From the NCBI RefSeq assembly GCF_009834535.1, contig NC_045696.1, forward strand, positions 47,804,001 through 47,868,000: a DNA stretch of 64,000 nucleotides, read 5' to 3'. A program made the translations under genes and the position numbers. Numbering within the stretch: position 1 is the first letter of the stretch; every line of letters starts with the position of its first letter. Below the pieces are notes generated by a model, which had not been told where the DNA came from, searched no databases, and saw only the letters and a program-made list of their open reading frames with translations. Source of the stretch: Camelus ferus. Lineage: Eukaryota. This document shows positions 1 through 64,000 of this stretch, in pieces.

Positions 1-445
1 AGTCATTGGAAGGGAATGCAATCTGGAGGTAGCATTTCATTTCCCAAAGTGCCCCCCAATATTAGGTGTAAACATCAGAAAATGGAAATAGAACCAGATG
101 CCCCTACCCCTCACCTGGTCAAGGTTGCCTACCGGGCATTTAATAAGTGAAATATATAAGAGGAAAAGTCAGAGTATAAAAAGGCCTAAAGGCAAACCCA
201 CCTCCTGGCTGTTGCCCTCCAGTATTGACCATTCAGCACAGGAATCTGGCCTAATTGCCCACAGAGAGTCTCCACTCTGGTGAGTGATCCCTGAACCCCA
301 ACAAGGGATAGCAAACCAAGGAAACTAGGACCCAATCATTGTGCCATATGTAAATAAGAGGGATACTGAAAGGGAGAATGCCTTGAAAATGGAAGATTCT
401 GGTCACTACCCTCAAAGGCAGATGATCCAAATAGATGAAGAATGA

Positions 446-2960
446 TGGGGCCAGGGAGCTCCTAAGCTGGCACTCCAATTGACCCCTGAGGATCCCCAGC
501 TGACATTGGACATAGGGGAAAAGACTGTCAAATTCTTAATTGACACCAGTGTCACTTACTTGGTTCTAAACACCAGACGAGTCACAAAAAGTGTAAAATT
601 ATGGGGCTATCAGGGAAGGGCCAAGAACAGGCATTCATAGAGCAATCAGAATGTAAACTGAGTGAACATGCGCTCTCTCATTCCTTCCTTATGTCCCCAA
701 ATGCCCTATATCTCTGCTAGAAAGAGATATCTTGCATAAATTGGGGGCTACTATCCACCTAATGGGAAACAAATTGAAGACTGGCATCCCCTTAGACAAA
801 GGGGCCTAGATGATAATGTTAATGGCTGAGGAAAAACCTCCCTGGACAGAGCAGGTTGTTCTCCCTGGAATAAATCTTGAGTAAATCAGGGACAAGGGGG
901 ACAAGTTGTAGGGGCCAGTCCTGGGATGGTCCATCTAAAACCTGGACATAATGGCCCAATAGAAAACAATATCCTCTCCCTCGGGAGGCCTTGTTGGGTA
1001 TTGCCCCTGTTATACAGGCCTAACTAGCCAGGGCCTTATTAGACCATATCAGCCAGCCGGTAATCACCTCTTTCTCCCTGTAAAGAAACCCAATAGGGAA
1101 TACTAAATAGAATAGGACCTTAGGGCAGTCAGTGAAGCCACCTGGGATATATATCGAGTAGTCCCTAATCCTTATATCCTGCTGGCCACTCTACCAGCAG
1201 GTAACTACCCTCACTTACCACATAAAATCCAGGAGCAAGTATTGGTATATGGCTCCCAAAATACCTCAACACATGCTCTGTTCTCCACCACTGCCACCGT
1301 CATCTACTCACCTGGACTAATGTGAGGAACCTCCTCCTGGTAATCTGTATTAGATTTAAAAGATGCCTTCTTCTATATTCCATTAGCCCCAGAGTCACAA
1401 GAATTTTTTCTTTTGAGTGGCAGGATACAAACATGAAACACAAAAAAGCAACACTGCTGGACAGTCCTGTCCCAAGGGTTCAAAAATTCCCCCACCATCT
1501 TTGGGGAAACTTAAGCTAAAGACCCAAAAGATATACCTCTGGAGGAGGGAACCCTCCTCCCATATATAAACAACATTCTATTTGCCAGCCCTACCAATGA
1601 GGCCTCTAACAAAAATACTGTAACCACCTTAAACTAGCCCATAAAGGATATAAGGTGTCCAAGAAAGAAGCTTGAATATCATAAACTAGGGTGACCTGCC
1701 TAGGCTTCATTCTCATAAAAAGTCAAAGAAGTCTACTCCAGGAAAGGAAAGAAGTCATTTGCGGCTTCACATCTCCTAAAACTAGAAGACAGCTTAGGAG
1801 TTTCCTGGGGGTGGCTGGGTTTAGTCCCATCTGGATCCCTAACTATGGTCTAATAGCTAGACCTCTACATGAAAAATTGAAAAGAAAGGATGATGATCCT
1901 TTTGAATGGGATTCAGAATGTGAAGGGGTCTTTCAAGAATTGAAAAAGCAATTACTTCAGGCCCTGGCCCTCCCAGATTTAGCTAAACACTTTGACTTCA
2001 ACATTCACAAAAGGGAACTTCCCTTAGGGTATTAGCTCAAAAACAAGGATTCCTTACTCCAGTGGTTGCTTATTTCTGTAAACAATTCGGTGAAACTGCT
2101 AAGGGATGGCCTCCTTGCCTACGGGTAGTAGCAGCTACTACAACCCTGCTACAGGAGGCTGAAAATTTAATGTTTGATCAGTCAGTCACTATAGGTACTC
2201 CACACCAGGTTCAGGCTTTAGTAAGTTATAAGGGAACAGAACGGCTAACCCCCAGAAGATTGATTCAAGTTCAGTCTATGCTTTTTGACAACCCAGTGGC
2301 TACCATAAAAACCTGTCATATGCTAGATCCTGCCATCCTGCTACCCACAGGGCCCCTGGAGCATAACTACAGAAACCATAGACATGATCTATTCCAGTTG
2401 CCCCAACCTAGGAAGTGAGCCTCTCCCAAATGCCAAAGAAGAATGGTTGACAAATGGAATCAGTCTTACGAGAGAGAGAAAAAGGCTGGCAGGATACGCA
2501 GTGACCTCCCAGATCCCAAGTCACAGGAGCACAAAACCTACCCCCAGGGACTTCTGCCCAAAAGGCAGAACTGATAGCCCTCACCTGAGCCTTAGAGCAG
2601 GGGACAAGGAAGATCTGAAATGTTTACATGGATTCCTGGTATGCGTATGCCATCTTACATACACACAGGCTATTATTTATAAGGAAAAAGGTATGCTTAC
2701 TGCAGAGAATAAACAGGTGAAACATGGTTTAAGCATATTGAAGCTCTTAGACGCAATACAGCTTCCAAAAAAAGGTGGCATTAATTACTGCAGATGTCAC
2801 TAAAAGGGGAATGCTGAGGTAATAAAGAGAAACAACAAGGCGGGGACACAACTGCCAAAATGGCGCCCCTAGAAGCAGTAATTTGGCAACTACCCCACAT
2901 ACCTTGAAGGCCAGATTCATCCAGTTACTCCCCAATCTACACAAAGGAAGAATTAGACCT
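446..2960 (+). pseudogene. pol: ERV pro-pol remnant (protease, RT, RNase H), frameshifted
   Basis: Retroviral Pol motifs in several frames; ends at PIYTKEELD, which resembles the start of integrase. Confidence 0.9.
1200..1335 (+). repeat. 136-bp near-identical copy of 4164-4299 inserted in the ERV RT
   Basis: Direct comparison shows 3 mismatches over 136 bp and no gaps. Confidence 0.97.
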
Positions 2961-3225
2961 GCGACCATGAGCACAAGCAGCACAGCTGTGTCTGCCCTGT
3001 GAGAGCTCCGCCCCTTCCCCACTGCCAAGATCCCTATTAAGCAGCCCGCCCATGGGCTTTGCAGAGAGCATGTGCTATAGAGTGCAAGCTCACACCTCTC
3101 CAGTCTCTGATAAAAGAATAAAGCTTTTCTTTGCTTCTAAACCAAACTCGGTCTCATTCTATTGGCACAAATGACCTTGGGCAGAAGGACCCTTGCTGGA
3201 GACCGACTTGGGAGGGTAGGTAACA
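2961..3225 (+). mobile_element. Partial 3' LTR of the ERV (end of U3, R, U5)
   Basis: GC box-like ctccgcccc, TATA-like tattaa (~3036), AATAAA (~3117), ends in ...ggtaaca at 3225 followed by unrelated L2 sequence. Confidence 0.7.
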
Positions 3226-3239
3226 AAAGCAAAGCCAAA

Positions 3240-4790
3240 TAGAATATCCCCTGACCTTATAATCCCCTCCAGTTATTGTACAAATTGTCTTTTCTCCCTT
3301 AGGGTAAAACATTACAAAAACTTTCTACACACATTGTTTCTACTTCTTCACCTTCTATTAGCTTCTCACTCTGTGTCAGTCTCAACAATAACCTGAAAAT
3401 CCTACATGCTAAGGTTACCAATAACATCCACTTCTCTGACATCATCTTACTTGACCATGCAGAAGCACTGACACCACTGTATACTGTCTCATTGCTGAAT
3501 TACTCTCCTCTTAGCTTCCCTGACATCATTTTCTAGTCTGGCCACTCTATTTTAGTCTCCTTTGCCTGCTCCTCATCTGAATGCTAGAAATCCACCAGGA
3601 TCTCTTTTCTCCCTACACATTTTCTTTGGGTGATCTCATCTATTTATGTATATTTTAAGACCATCTATGCTGACAACTCACAAATTTATGTATCTTTTTC
3701 ACCCTCTGAGCCCCCATGATTGTATATCCAGCTACCCACTTGATATCTCTTAGCAATTTTACATGTTATCTTAATTTACCAAAATAACTCTTGATTTTTT
3801 TCCCCAGGGCATGGTAATTGAATGAGAAGACTAAGCTTGCAAATAGAACCCCAACAAAACAGGGGAAACCCCTGCCCCCAGATTTTTAAGAAATAAATTT
3901 AATATTTAATATTTTAAAATAAAACTATATAGGTAGTCATCAGGGTTGGAATTTGATTAGACATCTTCTCATTTATGTTATAACAGCATTGTTTTTATTT
4001 TGTATTATGTTTAGAGAAAAGAGGCAATCCAGTATTTTTACTGCATGAGACCTCTTAATCCTCCTAATCTGCCCTCACCCATGCCCGGTTTTCCACATTT
4101 CAGCAAACGCATCAGCACTGTCATCCATTTGGTTTCAAAGTTAGAAACCTGAATTTCATCCTCGGTAACTTCCCTCACTTACCACATAAAATCCAGGAGC
4201 AAGTATTGGTATATGGCTCCCAAAATACCTCAACACATGCTCTGTTCTCCACCACTGCCACCGCCATCTACTCACCTGGACTAATGCGAGGAACCTCCTT
4301 ACTGCATGTTCCACTCCATGCTTGCTCCCACCTAATACATTCTCCACTCAACAGGCAGAATGTCCTTTTAAAAATACAAAATATTACTCCCTCGATGATT
4401 TCTCATTGTTCTTCAATTGTAATTTCAACTCCATGCCATGGCTTTTAGGGCCCTGCTTGCTCTGGTCACTATACTTTTTACAACCACACCCGGACACCAG
4501 ATCACATTTCAGCCCTAGCTTGATCCTTCCCACCGTTTGGTCTCAACATTCTTCACTGACATCCTCTCAGAGAAATCATATAATTAGAATCTGCTCTCTA
4601 GTTTTCTACCACTTCACCCTGTTTGTTACCACAATTTATAATTTTTTATTTGTTTGTTTGCTTCCTCTTTAACTACCTCAATTAGACTATAAACTGACTA
4701 AGAGCAGCTGACTTGTCTGTTTTCTTTTCTCTGGATTTTCCTATGTCTGACACATAGCAAAGAATCAAAAAATTAATGATGAATTATGGA
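3240..4790 (+). mobile_element. Ancient LINE-2 (L2) 3' portion
   Basis: RT-like ctatgctgacaactcacaaatt (YADNSQI, ~3665), typical L2 ctcacctggacta..cctcct segment, and L2 3' end tagactataaact..gacacatag..gaat. Confidence 0.8.
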
Positions 4791-7700
4791 TTCTACCCAT
4801 AAGTTAACTGAAGGCTCAGCCAATCCTGTGACAACAGAAACAACTGAGCCATGACTTGTTTACTTTTGATCATGGGACCCAGTAAAGTCAAGCCTGTGGA
4901 CTGCTCTTAGTAAATGACAATGGAATGGATGAACAAATGAATGAGCAAGTGACTCTGGTCGTCTGTTTCCTAATCAATAAAATGAGGACAATCATATACA
5001 AGTTCACTCAAGCTATAAATTTCAAGACCCCTGAAAGTCTTAACAGACAAATTTTTAAATGACAGATGAGCTTTAGCCACAAGGCTGGATGCTGCTTTTA
5101 GAAGCTTCCTAACAAGTGTTGTCCTTAAAGTGCTGTAGATGGATTACCAGGAATTCAGTACAGCAAAGTCATCTTCCTGTCTTCATCCTGTTTGGAAAAC
5201 TGAGTGATATTTCATTATCTACTTTATATGAAAATGAGGGTAAAAAAAGAAAGTGGGGATGTTTGATCTCAATATGAAATTCACCAGTACTTTATAAAAA
5301 CTGATGAGATCAAGGTGTTTACAGTTTGTACTACGATCCAAAAGAACACTTAATAAAGCATCTATTGCAAAGTAAGTATTCAATAAATGGTAGTATATAT
5401 AAATTTTCTATATATATTGATATATACACCAAATTCACATGGTCTAAGACACAGGAGATATTTCAAACATAAAAATACGAAAATGTGGTGTTTTAAATCT
5501 TCTAGCCCAGTTCTGTCTGAAGAAGAAACATCACAGACAGTTTTAAAAAATAATTTAAAAGCACAGATTTGGCCTTCCTAAGTGTTCACACTTTCTGTTT
5601 TGCTATTCTGATGAAGATGGCATATTAAGGAGGGTGGGTAAGTTGACAAAATTCAATAAGACATTTAACAGCTTCTGATGTATTCTGACCCAGGGTTTCT
5701 CAGAATTAATATTCTAGCATCCATGGAATCTCGTATTAGGCTTTAGTAAATCTATTTGATATGATAAAATTCAATCACACACTAAATGCAGCATGGCATT
5801 TAGACTGTTAATTTCAGTACCTCTGTAAATGGTGGATATTTGCTCCAAATAACCTATCATATTGAATAAAAATTGTTTTCTAAGGCATTTTTCTCACTAG
5901 TGTCTACTGAATTAGTGGTCAAATATTAAACCATTAAAATCATCTATTAGAAGCTAGGAAGCATACAACCCAAGATGGAATAAACTTGGTAATCATTTTG
6001 ACAAGGGCGAAATTGAAGTAAGAGAGCTTGCTTAATCCACGGAACAAAATGTGAGGAAGTGTGATAAAGACACGGCCCTTCAGCACTGTGCTCCACCAAA
6101 TACTTGCGTCTTGGACTGACGAAATGGATCCACCATAAGCAACCTCACTCCATGTGGGGATCTGTAGTCAGCTAAGCTTTGAACAAGCTGGCACTCAGTC
6201 TCTACTTAGGCACAGGCACACAGTCTAAAATCTGCTCTTAGGCACAGATGCATTGGCATAAAATCTGTCTGTAAGCCCAGAAAGTGGGAATTTTGGCTAT
6301 AGTTACATAATATATCATTCCAACAAAGTGATTGAAACTGCATGAGGTGGGCAAATTTGATAAAATACAGCAGGCAGAGCAGGAAGAATTCAGACGTTGT
6401 TGGCAACAGATACAGAGTTTTAAGGAGAAAAAAAAATTCTTTGTGTGGAAATTTTCTGGAAGAATGTATACCAAACTATTAACATTAGTTATCTCTTAGA
6501 GAAATGATTATTGGAAATTTTTAAAGTATGTATTTCTATCATTTTTATTTTTAAAAAAACATTATATGATAAGGGAAAATGCAAATAATTGGAAAGCAAT
6601 AAAAAATGCCACCCCCCATAATCTATGCACCAGCAATCAATTCTCAGATCTTTACTTTCAGATCACTGGATGGGAAATCTGAATTTCTTCCTTTTGACTT
6701 CCACTTACAAGAAATATTATATTATTTCCCTCACTAATGTTAAAAGATCCCTTTACAGAGCAAACTTCCCACAAAGTAGATGTGCCTAATATTCAACGTT
6801 AGGCTGAATCGTGCATACAAAATAAAGACTTGTAGTTCATCTTCCATGAAACAGAATATGCCTTAAACCAAAAGTCCTAGGAGGACAAATGATTTTATTA
6901 ACTAAATTGTTTAGCTAATACCGGATGGTGCTTTTCACCTGCCACAGCAATTAAAACTGTCTCTAATAAAATACGATTGAGATAAATTATAGTCCTTTTT
7001 TCAGAGCTCATCAGAGAAGATCTAGTTTATAGCATTGACTATAACATGTTAAAAAAGTCTCTATTTGAAAGCTAATTCCATGATAAATTTTAATCATACG
7101 GATAGAACTAGCTTCAAAGCTATATTAATTATACATTAAAGCTCTATATACAAACTCGTACATTACAGCACAGCCAGAACATGTAAGATATAGTCCTGAA
7201 CCAAATTAAAATATGCCGATTTCCTCAGCAGTTATTTGCTTTTGATATACTGTAGTTATTTCAGTCCATTCTTTATAAACGTTCATTTACTGCTGTGCTT
7301 TCTCAGCCATTTTGCTTCCCTAGAGAGAACTACAGGCTTTGGTTGACTTCATGGCATGATTTTCTACTTTTTCAGATTACAAAGTAGATATTCATCCAAG
7401 ATAAATATCTTTACAATAGGGGTGAAAGTTGCTTGCAGGTTTCACCTCCTTATCCAAAGTCTGTCCACCCCACCCACTGCAGTTCCTAGTCTCATCCTCT
7501 TATTATTCTCTAGTTTTCATCCCTGTCATCAACACAGGTCAAGTCACTAGAGTCCCTGTAAGTACTGGCATACATTCCCTGTTTCAAAAACAGCCCAGAG
7601 CAGGAGTCTGTCAGCAAACTTACCAATCTTTGACAAGATAAGAAGCTTGTTTCATATTTAAATAAACATTCCATTCACCATCTAGAAAGTCTTGGTACCA

Positions 7701-7849
7701 AGAAAAGGTCAAGTGAATTGAATAGTGTGCTTAGTGTTGTCACTGAGTATTACATACATGTAATACCTTATGCAGTAAAAAATTCAAATGAAAATTTGTA
7801 TACTGAAAATTTAGCCTATTTCATTTCTTCTTTCCTTTGGTTTCCTAGT

Positions 7850-9700
7850 TTCATTCCCTGGAGGTAACTTGATCATTTTACAGGTATTCAATGCATATAA
7901 AAGCATACATGTGTAAAACAAATAACAACAAAAAAACAAGTACTGTACACCATATTTGTTATTTTACTTATCATATATTGGAAATTGTCCAAAATCAATA
8001 CACATAGAACAGATTCATTCTTTAAAAGGCTGCATAGAATCCCATGTCATACCTGTACATAATTTATTTAACCAGTGTCCTAATATAGATATTTATGCTG
8101 CTTCCAATCTTTTTGCTATTTCAAACAGTGCTATGACGTATATCCTTGTATGTTGGTCATTTAAGACATGGAATGTGTATCTGTGGATAAATTCCCAGAG
8201 TAGTATTGCAGGATCAAAGAATATGTGCATTTGTAATTATGATGAGATATTGCTAATTAGCCTTTACAGAGTTACACCAAATTATATACCTAATAGCAGT
8301 GTATTGGATACTTACTTTCTCACACCCCTTTCTACACAGTTTGCTGTGAAAATTCTTTTATCTTTGCCAAACTAACAAGGGGAAATAGCACTTCACTTTA
8401 GTTTTAATTTTAAGATTAATTTTTTCCTATTATGTATTAAGTGAATACCTTTTCATATGTTAAGACCCATTTATATTTCCTTTGTTACCAACTGTTTTTT
8501 ATCTTCTGTCCATTTCTTGTACAATTATTGGTCTTTTTCTCACATATTTGTTTATATATGCTGAGAAATACATCCTTTGGTCTATATCATGAGTTGCAGA
8601 CAAAATATTTTTCCATGGCTTTTCATTTGTGTTTTTTCCTTTGTTTATAATATTTAAGTGACAAGATAATTTTATTTCAATTTTATGTGGTCAAATTAGT
8701 CTATCTTTTCATTTAAGACTTCTGAGTTTTGGAAAAAAAAAAAAAAAGACTTCTGAGTTTTGGATTAAGCCTAGAAATGTCTTCCCAATCTTGAAATTTT
8801 ACACACACACATACACATACACAGCTGTGTGTATACATATATAATATTTATATAATATATTTGTATTTTTATTTTTCTATTTAAATACTTGAAACATTTG
8901 GAATTTGGGGGTAAGAAATGAGGTAAGAGTTCAAAAATAATTTTACTTTCCAGATTACTATCCAGTTGTCCCAATACCATTTATTAAATAATTAATCACT
9001 TACCCACTGATTTGCTATGCCATTCTTGCCATACACTAATATCCAAAATGTATTTGGGTTTACTTACAGACTTTCTTGTCTATTCCATTTATCTGCACGT
9101 CTATTCATGCATTATTATTAATTAATGCAATTACTATAATTCTATATTTTAAAATATGGAAGGGATTGTAAATTGTTACTTTTCTTTGCTCAGAATTTTC
9201 TTGAGTATTTTTTACTATTTTCCATGTATATCAATCTTTCCATTTCAAAATGCAAATGAACAAAGAAATAACAGTCTTAATGTATTTATTATATAGAATT
9301 AAGTTTATTACTTACATTAGTAAGAGGTGACATCTTTATAATATTGAATTTTTTTGTTTAAGGAAATGTATTTTTTCCTTGTTTGTATAGAGTTTGCATA
9401 TTTCTTGTTAAATTTATTTCTATAAAAATTTTTTGATATTGTAAATGTGATCTTTTCTTCCATTATATCTTCCTATTGGTTATTGTCTGTACTTACGAAA
9501 GCTGTTTGCTGTTGATTATTGTACTCAACCATTTATAAATTCCTTTACTGATTGTTACAATTTTTAGTTAATTCTTTTGTATATTCATGTAAACAAGTAT
9601 AAAATTTATAAATAACGAAAATTTTACATCCCTTTTCAAATGTATATGCCTCATTCTCTCCTCTTTAATTGTAGTGGCAAGTACCTTCCGAACCGTATTT
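7850..9700 (-). mobile_element. Old L1 (L1M-type) ORF2/3' fragment, antisense, resuming at ~11020-11270 after the U6/L1 insertion
   Basis: Antisense L1-typical phrases: ggataaattcccagagtag..attgcaggatcaaag, ccagttgtcccaataccatttatt, ttgttaaatttattt. Confidence 0.8.
8715..8764 (+). repeat. Poly(A)-only insertion flanked by a 19-bp direct repeat (TSD)
   Basis: aagacttctgagttttgga at 8715-8733 and 8746-8764 around an A15 run; preceded by ttt (TT|AAGA, L1 endonuclease-like site). Confidence 0.85.
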
Positions 9701-9717
9701 TAAAAAAGTAGTAACGA

Positions 9718-9822
9718 GTGCTCACTTGAGCAACACAAATACTAAAATTTGATTGATACAGAGATTAGCATGGCCCCTGAACAAGGATGACACAGAAATT
9801 TGTGATATATTCCATATGTTTT
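9718..9822 (+). pseudogene. RNU6: U6 snRNA retropseudogene (full length, diverged)
   Basis: gtgctcactt..atactaaaatt..gatacagag..attagcatggcccctg..caaggatgacac..aaatt..gtga..ttccatat matches U6 end to end. Confidence 0.95.
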
Positions 9823-11010
9823 CTCCTCAGGCATGGGAAACAAAAATAAAAATAAACAAAAGGGACTACATCAAACTAAGATTTTGCACAGCAAAGGAAA
9901 CCAGCAACAAAATGAAAGGGCAGCCTATTGAATGAGAGAAGATATTTAAGTATCAACTATATCCAATAAAGGGTTGATATCTAAACTATAGTAAGAATTC
10001 ATACAACTTAATATCAAAAAAACAAGCAACCTGATTAAGAAAATGTCTGAGTTGGGGGGTGGGTATAGCTCAGTGGTAGAGTGTGTGCTTAGCACACATG
10101 AGGTCCCGGGTTCAACCCCCAGTACCTTCATTTAAAAAAAAAAAAAGTCTGAATACACATTTTTCTACAGATGGCCAATAGACATGTGAAAAGATGCTCA
10201 ATATCACTAATCATCAGGGAAATGCAAATCAAAACCATAGTGAGCTACCACATCACACCTGTCAGAACGGCAATTATCAAAAAGACAAGAAACAGGTGTT
10301 GATATGGATGAGGTGAAAAGGAACCCTTGTTTGTGGGATTGTAAACTGGGGCAGTCACTACGGAAAACAGTATGAAGTTTCCTCGAAAAATTAAAAATAG
10401 AACTGTCATATGATCCAGCAATTTTACTTCTTGGTCTTTATCCAAAGAAACCAAAAATACTAATTTGAAAAGCTATATGCACCCTAGTGTTCAGCGTAGC
10501 ATTATTTACAATTGCCAAGATATGGAAGAAGCCATCAATAGATTAATGGATAAAGATTTGTTACATATATACAATGGAATACTACTCAGCCATAAAAAGA
10601 ATGAAATTTGTCATTTGTGACAACATAATGGATCTAAAAAGTAGTATGCTAAGTGAAATACGTAAGACAGAGAAGGACAAACACTGAATGATTTCACTTG
10701 TGTGTGGAGTCTATAAAACAAAACAAACAAAACAAAATGAAAAAAGACTCAGAGAACAAACTGGTGGTTACTGGGAGGTGGGAGGCAAAATAGGTGAAGG
10801 GATTATAAAATAAGCCAGGAGGATGTACTATGCAACATAAAGAATATGGTCAATAATATCATAATAACTTTGTATGAGGACAGATGGTTACTAGATTTCT
10901 CATGATGATCATTTCATAATGTACACAAATGTCAAATCACTATGTAGTATACCTGGAATTACCGTATTACTCTGTATCAACTATACTTCAATTTAAAAAA
11001 AAAAAGAAAA
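9823..11010 (+). mobile_element. 5'-truncated L1 (ORF2 3' end, 3' UTR, poly(A)) fused directly to U6
   Basis: gactacatcaaact..gcacagcaaaggaaacc, atggaatactactcagccataaaaag, ending ctatacttcaattt-A tail; imperfect TSD aaaaa(g)tagtaac on both sides of the U6+L1 unit. Confidence 0.92.
10053..10146 (+). mobile_element. tRNA-derived SINE (camelid vic-1-like), short form
   Basis: A box tagctcagtgg, B box ggttcaacccc, poly(A) tail, imperfect TSD aaaa(t)gtctga. Confidence 0.9.
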
Positions 11011-13519
11011 AATAGTAACAGTGCACACTCTGACTTTGTTCTTGACATTATGGGGATTTTCTCACTGTGTTTTCATTAAACATGATGCTGGCTTTTAGAT
11101 GGTAACTATTAGTTTAAAATGTGGCCATACAGTCCCTAGTTTATTGAGGTTTTTTACAATACTTGATTGGTATGATTATATCATTTCTCTTATTCGTCCT
11201 CCTCCAGGTGAATTATGCTAAAAGAGTTGCTGATGTTGAATTATTTTTCCATTTCTGGAATAAGCCAGTACTATTATCCCCACCATGTTCAGTCACTGTC
11301 TAGGGGGCAGCCCAGGGGAAGAAAGTATGATTTTGGTATTAACACCATGGTGGCTTTAAAGGGGTTGGCAGCTGGAGTCTGGCATCACCTGTGCTCCTCA
11401 CAGCAGAATCTCTTAAAGAAGATTTGGAGCAGCACATTTCTACAGCTACCACATAAGTCAATAAAGGACTAGAAGTCAGAAAACTTGAGCTCCAAAACTA
11501 TCACAGCCAACAAGTTATCAGTGTTATCTTAAGTCAGGTAATGTGCCCTCTGAGACTCACCTTTTCCTTGCTTTATATAGATAGGCATAATAACAAAACA
11601 CATGCATTTAAAGGGATTGAAAGAGATTCTGGTACACAGTGTGCTATAAATGCTAGCACACTTCAGGGAGGAGCCCCAGAACCTGGAAAGTAATAACAGC
11701 TGCCATTTCTTGAGCACTTACTACATGCCAGGCAGTCTGTGTTGGCAAAGAGACAAGATCAAAAGGGAAGAGAGAAGGAAAAAGGAAGGAATTGTGGCAT
11801 TTAATTGCTGTTACCACCTTGAGCAATTTACATTAAAGAAGGAAACTCTCTAGCATGTAGATTTTGCTAGAACAAAAAGAGAGACTTATAAGGAAGAAGT
11901 AAAGTAAGCCAAAAAAAATTCCTTGCTGGTTGTGTTAAGTTTACTGAGAAGGAAAGGAAGCAAGGATTTAGGGTGTCAGTAATGTTCAGAATAGAGTGGG
12001 CCCTTAGTTGGAGCTTTCATTTGGCTCTACTGCCTGGGTCCCCTGGTGGCAGGATGGCTGAACGCTATCAACAGATACAGAGCAAGGATTTACCATAGTC
12101 CAACATAACCTCTGATCCTGTACCTTCCACTTACTAAATATGAACAAAATCCTTAACTTTCTAGTCTTCGTCTTTGAAAGGAGTTGTTCTGAGAAATAAA
12201 TCAGATAATTTATGTGAAGCACTTGACAGAGAATAGTTACTTAATAAGTATGGCTATATTATTAAAGCATAACTCACGTTTTACAATAACCTAAGTTTTA
12301 TGTATAAAACTATTCGCAGAAACAATGTTAATTTTTAATAAGTATTGATAGCCACCAAAAATATTTTTCATGAAATTTAACCTTAGAATTTGGGGGGAAA
12401 ATCACATAAGCTACAATGGTTTTCAATAACTACATTTATGCTCTAATTGCAGATTTGACCTTCCACTGAAAAAAATTTAAAAGACCATTTTTTAAATGAA
12501 GTCATCCCCAATGGAAATGCTAACTGAAAGGATCCTTTTAAAATAAATACTCTCCAAAAGCTACTCATTTTCCAACTCGTAAGTCACATGTAATGGTTGA
12601 AAATATGAGAACCTAAGCCACAAATACCCAGTCATTATGTTAAGATGGTCTTTTATGTAAACATGAATCAGCACATACCAACAGACTATAGTAGTCAATT
12701 CTGAGGGACGGAAGTTCTTGTTTCAATGGATGAAATACGCATGCTTTTGGAAAATTCAAATGTGAACTTTTCCTTAACCTAAGAAATTTCTTCTGATCTG
12801 AAAGGATAGCATAGATCAGGTTAAAAGCTTGCATATCTTTATGCACCAAATCTTTAAAAAGCAAAGACCACGGTTGATATAAGATGGTTTCTAGAGAGAA
12901 AGCATTTTTGTACAGCCTTGTAAATGTTTCCATTCACATGGAACAACTCCAGCTGCTTTCAAAAATCAACAAATGATAAGCAGAAGGAAGATGGAAAGAA
13001 ATAACAGCATTTTTATGATGTCCAACTGATAAACACTGGGTTCCATATATATTATGTTAAGCATTGTTGAGCACAGAATTAACATCATTTGTAATGCAGT
13101 GAAATAAGGCAGCTGAGGCAAATGCAGAAAGGTCTCCAATACGTTGCTTTGATGAGCTAAACTGACACTGCCAGGTTATATATTCACAAAAAAATATGAA
13201 TGAAGGGTCAAATAATTCATTTTTTCCTGGATGTATGTTCATAGACTGTGACTAGAGCTCTCAAACACTTTTCATCCTGTTATCTATCTAGTTTGATAAT
13301 CTTATCTTTCTACGAACCATACTTTTCACAGTGTATCTAATTACCTAGAATGGATCCAAAAACAGTCATAATCCTGCATTTGAGTACTTAAAGTATCATA
13401 AGCAAAAGATAAATCTTTTCCTTGATAAAAATTTGGAGGCACAAATTTACAAAAGAAGTCACAAACTACTGAATGTCTCCAATGTTTTTAAGTACTGGGC
13501 AAGCACTCAAAATATGTCA

Positions 13520-13810
13520 TTAACTCAAGTCAACAAACATTTACTGAGCTCATACTCTTTGATAAGCAGGCACTCTACTAAGTGTTGAAGACATAAAGGT
13601 TATAAAGATATCACAGTCTAGTAGCAGTGACAGGTATACGCAGATGCAACTGCGATACAACAAGAAATGCAAGTGATAGAAGAGGGTCCTGGTGTATAGT
13701 GGGAATAAAGAGGAGGGGAAGTGTCCAGAGACAAGGAATTTTACCTTATCTAGTGGAAGAGTAGCTTCTCAGAGGAGATGATAACCACACTGAGACCTCA
13801 GAAATGAATA
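13520..13810 (-). mobile_element. L2 3' fragment
   Basis: caacaaacatttactgagc..aggcactctactaagtgttgaagacata is the antisense L2 tail. Confidence 0.65.
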
Positions 13811-14486
13811 ATGCTTGATTTTCATAATAATCTGTATTAATAGTCCTAAGTAGGGTAACATAATTATTCTCATTTTATATCTGAGGAAATGGATGTACCC
13901 TGACTCAGAGATAATAACTGGCAGGGCCAAGTCTACCTGATTCCAGTGTCATACATTTTGTATTGCCTCCGAAAGTCATGAAAAATACTCTGTATGTCTC
14001 ACCAAGTCACAAAATTTTCACTATTATTTATCTCATTTAGCAATTCCAACACACCAGCCCCTTCTTACAATTCTCACCATAATCAGCTAAAAGAATATAT
14101 AGTAATTGCTGGCTTATATTTCGTATCTCTCTTAGAAATTCTCATGAAAACCCAAGATACTACAGTTATCGCAGAGCAAAGTAGATATGCAAATATAAAC
14201 CTGTCACTGAGAAGAAAGGAAACTCTATTAAGACCTTTATAATAAGTGTAATAAGTGTCTGGAAACATTTCCTTTAATTGACCAAATAATCTCAACTGTA
14301 ATCAGAGGGGGAGGCAGCAGTCTAAATATATGGAGCTTACTTACCTCTCCTCACAACGTGATACAACAGGATTTTCTTGATCTTTTGCCTACTTTTATAA
14401 AAGAATTAGGGGACAGCTTTATTTTCAACCTACTATAGCCTCCAACTGAAAAAGACTATGTAAGAGCTGTGGGAATTTAACAGCCA

Positions 14487-15350
14487 TACTGAGTAGGAAA
14501 AATTCACTTTCTTATGTGTCTCCCCTTTACTGCTCACACAGAATACTTCACTTCTGATGCTAATGGTCACCAAACATGTGGGGGTTTTTCCCACAATAAG
14601 CAATTGTGTGATACCAACTGGGTGTCCCACAATTTAACCCAATTCTGACACTATCTACCTAGAAATATTAGCAGATCCATAGTTTGAGGGCTTAGTCCCA
14701 CAAGACTGCCTCCCCCACCCCAATTCTAATAGCAAATCCAGGTTCTCAACTGGGTTTCTGACCTATCAGCTATAAATCAGAGGTTCCCAAAACCCTCACC
14801 TCAGGTTCAATTAATTTGCTAGAGTGGCTCACAGAACTAAGGAAAACAGTGTACTTGCTGTTTATCGGTTTATTATAAAAGGATATGAAAAAGGATACAG
14901 ATGAACATTTAAATGAAAGAGATATGTAGGCCAAGGTAGGTGGGAAGGAGCACAGGCAGAGCTTCCATGCCCTCTCCCAGACCACCACCCTACCAGAACC
15001 TCCAAGTATTCGCCAACCCAGAAGCTCTCCAAATTCACACTTAGGGATTTTTATGTAAGCATCATTATATAGGCATGATGGATCATTAACTGCATTTCCA
15101 GCTCCTCTCCCTCCTCTGGAGAATGGAGAGTAGGGTTGAAAATTCCAAGTTTTTTCAGGGGTAGATATAGCTCAGTGGTAGGGCATGTGCTTAGTATGCA
15201 CAAGGTCCTGAGTTCAATCCCCAGTACCTCCATTAAAAAAAAAAAAGAAAGAAAGAAAGAAAAGAAAATTCCAAGTTTCTAATCATGGCTTGATCTTATG
15301 GTGACCAGCCCCCATCCAGGAACACACAAGAGTTACTTTACTAGAACAAA
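14487..15350 (-). mobile_element. ERV solo LTR, MER21-like
   Basis: cttctgatgc..caattctgacactatctacctaga..ttaatttgctagagtggctcacagaact resembles the MER21 consensus as recalled. Confidence 0.7.
15157..15263 (+). mobile_element. tRNA-derived SINE (vic-1-like), short form
   Basis: A and B boxes, A/GAAA tail, perfect TSD gaaaattccaagttt at 15138-15152 and 15264-15278. Confidence 0.92.
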
Positions 15351-16151
15351 AGGCAGGTAAATATATATATAGAGAGAGAGAGAGACTCTATTACCTCACA
15401 CATCCTAATCACCTAGTGCTAGCGGCTCATGGTATTTCAAATTTAGCTATCCATGGAAGCACACTAAGATATGTCATCAAAATCATCACCATCAAGCCAT
15501 AAAATAAGGGATCTGGGGGGAATCCACAGATGCATTCATTTAACAGATATTTACTGATGATGTCCTATGTGCTAGGCAACGTGCTATCCACTAAAGGAAT
15601 TAAAGTTTTACACGTCATATTGCCTGGCCTTAGGAATTTGCCATCAATGGAGGGAGACAATTACAATATAAATGTATATGCTCCAGTCCACTCATTTTAC
15701 ACATATGGAAAGGAGGGAAAAAAAATAGTTTGTTAAACTTTGATTATGCATTGTTGATAGGAGTGGAAATTGATGTACCTTTTTTTGGAAGACAGTTTGG
15801 GAATGCTTTTTAAATTTGCAAATGTTCTTATTCTTTGACAAAGCAATTCTAAACAGAAATGTATCCTTCAGATGTACTTGCAGAAGTTTCAAAGACATGT
15901 GTTTGAGAATATACAATTTTGACTGTAGTAGAGAAACACTGGGAACAATCTAAATGTCTATCAATAAGTGATTGAATAAAGAATACTGTGCAGCAATTTA
16001 AAAGATGAAATAGATTCAACATAATGTAAACACAGGAGTTTATTCAAGATCTATTGATATACGAAAAAACAGCAGGGATAATATAGTTCTTTCTTTGTTT
16101 AAGAAGGAAAAAAAAATCAGCACAAGTAAATGTTTAGAAAAATAAGTATCA

Positions 16152-16847
16152 CTATGGAAACCAGTGTGGAGATTTCTCAAAAGACTAGGAATAGACTTAC
16201 CATATGACCCAGGAATCCCACTCCTGGGCTTGTATCCAGAAGGAAATCTACTTCAGGATGACACCTGCACCCCAATGTTCATAGCAGCACTATTTACAAT
16301 AGCCAAAACATGGAAACAGCCTAAATGTCCATCAACAGGTGACTGGATAAAGAAGATGTGGTATATTTATACAATGGAATACTACTCAGCCATAAAAACC
16401 GACAACATAATGCCATTTGCAGCAACATGGATGCTCCTGGAGAATGTCATTCTAAGTGAAGTAAGCCAGAAAGAGAAAGAAAAATACCATATGAGATCGC
16501 TCATATGTGGAATCTAAAAAACAAAAACAAAAACAAAAACAAAAACAAAGCGTAAATACAGGACAGAAATAGACTCACAGACAGAGAATACAGACTTGTG
16601 GTTACCGGGGGGTGGAGGGTGGGAAGGGATAGCCTGGGATTTCAAAATTGTAGAATAGATAAACAAGATTACACTGTATATAGCACAGGGAAATATACAC
16701 AAAATGTTATGGTAACTCACAGAGAAAAAAATGTGACAATGAGTGTGTATATGTCCATGAATGACTGAAAAATTGTGCTGAACACTGGAATTTGACACAT
16801 TGTAAAATGATTATAAATCAATAAAAAATGTTAAAAAGAAAAAGAAA
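16152..16847 (+). mobile_element. Young 5'-truncated L1 with intact ORF2 C-terminal frame
   Basis: ORF 16164-16517 (WRFLKRLGIDLPYDP..TCTPMFIAALFTIAKTWKQPKCP..YTMEYYSAIK); perfect 17-bp TSD tagaaaaataagtatca at 16135-16151 and 16848-16864. Confidence 0.97.
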
Positions 16848-18659
16848 TAGAAAAATAAGTATCAGGGAAATGCACACCAAACTAAATAATGGCTACAGAT
16901 AGTTTCTATCTTTTATGTTAATATTTGCCATGCTAGATTTTTTCCTAAATAAAAATGTGTTCAACTAAGTTGATGTGCTTTGTAAACACTGTATCTATCC
17001 AAAAAATTGACATTTCTAGGTTTTTATATTTATGAACATTCTTTGAAAACTGTAATGCCTTAATAAATTGTGGGATTATCTATTTGTATGATTGCCAAAT
17101 AATATTAGACGTTCTTTTGAGGTACTCTGAAGGAGAATATACTTATGCAGAAAAAACAATTTTAAAACAATTAAAAATAACATTAAGAATTAGGATAATA
17201 ACATAGTTTCCTAGTTTCCTTCAAGCATTCTTGAACTTTAATCCAGGTCTCTGGAGTCTTGGTCTAGTTCTTTTTCTATGCAGTTATCTCTTGCCTATGG
17301 GTAATCTGTTAAAAGCTTTTGCTCAAAGGCAAAACCTCTTCTAAGCAACACTAATTCTCAGGGCAGAAAATGCAAATACTGGAGTGTTTCTATGAATGGA
17401 AAAGAAAGCTTCTATTACTGCTAATAAGCACTTGTGATAACACACTGTGGAAACTGTAAACTTTATGCCATAAGCAAGTAAAACTGAAACAACCAGTGAG
17501 TTAGCCAGTCAATATGGAGGCCTCACAATTAACCAGAACTCACAGTTACCAATGCCTTTGTGAGCGATTTCTATACAAAGTCATCACAATCTTATACAAA
17601 TAAAATATTTAATTCTAGCTGAAAGAAAATATAATATGAAGGTCCCCTCTTCCCCAAACAGAATACTTTATCAAACTGAGATCAGAAATTCAATGTGTAA
17701 GAATAAGGGGAATGATTGGACAACTAAAGTTCCCATGCGTCTGAGCAAACTGCAGCCAGGCTCTGAGCTCATCTGAAGGCGAAGTCTGCGTGAACAGCAA
17801 AATCAAGTGTAAAACTACCTAACAGGGGCTTTGATGTATGCTGAGTGTTCTATTTGCAAATTCATAGAATTCACACACCATAAATTGAAGAAAATAAAAT
17901 TTAAGGGAATGTAAAATGTATCTTTTTTTTTTTTCAGATTTGGCTACTTCAATGTATAGAAGTGAAAAGTAAAAATATCATTTTATTTAACTCAAGCTTT
18001 GAATTGCCCAATGGGGTAGCTGAGTATATAAGAGGATGTTAAGATAAAAATTTCTGCTGAGACTTAAGACAGGAGACATCAGATAACAAAGACAGTTGTG
18101 AAACAAGCCAGCCTCTAGAATTTGGAATAAAATCTGTGTGTATATTCCTAAACCTTCTCACTTACATAAAAGGTAAACACTGCTACTCTGGTGGGAGGGC
18201 TCCAAGGAGCTACTTGGAGAGCCTATTATCTGTCCCTGTAGTTTGGGGCACCCAACTAGTGCCAGACTCTCATCTGAAAAATCCAAGTGAGGAGAGAGGC
18301 ACTGACTAGAGGCTAGTGGAACAGCCTAAGGAGAGAATATGTCATCGGATAGCCTAAAATCCCAGAATTTTCAGGGCAAAACATCCAGGGGTGTTTCCAA
18401 TAGACCTGACATAGGCCATGTGCAACAGAGCCAGTGGGAAAGAACTTAGAATCTGTCTATGAGGGTCTTTGGAGGAACTAACAAACCTCAGCAAAGAGAA
18501 GGAGGCATTACCAGCTTCCATGTTGCTGGAGGAAGAGCTAATTCACCAGTGAAGTGGAGATGCATTTTTCCATATCAAGGACTACAAGTGAGAGAACCCT
18601 TGTGATGGGGACTCCAAAGTATTCACAGTAGTCACTCTATAACTAGAAATTTAAATACT

Positions 18660-19400
18660 GACTGACTATTTGATCATATTAAGAAATCAATAATTTTTAG
18701 GTACAATAATGATACTGTGATTATATGTTTTTAAAAGGAAGCCTTCACTTTTAGAGAAGTATGCTAAAATATTTATAAATGAAATCATACACATGGGGCT
18801 TGCTTCAAAAGAGTACGTGGGATGAGGAGACAGGGAAAACAAGATTGACGATTGATAATGGTTGATGCTGAGTAAAAAAGCAAATTTCAGATCATGAAAC
18901 AATTTTACTTCTACATAATATCAAATTTTTTCAAAATGAAATTCAAGAAAAAAAGAGTAAGCTTCAAATTTTTGCTAAAAGTGCAAATCAATGTGTATAG
19001 TATCATATATTTGGTGTAAGAAAGGTGAGGAAATAAGAATATATATGATTTGCCTAATTTTGACTGGAAAGAGAACAAATACAAGAGAAATAAACAAAAG
19101 TTTTAACTGTTTTCTTCCCATAAGAATGGGCAAAACAGCATACTGGAGATAAGACTGGAAGCAAGACCTTACTGAGGATACCCTTTAATATATTTCTGAG
19201 TTTTGAATTATGTAAAGATTTTATATATTCCCCAAATAATTACAGTTAAAAAGCAAACTCTACATTAAACACAAAGTAAAATCACAGTGAAAAAAAAATG
19301 TGACAATGAATATAAGTATGTTCATGTATAACTGAAAAATTGTGCTCTACACTGGAATTTGACACATTGTAAAATGATTATTACTCAATAAAAAAATGTT

Positions 19401-19438
<38 letters not shown>

Positions 19439-19800
19439 TAAAATGAATGAACCTAACTGTATATTAAGTTGGTCAAATAACCATGCAGAGAAATAATTAT
19501 TTCAAGTCATTTTGGAAAGAAAGTAATCTGTCTTTTCATTCCAAGTGGGGTATGGCCTAAAGACAAAGAGCTAAATAAACTTTATACTTCATGCAGCAGG
19601 CTTATTAGTAGGAATATTAGTATTGCAAATTTGAAACAATTTTCTATATATTGTAGGATAAAGCAAATGATAAAATTTATTTCATGTAATTAGAAAGATT
19701 TACAGTATAAGAGAAAGGAGATACAACAATAAAATCAAAGGAATTAAGAAAAGGCATGTATTATTAAATTTGAATAGGAAATATTACCATTAGTTCATGA
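18660..19800 (+). mobile_element. Old L1M 3' UTR fragments, continuing at ~21860-23290
   Basis: cttttagagaagtatgctaaaatattta..gaaatcata, agaagaatgccagctaataaat, ccattttacaagacaactg are typical of L1MC/ME 3' ends. Confidence 0.6.
19283..19434 (+). mobile_element. Very short L1 3' end (same family as 16152-16847) with a (CA)n tail
   Basis: Nearly matches 16718-16836; TSD-like caaa(a)gtaaaat on both sides; (CA)n at ~19405-19434. Confidence 0.85.
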
Positions 19801-19849
19801 CTAAAATATATGCCCCTCTGTCTTGGATCATAAGGGTGAGAGAGTTTCT

Positions 19850-21830
19850 GAAAGATTGAGAAAAAGACATTTGGTAGCACAGGACATGCTTCAAGCCTCT
19901 TTGAGGACAAATATATATATATATATATATATAATCATGACATACACTTGGACAGATAAAGGGAAAAGAAAAAGAAAAGAGGTTCCACGGGAAGAGGAGG
20001 GTAGATGGTAGAAGATGGGGTGGAGAAAAGCACAGAAGCACAAAAAGAAGGGAGAAAAAGGCAGAAAAACAGGCAGAAAAAGACCTTCTGTGTCAGGCTC
20101 CTATGAGAGTAGATGTTTTCCTGAGAAACCTCTCGAAAGCACCTTAGCAGGGCAGTGAAAACACAACCCCTTCTAGGAGCTTTGAATCAACTGATGAGTG
20201 CAGTGAAAATTAGGGACCCTACTTTCTGTTCACTTCCTGTGACTGATTTTATTGCTCTCAATTACTCTATGATCATTAATACCCACTGGATCTTAGTATT
20301 ACGTAACAAAAGATCAAGAACAATGACCATAGAAGAACCTTCTTTTTTCAAATTTAAAGACGCTTTCAAATTAGTGTTGTATCAGAGACCACAACAAACC
20401 AGAGACCATTTACTATAAAGCTGCAAGATGCTACTGCAGATGAAAATAAAAGTTCTTAGTCAAAGAAAATAGAACCTGAAGCAGACCATGGATGCATGGC
20501 AAACTTGCAAAGAATTCAAAAGCAGATACATAATGGAAGGTCAAGCAGACTAGGGAGGACAAGAGATAATGAAGATACTGATGCCAGAGTTTTCAAAAGT
20601 TGCAGTAAGGAAAATAAAGTTAAATCAAATTAAGTTAAAAGGGACAAAGATATGCTTTATCACACAGCATACAAATTTATAATGTAAGTTTATAAGCAGT
20701 AATTTAGAGAATAGCAGTAGATTGAATACTGTTAAGAATCTGAAGGAAAATTGCCCAGAAAACTTTCTAACAATCAGAGCTTGAAGAAAAAGAACCAGGC
20801 AGGGTAAAGACAACGGGATTTTTCCATTTTACAAATCCTGTAATAGGAGAACCAAGCTCCTGCTCTTAAGACTGGGAATGATAACTGAAAGATTTCAGTC
20901 TAGAGTGAGTATCTTTCAAGAAGATGAAAAGAACGAAGTGATACTCTAATCATATATTCAATTTCTTGGAGCACACTATGACAGAATATTTGCAAATATT
21001 GGCAGGAATTATTTTGATGGAACCTATTTGATTTATGCAAGAGACTCATCTTCCATGTGATCTCAGTATCCATGACGTGTGGCCAAGACTACTCATACGC
21101 TATACAGATAACATAGTGGATGTTCTAACATGAGGCAGTTTAGTACTTCCCAAGGATTGGAGACACCATCACCTAAAGATGAAGGCCAGAATGAGACATT
21201 TGACATAGGAAAAGACATGGAGTTTATACAAATGAATCTAGGTTGTTTTGACTCAAGTAATCAAAACAGGCTCCTGTGCAGTGAGGTATAGAACTCCAGG
21301 TGAAAGTTTTGACTGAAAATGCTTGTGTTCCAAAGGAAATTTGATAAAACCACTAATTGGTTAGGGAGCTCCAGTAAATCCAAAGCATCTGAGCACTAGG
21401 CATCCTCTCAATGTCATCTATCTCTTAGACCCCTACTACAGAAAGATGCATCTTGCTGAACAAGAGACCAATAATCTTGAAGAACAGTACAGCAACTCCA
21501 GAGGATGCTGTGGCATATATGGTGTTGAAAGGATAATGGAGATTTCTATTCCTTCTTCCATTATTGACAAAAATATGAATAGTTAACAGAAGATTCTGAA
21601 GCAACTAAAAAGACTGACTTTGTCAACTAGAGATATAATGATATTTAAAACTAATTGGATTTTATTGTATGTACTGTACACTTTTTCCAATCTTAAAAAA
21701 ACCTATAGGTGACATTAAATATTTTTAAACTGTACTTTTAATTAAATATGGAAAAATCAATTTTAGTGTTTCAAAGATTGAGCATGTATTAAGTAATAAG
21801 GCTGAAGCTTGGGCTATGAAAAATTATATA
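19850..21830 (+). pseudogene. BRD7: Processed (intronless) pseudogene of bromodomain-containing protein 7, heavily decayed
   Basis: Collinear BRD7 peptides: GH.SSLFEDK (~19884), PEKPL (~20120), ALNQLM..DP..PVTDFIA..YSMII (ORF 20155-20418), KPETIYYKAA (~20397), RLGM.T.R.QS.V (~20868), HYD..FANI (~20973), MHLAEQ.TNNL.E (~21447), YGV...M.ISIPS (~21517), TED.E..KKTD (~21585). No introns; many stops and indels; ends approximate. Confidence 0.93.
19911..19933. repeat. (TA)n microsatellite inside the BRD7 pseudogene
   Basis: Alternating AT run between FEDK and (D)HD codons. Confidence 0.95.
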
Positions 21831-22104
21831 TTTAAATACATATTACATATACAATATATGTACACACACATACTCATTCACATATGAAAAAGCCAAGAAA
21901 CAATGATATCTTTGGAAAACTAATACAACTAATGTCCAAATATTAGTTTCCATAAACCATTCTTCATAATCTTGGACTCCTTGAAAACTGACAGGTTTCA
22001 ATTCTGGAACAGAAAGCATGTAAAGTCAATCTGGGATATCTTACGCCAGAGGTAAAGAGGATTCAAATATCAGTGGGGTCACATCAAAAGTATATAGCTG
22101 GCTT

Positions 22105-22235
22105 ACGGTGCAAAAGAATATGACAACAAATATATGCATATTCATGGATGACTGAAGTATTATGCTGTACACCAGAAACTGACAAAACATTGTAAACTGA
22201 CTATACTTCAAAAAAAAAAAAAAGTAAAATTTTAA
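22105..22235 (+). mobile_element. Short L1 3' end with poly(A)
   Basis: tatgctgtacaccagaaactgacaaaacattgtaaactgactatacttc-A tail; TSD aaaagtatatagct at ~22086 and ~22236. Confidence 0.85.
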
Positions 22236-23292
22236 AAAAGTATATAGCTTGAGAAATGCTTTTACAGTAAATTTGGGAAATTTTGAACCTATAATTATTG
22301 TAAAAAAAAGTAGGTGAAATTAACTGTAGAAAGAAAATGAGAGAGATAAGAGAGAAAAGCTAATTTACCAACACTGGGGATGATTATTAAACCAACTCTT
22401 TATTCTGAAAATTAGTTTAAATATCTGCCCTGACATTTTAGAAGCAAGAAAAAGTCTTCTTACAGAAGAATGCCAGCTAATAAATATATAAAAATGATAA
22501 AAATAGAAAATCTTTCATCTGTAACATACCATAAAATAATTGATGCAGAAAATAATATTAACAGATGGTAAAATCTTCAGGTAAAATTATTTTGGTTAAC
22601 AGTACTCTGCAGATTATTTGCTTATTATTTTCTCATTGCAAGTTAAAAAAAATTCACCTTTATAAATGGAGAGGTCTTAACATCACCATTCTAATCAAGT
22701 GATGAAACCTAGTATTATCTAACCTCCCCCTCCTCAACCTAAGGATTTGAAATACGGAGTACTCAGCATCAACTATGAACTACTCTTGCCCAGAATATTT
22801 ATCCAAAATCAAATGGCACCTTTAGAACTAACTTCAAGTTTATAGTAAATTCATGAAACAGAGGGTCACATTGATAAATGACACCAGAAGTAAACAGTCA
22901 GTTAAATACAGGATATGAGGCCATTTTACAAGACAACTGCTATAGTTTCCTCAAAAAAGTCATGCAAAAGAGAAAAACAAAAAGAGACGACTATTCTCCG
23001 ATTAAAAAGGATAAAAGACAAATAATGTATAGAACTTGATTCGGTTCTAATTCAGAATAAAGTCGCTTTGGTAATAATTGCACAATGTGAAGATAGATCA
23101 AAATTTACATTGGAACTTAGATATTTTAGATTTATTCATTGTATTGGAGTAATGTAAGAAAACATCTTTACTTTTAGGAGAGGCATGCTGAATTCTTCAA
23201 GAGCGAAGTGCAATGATGTTTATATCTTACTTTCAAATGGACAGAAAAGAAAAACATTTGGCAAAATGTCAAGCGTTTTTGAATCTAGGTAG

Positions 23293-23810
23293 TGATACCA
23301 CCACCAAAGAAGATGGCAAATGCTCACAAAGATGTGGAAAATTGGACATATACTGCTAGCGGAATTATAAAAAGGTACAGCCACGTTGATAAACAGATTG
23401 TCATTCTACAAAATGTTAAACATGGAGTCACCATAAGAATCAGCAATTCTCACAGGTATATGCCCAAGGGAAATGAAACTTAAGTCCATACAAAAACTTG
23501 CACACAAATGTATATAGCAGTATCATTCATAATAGCTAAAAAGTGAAAACAATCCTCATGTCCATCAATGGAAGAATATATAAACAAAGGCCGTATGTCC
23601 ATACAATAAAATATTACTCAGTAATAAAAAGGAATGAAATTGATACATGCTACAACATAGATGAATATGGAAAACATTATACTAAGAGACAGAAACCAGA
23701 CACAAAAGGACAAATATCGTATAATTCCATTTATATGAAATGTTCCAAATAGGCAAATTCATAAAGATAAAGAGTAGATTAGTGCTTTCCTGGGGCTGTG
23801 AGAAAGATGG
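23293..23810 (+). mobile_element. L1 (L1MB/MC-like) 3' fragment
   Basis: gtccatacaaaaacttgcacacaaatg, aatattactcagtaataaaaaggaatgaa, ccatttatatgaaatgttcc. Confidence 0.85.
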
Positions 23811-23894
23811 GTTGTTTTTTTTTAATCTTTTCTTTTTTGTCTTTTCTTGGCTTTAGAGAAATATTCTTTTTTCTTTTTCATTTTATATACATTA

Positions 23895-24156
23895 TATTTT
23901 ACTTTTCCAGCCTTCTTGAGGCATAATTGACATATAAAATTGTAATATATTTAAAATGTACAACATAATGATTTGATACATGTATACATTGTGAAGTGAT
24001 TACCACAATCACTGTTAATACATACATCACCTCTCATTGTTACTGTTTCTTTTTTTGTTTGTTTTTATTTTGGATGAGAACACCTAGGGAGCATTATCTT
24101 AGCAAATTTCAAGTCTACATTCAGTATTATTAACTATAGTCACATGCTGTACATTA
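23895..24156 (-). mobile_element. L1 3' UTR terminus, antisense
   Basis: ttgaggcataattgaca..atgatttgatacatgtatacattgtgaa..ttattaactatagtcacatgctgtaca. Confidence 0.8.
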
Positions 24157-24867
24157 CAGGCATACCTCATTTTATTGCACATCACAGATACTGTGTTTTT
24201 TACAAATTGAAGGTTTGTGGCACCCCTTCGTCTAGCTAGTCTTTTTGTGCCATTTTTCCAACAGCACTTGCTCACTGCATGTCTCTGTATCACTTTGGCA
24301 ACTCTCACAATATTTCAAGCGTTTTCATTATTATTATTATATTTGATATAGTAGTGATCCATGATCAGGAATCTTTGATATTACTATTAGAGTTGTTTTC
24401 AGGCACCACAAACTGCAACCATATAAAATGGCAAACTTAATCGATAACTGATAAATGTTGTATGGATTCTGACAGCTCTACCAACCGGCCATTCCCCATC
24501 TCTCTCCCTTTCTTTGGGCCTCCCTATTCCCTGAGACACAACAATATTGAAATTAGGCCAATTAATAACCCTACAACAGCCTTAAGTATTCAACTGCAAG
24601 GAACAGTCACATGTCTTTGACTTTAAATCAAAAGCTAGAAGTAATTAAGGTTGGCGAGAAAGGTTATGTCAAAAGCTGAGATAAACTGAAATTTAGGCCT
24701 CTTGCACCAGTTAACCAAGTTGTGAATGCAAAGGAAAAGTTCTTGAAGGATATTAAAAGCGCTACTCCAATGAACACACAAATAATAAGAAAGAGAAACA
24801 GTCTCATTGCCGGTGTGAGAAAGTTTTAGTGCTCTGGATAGAAAATCAAACCAGTCACAACATTCTC
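24157..24867 (+). mobile_element. Tigger1 DNA transposon, 5' ~700 bp (left TIR and start of transposase), truncated
   Basis: TA|caggcatacct start; ttttttacaaattgaaggtttgtggc; ccctattccctgagacacaacaatattgaaattaggccaattaataaccctaca; transposase start [16 protein letters not shown]. Confidence 0.92.
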
Positions 24868-25839
24868 CTCCTCAATCAACTGAAGCTGAGACAGTTAAAA
24901 GGGAGACAGTTAAAAATAATAATGATGGTGATTACAACAGCATGTGTCAAGTGCTCTAGAGAAGGAGGGTGGTACAGTGAAAAGAACATCTGCTGCGGAG
25001 CAAGGCAGACTTGGGCTCAAATCTTGGCTCTGACCCAAGAAAGGTAGCCTGGGGCCAGTTCCCAGTCTCTCTGACTCAGATCTGTCTCCTGTAAGCACAA
25101 CATTCCTCTTTTAGTTCTGCCCTGTATGGTGTCTGTTTGTTATAGGCTGTTTGTCTCAGAAATAGTTTTATATTTTTTGAGAGAAGAATGTATTTATTAC
25201 ACCACTGAGCAGTAAAATTAATATTTATTTTTCTCATGACCCATCATCCAACACACAGAGTAACCAGTATCATATGCTTCCAGCCAATTTATTTGCATAC
25301 TTTGACATGATCTTTCTTTCTGCTATTTTTTCGTGTTTTGTTGAGCAGTGTGAACTCTTAATGGCTGATGAATGGCAAATAAATAGTGTTGGAGATGCTG
25401 CAAGGTGTTATGGCAGAGTTTCACAACAGATGTTAAAATGCACATTTTATCATAAGCAAGCACCTTCAATAAAACTGATGGAAGTAACTAACTACGGTAA
25501 AGTTCAGGAGTCAATCAGGGATTGGTGGAAGCCCTAGGACATATGAAGGACAATTTAAACAACAATGGGAAAAATGACCGACAATTGTTTGTATCATAGT
25601 CTGCAGAAATTATGCCTGGAGTTATCTCACAACTTCTGACTTGAAAAGAAGCAAATGGCGGACGAGATAGGGAAAGACATTCCTATGGCCCTTTGCTGTA
25701 CAGATCCCAAATAGTCCAGATTCAGTTATCCTTTCCATGTCAAATGGAATCGTCTTGTGCTAAATGGGATTTGTCTATAATAATTCTCACAGTACAGTGT
25801 TGTGTGGATTAAATGAGATTGTCTGCAAAAGTACCCAAT

Positions 25840-26540
25840 AATGTCTATTTTTGAGACAAAATTCTGCTTTCTGTTAATAAAGGACTTTACCAAGAGTTAT
25901 GGCAAGAAACAGGGATATAAAGGATAGAGGCCTAACTCAATCTAAAGCATCAGATGACACATGAGACAAATCTTGAAGAACAAATAGGAGTTTATCAAGT
26001 AAAGAATCTGGGTGGCTATAATCAGTGTAGAGAGAAAATAGCATAAACTATGGATGGAGTGTGAGAGCACTGGATTCACTGGGGCAGCTGCTAGTAGATT
26101 TGCACGCCTGGACAAGCAGAGTGATAGAACAGGAGATGAGACAGGGAAAATAGACTAGAGTAGGAACATAAGGAGCACTGGACCTTATCTAGACGGTCCT
26201 GATGAATGATGAAAAGATGGTAAATTGTACCATCATGTTGTATACTGGCTACAGCTTAGAGAATGTGTGGAAGAGGAAAACACTGGACATCAGGAAGTCA
26301 ATAGTCTAGGCAAAATATAAGGAAAGCCCTTATTAAATGTGTTACGAGTAGTTTGGGGGAATTAAAAGGTAAATATAAAGGATATTGGAATACAATCATC
26401 ATGTTGGTGACTGATTGGGTGTGGCATATGAAGGAGAGGCCAAGAATGAACTTTGGATTCTGCCTCACTCTACTGAGTGGATAGATGCAGCAATGAGAAT
26501 GCAGGATAAACCAAATACATATGGTTGCAATTCACAGGTA
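25840..26540 (-). mobile_element. L2 fragment
   Basis: Purine-rich antisense L2 pattern (aatagtctaggcaa, ttggtgactgattgggtgtgg..gaaggagagg). Confidence 0.55.
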
Positions 26541-26689
26541 CTTTTGAGGCTGGACAAGATCCTCTAGCACACGTCTTATCTGCTCCATGTTGTCTTCTCT
26601 GTGATTCCAAATGATGTGTTTGCCTCTCTAATTCCTAAGATACTTAGAGGTCACTCCCAATTTTATAAACTGAATATCTACTTGGATGT

Positions 26690-27230
26690 AATTTGTGTGT
26701 ATAGTTGTCTAATTGTTCCAGGCTCTGTGGCAAAAATGTCATTTGCCCATCTGAGAGCTACTGCCTTTGTCCCCTGTGAATGGAACATCTGCTTTGTTAG
26801 GGATGATGATGTATCCAGCCACACATGATCAGCTATGACTGATAGAAGCCAATTGTGCTCGTCTCACTGCATGTTGTCACATAGTTTCCCAACTTTCCAT
26901 GGAGCTATCCATGGCTATGTGACTTTTTTCCAGTAACTAAATGTAAAGCAAAATTTACCAAGAGGTTTCCAGGAAAAATTTTCCTCCTGTAATAGTCAGC
27001 TTGGACTGCCATAACAAACTCCACAGACTGGGTGGCTTAAACTACAGAAATTTATTTTCTCACAATTCTGTTGGCCAGTTTGATTTCTGGTATGGATTTC
27101 CAGATGGCTGCTTTCCCACTGCTTTCCCCTAACTAGAAACTATCTATCTCCAGATTGCAAGTTATATAAGATAACAAAAGATGATGACTGACTGAGGCAC
27201 TGTGTGTTCTAATACTTAACAACTGAAAAC
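26690..27230. mobile_element. Nested MaLR (MLT1) LTR fragments
   Basis: ctgccataacaaactccacagactgggtggcttaaactacagaaatttattttctcacaattctg (MLT1 terminus) inside an older MLT-like remnant. Confidence 0.65.
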
Positions 27231-27569
27231 ATTCCTTCCTAAATGATATATGTCTAAATCTTATGTCTCCAACTTTGAAGGCAAGAATCATGAGCTTGGA
27301 CTCAATCAAACATCAGCTAGCTGATTGACATGATTCCTATTTCCCATTCTCCATGTACATCTCCTTAAATTTATCTTTAGAGGACTGTATGGAAAATTCC
27401 ATTCTAGAGAGCTCTGAGCATATCCTGAGGCAGAAACTGGCACCTTACCAGAGGAAGCATAGGAGATAGTTTTTGCTTCCCTGCAATCGCTGAGACTTAG
27501 AGAAGTCAAGAACATTTCCAACAATAATGACTAAATTCATAAGGCTATATGACACTTTCAGTGTGCCAG

Positions 27570-27745
27570 TTGATCCAAGTTTTGTCATTATAACAACATA
27601 ACGACATCAATACTTTTAACTGCACTGTTTTACAATGATAAAACTGAGACACAGAGAGGTTAAGAAACTTGCCTGAGGTCACATAGTTGATAAGTATTAG
27701 CAGTGACATTTGAATCTAGGCATTTCAAAACTGGATGCTCAGCTC
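27570..27745 (-). mobile_element. MIR SINE
   Basis: Core aaactgagacacagagaggttaagaaacttgcctgaggtcacatag. Confidence 0.8.
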
Positions 27746-29689
27746 AGACAGTTACAGAAACACTTCTCATTTACAGGCTCCAGTTTGGGGGAACTAGTTT
27801 AATCAATATTTCCTTTCACCCCAAAATACATACTGAATAGTATTTTATAAGGAAATCTACAGCACACATTCAGAAAAGAGAATCAGGGAGCAATTGTACA
27901 TGACATTTTTGCTAAATACTGTGGTCAGTGTTGTTCAAAACATAATTTGATATTACATTTTACAATGATTTTGATAAGCTTTCATGGTGCTATTGCATCC
28001 CTAAGAAGTGCATCACTTATCAGAGAAATATAATGAAACTTGTTCTTATTTTGTCTTTTATGTAAATAAATTTCTGCCTTAGGAGGACTCAAAAGGCTCA
28101 TAAATATTGTCTAGAAACACTGGAAATATAATTATTAAAGAATAATAGAATCCAAGGGCAAGAATCCACATATGTGAAGGAAAATATGTCTACCAATAAT
28201 CTGTGACATTTCTCAGGTTTTACAATTATGTTAGAATTTTTCCATAGTCCATTAGTAAAATAATTTTCAATGTTACAAATAAAAGTCTTCATGCTAAGAT
28301 TCTCAAATTTCCTGAATTTTTCTTAAACATACACCAAGAAGCCAGAGAAACAAGCTTTACCCTGAACTGACAATATCACATTTGGAAAATCAGTTGTTTG
28401 CTGATCCATTTTGGAAAGTTAAGATAATGACTCAGCTTCTTGAATAATACCAGAAGCCAGGAAATGTTATTGGTTACATAGTGACCCATACAATAGATTG
28501 GAGAAACTTAGTGTGCATAGAACTATGCCCTTTCCTCCAGCTTTGGTTTGTATGCTCTTTTCCTGTTCAGCAGTGTGGGAATTTAGAATAAATCTCCTTA
28601 AAAGGAACACAACAACTCTATTCCATTATGCATGATATTGAGAAAAAATAAATTCCAATGAGCCAAAAAGCTTGGTTCTGAGGAAGTGGGGCCAGTGGGT
28701 TCAAGAGCCATTCTTAAATGGCCTTCTGAACTGGGATTGTGCAGGAAAATAAATGTTTAACATCTCTTCTGCCTTATTTTATTATTTTTAATGTATATTC
28801 TAATGTTAAATATTTCTACATGGATTATTGCAAAAAAGAAGTAATCACTTTACCCCCCCCCCATTATTTTCCAGAGGGCAACCATTTCCAACTATTTTGG
28901 CTTTTTCTTTTAGTATTTAACTCCTTATATCTAAATAATATATTTATAAGGCTACTTAATAATTTTTCAGTTTTAGCCATTTTTAATGAATTTCCCATGC
29001 AGAACGTGAGAATTTAGCTCCCTTTCATGCATATCCCTCCCCAAAGCACAGATTTTTCCCTTTCTTTACTCTTTCCAATAGAGGTAAAACATAACTTTAA
29101 TTAAATGAATAAACAGGATTTGCATTATTATGACTGTATAAACACTACCTACACGTGAGCCATTATGCTCTTCTTTTTTGTAACTTTTGATTTTACCTAT
29201 ATTTAATAACTCTCCCTTTTTAATTAACCTGGATTTCTATGTACCTATCAGATTCAATTTCCTTGGCAGAAGTACATTCCATCAGACTCCTCTTGCAGGG
29301 GTCTGCCCTCCTAATCCAATCTGGACTGTTCATTTCTGGGCCTGATGCTCAGCCATCATCATAGCTTCTCCCTCACCAATCTTCTGAGGGATTTCCTTTT
29401 CCTCTCACTTGTGTTGGATCTCCTGGATCTTACATTTTTCTCTTTCTTGGTTTATTTTCTCCTTCTGGAATAAAACATTCTCCCAAAGCTTCCAAAGGAA
29501 TGGTACACTATGTCAATTTTATAGTAACACTTATTTCTGGAAATAAATGCTTTATTGGTTCACTAGACAGGTCTGACACTCTCTCAACACAGGTTAATTT
29601 TCACCTTCTTCAGAAAAACTTTTCTGACTGCCTCAAGCAAAATTAAGCTTTCTTACCTACACACATCCATAACATTCCATTTATTAATT

Positions 29690-30200
29690 CATCCATCTGT
29701 CTATCCATTCACTTCTTCATTCACTCATCCATCAAATACTGACTGTGTGCTCTCAAGAGCTTGGTACTGGGATAGGCACAAAGATGAAACGAAAAAGCTT
29801 GATTTGACTTTGTTTATTCAGGAGAAGCCAGGAAAAAAGACTGAGAAAGAGACTAGTGAGAAAGGAGGTCAGTCAAGGATGACGTTACAAAGAAAGGGAG
29901 TTGTTTCACGAAGAAAATAAGAATCAACTTTGTTGGATTACGTTGAGAGGTACAGTAAGATAAGAACCAGAAATATCTCTTGAAGATGACAACAAAGACA
30001 TCACTGATAACTTTGGCAAAGGCAGTTTCTGTGGAACACTGGGTAGGAAACCTGACTGGAGAGACGTGAAGGGAGAAATCAAGGAAGTAGAGATAGTAAG
30101 CATAGGCAGCTCTTTAGGGGGATTTTTTCTGACAAGATAAGCAGAGAAATGGGGAGGTATTAGGAGAGGAGTGTGCAATTTAGAGAGGGCTTTAAATTAC
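29690..30200 (-). mobile_element. L2 fragment
   Basis: cattcactcatccatcaaatactgactg; atcactgataactttggcaaaggcagtttctgtgga. Confidence 0.65.
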
Positions 30201-32539
30201 AAAAGGAACTGTGGCACGCTGAATGCTGCTGAAACTAATCTGACAGAGCCAGACAGACGGAGACACAGGAACGGGAAAGCCCTCAAAGAATCTTCTAGCT
30301 TTTGGTCTAGAACCAAGGGCCTTTGGGGAGCCATCCCCACTCCTCTCAGAGAAGGGTATGCAACCTGGCCAGGACCACGCACTGCCCTGAACCGGCCTGA
30401 GACAGACCACGCTAGAGGTGTTGCAGGGGACAGCCACAGGAGATCAAGGCACCTGGCCATGGCCTTGCACTGCTCTGGAGAGTGTCGCTGGGCTTCCTCC
30501 CTTTCCGTTCGAACATCCCCTCCTCCTCTCCCTCCCACAAAGACGGGCACCCTGAGACAGTGACAACCACCACCAAACCCCTGTGTGATGTCCCACCCCC
30601 TGCCCAGCCGGATTAGGGGTTGTCCCCTAGGTAAAAGGATTTCTGGGCTGGCCTCCCCTGCCCTTGCTGCTTGGGCCCTTATCCCTGCCCAGAACAGCCT
30701 TTCTCCAGGAATCACCGCTAGGAGATGTCCCTGTGAGCAGTAGTCCCGAGTCCTGAGGAGGAGGCCAAGAACCTTCTACATTTGAGAGGCCCTGCCACTG
30801 GAGGCTGGGTGGACACCCTGGGCCAGCCCTTTTGTTCCGGGAAATGGATCCCAGGGGCTCAGAGAATGCCCCAGCTTCTTGGGGTTCACACACATCCTGA
30901 GATACCAAGGAACTGCCTTTGCCCGAGACAAAGTTATTCCATTAAAACGTCTGCTATACTAAAAAACAGTAACAACAATACTCTCTGTTCAACGTTATCT
31001 AAATTTCTTTGGTAATTTTTTCTTATTTTGATCATTGTTACAAGTTAATAAGTGGAATATTTAATAGATTTCTCAATATCTAAATTAGGTTCATTTTTAC
31101 TAATTCAACCTTCAACTATTTTTTGGTTTTTTTTTTTTTTCCCTCATCTCTTTCATGGCTCTTAACTGGGGAAAAAAAAAAAATCCCCAGTCTGCGGAGA
31201 AGTTATCTTTAGCATAAATTTCTGACACTACTTAAAAATTATTTGAATTTGAAAAAGTTACATAAGCTGCTTTTGCTACAGTTTCATGAAAATCGGTTTA
31301 TTAGTAATACCCAATCCAAAAGCTGTTTCAAGGATTAAATGAAACACTAGTAAAGCATATAGGGTAATGCCTGATGCACATTAGAGACTCTGATAAATGT
31401 TACCTGTTATTGTAGCTATTGTTGCCTTCATCACCGTGTATCTTCATCATGGTTGTCATCATCATCATCATTTGAGGCTAAGGGAGGAGGAAAAAGGATG
31501 GCTTCAACGCAATGTCATTTGGCCTAAAACCTAGCTCCTTAGGTGGAGGTAAGGGTACACTGTCACTTTAGTTTGCCCTACCACACAAACACACATCCAT
31601 GCACATGCACATACATGCTCTCACATATACTTATAGGTTGCTCGTGTGTACAAATTCATGTCAGAATGTTAGACTTTTTAAATTTATGTTGAGGTTTTTA
31701 TTTTAAGGTATTAAGCCAAATATAATTTTCTATGAAAAATATGGATTAGCTATTTCTGAAGTCTCTATAAATTTTGTAATATGCAGTAAAAATTAACCTT
31801 TTAGTTTATTACTTTCAATTATAGCTAAAGAAAATAACAAAATAGCAAAACCAGGCTGGCCTCACCTGCAGTTGTGGATCCTTTGCTGACTGTGGAAAAG
31901 CTACTTGTCACATCTGTGTGCTTTGCCTGTCTGTACAAGTTTTTTTCAGGATGCCCTTGAAGGCTCCCAACACTGTTTATGGTTCACTGTAATTCTATTT
32001 CCTGCCAAAGCATTCCACTGTTTTATAATAAACAGAAAATATAAATTAAGAAATGCTAATTAACAAAAAACAATGTTTGAAAATGTGAGAGGACAGTTTG
32101 AAGAAAACATGGGATGTGGAATATTACAGACTGATGTTTAAACATGACTTAAAGAAATGCAAAGAATGGAATTTCATAATGTTGCCATAAACCAAAGAAA
32201 ACTACAACAAAAACATGAGCTAAAGGATGAGCACCTGACTCCCAGTCAAAGCAATGTCCTAATAGATTTGTTTCCCAAATAACCAATGCCTCACATTAGC
32301 AGTTCCAGCAAATTAAAATAAATTTAGTTTCTTTATTTGCAAAAGGTGGTTTTAAATAATCTTTACTATCTCTAGACTATTGAGGAGTGTTTAAACATCC
32401 TTAAAAGAAGTCAAGTACAAACATAGTTGAGTTCTTCTATGCCAGTGACGAAAATGACAGAGCCAGTGATAGTATTAAAATATCAATGATGAAACATGAA
32501 AGGAATCTTAGAAATAATCTCACTTAGAGGAAAACTAAG

Positions 32540-33005
32540 TGTCAGGAATTGTGAAGGATCTAAGTCGTCCAGCCTTAACATGTTCACAGTTTTATATATG
32601 CTGGCAGAAGACATAAGACACCTGGGTCAGAGACAAAGGACTTTACTGTCCAGGGCACAGCAGGCAACATGAGCTTCATGTTCAAATCCATTCCCATTGC
32701 TCCCCAAGTCCCATGGGGCTGATAAGGATATGAACCCAGGTGGATGCTGGACATGCAGTGGATCTGTGTCACAGCTGAGAAATTCTGTGTTTAGGAAACC
32801 CTCAGTTGTACAAGAAAGATGCTAGCAAACCTTCCTAATGTTTTCCAGGAAGGAAAAATTATCTCTATCACCTTGGTCAGGAAACAGATATGCCATCTGC
32901 CCTAGAGGGCGACATTAGCTACACAAATATCTGAGCAAAAAGTTAATGCCTCTTGCTCATAAGATGTGCAGGAATGTAAAAGACATAGAAAATTGTCTCC
33001 CAACA
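32540..33005 (-). mobile_element. ERVL-class solo LTR (LTR40-like)
   Basis: TG..CA termini; the reverse complement begins tgttgggagacaattttctatg..ctgcacatcttatgagc, resembling LTR40 as recalled. Confidence 0.65.
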
Positions 33006-33109
33006 ATGAGATTTAGTAAGAATAAAGAGATTATTTAGATCACCAACTGAAGTACTGAGTTGTTCATTAATACAGTAAAATATGGTAGAAATATATTATT
33101 AAATATTTG

Positions 33110-33716
33110 ATAGTTAGCTGGGCATCTAATGAGTTAACCTCCTCTCCTTGAATGCAGGAAGAACCTGTGACTTGATTTGAACCAAAAGAATTACCAAAGG
33201 TGATAGGATGTCACTCCCATGATTAGATTAGTCTATCTATCTATCTATGTATCTACCTACCTACCTACCTATCTCTCTATCTTCTATCTATACCTTAGGA
33301 GACCTCTACATATATATAGATTAGACAGACAGATGACTATACCACCTAAGATCATATATACATATGACTCTTAGCAGACCAATTCTAAGACCTGCTGGTC
33401 TGGACAAAGCAAACTGACACACTGTAACTGCTTATGGAAAGGTTCATGTAGTTCCTCAGTCCTATAGCCACAAGAATCAGAATTCTGCCAATAACCTAAA
33501 TGATTTTGAAAGGAGATTTTTCCCTATGTGGGCCTCCAGTTGAGAATGCAGCCTGGTCAACATCCTGACTGCAGCCTTTTGAAATCTTGAGCAGAGGTCC
33601 CAGTTTAGCTATGCCCATAGCTTCTCCTGATCCAGAGAACTATGAGCTAATAAGTATGTGCTGGCTTAAGCTGCTACATTGTGGTGATTTGTTATGCAGC
33701 AGTATCAAACTAACAT
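33110..33716 (+). mobile_element. MaLR MLT1 LTR with an internal (TCTA)n/(CCTA)n microsatellite
   Basis: gaattctgccaataaccta, gagaatgcagcctgg, ttaagctgctacattgtggtgatttgttatgcagcag. Confidence 0.8.
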
Positions 33717-36700
33717 AATAGTTTAGCAGAGCCTAGAATTTAATCTGTTGAACACTTCTTCTCTTTTATCTCAAGGAGACAGAAATCATCTTCTTGAAAT
33801 TTATCTTGTAACTTTGTCAGTCTACTGCTGGAAGGCTTAAACCGATCCTACTTGGATCATTGTAAGTCATTTTTACCCACAAATCTGATTCTAGGATTGT
33901 TTGTTTTGCTTTATGGTCATCCCACACAGAATAGAACCAAGATTAATAAGCATCCAGTTGATTCCCCATTTTCTTTGGTAAAACCTTATCAATTATTCCA
34001 ATCTACAGAAAGTCTACCTTTATTCAACCTATATTTGTGTATTACTACAACAGTTATCATTTAATTGTTCTTAACAATTGTATTGTTTCTTCAGCATGAT
34101 TGTAGGTCTTCTATTCATCTCACAGGTATTTTTTATATTTTCCCACAGCATCTGCAACAGTGTCAGGCAAAAAAGGAAATGCTCACGAAATATATGTTGA
34201 TTGATAAACATGATCCAATTTTTCAGAAGTTCCTACTAACAACTGATCTGCCTGCATACTGTTGAATTTACTAAGTATAAAATTGATCCCCCAACCCCTC
34301 TCATTCTGGGCTGTTTTGACTCATTCCCAAAGTCTAGGACTGAAATAATCCCTGGGGAAAAAAAACTGAGGTCTTACGTCAAAATCACTTTCTGGGTTAG
34401 TTCTATTTTCAGTCACTATGTGGCATAATTTGTCCCCAAGTCAGAGGATATATCAATTTATACTCAGGATCAGTCTTTATACATGAATTAAATTAGAATT
34501 TCAACATATTTACTCTGAAAGAAATAATGGAATGGATAATTGGATAAATCATAAAAGTAAGGGGGAAAGAAATTTCAAAGATATTTCTAAAACTACAGAA
34601 TTTGCTGTAAATAAATGAATAAACATGTCTATAAGTATTGGATGCTGATAAATCTAGATTACAATTTCATTAGCCATAATTTTAGGCCAGTCATTTCTCA
34701 TCCCTAATACTTTCTATAACGGCAAGCAGCCACCATTCTTGGGATGATGTATCATAAAACTTTTGCATCATAAATCTTTTTCATTTCACCTCAAACTGGA
34801 ATATATCTGACATGATAAAAATAACAGATAGCCTTATGCCTTAAGATAGAGCTAATCAGGCCATAAAGATTGATAGTAATTATTATCAACTGAAACGAAT
34901 TGCTATGATTCTTATATGCCTATTCATTTTCTACAGAGACTAGGACGGGACAAAAGCCAAACACAAAAATCCATTTATTAAAAACAAGAACAACAACACA
35001 AGTTTCTTAACCTAGAAATAAGGTGCCACAGGGATATTTTTTGACCACCTCCTAGATTATTTCAGAGAAAATCCCAGACATCATGTCATCTCATTCATTG
35101 CTATTTCAGTATTTATTTTTAAAAAGTAACTATTCTTTTTAAAAAGAACACCCAAAAATAGTAACAATAATATCTTAGGATCGTCAACTATTCAGTAATT
35201 ATTTAGATTTCCCTTATTCTATCATGATTTTTTTTTTAATATTTTGCAGTTTGTTTGAAAGAGAATTCAAATACTACCACAGTGTGGAAGTTTTCCCATT
35301 TCTCAGTGACCAGATTGTGAATAATTTCTATTATTGTTACCATGGTTCTTTGTTTTGAAATAAAAATTCTGAATGTAAAAGAAAGACAATTCAAATAAGA
35401 TCCGTACATGGCATTGAATAATATTCTATTAAAAGGACAGTATTTCTGAGGATCCTTAATATTACTTTAAATCATTTAAATTACATTATCAGTTAAATAC
35501 ATACAAATATGAAATTGGATATAAGTTCCTCAAGTGTATGTCCTTCAAACATCTACAAAATAAAAAATACTCTCGAAGCAAACTTGTGGACCCAGTTTGA
35601 GAAGCATTGTTCCTGTATCACTGTGTACACAGTTCATTTTAAAATTAGTTGTATCATGCCCTGTGAGAGTACTTCACTGTTGCCTAAAACTGTTGCTTAA
35701 TTTCATCATTTAATTACCATTCTTCAGTATTATTTTGGTCACCTATTATTTACCAGTCACTTTTCCTATGAGGAGAAACACAAATGTGAAGAAAACTTAG
35801 TCAACTGCTCATAGTGAAATTTTCAAGAGGTTATGTATTAGCAAAATAACTAGAATGTAAGCTCTGTGAAGGTGAGAACCAGGTATTAATGAATCTTCAT
35901 ATTCCCCTAGAGGCCTAACAAAGAGTACTCAATCAATGTTCAATAATTGATTAGACTTGAAAGCCTATATTTTAATTGCTCAGTTAAACTTGGCAGGCAT
36001 ACCTGGAAAGAAAATCATGCCCCCATATTTATCTTCTTTTGCTTTGGAATGAAGAAGAGGAGAGTGTGTGTGTTTGTGTATCAGCAATCATGAAAAAGAG
36101 GATGCTTTGGCAATAGTGACGGTGAAACAGCCACTGTAGTAATTTGGAGCTAAGCAAGTCATAAAGCTGACCTCGTTGGGTGCAGAGCCTCACTAGTCAG
36201 TGTAATAGATGGATAGCTATTATCGGTCAACAGTGATAGATGGAATTTGCTCAGAATAGCACAACACATTCAGCTTTTTGGGAACCACGAACATTTATCA
36301 CTGATGATTAATCCTTTTGTGAGTCCATTTCGAGGTTAACAGATTCTTCCCTGAATTTTTGCTACTTGTTTATCAGTCCTACAGTCCTGCTCATTCAGGA
36401 AATGTTTATTTTCTGGGACTATGCCATGTATATAGCTCCTGAGCGTTTAATCATGGAATTGCATGGCAGATTTTTCCCAGCCCCTAGGACTATCTCACCA
36501 TCTATTTTCCAGCATATGCACAGTCCTTATAATTCTCCTACACTCACTATGCCAGATAGTCCATGAGATTAGAGGCAGCACTCTCAGTTTATTGAAAATT
36601 TCTGCAGTTTAAGTGTGCCTTGTTAAGTGACCGTAACTAATTAAGCAAATGACTTCAAAAGGTTCCTTCAAGGGAAAAGGGAAATAGCTTTAGACCACTC

Positions 36701-36993
36701 ACCAGCAATACTAGAAACAAGACAATGAAAGAATGCCTCCACAATTCTTAAGACAAATTACTTTCATTTTAGAATTCTATATCCAACAAAACTAATAATT
36801 AATATAAGGATAGGACACAGACATTTTCAGACATGTAATTTCTTTTAAAAAAAATACTTCCCAAAAAACTATTTCTCCGGAAGCTGTAATATATGCTTCA
36901 TTAAAATACAGGTGTAGATCAACAAAGAGGAAGACATGGAAAACAGAAGAGAAGGGACCAAAACCTAAAACAAGGGAAGATGAAGATAAAAGG

Positions 36994-37395
36994 TGTGGAT
37001 GAAAAATTAATCAGTTGATCTAAGAAAGAAGTGGAAATTTTTACTCAAGGCAAATGGAAGATTATAACCCAGGAACAGCCTCTCAGAAAGCTTCAAGAAC
37101 TGTTCCAGAGGTCAAAGCACAGTTATATAAGTTTTTGAGACAGAGGGCTATATATTAAATGACACATTATTGACAGTTTACACAATCCATATTTATGTGT
37201 ATAAAGCAAATAGTGGGTGATGGGTCATTGTGGCCCTTCCAAGATTAAGGAGGAAAGTTAGCTTCCAAGGAGGTCTGGTTAATGCAGATCCACAGTACAC
37301 ACTAAAGAGGAGGAAAGAGGCTCAAATGAGCAAAGAAAAATTTTATGTTTACATTTTTCTTGTCTTGCAATAAAAATGTGAATTTTATTTCACCA
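36994..37395 (-). mobile_element. Solo LTR (~400 bp) with a 4-bp TSD, ERV1-like, inserted in an old L1 fragment
   Basis: aagg|tgtgga...ttcacca|aagg: TG..CA termini and TSD aagg at 36990-36993 and 37396-37399; strand is inferred. Confidence 0.7.
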
Positions 37396-37584
37396 AAGGA
37401 AATCCTGAATAAGAGTTTTCCGTGTCCATCCCAGGTGGAGTAGGCTAACAGTCCTGTGTGGGGCAGGTTGGAAGAATTAGGGAGACACTTCCACAAAGAT
37501 GAAACTGACAGACTCACTATTGTGAGTGAGCATATTAAGAGATTCAGACAAACTGACAGAATGTTTGGAGTTGAATTAATGATT

Positions 37585-37810
37585 AATAATAGGTAACATT
37601 TATGGGACACTTTCTATGTGGGCAGATACTCTTCTAAGCATTTTGCATGTGAAACATGCAATGGAGGAATGTAACGCCTCTAATTTACAGATAAGAAAAA
37701 GAAGGCAAAGATGATTAAATAGCTGGCTTAAGGTCACGGAGTTTGTAAGAAGGAACACTGGGGCTGAAATCCATGCAAGCTGACTTCAAAGACTTTTCAT
37801 AACCCTTATT
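37585..37810 (-). mobile_element. MIR SINE
   Basis: aataggtaacatttatgggacactttctatgtg..tttacagataagaaaaa..aaggtcac. Confidence 0.7.
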
Positions 37811-38140
37811 CCATATTGATTTTCCAAGGGCACGGAAATGGCACCAATTAAGAAAAAACAAGGAAAATCAACTTCAGGAAAACCTAGAAAATGCTAAGAA
37901 GGAAAAGTAATTATAGTTTTCTATGTGGTTGTGCTGTGAATAGCATTTTCATAGTCATAATAATGTGAATATTAAATATTGATCTAATCAATATTATGAT
38001 ACAATGATATTTAAAATATTGGGAAATTTGAAAGATGCTCATACACAGTGGAGACAGAAAGAAAGAGGAAAGCTAAATCCTTATCTTTTATAGTAGAGTC
38101 AATAAAGTCTAAAAGGAAAAATCAAAAAGCAGCAATACAG

Positions 38141-38270
38141 TGGGGAGGGGATAGCTCAGTGGTAGAGTGCATGCTTAGCATGCAAAAGGTCGTAGGTTTG
38201 ATCCCCAGTACTGTTAAAATATATACATACATACATACATAACTAATTGTCTCCCCCTTCAAAAAAAAAA
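38141..38270 (+). mobile_element. tRNA-derived SINE (vic-1-like), long form
   Basis: A and B boxes, (TACA)n, aactaattgtctcccc, poly(A); TSD aaaaagcagcaa. Confidence 0.9.
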
Positions 38271-38576
38271 GCAGCAAAACTAGCATATTAATTAGCAATA
38301 TAGAGGCTAAAATTGAGAGTCAATTTAAAGTATTAAAAGTGTATTCCTTTGGGGAAAGGAAAATAAAGTAGAAAAACTAGAGACTTCTGTTGACCTTAGC
38401 AAGTCTTTTTGAATAAGCTGATTCTTTATATATATGCATTTAAACTATATGAATGTCTTTAATCTACACAGATGCAGGATTAAAATTAAAAATGTAAAAG
38501 AAGAAAAGATGAGGTAACAAATTTTTTAAGAGAAGGGAACAATTACCTAAATTTCTTTCAGTCCTGTCCTTGTCCT

Positions 38577-39127
38577 TGAAGGAGTTCAGGACATGCCACT
38601 CCAAAATACACCACTTTAATATATTGATTATTTTGAGCTGAAAGCATGTGATAAATAGTAGATGCAGGAAGAGCTCTCTGACCTATCCTTTTCTACCTAA
38701 AAACATGCCATAAAATTTCCCACGAGGGTATAGGTGCCCTCCCAGAACCAGGAAGAGAAGAGCATTCTTATCTCCAGAAACTGGGAATCAACGCTGAAAT
38801 GCATCTGTACAAACTGCTAGCTTTGCACAACCCACCCCAGCCCCAATGTGTCTCCAACTTACTTCCTCACAGTTTGCTGCCCCTATCCCGAACTCTTTTC
38901 TCTTGTCATTTCCTCACAAATTTATCATTTCCTTGTCGAAAAGATATAAAAGCTTTCTTCTCTGGTCACTTCAGGTCTTCATTCTCTGATGAAGACCCCC
39001 ACATACATGTAAAAGTTTAATAAAACTTGTATGTTTTTTTCTCATTAATCTTTCCCCTTACATCAGTTAAAATGTTAGGCGAGGCCAGAAATCCTAAGAG
39101 GGTGGAAAAGAATTTTTCCTCCTATAA
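38577..39127 (+). mobile_element. ERV1 solo LTR, MER34/MER39-like
   Basis: tgaaggagttcaggacatgccactccaaaata..attgattattttgagctgaa; AATAAA ~39019; flanking gtcct direct repeat. Confidence 0.75.
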
Positions 39128-39140
39128 GTCCTCATGGATT

Positions 39141-39532
39141 TGTGTGCTGGTTCAGCTCTTTAGGAAGCAGGAGCTGAGAGTGAGTTAGGAATGCAAATGG
39201 TAATTGGGAGGAAAACCCGTGAAAGAAGAGTGGAGGACACAGGATTACTCAGCGGGAGCTGGTAGACTGCCATGCAGACCTGACAATGCCATGCAGAACA
39301 GTCCAGTGGGGAGTTCCGGAGCAAAGATTAGAGGAGTCTGATATTGGGGGGAAGTGGCCTGGCCCTTGTTCTACCACCTCGCTTAGTCATTAACAGGGGG
39401 CTTGGAAAAAGAGAATGACCTCAGCTTGAATACTTTAGTTGGAGGCTATCAGCTAACTTCTCTCCCTACAGGAGGGCAGTGAGTTTTTTTTTGGAAGGAA
39501 GATTTGAGCTGTGCCTTTTAGTGTTGGCCATA
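39141..39532 (-). mobile_element. Old ERVL LTR (LTR16/33-like)
   Basis: ggaagcaggagctgagagtgagttaggaatgcaa..ggaggctatcagctaac pattern. Confidence 0.5.
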
Positions 39533-42500
39533 ATATAAAAAACAAGAACTCATTTGCAGACATAGTGTATATATGCTGCTTGCTGTTTTTCTGCTTATCT
39601 ATGTTCTATTTTTATTTTTACATTATTTTAATATTAATGAAGTTATTACATTAAAAGTATTTTATTAATTTGATACAATGTGTATCTTAATTTCAAACCA
39701 GAAAAAATGGATTCAGTGAAAACTAAATCTGTCAGCCAGACTCTAGTTGCTCCAGACTCCCTTAAGGAACCACAGTGACCAATTCTTTGAATAGCCTTTC
39801 AGAGATAAACTACAGATTATAGATTAAATGAGTTAATATATATGAAGAGCTTAGAACATTGCCTAACTCAAACCAAATGCCATGCAAATACTTGCTATTA
39901 GGAACAACAGTATGGAGGTGGAGGCGGTAGTGCTGGCAGTAGTGTGGTGGTAGGGGGTATATCTATTTACCTCAATCTTTTTAGTGGCTGCATGGTATTA
40001 TGATATAAAAGTGCAATGCAATTTTTTATGCATCCATCTTACACAAGGAACAATTAATAACAAAATAATAATAATAATTAAAAGTTACTATAGTTACCAC
40101 AATCTCCTAAACTAATAGAATAAATATAGAAATTAGATGCATCAAAAAACAAATTACCTACAAAACTCTGTATGCCCTAAGATCTGAATGAGAGCATTAC
40201 AGTCAGAACTAGGAAGACTTGTCCTAATTTGTCACTGAGTGCAGAAGAGAAGGGGGAGTCATATAATTCTTCAACCTCACCTATAGTTAAGTGTATGTGC
40301 TAGAAACTTAACACCTAGTATGGTCAAATAGCATATACAAATGTGTTTTTTGTGAAATTTCATGGACACGGCCATGAACAAAAGGTATTTTTTAATTAAG
40401 TCAGTTCCATTAGAGGGGTAACCACTTCAGGTTTCTGCTCAAAAGATGAGGTGATGCTGGCAGCCTCAATGTTACCTTCATATAATACACACTAATTGCA
40501 GAGGTATCTTAACTTCAGTAACTTATCTCATAAAAAAATATGCTTTTTTCCAGAATAGTTTTAGAGAAATAACTCTAGGTCCACAGTGCCTTTGGGTCTG
40601 AATTGTGGCTCTACCATCTATAGTTGAGTGACCTAGGGTAAATTACTTAACTTCTCTGAACTTCAATTTCTTATCAGTAAAATGGGGTCGATGTGAAGGA
40701 CAATATGAGTATTTGCTGCTATTAGCAATCATATTATCTTATTTTCTGATTTAATCTAATTATAGTCACTGAACATTTTTTATGCTCAGTTTTGATTAAA
40801 ATAATTTTGTTTAAAAGGGAATAATACCCCGATGTTGGATCTTAAGTAATTAATGAAGCCATGAAACTGTACCTAAAACCCAAAGTCATCATTCCATCAA
40901 CAAGGAAGTTTTAGCTTTGGCACATTTGCCAACAGAGCTGAAGGATATGGCCCTATCCTTGCAGTAGACCTGAAATGAGACACACTCAAAACCAGTACAC
41001 AGCATCTCCCAGAGGAAATCAGATCCTGGTACTTTTTAAATGATTAATAATGTTAGTGAATATTTAGCACTCTTAGAAGGATAGCTTAATTGACTACATA
41101 GTCCTAAGGGACTAAAAATTCAATATAAGAATGGAATCCTGGCTTTACTTGAGTCAACTTTTGAAATCAAGAAAATTAAACAAGGATAGGAATCCATGTG
41201 TTTCAAAAACGTTATTTGAATAGCATTCTATTTAAAAGTCGTCAAGAGCCATCGGGGCATGGTGGGATTAGGAGGGGAAAAAAAAAACCACTACAAATTT
41301 ACACTGGGGCTTCATCATTGCTTTAAACATCCTGTATTTGCTTGTAGTTTTGAAACTTTGCTACAGAGAAATTAGGCTATCCCTAAATTTCAGGTAGCAT
41401 TTGTCATCTAGCAGCCACTTGCCCAATAGAAGGCACTCCAGAAACAGAATGATTTACAGTGGAATAATCACTTGGAGAAAATAGTACTTTAGGCAGAAAG
41501 AGCTGAGGGAACCTCAGACCCATGTGGCTTTTGTATAAAAAGTCCTAATTCCTTAGATGTACTATCAAAATTATCAGTGAAGGAGTAATTGGACCCACAG
41601 ACTCCTTTTGCAGAATTCTCTAAGAAACATAAATTAAAGATGTTAGCATCTTGGTTGGACACAAAGAAATATAACAATCACCACCTTGAGGAAACACTCT
41701 TACCAAAAAGACAAGTGATATTCCTAGTGCAAATTTAAATTACAACAAAAGGCAGTATGTATAATAAGAATTCATAAAACAAGAAAAGTAGCTCTCAACT
41801 CTTATGTGGGAGGGCATTGCTGTTTGGTCTTTTTATTAGGGAGGGGGGCATGGAAAGGTGAGTGGAGATGACAGAGAAGGTGGGGGGACAGCTGGAACTA
41901 AAGCCTAGAAGTGGATGAGGAAAAGAATACCTCCAGTGCCAGGCAGCAAGAGCAGAAGTTTTGCACTGGGAAATTTGAAAAAATATAAAATAGCAGATTA
42001 TGAACAGACATGAACTTCCTATTAAAACAATGGCAGAGCGAGATAAAGAGGTTTCAAGCAGGAGAGTTAAATTTTAAAAAAAAAGCTCTACATTATTAAT
42101 TTGACAGTCAAAACATTTTGGAGAAAGTTGCTACTGGAGGTAACAAAGTGCTATCTCAGTTCCTCCTATAAACCCCTCATAATTTTCCAAGGTTCTTGCC
42201 TGAAACTGGTGTAGGCATTCCTTCCTTTTCCATACTTTCTCCTGTCTACTAAGAACACCAATAATAGTACCATTTACAATTAAGGATCTATTTTCTGCAA
42301 GGAGTTTTACAGACATTGTCTCACAAAGCAAAACCCAGTCTGGTAAAAAAAAAAAAAAATCACTGTCCTTTTGCTGATGAAGAAGGGTAAGGAGCATGCT
42401 ACTTTCTCACAGCTGTTAAATGGTGAAACCAGAATTTGACCACTGCTCTGTTCAACTTAAGCATCGATATTCTTTTCACTATGCCTTTAAAATTCAGGAA

Positions 42501-43720
42501 AGCTGAAGAAAACTAGGGATAACTGTCTTTCTGAAATTTAGCAACCTGTGGAAATTTTGTGAATGACTACATTCTGTGGTTAAACATCTTCAAGATACCT
42601 CCTTCTTTTACTGTTAGTCATATCTGGTGGGGAAAAAGTGAAGGTTGAGAAATCTAGTATCACTTGTTTTTTGTTTTGTTTTTTTTTTTTACATATAAGC
42701 TATTTCTTCACACATTAAAGACACAGTTATTGAATATCTCCTATCTACTAGGCATGGGAGATCATAATCCAATAGCGAAGATGGAAAAGGTTCTTGAGCT
42801 ATCGCAATAACACACATTTATTTATATGCAACAAATAGGCAACAGTATGTTTTGTTACCTCTTATACAACTGTCTAACTTGAAGGGCAAGTTCAATTTTT
42901 AAAACAAGAATAAACCTTAACCCTATGTAACATTTACTGCTTATATTTAGAATTTCAGAAAGTACCCTTTGCTAATTGGAAAGTGTGGGTTTTTTAGAAA
43001 GTCCCCTGTTTTTTAAATCTAAAATCACTTTAAAGTAATGTTAGATAATTTATAATTTCGGTCATATATCCACTATTTGCCTTCATACAGTAAATGATAA
43101 ATAGCAGAAGGTCAGGTGTATTTGCATTGAGTTCTTAATCTCCTGATGCCACACTCATTTTCAATTACTTGTTAATTCACTTGTAACACTTTTCAAAAGA
43201 CAGACCACATGGTGCTTTGCCTTCTTTCTCCTGGCTTACTGAGAGCCTAACTGGGAACTAGACTGAGAAGGTTCTAAATCATATTGAAAGGAAATGCACA
43301 TAAATATTCTCATCAATATGCACAAAACATCTTTAGATGGCCATTTAAGAGACTCCAACATTCTCTCTGGAAAGAGAACCCAGTGGATGGAGGACAGAGA
43401 CTTTTCACCCTCCGGAATCTTGATTTTGAACTATGTGAATGAATTCTTTATTCACAAAATAAAAATGAAGATTAATAAATTACATGTGTTGTACATATTC
43501 TCACTTCCAGACTGAACTGCTAAAATAGTCTGTGACTTTGGACCACAGTAGCCCTAAACTTTCTTTGCCTAGATTCAGTCTCATTTTAATTATACAAAAG
43601 AATTGTAGTTCACAAAAATGCAATTTCTCAAAAAAATTTCTTTTCTCAAACTTTAACCAATGGAAGCAAAGAAGTGAGTATTTTCAACTTGGTACTAAGT
43701 ATTAATGCACATGAGTTCTT

Positions 43721-44187
43721 TGTGGTAGACGATAATGATAATGACCCTAATTAGTACACATCTCTCTACGTTCCTCCCTTGGAAAGTCCCTTCCCTCTCT
43801 GATGCTGTGCTTGGTTGTGTAACTAGCTTTGGTCTGTTGGAAAATGGGAAATGTGACTTAGACAAAGGGTTAACAAGAGCTTGTGCAGTGAGATTTGCAT
43901 TCTCTTGCTGCAGTGAACCCTTTGGCCACCATGGGAAGGAGCTTGGGCCAGCATGCTAGATGATGAAACTTACGTGGTCAGTGACCAGCTGACATGGAGC
44001 CAACTTCCATATTTATGACTGGAAGTCCCACTAGACCAAGTAGTCTATAATCTCCACAGTGTGAATGAGGCATCCTGCCTACCCAGCTAAGCCTAAATAC
44101 CCCAGATCAAAAGGACCACCCAGGGATTGTTTTCAATTACTACATTTTGGGGGTTGGTTTCTCAAGTGGCAAAAGCTAATTGATAAA
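43721..44187 (+). mobile_element. MaLR MLT1 LTR
   Basis: tgtggtagac start; gtgtaactagctttggtc; ends gcaaaagctaattgata. Confidence 0.75.
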
Positions 44188-44249
44188 GTCTACAATATAC
44201 ACTGATTCAATTAGAAAATACAGTTAAGTAAATCTTGAAGCTATTTTTT

Positions 44250-44880
44250 TAGATGCATAAAAAACATTTAATAAAATCCCAAACCTACTCATAATAAAAG
44301 CCTCCAGTAAATAGGAATAGAGGGGAACTTCCTCAACTTGATAAAGAATATCTATTTAAAAACCACATAGATGATCATGTAATTTGCTCTCTATTCTGTA
44401 TCACTGGTCTCTGTGTCTGTTTTTATTCCAGTACCATAATATTTTGATTACTATAGCTCTGTAATATAGTGTGAAATCAGGAAGTCTGAAGCCTCCAAAT
44501 TTGTTCTTCTTTCCTAGGATTGCTTTGGTTATTTGGGGTCTTTCGTGGTTCCATTCACATTTCAGGACAGTTTTTCCTATATACATGAAAAATTATTAGA
44601 ATTTTGATAGGGACTGCATTGAATCTCTAGATTCTTTTGGGAAGAATGGACAATTTTACAATATTGATTCTTCCAATCCAAGAACATGGAATATCTTTCC
44701 ATTTATTTGTGTCTCCTTTTTTTCCTTTTCATCACTTGTGTCTTCTTCAGTCTCCTTCATCATTGTCTTATACGTACCAGTGTGCAGGTCTTTCACCTCC
44801 TTGATTAAATTTATTTCTAAATATTTTATTGTTTTTTTGGATGCTATTGTAAGTGGGATTGCTTTCTTTTTTCTGTTACA
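44250..44880. mobile_element. Two L1 ORF2 fragments: + strand ~44250-44368 and - strand ~44390-44880
   Basis: + strand GIEGNFLNLIKNIY; - strand ORF 44401-44586 ([35 protein letters not shown]). Confidence 0.85.
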
Positions 44881-44951
44881 ATCTTTTTTTTATTTCTGAA
44901 AAGTTCATTTTAATGGCCCTTCTTTTATTCATGACTTTCATAGCTTGAGTC

Positions 44952-45072
44952 TTTTTTTTGCTGGGGGAGACAGTTAAGTTTATCTATTTATGTTGAGAGG
45001 AGGTACTGGGAATTGAACCCAGGACCTTGTGCATGCTAAGCATGCGCTCTACCACTTGAGCTATACTCTCCC
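44952..45072 (-). mobile_element. tRNA-derived SINE (vic-1-like), long form
   Basis: Reverse A and B boxes; TSD tcatagcttgagtctttt at 44938-44955 and 45073-45090. Confidence 0.92.
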
Positions 45073-46039
45073 TCATAGCTTGAGTCTTTTATTTAAGTTT
45101 CTCTTTTACTTAATATGTGTCAGATAGCTCCATGCCAGCATAATTATCTCATTCTTTTTAATAGCTCCATTATATTCCATGGTAACATGATTTAACATTT
45201 ATTATTTGATGTATAATACTGTATTATATTAAACAACAACAATCCAAATTAAATTCTTTCCAGGATAATAATGGGGCACCAACAAGGATTAGCTCACTGC
45301 CAGCTCTCCAGTAGGATCAACTCTCTAAATTTCTGGATCACATTTCGAAGCAACATATTCCCCACATCTCTCAGCAAAGCCTCTACCTCTTAAGTTTATT
45401 TATTAAGATTTATTTCCTTTTAGATCTCTACATTATACTTTTTATTATGCATTTTACCCCAGAGTTGCTCTCCATCTTTCCTGAAATAGGCATACATTCA
45501 CGATTCAACTTCAAGACTCAGGATTCCGTCAAATAGCCAAATTCTAGCTATTGTGCCTTATGATAGTTATAGAACTTAAGACAGGTATTTTCCCATAAGA
45601 AATTTACCCACGCCAATGTTATCAGTTTGTTTCCTCATTTGTTAAGCAAGAAAGACAAGATCTGATGATTCATCTGCATGTCACCATTTCTTCAGCTGAG
45701 GATGTGCCGTTTTTCAGCTTTGGAGCAGAATTTTTAAGTTGATCACCTCTGCGTTGAAAGGATCAGAAAATTTTATTTTCTAATCCCACTCTTGCTTTAT
45801 ATTACAAAGATATATCAAATTTATTTGTATGAAATTTAAATATTATGTCTTAAAATTAGGTGTTTTAATTCTTAATTTTATATTTCATTAAAATAAAGCC
45901 AAATACTTATAAATGCATTTTATTTTATTTAGGTTAGAATTTTTCAAACTAGTAAGTAGCAGAGATTTCTCTTCAAACAGAATCGTACATGAAGTCCATT
46001 TAAATAAAATGTAGCTGCTTGTTTTTAAAAGGCCCATTT

Positions 46040-46963
46040 GGGGCAGAAGACCTGAATAGACATTCTTCCAAAGAAGAAATACAGATGACCAACAAGCAAA
46101 TGAAAAAATGCTCAATATCACTAATCATCAAAGAAATGCAAATCAAAACCACAATGACATATCACTTCATACCTGTCAAAATGGCCATTATCAAAAAGTC
46201 TACAAATAACAAATGTTGTCAAGGGTGTAGAGAAAAGGGAACCCTTGAACACTGTGATGGGAATGTAAATTGGGACACTGTAAAACAGTATAGAGGTTCT
46301 TCAAAAACTAAAAATAGAACTACCATATGATCCAGCAATTCCACTGCTGGGTATATATCCAAAGAAAATGAAAACACTATTATGAAAAGGTACATGCACC
46401 CCAATGTTCATGATAGCGCTATTCAAAAACAGCCAAGACATCGAAGCAACCTAAGTGTCCATCAATAAATGAATAGATAAATAAGATATGATATATATAT
46501 GTAATAGAATATTATTCAGCCATAAAAAATAATGAAATTCTGCCATTTGCAACAATGTGGATGGACCTAGAGAATATTATGCTTCGTGAAGTAAGTCAGA
46601 GAAAAGACAAATATTCTGTTATCAGTTATATGTAGACTCTAAAAAATAAAACAAATGAATGTATATAACAAAATAGAAGCAAACTCACAGACAATAAGAA
46701 CAAACTGGTAGTTATCAGTGGGGAGGGGGAGGGGATGGAGCAAGATAGAGGTATGGGATTAAATATGTATAAAATAATTGAGTAACAAAGATGTACTGTA
46801 CAGTACAAGGAAATATAGCCATCATTTTGTAATAATTTCAAATGGAGTATAATCTATAAAAATATTGAATCGCTATGGTGTATACCTGAAACTAATATTG
46901 TAAGTCAACCACATCTCAATTAAAAAACAAGTAAGAATAATAAAAAATAATAAATGATTTTTT
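46040..46963 (+). mobile_element. 5'-truncated L1 (ORF2 3' end and 3' UTR)
   Basis: ORF 46019-46330 ([37 protein letters not shown]); imperfect TSD aaaa..cccattt. Confidence 0.92.
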
Positions 46964-47878
46964 AAAAACCCATTTCTTGGCCACTGAGAAATAGCTTAAA
47001 TATTGCAGCTTCAGATGGTGCCAGAGAATATGTAAATACGGATTTTTTAGATTTTTTTTTCCCTCTTTTAACAAATTACTTCTTGAAATTCAGCTTTGTA
47101 GTCATAAGGCCATGTTATCACTTTAGAAGGGACATCTAAGGACATCTATCTTCTAGGGAGAAAAGAAATGAAGCAGCACAGAAGGAAGCTTCTATTTGCT
47201 CCCTTGTGACTCTCCCTCGAGAGTGCAAGAAAATTCCGTTTTGAAGGACTGCTGACTTATTTTTACTTCAGGCATGTAAACCCAAGAGTCACATCTTTTT
47301 TAACTGGCATGGAAAGGAAGCAAGCATTTTGCACCATTTTCTTTGAAAAAAATTCCTCTATAAACCAGCTGACAAAGGTGCAATCACTTTGAGTGGATCC
47401 TGAAGTCCAGTGGATCCTAAACAGATCACTTCTTTTTTCCTCTGGTCTCTTCACAATGGAGACACAATGGAGGAAAGCATTGTGAAGACAAAGATGCAGC
47501 CTTTTTAGGAACCAAATTGTGGTCAACAGAGCTGGAGTTTATTTAGTCAAGGGTCCCATGCCAGGAAATGCTCTTGGCTGTTCATAACAATTCCCTCTCT
47601 TGTTCATCTGTGCTGATAGTCTATGGGGCAAATAATGTGACTTTGCTAAAGAAGAGTAGTTAGAGACACCATTTTATATAGGCCTCTTTCTTGAAAGTGG
47701 CCAGCTGAATAAAGAAAACAATTCTAAGAGCATTGAGCAGTTGCAGCAACACCTGCGAGTGGTTGGTGGTGAAGGAGATGAATGTAATAAAAAAAAAAGA
47801 ATTTTTCTCTTATTCTTCACTGGGCCCCTCATGTCATAACATGCTAGAGATGATGCCCTTTCCTACATCTTCATCAAC

Positions 47879-48243
47879 TGTTATGGACTGAATATTTCTG
47901 TACCCCCTGCCATATTCATATGTTGAAATAATACCCCTGCTATAATGGTATTTGGGGGTGGAGACTTTGGGAAATAATTATGTCATGAGGGTGGAGCCCT
48001 TATGAATGATTAATGCCTTTCTAGGAGACCAGAGAGCTTGCTAGCTTTCTTTCCATCACATGAGAATACAGGTAGAAGTCAGTTGTCTACAAACTGGAAG
48101 AGTCCTCACCAGAACCTGATCATGCTGGCACCCTGATCTCAGACTTCTAGCATCCAAAACTGTGAGAAATAAAAATTTCTGTTTGCTTCTTAAGCCACCT
48201 AGTCTCTGGTACTTTGTTACAGCAGACCAAACTGACTAAGACA
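47879..48243 (+). mobile_element. MaLR MLT1A-like LTR
   Basis: tgttatggactgaat..catgctggcaccctgatctcagactt..gactaagaca. Confidence 0.85.
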
Positions 48244-49379
48244 AACCTATTCCCAACTGTTCAGAATGACAAGTTCTCATCTTGTCTCTAGCTCACTATT
48301 TTCACTCTCCCTTGCTCACCTGCTTCTAAAATACAGGGATCTTTAGGACTTTTTCCTCAAGACAAAATCTTCTCTCTCTGCATTCTAAGCAACCGCATTC
48401 TTTACACCATTGTTAGCTACCAGTACTTGCTTGTGTCTCCTGGAAGGCTCTCTAGCAGAAACTTTTCTCCTGAGTTCCAGACCAAATTACCTCAAAAAGA
48501 TCTGAATTTGAATTCAGTGCTTTTCTCACCAAATCTAATTTTCTGTCTCCATTTCCCACCTCAGGTTGTAACACCAACCACCTGTATCACTTAAGTCAGA
48601 AAGCCAAGAATGAGACCATCTCTTTTCTCAACTACACACTCAGTATTTCAAAAGTCCAGTGATTCTTTCTACCTTCCAAAGTTCTCTTGAGTTTGTCACG
48701 TATTTGTCCGCTCTACCATTTCTTTAGATTTTGCCCTAAATTATTTCTCACATTTCTGACTAATCCCTCAATAATCAACTTCTCCTAATTTATTTTCTTT
48801 TATCCTCTTCTAGTCTTTCTCCAGGATGCAAGTCAGATCAGTTCACTTCCCTGCAATCACCTAACCTTTCAGCACCTGTAACTGACTGGCATAACCAGGG
48901 ATGCATGGAAGTTATTTAGAAGCTGAAATTTTATACAAGACTGTGTATTTGGATGTTTGTGGCAAGAAGGTTTATATATTTCATCAGATTATCAGGAGCT
49001 GAGGTCCTAGAAATAATTTAAAAACTGGCTCATGGGACAAAACTTATGATCTTCTTAGCTCCTCCACTACCACTATGTACCAGGTTTTAGTCTTATTAGA
49101 GTTGCTAAAACAAAATCACATTCCTCTCACATTCATGCCTTGTGTGCACTATTCCCTGTATCAAAATATCCTCCACTTCTCTTTCCATTCAAAACACTAC
49201 TTGACTTGAAACTTCCCTCTGAGAGATTTCCTTTCTTACTCTGGTGCCTAAAGTACAGTCAGGTATGTCTATGAATTCTCATAGCACCTGTGGCTCTCAT
49301 TATGTATATTATATATGAATATATATGTATTCTGTCCTCTAAGATTGTCAATTGCTTAAAAACGAGGATTTTATCCTAG

Positions 49380-49827
49380 TGTGAAAGATAGAATAATACT
49401 CCCCAAAATGCCCTATTCCCTGGAACCTGTGAACATGTTACCTTAAATGGCAAAAAAGACTTTGCAAAAGTGATTAAGTTGAAGATCCCGAGATGTGAGA
49501 GTTATCCTGGATTATCCTAGTGGGCCCAATGAAATCACATAGTCCTTATATGAGAAAAAGAGGTGGCTCAGACTCAGAAAAGGAGATGTGACAATGGAAG
49601 CAGAGGTTGGAATAATGAAAGAAAGGGGTGACATGCCAAGGAATGCAGTGTCTAGAAGCTTAAGAAGGCCAGGGAGCAGATACTCCCTTAGAGCCTCAAG
49701 AAGGAAGAAATGCAGCCCTGTTGACACCTTGATTTTAGGACTTTTGAACTCTAGAACTGTAAGGTAATTTATTTTAAGCTGCCAAATTTATAGTAATTAA
49801 TTAGAGTAGCACAAAGAAACTAGTGCA
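49380..49827 (+). mobile_element. MaLR MLT1D-like LTR
   Basis: ccctggaacctgtgaacatgttacctta..gactttgca..gcagccctgttgacaccttgatttt. Confidence 0.85.
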
Positions 49828-49997
49828 CTTGATAATGTATAGCACAGGGAATATAGTCAATAATATTGTAATAATTTTGTATGGTGACAAATGGTAACTA
49901 GTCTTGTGATCATTTTGTAATGTATAAAAATACTGAATCACTATGTTGTACACCCAAAATTAACATATTATAAGTTAACTATACTTCAATAAAATAA
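49828..49997 (+). mobile_element. Short L1 3' end
   Basis: gaatcactatgttgtacacc..ctatacttcaataaa; TSD aaagaaact(a/g)gtgca. Confidence 0.85.
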
Positions 49998-51544
49998 AAA
50001 GAAACTGGTGCAACTAATCTTTGTATTCTACATTCTAGTAGAGTACTGAGTTTAGAATAAGTAAGGAAACTTTTCCTGAAAGAATTTCTCTCCAGAGCGG
50101 AGTGTGGCTGAAGTCCTGAACATGTTGGTTACTCACTTTATGCCTAAACTAAGTAGCCACTAAACTGATTTAACAATTTAATTAAATAATCTTTCTTGAC
50201 TACTTATGCCTAATTAAAAACAATCTATCTTAGCCCTATTGACCCTCTTGTAGGAGGTAGGAGTAACAAGAAGAATGGATTCGTTAAGAAAAGTGGTAGA
50301 CTGTGGCCATTTCTCTGAGAAAATTATGAGTGATTTAAGATTTGAACTATAAGCAACTTTTAACTAGGTGGAAATTCAGGAAGAGTATTCAGCCGCTGGA
50401 GGTGATAAAAAGGTTGGTAAGTATAAAGGAATGAAAAGAAAGTAAGATTAGCTGAATGCTAGAGAACAAGGGAGAAAGAATGTGAGATACAGAAGATAAA
50501 TAAAGAGGAAGACCCTTGCCTCCCTTGTAAAGGAGTTCCATTGGCTAAGAACTATGGAAAAACATTGAAGGTGGATTTTAGCAAGGGGTGGGGTGGGGAT
50601 AAGGACTAATAAGACTTTAGGAATCTGGATATTGGATTAGGGTAGATGTGCATTGAAGGGAGGGCATCTGAGGATTTGCTTCTTTGTTTTCCAGACAAAT
50701 TTCTGTAATTGAATAAGATGATCTCAGCTAAAAATAATAATAATAATAATAATTCTCCCTCACCATACCCATGAATTCCTATCAATGAGTATCTAAAGCC
50801 ATTTTATTAGCATTCCCTGAAGAGAAACAATATTTACATCGACAACTATATCCAGTCAATTCTAAGGGCAAGGAGAAACGGTGGCTATAGTAGTGTGCCT
50901 AAGAAGTGACAAAACTAATGTTGGGATTGGAAAACAAATCATTACACAGTATAATAAACTTGATTTTTACACACATCATCTTTCTTTAAAATTTATATCA
51001 TTGATTTTCTGACTTATTTTATTATCTTACCCCATATATCCTAATCAATATATTTATCAATTGGTATATTATGTTTATAATTTTCACTAAATAAGTTGTT
51101 ACAAATTTTCCATGAAAAGACATTTTTATTACAAATATATTAACCACTGTTTATTTTCAAATGGATTTATTCAAAAACATGATAAAATAACTAGTTGTAA
51201 AATATAATAAAAATAATTATATATGTGTGCATACTTTCATAAATACATATACATATCTATAAAATACAGAAAAATAAACTTCATTTAAAATGTGAACAAG
51301 TTTATGAATAAATTAATAGAATACTCCTGAGAATCATAAATGAAGATTTGAAAAAATGGAAAGGTATAACATATTCTTGGGAGAGTCTAAGACCTAAAAA
51401 TATCAAGTATCTTTCAATTTATCTATAAATTTGATGCAGTTCCAATAAGAACTCTAAGAGACCTTTTTCTTCTGGGAGCTAAGTAATTTTAAAGTTTATA
51501 TATAAAAATAAAATAAGTGATAGCTTGGACAAAAATTTTTTTAA

Positions 51545-52079
51545 TTAAGGATAGCAGAATATGCTACCACAAAATATGCTGTTTTAGTATATTGATTATT
51601 TTAAGCTTTTTCATTATTGTTGAAAAACAATAAATGAAGGCAGAGGCTTTGTACTCCTAATATCTGCTTAAAGACAAAAGGAGCTCATTTGTCATAAATG
51701 CCTTCGCCAGGAATTTCATCAAACAGGGAAGACTGACTCATCACAGGAGAGGAGATTAGAAGTCACAGCACACCCAAACTCTATTATAAACTATCATACC
51801 TCCCATCTATTCTTCCAAGGGCCTATTCATCTTTCCTAAAAATCATTTACTCTCCCCTCAGAGGCTTAAATCTCCTCTCCCCTTTCCCTAATAAGATGAT
51901 ATTTAAGCCTAAATTCTAAACCACTTCTTTGAGTTACTCATTTTTCCTTGGGTATCTCCCATGTATACATCAGGTGTATTAATTAATAAATGTGTTTGTT
52001 TTTATCTTTTCAATCTATTTTTTTATTATAGGAGTCTAGTCAAAAACTCAGTACATGGAAATTTTTTTCCTCTCCTACA
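51545..52079 (+). mobile_element. ERV1 solo LTR, MER34-like, inside an old L1 fragment
   Basis: cagaatatgctaccacaaaatatgc..attgattatttt; AATAAA ~51985; ends ctcctaca. Confidence 0.7.
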
Positions 52080-52122
52080 ATACTAAAACAAATTACAAAT
52101 CTACACTTTAAAATGCTAACCT

Positions 52123-52260
52123 AGGGGAAGGTATAGGTCAGTGGTAGAGTGTATGCTTGGCATGCACGAGATCCTGGATTCAATCCCCAGTACTTCTGTT
52201 AATAAACAAACAACAAACAAACAAACAAACAAACAAACCTAATTACCCCCAAAAAAAATT
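52123..52260 (+). mobile_element. tRNA-derived SINE (vic-1-like), long form
   Basis: A and B boxes, (AAAC)n, aacctaattacccc, A tail; TSD aaatgctaaccta. Confidence 0.9.
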
Positions 52261-52839
52261 TTTTTAAATGCTAACCTAAGAATATCCACACAAATCAACA
52301 GAACAAAATAGAAGGACCAGATATAGACCCAAACACAGAAATGCATTTAGGATATGATAACAGTAGTATTTCAATTCAGAGCAGATTATTTTAAATTGTA
52401 TTGGTACAACTAGGAAGTCATGTTAGAATTTAAAAAACAATTGAGTCCACAGCTCACACCTTATACTAGACACAGTTCCACGTTGATAAAAGACTTAAAT
52501 ATTTAAAATGAAACTCTGAAAGTAACTAAAATAAGCCACAAATATTTGTATATTTGTGCGTATATATAAAATCTAAGAATGAGGAAAAATTTTCTAAGTA
52601 TGACACAAAATCCAGAAATTACTAAGAAAATAAAGATTGATAAATTGAACTACATAAAAACAAAAAGGTTTAGGCATGGCAAACAAAACAAAAAGCCCAA
52701 ATAACCCAATGGGAAAAATGGACAACAAATCTGAATAAATTGTTTAAGAAAGGAAATAAAAAATGACTTTTTAAATTTATGAAAAAATGTTCACTCTTAG
52801 CATTAATCAACAAATTAAAACTATACAGACAATCTCTCA

Positions 52840-53535
52840 TGAAGAAAATTCCAAATAATGTATTTTGTTACTCAAGGAGGTGGAGCATAATTCCCCATTC
52901 CTTAAGGACAGACTATCACAGTGACTTCTCCCAAAGATTACAGCTTAGAAAGGAGGCAGGGAAAACTGAAGTTATGGTGGAGAGCCCTTAAAAACACTAT
53001 TTCAGTTGGGTGATCAAGGTCTACCTTAGCAGTAATATCATGTTGATTGTACGTACTTTTGATATGATGTGACGAGAATGGCAATTTACCTCTGTGCTCC
53101 TCCTCCCCAAAATTCAAGCCCAGTCTAGTCATGAGAAAAATATCAGACAAATTCGAATAGAGGGACATTCTACAACATACCTAACTAGTGTTCCTCAAAA
53201 CTATCAAGATCATCAAAAACAAGGAAAGTCTGAAAAACTGTCATAGCCAACAGAGGTCTAAGGAGATATGATAGTTTCTAAATTATAAATGTAAAGTGGT
53301 ATCTTAAGTGGAATCCAGGAACAGAAAAAGGACTTTAATAAAACTAGGGATATCTGAATAAAGTATGGAATTTAGTTAATAATAATATATCAATACTGCT
53401 TCATTAATTGTAATAAATGTGCCATACTAATGTAAGATGTTAAAAATAAGGGAATTCAGGCATGGGTAATGGATACTCTTAACAACTTTTATGTAAATCT
53501 AGAACTATAATTTTAAAAGTTTATTTTAAATTAAA
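52840..53535 (+). mobile_element. L1MC-like 3' UTR
   Basis: catgagaaaaatatcagacaaattc..gagggacattctaca..ctcaaaactatcaagatcatcaaaaacaaggaaagtctga. Confidence 0.8.
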
Positions 53536-53779
53536 AAATTCTATACAGATATGGCATTCTCAGTTATCAGATTGGCAATGCTTAAAATTTGATTTTACAC
53601 TCAGTCGGTGAGAGTGTAAAGAAACAGGCCTTCTTATACATTGCGAAAGAGTAAAAGTATACATTTCTTCTCCTCTATGGAGAACAATTTGGCAATACAT
53701 TTTCAATTATTAATATCTCTGCTAAGTAAAAGTAGAGATACTAACAATTGAAATAATAATATTAAGAAAGACTCATGGG

Positions 53780-54391
53780 ATTTTGCCATTTGCAGCAAAT
53801 GGAGTTGGAGGGTATTATGCTAAGTGGAATAAGTCAGACAGAGAAAGATAAATACTGTATGATATCACTTATATGTGGAATCTAAAAAAAATACAACAAA
53901 CTAGTGAATATACAAAAAGAAGCAGACTCAAATAAACAGAGAACAAACTGGTGGTTACCAGTGAGGAGAGAAGAGAGCAGAGAGGCAAAACAAGCGTAGA
54001 AGAGTAAAAGGTACAAACTTATGCATAAAATAAGCTACAAGGATATACTCTACAACATGGGGAATATAGCCAATACTGTATAATAACTATAAATGGAGTA
54101 AAACCCTTAAAATTATGAATCACTATATTATACACCTGTAACATAATATTGTACATCAACTATACTTCAATGAAAAAATAATTGACCAAAAAAAACCAGA
54201 CAGTAGTACAAAATAACATACACAAAATTGTTTACTGCAGCATTTTTGTAAGAATGAAATACTAGAAAGAAGTTTATCTGAATATTCATTTAATACACAC
54301 AAAAAAAGCCTTACATTCTGTAGAAAGGAAAGACAGGGGGAGACCAAATACCCTTTCTCAGCAACTGATGAATATTCAGCTACAATAATGT

Positions 54392-54422
<31 letters not shown>

Positions 54423-54724
54423 TCCTTAAGAGAAGCAGTTGATCAAACTAGTGGTCACCAGTGGGGAGAGGGAAGTGAGCTGGGCAATACAGGGATAGGG
54501 AATTAAGAGGTACAAACCATTAGGTATAAAATAAACTACAAGGAAAAAAAAAGCTACAAAGATATATTGTAGAATATGGCAACATGGGGACTTTAGCCAG
54601 TATTTTATAATAACTATAAATGGAGTACGACCTTTAAAAACTGTGAATCAGTATATTGCACACTGTAACATATAGTATTGTACATCAACTATACTTCAAT
54701 AATAATAAAAAGAAATATTTAAAA
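53780..54724 (+). mobile_element. Two L1 3' ends (~53780-54180 and 54444-54724) with a (CA)n at ~54395-54422
   Basis: Both end catcaactatacttcaat; the second has TSD aagcagttgat at 54433-54443 and 54725-54735. Confidence 0.85.
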
Positions 54725-57407
54725 AAGCAGTTGATTACAAAAATTTCTCATCTTTTATTTTGATTTTCCTTCACTGTTTATCTTTATTTTATGTAATATG
54801 TTCTCTCCAAACATAACTATAATGATGTTAATATTTATCCCTAATTCTCTTTCACCAAGGCTCTCATTTATTTATTTTCTTTCTAACCCAAATTGTCTAG
54901 TATGTTTGTCAGATTCTAAAGCAAGCTTCCCGCTCCTTCTGTAACATGATTTCTATAATGCCTTTAATGTTCTACTCTTTTCCCTATAGAAGCTCAATAC
55001 TTCAAATGCATTTACTTGATAACAACTCATTAAGTGCCCACCATGTATTAGATTTAAGATAGTGTGATAAAAATAGGATAATAAAAATACAGCCCCTGCC
55101 CTAGAGAAGTTTACTCTCTGGGGAACCTCTGGGTCATTAAATTATAGTTACGATTTTGAAGCCAACTTGATTTAAGTTCTGGATCCTAAACATGTTAGTT
55201 CTAGTTCCATAGGCAAATTATTAGCCTCCTTGAGTCTGAATGTATCCTCTTCCTTCTTTTGGTCCAGATGTGACTTATTTAAAACCACATGATAGAAGAT
55301 CCCTTCAAGTACTGACTCTTGTTGGCCCTGTTCTCTTTCTTCATAAAAGGTTGATCTCCTTTCACATATGATGTAATGTACAAGTCTTCCTTACCATATT
55401 CTGAACTATATAAAGGCAGGGACCATCTCTATTTTTTTCAGCAGGGTTCACTTAGCTCCTAACATAGACCCTGGCACATAGAGTTCACAAATAGATATAA
55501 ACCATTTTTATTCTTTTTACCCTGGTTTCCATGATTAAGCTTGAATAGACCCATTTATTCTGTCCCTTCCTTGCTTGAGTCAGGCACTCATCCTCATTTG
55601 TCCCATCTGTAATGTTGTCTTTCATTTGTCTGTATTCTCAACTGCAATGTCAGCATGGGCAGTGTTTCCAATTGGATCACGCCATCAGAAACGAGCAAAG
55701 CCTGGTTCCCTGAAAGATTAACACACACTGAATGAACAAACGTGACTGGTTGCAATGACTTTATTTTAGTGGATTTTAAGGCCCTTAAAAAGGTTCTTTT
55801 TGGATGGCACTGTGTCACTCTGGCAACCATCTTCACTATGGTGTCCTAATCATTATGGTTCTTTTTTTTAGGTCACAAATATTAATTCAAATGATCTCTT
55901 CTATTCCTTCATATTAGGTTACATGGCCTGAGAGTACATCGCTCTTTCTCTAGTACCTAGAGGCAAATCTGAAATTGTAAATACAAATCAAGAGCAGCTT
56001 CTAGCTATACACATTGATTTTGAAGTCAAGAAAGATAGACTCTTTACACACAACAATAAGGAAAAAATAGAATGAATAGAACTTTAAATGAAGAAAGAAT
56101 GACAAACTGAAATGGTAGACAATAAATAACATAGCCAGACTTGATTTTCTTTGGGTTATTGAATTACACTCCTTGGTTATTTCAAAGACTGATGATATCA
56201 TGTTTTTTAATCCTGTGCTGGTCTCTAGGCCAGAGTCTTTAGGCAAGAAATTCTTACACTAGCAGACAATTCATCTATGACACTTTTAGAAGACAAATCT
56301 CATAGAACTTTACCCTAAGTCTATTTTGCCCTGAGAGTCCAACAAAGCACTCTACCGAGAAGGATTCCAAGTGGCATTTGATCTTTCTCTTCTAATCTCC
56401 CTACTGTTTTGGGCTCCCTCTAAAATAGACTGACGACTGGACAATTGTGCCATTAGCCATCAATAACCTGAGTTTAGGTTAGTCTCACCTTAGTCCTACA
56501 AAATATACTGCAGGTCACAAACACTCATATTCTCAAGCCTGCAAAGTTCTAAGTGAAAGCAATAAAAATATAAAAGATGAGAATAAGTGCTCATTTGGGA
56601 CCACAGACTCTCCCTTCTCTGCCCTCCTTCTATCCCCACAGAGCAGAGGACAAATTATGGGCAGCTAGGTTCAAAAACACAGGTATGAAATAAAAGCATC
56701 TGGAGAGAGTACAATAACTAGAAGCCATTTGTGTGGTTGGAAGATTAGATACAAACACTAAATAGAAAAGAAGAGCAAAATAATTTGGAGACTGGCTGAG
56801 ACAGAACTAACAGTGACATGCTCGTTTTTCTCCCACTTTGTGGCATCCTGGAGGTGGTGGAAATCCTGCTGGCTTGCTGAGGAGCAGAGTTACTGCCTTT
56901 CATGGTAGCATAAATTTACTCTGGGCATTTACATGTCCTGTCAGACATAAGAGAAGAAAGATTCTAGGAACTCCTTGTTCAAAACTCCTTCCATCTGGCA
57001 AATGCCTTACTAATCCTGATCTTCCAGATATAAACCCAAGATAAAATTATGAAATAAAAGTAAGAGCTATTAAGGATTAAAGTTAACAATATTTAATCAG
57101 AGCCCTAGAAGAGGGAAAAAATACAAAGAAGAAAGTGTTTTGAAAAAATGAGAACTTCCTGTAATTAGAGAAAGCAGTTCTTAATGAGGAAAATTCTAGC
57201 TTTAAAAATATTGATCAAAATACAGAAGGACTGAATATAAATGAGCCAATAATTTAACTCAAGGAAAATTACAACCCCAGCTAGAAAAAGAACCACTGAA
57301 TAAGTTCAAAAAAAACATAGAAGAAGGAAAAAGAAAGATAATAACAGAAATTAAGGAACCAGAAAATAAAACAGCAAGGCAGAAAATGATCAAAACCAGA
57401 AATCAGC

Positions 57408-57825
57408 TGTTGTGGACTTGGACATGAGTTGCCCAGATTCCCCTGCAGTGAAAGAGACTGTAGTCAGGAGATAGCCTCCAGCTATCAGTCTCTGGAACAG
57501 CCTCTTAGTTGCAGACAGATGCCTCTGCCCAAGGTCATGATCTTCCCTGAGCAGCCCACAACTAGTGACTCCCTTGGCTAGGGTATAGGGCAGAAACATT
57601 TGACCTAAGGTGGGCCAACCCTGACAGTTTAGCTCCAAAACTGCCCCCTAGAGATTGGCCAAGCCTTTGATTCCTGCTTGCATCACCTTCTGATTTCTCC
57701 CTCTCCCTCTCCCCAATCCTACTTTCTTCCCTTCTCTTCCATAGCTGTTGGTTCCAAAGATACTCCCCAATATCCTGTACCCTATCCTCTGTCACAGAGT
57801 CTGCTTCCTGAAGAACCCTACCTGG
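57408..57825 (+). mobile_element. ERVL LTR (LTR16-like) inside an old L1 ORF2 fragment (~57200-58340)
   Basis: gcccagattcccc..ctctgcccaaggtca..cagagtctgcttcctgaagaaccc. Confidence 0.65.
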
Positions 57826-59534
57826 GCATTATTCTTTGGAAAGATTAATAACATGAATAAATTTCTAAAAAGACTGAGTATGAAAACAAGAGAAAAATCA
57901 AATAAAATATAGAATCTAAAAGAGAAATTAACTACTGACAGTGTAGACAAAAAAATATCATGATAACTTTGAAAACTTGCAAGAAACAAAAGTTCTGCAA
58001 AAATATAAGATGGAATAAGTAGCATAAAAATAAACAGAAAACTTGAATAAACCAATACTGATTTAAGAAATTGAAATAATCATCACATATTTCCCTCAAT
58101 ATAAATCCTGCCTAGATGTTTTTACATGTGAATACCACAAACTTTCAAGTACTAAATAATTTCCTTATTATACAACTTGTTCCAAAAAATAGAAAGAGAT
58201 AACATTTCCAAACTCTGTTAATAATACTGGTATAATCTGTATTATAGAAACAGTAAGTCGGTACATTAAAAAATATGATAAAGCTAATCACTTGTTTAAC
58301 ACAATTTTGAATAAAATATGAGCTAACTGAATCCAAGAGTCTTTTAATGCATTATGATAATATTAATTGATTATAACACATAAACAAAAGTTAAATACAA
58401 AAACAATTTTTAATTAAAAAATAAATTATAAAACATTTTAAAACCATGAGGCCATAATGGTACTCAAAAAGGAAAGAGGGTAGGGAAAGTTCTTCTTTAT
58501 AACAGAATGCCAACTAAAAAAATGAATAAAGATTGATAAGATTTTACAACCATCAGTGTAATAATTGATTCAGAAAATGGATCACCATTGGATGCTACAA
58601 TTCATTAGGTGAAGATTTGTTGGGAAGGGGAGAGACAGTCACATGGTGTAAAAGTATCACCCTTAAGAGCTGTACAAATTTCCAAGTAAAAACTGCATCT
58701 AGACCTTGGAGAAATCTGGTGGTCATCACTTTAACAAAGTGATAACATTTTTAATATAATGATGAGATGATCTGAATTGTACACCTTCTCATGCAATGAA
58801 ATATAAAGCCCTCATCTCCTCCATGAAGTATTCTTGCCAAAAATGTTTTATCTGAATCTAATCAACCTTCAGTCTTAATTTTGAGTTTACAGGAAATATA
58901 GAAAATTAGTCAAAGAACACCATGAGGTAAAAAACAATCCAGAATGTAGTATAATGTACAAGAATACTGACCTTTTCTCTCAAAAGGTCAATATCATTAA
59001 AGATTCAAAAAAAAAAAACCAGATCTTTCTTCATTAAAAGGAACTAGAAAGATACTACAATCAAATGGAATGTCTGACTATTAAATCCTGGATTTTTAAA
59101 AGAAAACTACAAAACATATTTTGGGGACAATTAAGCGTATTTGAATATGAACTAGACATTAGATGCTATTATGGAATGGCTGTTTATTTCTTAGGTTTTA
59201 TAATGATATTGTGATTGTTAATGATATTGTGATTATTAAGAATACCCTTATACTTAGAAGGTGCAAGTATTTAGGGGAGAAGAATGTGTCTGCTTACTCT
59301 ATCTGGCAGGGTAACCAACCAATCAAAAACAAATGGAAAAAGAAGTTTATTAAATATGGCCCAAATGTTAACAAATGGTAAATTATTTTTATTCTTTCAA
59401 CATTTCTTTGGTGCAAAAATTTTCAAATAAAATATATAAAATATAATAATAAAATGAATCATGATAAGCTAGCAGTATAAAAAATACAAGTGTGTTTCCA
59501 CATTTGAAATTGATCAATTTTTTTTACCACACTA

Positions 59535-60925
59535 ATGAACTAAGAGGGAAAGGTAATTCTTTCAGCAATGTTTTACAGTTTTTGGTGTACAAGTCTTTTG
59601 TACCTTCTTAGTAAAGTTTATTCCTTAGTATTTTATGCTGTTTCTGATGCTATCGTAAATGGAATCATTTTCTTAATTTCCTTTTCAGATCATCACCGCT
59701 GATAGAAAAAAATAACAACTGATTTTTTACGTGTTGATTTTTATGTTCTGCAAATTTCCTGTATTTGTTAATTAGCTCTAACAGTTTTTTGATGGATGAT
59801 TTTGAGCTTTCTATATGTAATATATTACGTGTGTATAGACATAACTTTATTTCTGCCTTTCCAAGTTAGATTATGTTTATTTCTTTTTCTTGCCTAACTT
59901 GTCAGATTTTCTGTCTTTCTTGAGTCAGTTTTGGTAGTTTATAGGTTTCTATGAATTTTTCCATTTTATCCAGCTTACACAATTTGTTGGTAAGCTGTTC
60001 ACATTATTTTCTCAATAATCCTTTTTATTTATGTAAAATTGATACTGTTCCCCTTTCTAATTTTAGCAATTTGGTTTTTTTCATATAGATAAAGATCTGT
60101 CAACTTTCATATTTTCAAAGAATTTATAGTTTCACTGATTCTACTGTTTTTATATTATTTATTTCATTTATATCTGCTCTAATACTCATTATTTCCTCTA
60201 TCTTCTAACTTTAGTTTAGAAAGATTCCTTTACAGATGTGTTAAGGAATACAATTAGGTTATTAATCTGAGATCTTTCTCCTTTTTAAAGGTAGGCATTT
60301 ACTACAAAATTTTCATAATCAGCACTGTTTTCACTACATCCATAAGTTTTGGTATGTTGCATTTTCAAATCTCTAAGTATTTTCTAATTTCCCTTGTGAT
60401 TTATTCCTTGATCCATAGGTTATTTTGAAGTGTGCTGTGTAATTTCCACACAGATGTGAGTCTTCTAGTTTTCCTTATGTTATGTCTTCTATTCATTTCC
60501 TTCTATTATGGATTCTACTGATTTCTTCATTCCATTTTGGTCAGAGAAAATATTTTGCATGATTCAAATTTTTTAAAACTTATTGAGACATGTTTTGTGG
60601 CCTAACATATTGTCTATCCTGGACAATGTTTCAGATGTACTTGAGAATATGCATTCTACAGTAGTTGGGGATTCTATAGATGTTTGTTAGGTCTAGTTGG
60701 TTTACAGTATTATTTAAATTTTCTATTACCTTATTGAAATTTTATCTTCTATACATTATTAAAAGTGGGGTATTGAAATTTCCAACTACTGTGGAACTGT
60801 CTATTTATCCCTTCAGTTTTGTTTGCATCATGTGATTCTGGACTGTGTTTGGTACATATACCTTTGTTACATCTTCTTGACAAACTGACCCTTCTGTTAA
60901 CGTATACTTACTTACTGTCTCTTGG
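59535..60925 (-). mobile_element. Old L1 ORF2 fragments, antisense
   Basis: gtgtacaagtctttt, catcccataagttttggtatgttg-like, ttggtcagagaaaata, gtgggtattgaaatttccaact-like phrases. Confidence 0.8.
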
Positions 60926-61718
60926 AAATTTTAAATACATGGTTTTCACTTTCCACACTTCTTTTTACTATAATGAGCATGTATTCATTTTATAATAGAA
61001 ATAAAAAGAGTAAGACAAAGGGAGGAATTTCCTCTCATTCTGAAGGTAGGACCTTCTGCTAAACAATTGGCTTAGACTCCTCAAAAAAAACTGTAATGAA
61101 AAAAATGGGGAATTGATCCTGAAAAAGTTTTAATAACTAAATATAATGTGTGAACATTGACTGGATTTTGTTTAGAAACATTTTGCACAATTGTGAACAT
61201 TTGAAAAACTCTGGTTATTAGATATTATGGATATATTATTTTCATAAGAGTGACAGTGGTACTATGTTTATGTAAAGATTTTTTTTCCTTAGGAAATACA
61301 TGCAGACAGTTTTTGGTGATAATTCATGATCTCTACAACTTTTAAATGATTTAGTAAAAAAAATGTATATATGCTATAATAACATATAGCAAATATAGAA
61401 AAATATGAGCACACTAAATTTAGGTGGAGAGGATACAGGTATTCATCATACTGTTTATAGTTCTTCTGTGTTTTAATGTTTTCAAAATGAAGGTTGGAGG
61501 CAAAAGGGGAAATTTATGACCTCTCTTCAGGAAATATGCAAACAAGCAAAGAGTGAAGTAATATTTAAAGTATCTAAAGGGGAAAAAAATCTAGAATTTT
61601 GTGTTCAGCAAAATTATCCTTCAAAAGTGGAGAAATGCCTTCTCGGACAAAAACTGAGGCAATTGGTCACCAGTAGATCTGTCTCTCAAAAAATGTTAAA
61701 AGAAATTTTTCAGAGAAG

Positions 61719-62338
61719 GGTGCGGGAAGTGGAAGGGCTGGAGAAGTTTCCCGAAGGGCGGCAGCAAGAGGCCGCTGTCACTGGACCTTACCCCTTACTT
61801 CTGTCGTCCCCGTCCCCTCGGGACCGTTGCGAAGGCCGCAGGCTCCTGCACGCCGAACACCTCTCCACCAGCGCAGCCCGGCGGGCGTGCGCCCCTAGGT
61901 CGCTCCGACCGGAACCAAAGCGGGAGCCGTGCAGGTTCCGGAGAGGTGCTGCGCCCCACTCTGGACGGAAGGGCGAGAGAGTTACTGCTCACTCTCGCCT
62001 GAGCTCCGCCCACCGATACGTCGCAGTTGTGAACCCCAATCAGCCAGGGATCTTTTGAGGATGCTCGAAAACAGCAACGATTCACATAGAATGCTGGCTC
62101 CGCTTGAATGCTTGGAGCCTTGGGAGAGACTCTGCAAAGGTCCCTAACCCAGAATATATTTACTTATTAAAAATAACAATAAACCCACTACTTGTTGATA
62201 TTATAAATGTCTTTATAAAGAATAACTATATTTTCCTAAAATGAATTTAGTCAGAAGACTGGCATTGTTTTACAAATCTTTTGCGATAACGTCTGGCTTA
62301 ATAAAGCTGGATTCTTAAAAAAAAAAAAAAAAAAAAAA
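61719..62338 (+). pseudogene. Polyadenylated retrocopy of a CpG-island-derived non-coding transcript
   Basis: Abrupt CpG-rich block 61719-~62145, then a Charlie1-like hAT fragment (~62150-62316) containing AATAAA (62300-62305), then A22 (62317-62338); sits between two contiguous halves of an L1. Confidence 0.8.
61786..62045 (-). promoter_or_regulatory. Promoter-like cassette: CCAAT box, GC box, ETS motifs, putative first exon and tandem splice donors
   Basis: ccaatcag at 62036, ccgccc at 62006-62011, cggaag at 61966-61971, ttccgg at ~61936, ccggaa at ~61909; minus-strand GTAAGG at 61793-61798 and 61786-61791. Confidence 0.6.
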
Positions 62339-64000
62339 CTTCAAAAAATACGATATAGGTCAGAAAATCAGCTCTAAAGGAAGGAAGTTTTAGAGAAGAA
62401 ATAAAGATAAAATAAAATATTTTTTTCTTATTCTTAATTGATCTAACACATAACAGTTTGTTCAAAATAAATAAATAGGTAAGTAAAATGAATGACAGCA
62501 ATGTTGTAAGGAAGTAAGAATTGGGAATACTGTATTACAAGGCACTTGTAATACTCATGAAGTGATATGTTGTTATTTGAAAGAGAACATGGATTATTCG
62601 TAATTATTTATTGCAAACTCAAGGGCAAGCACTAATAAAAAGTAGTGAAAGCATAATTGATATGCAAAGAGGGGGAAAATGGAATCAAAATGTTCAACTG
62701 AGGTAAAAAGGGAAAGAGGGGAAGATGAAAAAAATAAGAAACTAGGGCAAAAAAACAAATATAGATCTTAATCCATCTATATCAATCACTTTAAACACCA
62801 ATTTGCTAAATGACTAATCCAGAGAATAATAGAACACCCACATATCTGGGGAAAATATTTGCAAAACTATATCCAAAATATAAAAAAGAACTCTTAATAC
62901 TCAATAATAACCATTTTTTTTTTTTAATGAGCAAAAGACCTGAACAGACACCTCACCAAAATATAAAGATGGCAAATAACCCTATGGAAAGATGCTCCAC
63001 ATCATATGTCACTAGGGAATTGCAAATTAAAAGGAGTTACTACTACACACCTTTTAGAATGGTCAAAATCCAAAGCACTGACAACCCCAAATGCTGGTGA
63101 GGATGTGGAGCAGAAGGAACCCTCATTCATTGCTGGTGGGAATGTAAAATAGTATAGCCACCTTGGAAAACAGTTTGGCAGTTTCTTACAAAACTAAACA
63201 CACTCGTATAATTCAGAAATCATGCTCCTTGGTATTTACCCAAATGAGTTGAAAATGTATGTTCACACAAAAACCTGAACACAAATGTTTATAGCAGCTT
63301 TTCTCATAATTGCCAAAACTTGGAAGCAACGAAGGTGCCTTCAATATGTGGATGAATAAATTATTGTACATCCAGACAATATAATATTCAGCATTAAAAA
63401 GAAGTGAGCTCTCCAAGCATGAAAAAAAACATGGAAGAACCTCAAATACACATTGCTGTGAAAGAAGTCAATCTGAAAAGGCTATTGTATGATTCCAACT
63501 GTATGACATTCTGTAAAAATGCAAAGCTATGGAGACAGTAAGAGGATCAGTGGTCAGGGGTAGAGGGGAAGAAGTGTTAAATAGGTGGAGCACAGGGCAT
63601 TTGTATAGGGCAGTGAAACTATTTTGTATGGTGGGTATATGTCATTATACACTGATCAAAACCCCCAGGATGAATGACACAAAGAATGAGACCTAATGTA
63701 AACTATGGGCTTTGGGTGATAATGATGGGTCAATGTAGGTTCAACAACCGTACCACTCGGGTGCAGGATGTTGATAGTAGAGGATATGGGGAAATGGAGG
63801 AGGAGGTAGTGTTTGAGAGCTGTTTTCTGAAAGCCTAGAACTGCTTTAAAAATCTATTAATTAAAACAAAACCAAATTATATTCTATATAGCTAATACTT
63901 GAAGCAGTAGCAGTCACTCTTTGGTAAACCTCAGCACAGAATCCAGACATTCCCATCTCTACTCAAGGCATCAGGCAACACTGAGGATGGCTAGGACAGA

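Follow-up and report, generated by a model that had tools for sequence, protein, structure and literature searches.

An old L1-mediated retrocopy carrying the promoter, first exon and splice donor of NSUN4, most likely made from an antisense RNA

The window (the whole 64,000-bp stretch of DNA that was analysed) contains an insert of approximately 620 bases at 61720-62338, located at the site C1:47865719-47866338 inside an old L1 element on contig C1. The insert has the 3' poly(A) tail and preceding polyadenylation signal of a processed retrocopy: AATAAA (62300-62305) is followed by 11 nt (62306-62316) and a pure A22 (62317-62338, plus strand). This A22 is the sole A/T run of at least 20 nt in the window, in which there are three A/T runs of at least 15 nt. 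CCTTAC (GTAAGG on the minus strand) occurs twice, at 61786-61791 and 61793-61798. The insert also has a GC box (CCGCCC, 62006-62011), a CCAAT sequence (62036-62040) and CCGGAA, TTCCGG and CGGAA motifs within 61900-61970. Each of these motifs had been listed in a first-pass annotation of this DNA, and all were found at the positions that it gave.

The two halves of the host L1 are located on the plus strand. The left half (61480-61719, ending ...TTTTTCAGAGAAGG) is identified by its L1 matches and by its contiguity with the right half elsewhere, while the right half (62352-62500, beginning GATATAGGTCAGAAA...) is identified by matches and by the alignment of other L1 copies. Positions 61500-61719 are 70-80% identical to L1 copies (best 40 of 328 candidates scored). 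Both flanks are matched by 8 of the 11 other L1 copies fetched, and in the six copies aligned they are directly adjacent (...TTCTTCAGAGAGAAGG AAAATGATATAGGTCAGAAA...), confirming an initial proposal that the insert splits an old L1 whose halves join up. At the 5' join, the insert and the L1 target overlap by 2 nt (GG). No perfect target-site duplication was found at the insert flanks by alignment against other L1 copies. The right flank CTTCAAAAAATAC (62339-62351, plus strand) aligns to L1 CTTCAGAGA..., a stretch already present on the left side. This flank probably stems from a target-site duplication, now decayed, of ...TTTCAGAGAAGG; it is not clean and merges into the right L1 half.

With its AATAAA, 11-nt spacer and A22, and with L1 halves that adjoin in other copies, the insert can be classified as a polyadenylated retrocopy within an L1, as had first been suggested. 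Because it interrupts the L1 and ends in poly(A), a native promoter at 61720-62338 is ruled out. Misassembly is also ruled out, as both junctions are present in independent runs. Contigs of runs X1-X14 contain 0.97-0.99 of the 76 31-mers sampled from 61650-62400. Among these are runs from three studies that are not regarded as the possible source of the assembly, namely X2 and X3 (from a second organism) and X8-X11. In RNA runs, the share of these 31-mers is 0.40 for X16, 0.32 for X17 and 0.05-0.09 for X18-X20, the last three carrying no weight as evidence.

The first 434 nt of the insert have a single homologue in the 2.09-Gb assembly, at C13:33396580-33397013 (minus strand). The queries were 61719-62316 and 61719-62153; for one of these, two of two candidates were scored, the window itself included. 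The C13 locus is located inside a native CpG island, lacks both poly(A) and L1 flanks, and carries a promoter, an exon 1 (M1-W31) and the start of intron 1. Its plus strand encodes MAALVVRGVRDMLKRADFATVPRRHRHKKKW|GTAAGG, which matches residues 1-35 of NSUN4 (PDB 7o9k; E-value: 3.7e-10), and exon 1 ends ...AAA TGG|GTAAGG. Exon 2, located 4 kb further downstream, gives a match to NSUN4 of 4fzv/4fp9/7o9k (E-value: 1.3e-62). A further exon scores 26.2 bits against the Pfam RsmB/F methyltransferase family, slightly below the 27-bit cut-off. A 944-aa open frame in intron 1 showed no Pfam family and no usable Atlas match. By its matches to solved NSUN4 structures, the parent gene is identified as NSUN4. 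NSUN4 is a mitochondrial rRNA m5C methyltransferase gene and is, to our knowledge, single-copy in mammals.

The first-pass annotation had predicted a parent at the CpG-island transcription start site of a gene, without the A22 and in antisense orientation. The C13 locus has the promoter, exon 1 and donor of NSUN4 and no A22, and NSUN4 reads in the direction opposite to the poly(A) of the insert. Two of the contrary outcomes that had been named, a missing parent and a parent transcribed in the poly(A) direction, were not observed. The high identity that was also expected did not materialize: the copy and its parent are identical in 336 of 440 alignment columns, or 332 of 430 ungapped sites (77%), with a Jukes-Cantor (JC) distance of 0.27 and 49 transitions and 49 transversions.

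The copy starts 73 nt within NSUN4 intron 1, and its far end corresponds to a point 267 nt upstream of the ATG. All of the segments described here are on the minus strand of the window. Positions 61720-61791 correspond to the first ~73 nt of intron 1 (67/74 sites, 90.5%; C13:33397013-33396940); with respect to the RNA that was copied, this is the 5' end. The GTAAGG at 61786-61791 is, by sequence identity, the orthologue of the donor of NSUN4 exon 1 (G|GTAAGGTCCAGTGACAGC), and the 20-nt block that spans it (61774-61793) is identical to C13:33396957-33396938. Positions 61792-61880 are the decayed equivalent of exon 1 codons 1-31 (66/93 sites, 71%, with 4 gap columns). In this segment the start codon has been lost (ATG to CGG at 61878-61880), and the reading frame is broken by a 4-nt gap and an in-frame TAA. 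The ~170 nt originally described as 5'UTR-like are mostly these decayed codons. The equivalent of the 5'UTR and core promoter is located at 61881-62060 (136/172 sites, 79%) and that of the distal upstream region at 62061-62153 (63/91 sites, 69%), with homology ending at ...CCCTAACCCAG (62142-62152).

The 267-nt region upstream of the parent's start codon is thus present in the copy, with its GC-box and ETS-type blocks kept. Conserved blocks within 61881-62060 include two presumed ETS-type blocks (61904-61916 and 61931-61940), an 18-nt block (61950-61967) and what we take to be a GC box with its flank (62003-62022). Five runs of identity are at least 15 nt long, among them the donor block and the GC-box block, a result reached in only 18 of 5000 column shuffles. 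As the longest of these runs measures 20 nt, sequencing reads of at least 50 nt can be assigned to one locus or the other. This conservation could be explained by constraint on the parent alone and does not prove that the copy has been constrained. The CCAAT box is absent from the parent, which has CCCCGCCCAG at the equivalent place.

The 163 nt between the end of this homology and the A22 (62154-62316, plus strand) derive from the interior of an old hAT-type DNA transposon, presumably a Charlie-like element. The 3' end of the RNA, including the AATAAA, consists of this piece. It has at least 39 other copies at 69-84% identity (best 40 of 70 candidates scored), which extend past both of its ends, and some of these copies have a terminal CAGTGGTTCTCAAAC and its inverse. 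Because other copies pass the poly(A) site and have inverted termini, the 3' end of an L1 is ruled out as the origin of this piece. The A22 is not transposon-templated, since other copies run on with CATATCTGCTTC... at this position.

No match to the hAT piece was found at an E-value of 1 or below by sensitive blastn in C13:33286600-33406599 (120 kb), and the sole blastn match in C13:33396600-33466599 (70 kb) was 42 nt long (E-value: 0.027). These searches cover 110 kb upstream and 70 kb downstream of NSUN4 exon 1, and control copies were recovered in them with E-values of 1e-19 to 1e-22. An earlier 20-kb search near the parent gave short chance matches only, and the genome-wide search returned no C13 match among the best 40 of 70 candidates. 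Beyond the end of homology, C13 continues with TTGAGTCAGGTAGG, so that the 9-mer at the boundary is CAG|TTGAGT, one mismatch from the splice donor consensus MAG|GTRAGT. Donor-like 9-mers of this kind number 88 among the 179,991 positions on that strand and 2 among the 992 in the island. As the mismatch affects the essential +1 G, the donor is dead in today's parent, and its use in splicing presupposes that this G became T after the event. In other transposon copies, the bases before the join are A-rich and have no pyrimidine tract, a poor acceptor context. Because the break falls on a near-consensus donor of the parent, the template was probably a two-exon antisense RNA spliced at this CAG| site. 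The first-pass annotation had envisaged an antisense template that ran from intron 1 back across the transcription start site and was polyadenylated upstream. The antisense orientation is supported, with the copy running from intron 1 back across the ATG; the continuous read-through is not, given the hAT-derived 3' piece and the donor-like join.

The origin that we propose for the insert is the following. An antisense RNA would have begun within, or before, the opening ~73 nt of intron 1 of NSUN4; the parent has CRE-like and GC-box motifs at C13:33397050-33397220, near which such a start may be located. The RNA would have crossed the donor and the 31 codons of exon 1, then the 5'UTR and the core promoter, as far as a position 267 nt upstream of the start codon. 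At that position it would most likely have been joined by splicing, from a donor of the CAG|GTGAGT type, to a terminal exon in a hAT-type transposon, which would have provided the AATAAA and the cleavage site. The L1 machinery would then have placed the cDNA into an older L1 on C1. Because the template RNA would have been antisense, the copy would have the complete module of NSUN4 promoter, exon 1 and donor, pointing leftward in the window. We give somewhat better than even odds to this reading, in which L1 long ago retrocopied a polyadenylated, non-coding NSUN4-antisense RNA that was most likely spliced to a hAT terminal exon.

Ranked below this spliced antisense RNA is a chimeric retrocopy, which we regard as rather unlikely. 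Here, reverse transcriptase would have started on a poly(A) RNA ending in hAT sequence and, after 163 nt, switched to an unspliced ~434-nt NSUN4 upstream-antisense RNA. The two parts of the insert are indeed not colinear at the parent, with no hAT piece found in the 180 kb searched around NSUN4, and they are oriented alike in front of a single poly(A), like chimeras described in PMC4476161. However, a template switch would have had to break exactly at a near-consensus 5' splice site of the parent, a motif found at ~5 in 10,000 positions, and the validated cases described in PMC4476161 largely have U6 and U6atac as their 5' partner. If template switching did occur, the core conclusion that the promoter was carried by antisense RNA would still stand.

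Continuous, unspliced antisense read-through into a hAT element that was then adjacent, with later deletion or rearrangement in the parent or the retrocopy, would require the simplest template, and tens of millions of years would allow time for deletions upstream of NSUN4. This account is improbable, as the end-point of the deletion must have hit the donor-like 9-mer exactly by chance, and the parent sequence runs on without a trace of a hAT element.

The insertion was initially thought to be recent, a view contradicted by the 77% identity to the parent. Because of this low identity, together with the lost ATG and frame and the decayed target-site duplication, the insertion is best read from its sequence as old. 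Any age that we infer in years would be in the tens of millions. The order of events is coherent, as the flank of the host L1 is 70-80% identical to other L1 copies. For an outgroup, a metagenome scan with a conserved 20-mer gave one contig (L041), with a common stretch of only 21 nt, which is of no help in dating the insertion. The pure A22 and intact AATAAA are unexpected at a JC distance of ~0.27; they count against old age and are unexplained, although slippage may have kept or regrown the A22 run.

The CpG content of the insert is unlike that of its surroundings. The insert has 36 CpGs in 597 bp (observed/expected 0.88) and the window has 316 in 64,000 bp (observed/expected 0.16; GC content 35%), so that the original description of a CpG-dense insert in a CpG-depleted window is borne out. 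When the window is divided into 300-bp bins, the five with the most CpGs are all within 61601-62300. CpG islands of the Gardiner-Garden type are at least 200 bp long, with a GC content of at least 50% and an observed/expected ratio of at least 0.6. Positions 61720-62060 (341 bp, GC content 65.7%, 31 CpGs, observed/expected 0.84) constitute such an island. The copy and the parent have 34 CpGs each, with 18 shared and 15 private to each. CpGs were not hypermutable, because the conserved proportion is 18/33 (0.55) and 0.60 would be expected from per-site identity alone. With a GC content of 62.6%, compared with 59.8% for the parent, the copy shows no drift towards AT. Among the sites that differ, 46 have G/C in the copy and A/T in the parent, and 32 have the opposite. 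The coding part has decayed, but the GC content, CpG density and main promoter blocks have been kept, which implies an unmethylated germ-line CpG island; the copy has probably been unmethylated in the germ line since its insertion.

The same features (an observed/expected ratio of 0.88, no AT drift, a pure A22 and an intact AATAAA) could be taken as signs of youth. The insert would then be a recent retrocopy from a closer parent that was lost or is missing from the assembly, and the C13 NSUN4 promoter would be only a distant relative. Such an origin seems quite unlikely. There is just one homologue in 2.09 Gb and the target-site duplication is not clean. In addition, one would have to suppose that the missing parent was in turn a copy of the 5' part of NSUN4 that had lost its ATG and frame and kept its CpG island intact, which merely shifts the problem.

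Very improbable are routes that need no antisense RNA: twin-priming inversion, although inverted 5' segments within one insertion are known (PMC4476161), would require a sense RNA that started upstream of the promoter, remained unspliced and ended in a hAT element that is not found in the 70 kb downstream (covering the rest of the gene region searched), and capture of sense NSUN4 sequence as a DNA patch would leave the donor-like break unexplained and require that two separate events hit the same place.

As a rule, retrocopies are described as promoterless on arrival. Exceptions are known in which sense transcripts start slightly upstream (PMC2386082, PMC4772013). In the cases described by Okamura and Nakai 2008 (PMC2386082), promoters were retrotransposed through sense transcripts from upstream start sites. 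As in those cases, the NSUN4 core promoter would have been transcribed, reverse-transcribed and inserted elsewhere. However, their templates are sense mRNAs and place the promoter before the copied coding sequence, whereas the NSUN4 template would be antisense, and the copy contains a promoter, exon 1 and donor but no gene body, with the promoter facing away from the poly(A). The one passage of that paper that mentions "antisense" deals with harm caused by insertions and not with an antisense route. Carelli et al. 2016 (PMC4772013) describe an inherited parental promoter as rare (~3% of expressed retrocopies). Their cases likewise have parental promoter sequence within the retrocopy, but this comes from an upstream alternative promoter of a sense transcript, and the cases are defined by expression with CAGE support. 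A literature search found no paper on promoter retroposition through antisense RNA and nothing on an NSUN4 antisense transcript.

Retrocopies are also known to bring CpG islands with them (Rademacher et al. 2014, PMC4122923). An example is PPP1R26P1, a truncated retrocopy of PPP1R26 in RB1 intron 2 that contains the RB1 island (PMC3839921) and that, as may be true of the NSUN4 copy, is able to stay unmethylated and act as a promoter. The fate of a retrocopied CpG island is described as depending on both sequence and integration site (PMC4122923). The NSUN4 island is the parent's own promoter, most likely delivered via antisense RNA. Spliced long non-coding RNAs such as MIR302CHG have retrocopies that are described as lacking core promoter elements (PMC7692494). 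The NSUN4 copy would resemble these in that a polyadenylated, spliced, non-coding Pol II transcript was copied by L1 and its exon structure recorded, but it spans the promoter of a gene on the opposite strand. The U6/L1 chimeras (PMC4476161) also join two unrelated sequences in the same orientation with one poly(A). In that type, the 3' end of a small nuclear RNA is joined to a 5'-truncated L1 or mRNA, whereas the 5' part of the NSUN4 copy is Pol II promoter-antisense, its 3' part is a hAT-derived RNA end and the join is at a donor-like site.

The NSUN4 copy would represent a different route, in which an antisense RNA that crosses a bidirectional CpG-island promoter transfers this entire promoter together with exon 1 and its donor, but without the gene body. 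These three parts are the module needed for starting a new spliced transcript. The copy may be active as a promoter; if so, it would be a natural example of the birth of orphan CpG islands and new first exons. More tentatively, intron-1 antisense transcripts that cross a CpG-island promoter may act as vehicles for complete, self-sufficient promoter/exon-1/donor modules. On this view, the NSUN4 copy would have escaped methylation and driven transcription, probably in both directions, over tens of millions of years in surroundings that are AT-rich and poor in genes, and a lineage-specific transcript would originate at its GTAAGG donor; we regard this as possible but doubtful. Should there be other cases, the antisense route could explain some of the orphan CpG islands and some of the alternative first exons. 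An old transcript antisense to NSUN4 would also be recorded in the retrocopy, perhaps together with an exon that has since vanished. As the copy is 23% diverged yet has kept its CpGs and GC content in surroundings of 35% GC, it provides a natural long-term test of whether the sequence of a CpG-island promoter protects itself from methylation at a foreign site.

The CpG-dense insert at 61720-62338 carries all of the features that the first-pass annotation described. AATAAA (62300-62305) is followed by 11 nt and a pure A22 (62317-62338), which is the only A or T run of at least 20 nt in the window. The insert also contains two copies of CCTTAC (61786-61791 and 61793-61798; GTAAGG on the minus strand), a GC box (62006-62011), CCAAT (62036-62040) and several CCGGAA/TTCCGG motifs. 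There are 36 CpGs in 597 bp of insert (observed/expected 0.88) and 316 in the 64,000 bp of the window (observed/expected 0.16), and the top five 300-bp bins for CpG all lie at 61601-62300. As annotated, the flanks are the two halves of a single old L1. Window positions 61500-61719 show 70-80% identity to other L1 copies (best 40 of 328 candidates scored), both flanks are matched by 8 of the 11 copies fetched and the flanks adjoin in all six copies aligned (...TTCTTCAGAGAGAAGGAAAATGATATAGGTCAGAAA...). No perfect target-site duplication was found around the insert. The right flank begins with CTTCAAAAAATAC, which MAFFT aligns to the L1's CTTCAGAGA... already present on the left side, and so may be read as a decayed duplication.

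The insert was used as a query against the 2.09-Gb assembly that contains the window. Its first 434 nt have exactly one homologue, at about C13:33396580-33397013 on the opposite strand (two of two candidates scored, one being the window itself), and its last 163 nt have dozens of dispersed copies (69-84% identity). The site on contig C13, with 42 CpG per 500 bp (observed/expected 0.91), is a native CpG island and has neither a poly(A) nor L1 flanks. Its plus strand encodes MAALVVRGVRDMLKRADFATVPRRHRHKKKW, then GTAAGG. This peptide matches NSUN4 residues 1-35 in PDB 7o9k (E-value: 3.7e-10), the structures 4fzv, 4fp9 and 7o9k give NSUN4 matches (E-value: 1.3e-62) for an open frame lying 4 kb downstream, and a further open frame scores 26.2 bits for the RsmB/F methyltransferase family, just under the 27-bit cut-off. 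Based on these three matches, the parent can be classified as NSUN4 sequence that spans the promoter, exon 1 and the beginning of intron 1. With the ATG at C13:33396847 (+) and the GT of the exon 1 donor at C13:33396940 (+), the homologous segment starts 73 nt inside intron 1 (C13:33397013) and extends back past the ATG to a point 267 nt before it (33396580). The poly(A)-bearing strand of the insert is antisense to NSUN4, as predicted, and a parent transcribed in the same direction is thereby excluded. Four more CpG islands flank the NSUN4 island, up to 110 kb on its upstream side and 32 kb on its downstream side (C13:33380100-33382100, 33343600-33344350, 33312850-33316350 and 33428100-33429100); none is related to the insert, and they are presumably the promoters of neighbouring genes.

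An antisense CpG-island parent without poly(A) had thus been anticipated correctly. The high identity expected of it is not seen: only 332 of 430 sites are identical (77.2%), with 11 gap columns, 49 transitions, 49 transversions and a JC distance of 0.27. Identity is 90.5% in the intron-1 part (67/74), 79% in the 5'UTR and core promoter (136/172), 71% in the coding equivalent (66/93) and 69% in the distal upstream part (63/91). The copy has CGG in place of ATG (61878-61880), and its coding equivalent is broken by a 4-nt gap and contains TAA, so the peptide is not encoded. Pairs of L1 copies share ~73% identity, a little less than copy and parent do. The age of the host L1 agrees with the divergence and with the decayed duplication, and all three point to an insertion that would be tens of millions of years old, or very roughly 60 million years with a neutral rate of ~2.2e-9 per site per year. 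The recent insertion that had been proposed is not supported; the antisense copy of a promoter, with poly(A) and inside an L1, stands and can be assigned to NSUN4.

There are 34 CpGs per copy, with 18 common to both and 15 private to each; of each set of 15, 6 face TG or CA in the other sequence. CpG conservation is 18/33 (0.55), compared with 0.60 expected from the square of per-site identity, and therefore CpGs have been no more mutable than other sites in either lineage. The GC content of the copy (62.6%) is not lower than that of the parent (59.8%). At differing sites, the copy has G/C and the parent A/T 46 times and the reverse holds 32 times; the surrounding window is 35% GC. The simplest reading of these comparisons is that the copy has been unmethylated in the germ line throughout, acting as a CpG island in its own right. 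An A22 without interruptions and an unaltered AATAAA fit poorly with so old an insertion. The alternative, recent copying from a closer parent that is missing, would be less parsimonious than an old copy kept unmethylated, as the assembly contains no such locus and that parent would itself be a non-coding copy of the NSUN4 5' region with an intact island. Positions identical between copy and parent are clustered: five runs measure at least 15 nt, a number matched in only 18 of 5000 shuffles, although the length of the longest (20 nt) is unremarkable (1434 of 5000). The identical blocks are a donor block GGGTAAGGTCCAGTGACAGC, two ETS-type blocks, CGTCCAGAGTGGGGCGCA and a GC-box block GACGTATCGGTGGGCGGAGC. 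By itself, this clustering could stem from constraint on the parent only.

The 3' part of the insert (62154-62316) comes from inside an old dispersed repeat; its other copies run on at both sides. Some copies have CAGTGGTTCTCAAAC ~125-150 nt upstream and the inverse of CAGTGGTTCTCAAAC downstream, and the repeat is a putative non-autonomous DNA transposon of hAT-Charlie type. In place of the CTTAATAGAAGACAGCTGGATTCTCATATC of other copies, the window has CTTAATAAAGCTGGATTCTT and then A22, placing the poly(A) signal and cleavage site inside the element. Positions 62282-62293 read GCGATAACGTCT, with two CpGs; at its AACG, six other copies compared have TG, CA, GG or TA and the window keeps CG. This hints that a low-methylation state may extend past the island core by ~230 bp, or that the element was protected in its source copy.

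Parent homology ends at ...CCCTAACCCAG, and C13 carries on with TTGAGTCAGGTAGG. The 9-mer across this break, CAG/TTGAGT, is one mismatch from MAG/GTRAGT. Over 180 kb of that strand, such 9-mers occupy 88 of 179,991 positions, and in the island 2 of 992. A break at exactly this point is unlikely to be chance, which favours a spliced template: a two-exon antisense RNA with its terminal exon in a hAT-type element. The donor at the break would have lost its +1 G later, in the C13 lineage. Against splicing, the mismatch falls on the donor's essential position, and the A-rich bases that precede the join in other transposon copies make a poor acceptor. No homologue of the hAT-derived piece was found in the 110 kb that precede NSUN4 exon 1 or the 70 kb that follow it, in searches that did recover their positive controls, or on C13 among 40 scored of 70 candidates. 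Given an antisense template, the odds that it was spliced are about even. The core conclusion, an old L1-mediated retrocopy of a polyadenylated NSUN4-antisense RNA with the promoter carried along, survives every rival except twin priming and DNA capture. It holds under read-through followed by a later deletion, and also under template switching between two RNAs, which is made less likely by the description of validated switching as largely restricted to U6 and U6atac (PMC4476161).

Promoters are described as retrotransposable when the sense transcript begins upstream (Okamura and Nakai 2008, PMC2386082), and ~3% of expressed retrocopies are reported to inherit the parental promoter (Carelli et al. 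2016, PMC4772013). CpG islands acting as promoters can, by one account, arise from retrocopies (Rademacher et al. 2014, PMC4122923), and spliced non-coding RNAs are also described as open to retrocopying (PMC7692494). Because our literature search returned no account of antisense RNA carrying a module of promoter, exon 1 and donor, this route would be new beside the known ones, at one locus. We consider it fairly probable that the insert is an old retrocopy of NSUN4-antisense RNA that carries the promoter and is still CpG-island-like.

The locus is not an assembly artefact. When 76 31-mers sampled from 61650-62400 were checked in sequencing-run contigs, 0.97-0.99 were present in each of 14 runs (X1-X14). 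As these runs, from three studies, include some not flagged as a possible assembly source and one from a second organism, the junctions are genuine, and at least two closely related organisms carry the insert. Three runs with an RNA or possible-RNA label contain 0.87, 0.40 and 0.32 of the 31-mers, which cannot derive from NSUN4 itself because the longest NSUN4-identical run is 20 nt. RNA libraries can contain DNA, and these matches no more than hint at transcription.

NSUN4 intron 1 has a pair of tandem units at C13:33397050-33397220, each combining a CRE-like GATGACGTAAC with a GGGGCGGAG GC box; read in antisense orientation, they come shortly before the point where the retrocopy begins. An antisense start in intron 1 would fit with these units, which make the region a candidate promoter of either the antisense RNA or a nested open frame. 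This 944-codon frame (C13:33397228-33400062, +) starts in the parent ~215 bp beyond the retrocopy's 5' end. It is proline- and serine-rich and ends in SKSPRH/SRSRS-type repeats, and chance cannot account for an open frame of such length; its DNA is ~53% GC with a CpG observed/expected of 0.03. A search gave no Pfam family and no usable Atlas match. The frame may be a nested gene, perhaps of testis type, or a long alternative exon.

Elsewhere in the window, open frames at 1685-2800 (+) resemble retroviral pol (e.g. ...FLGVAGFSPIWIPNYGLIARPLHEKLK...), and this region appears to be a degraded endogenous retrovirus fragment. The only GC-rich patch besides the insert is at 30141-30941 (~800 bp, GC 57-61%, CpG observed/expected 0.22-0.31); both of its strands have open frames, 140-192 codons long.
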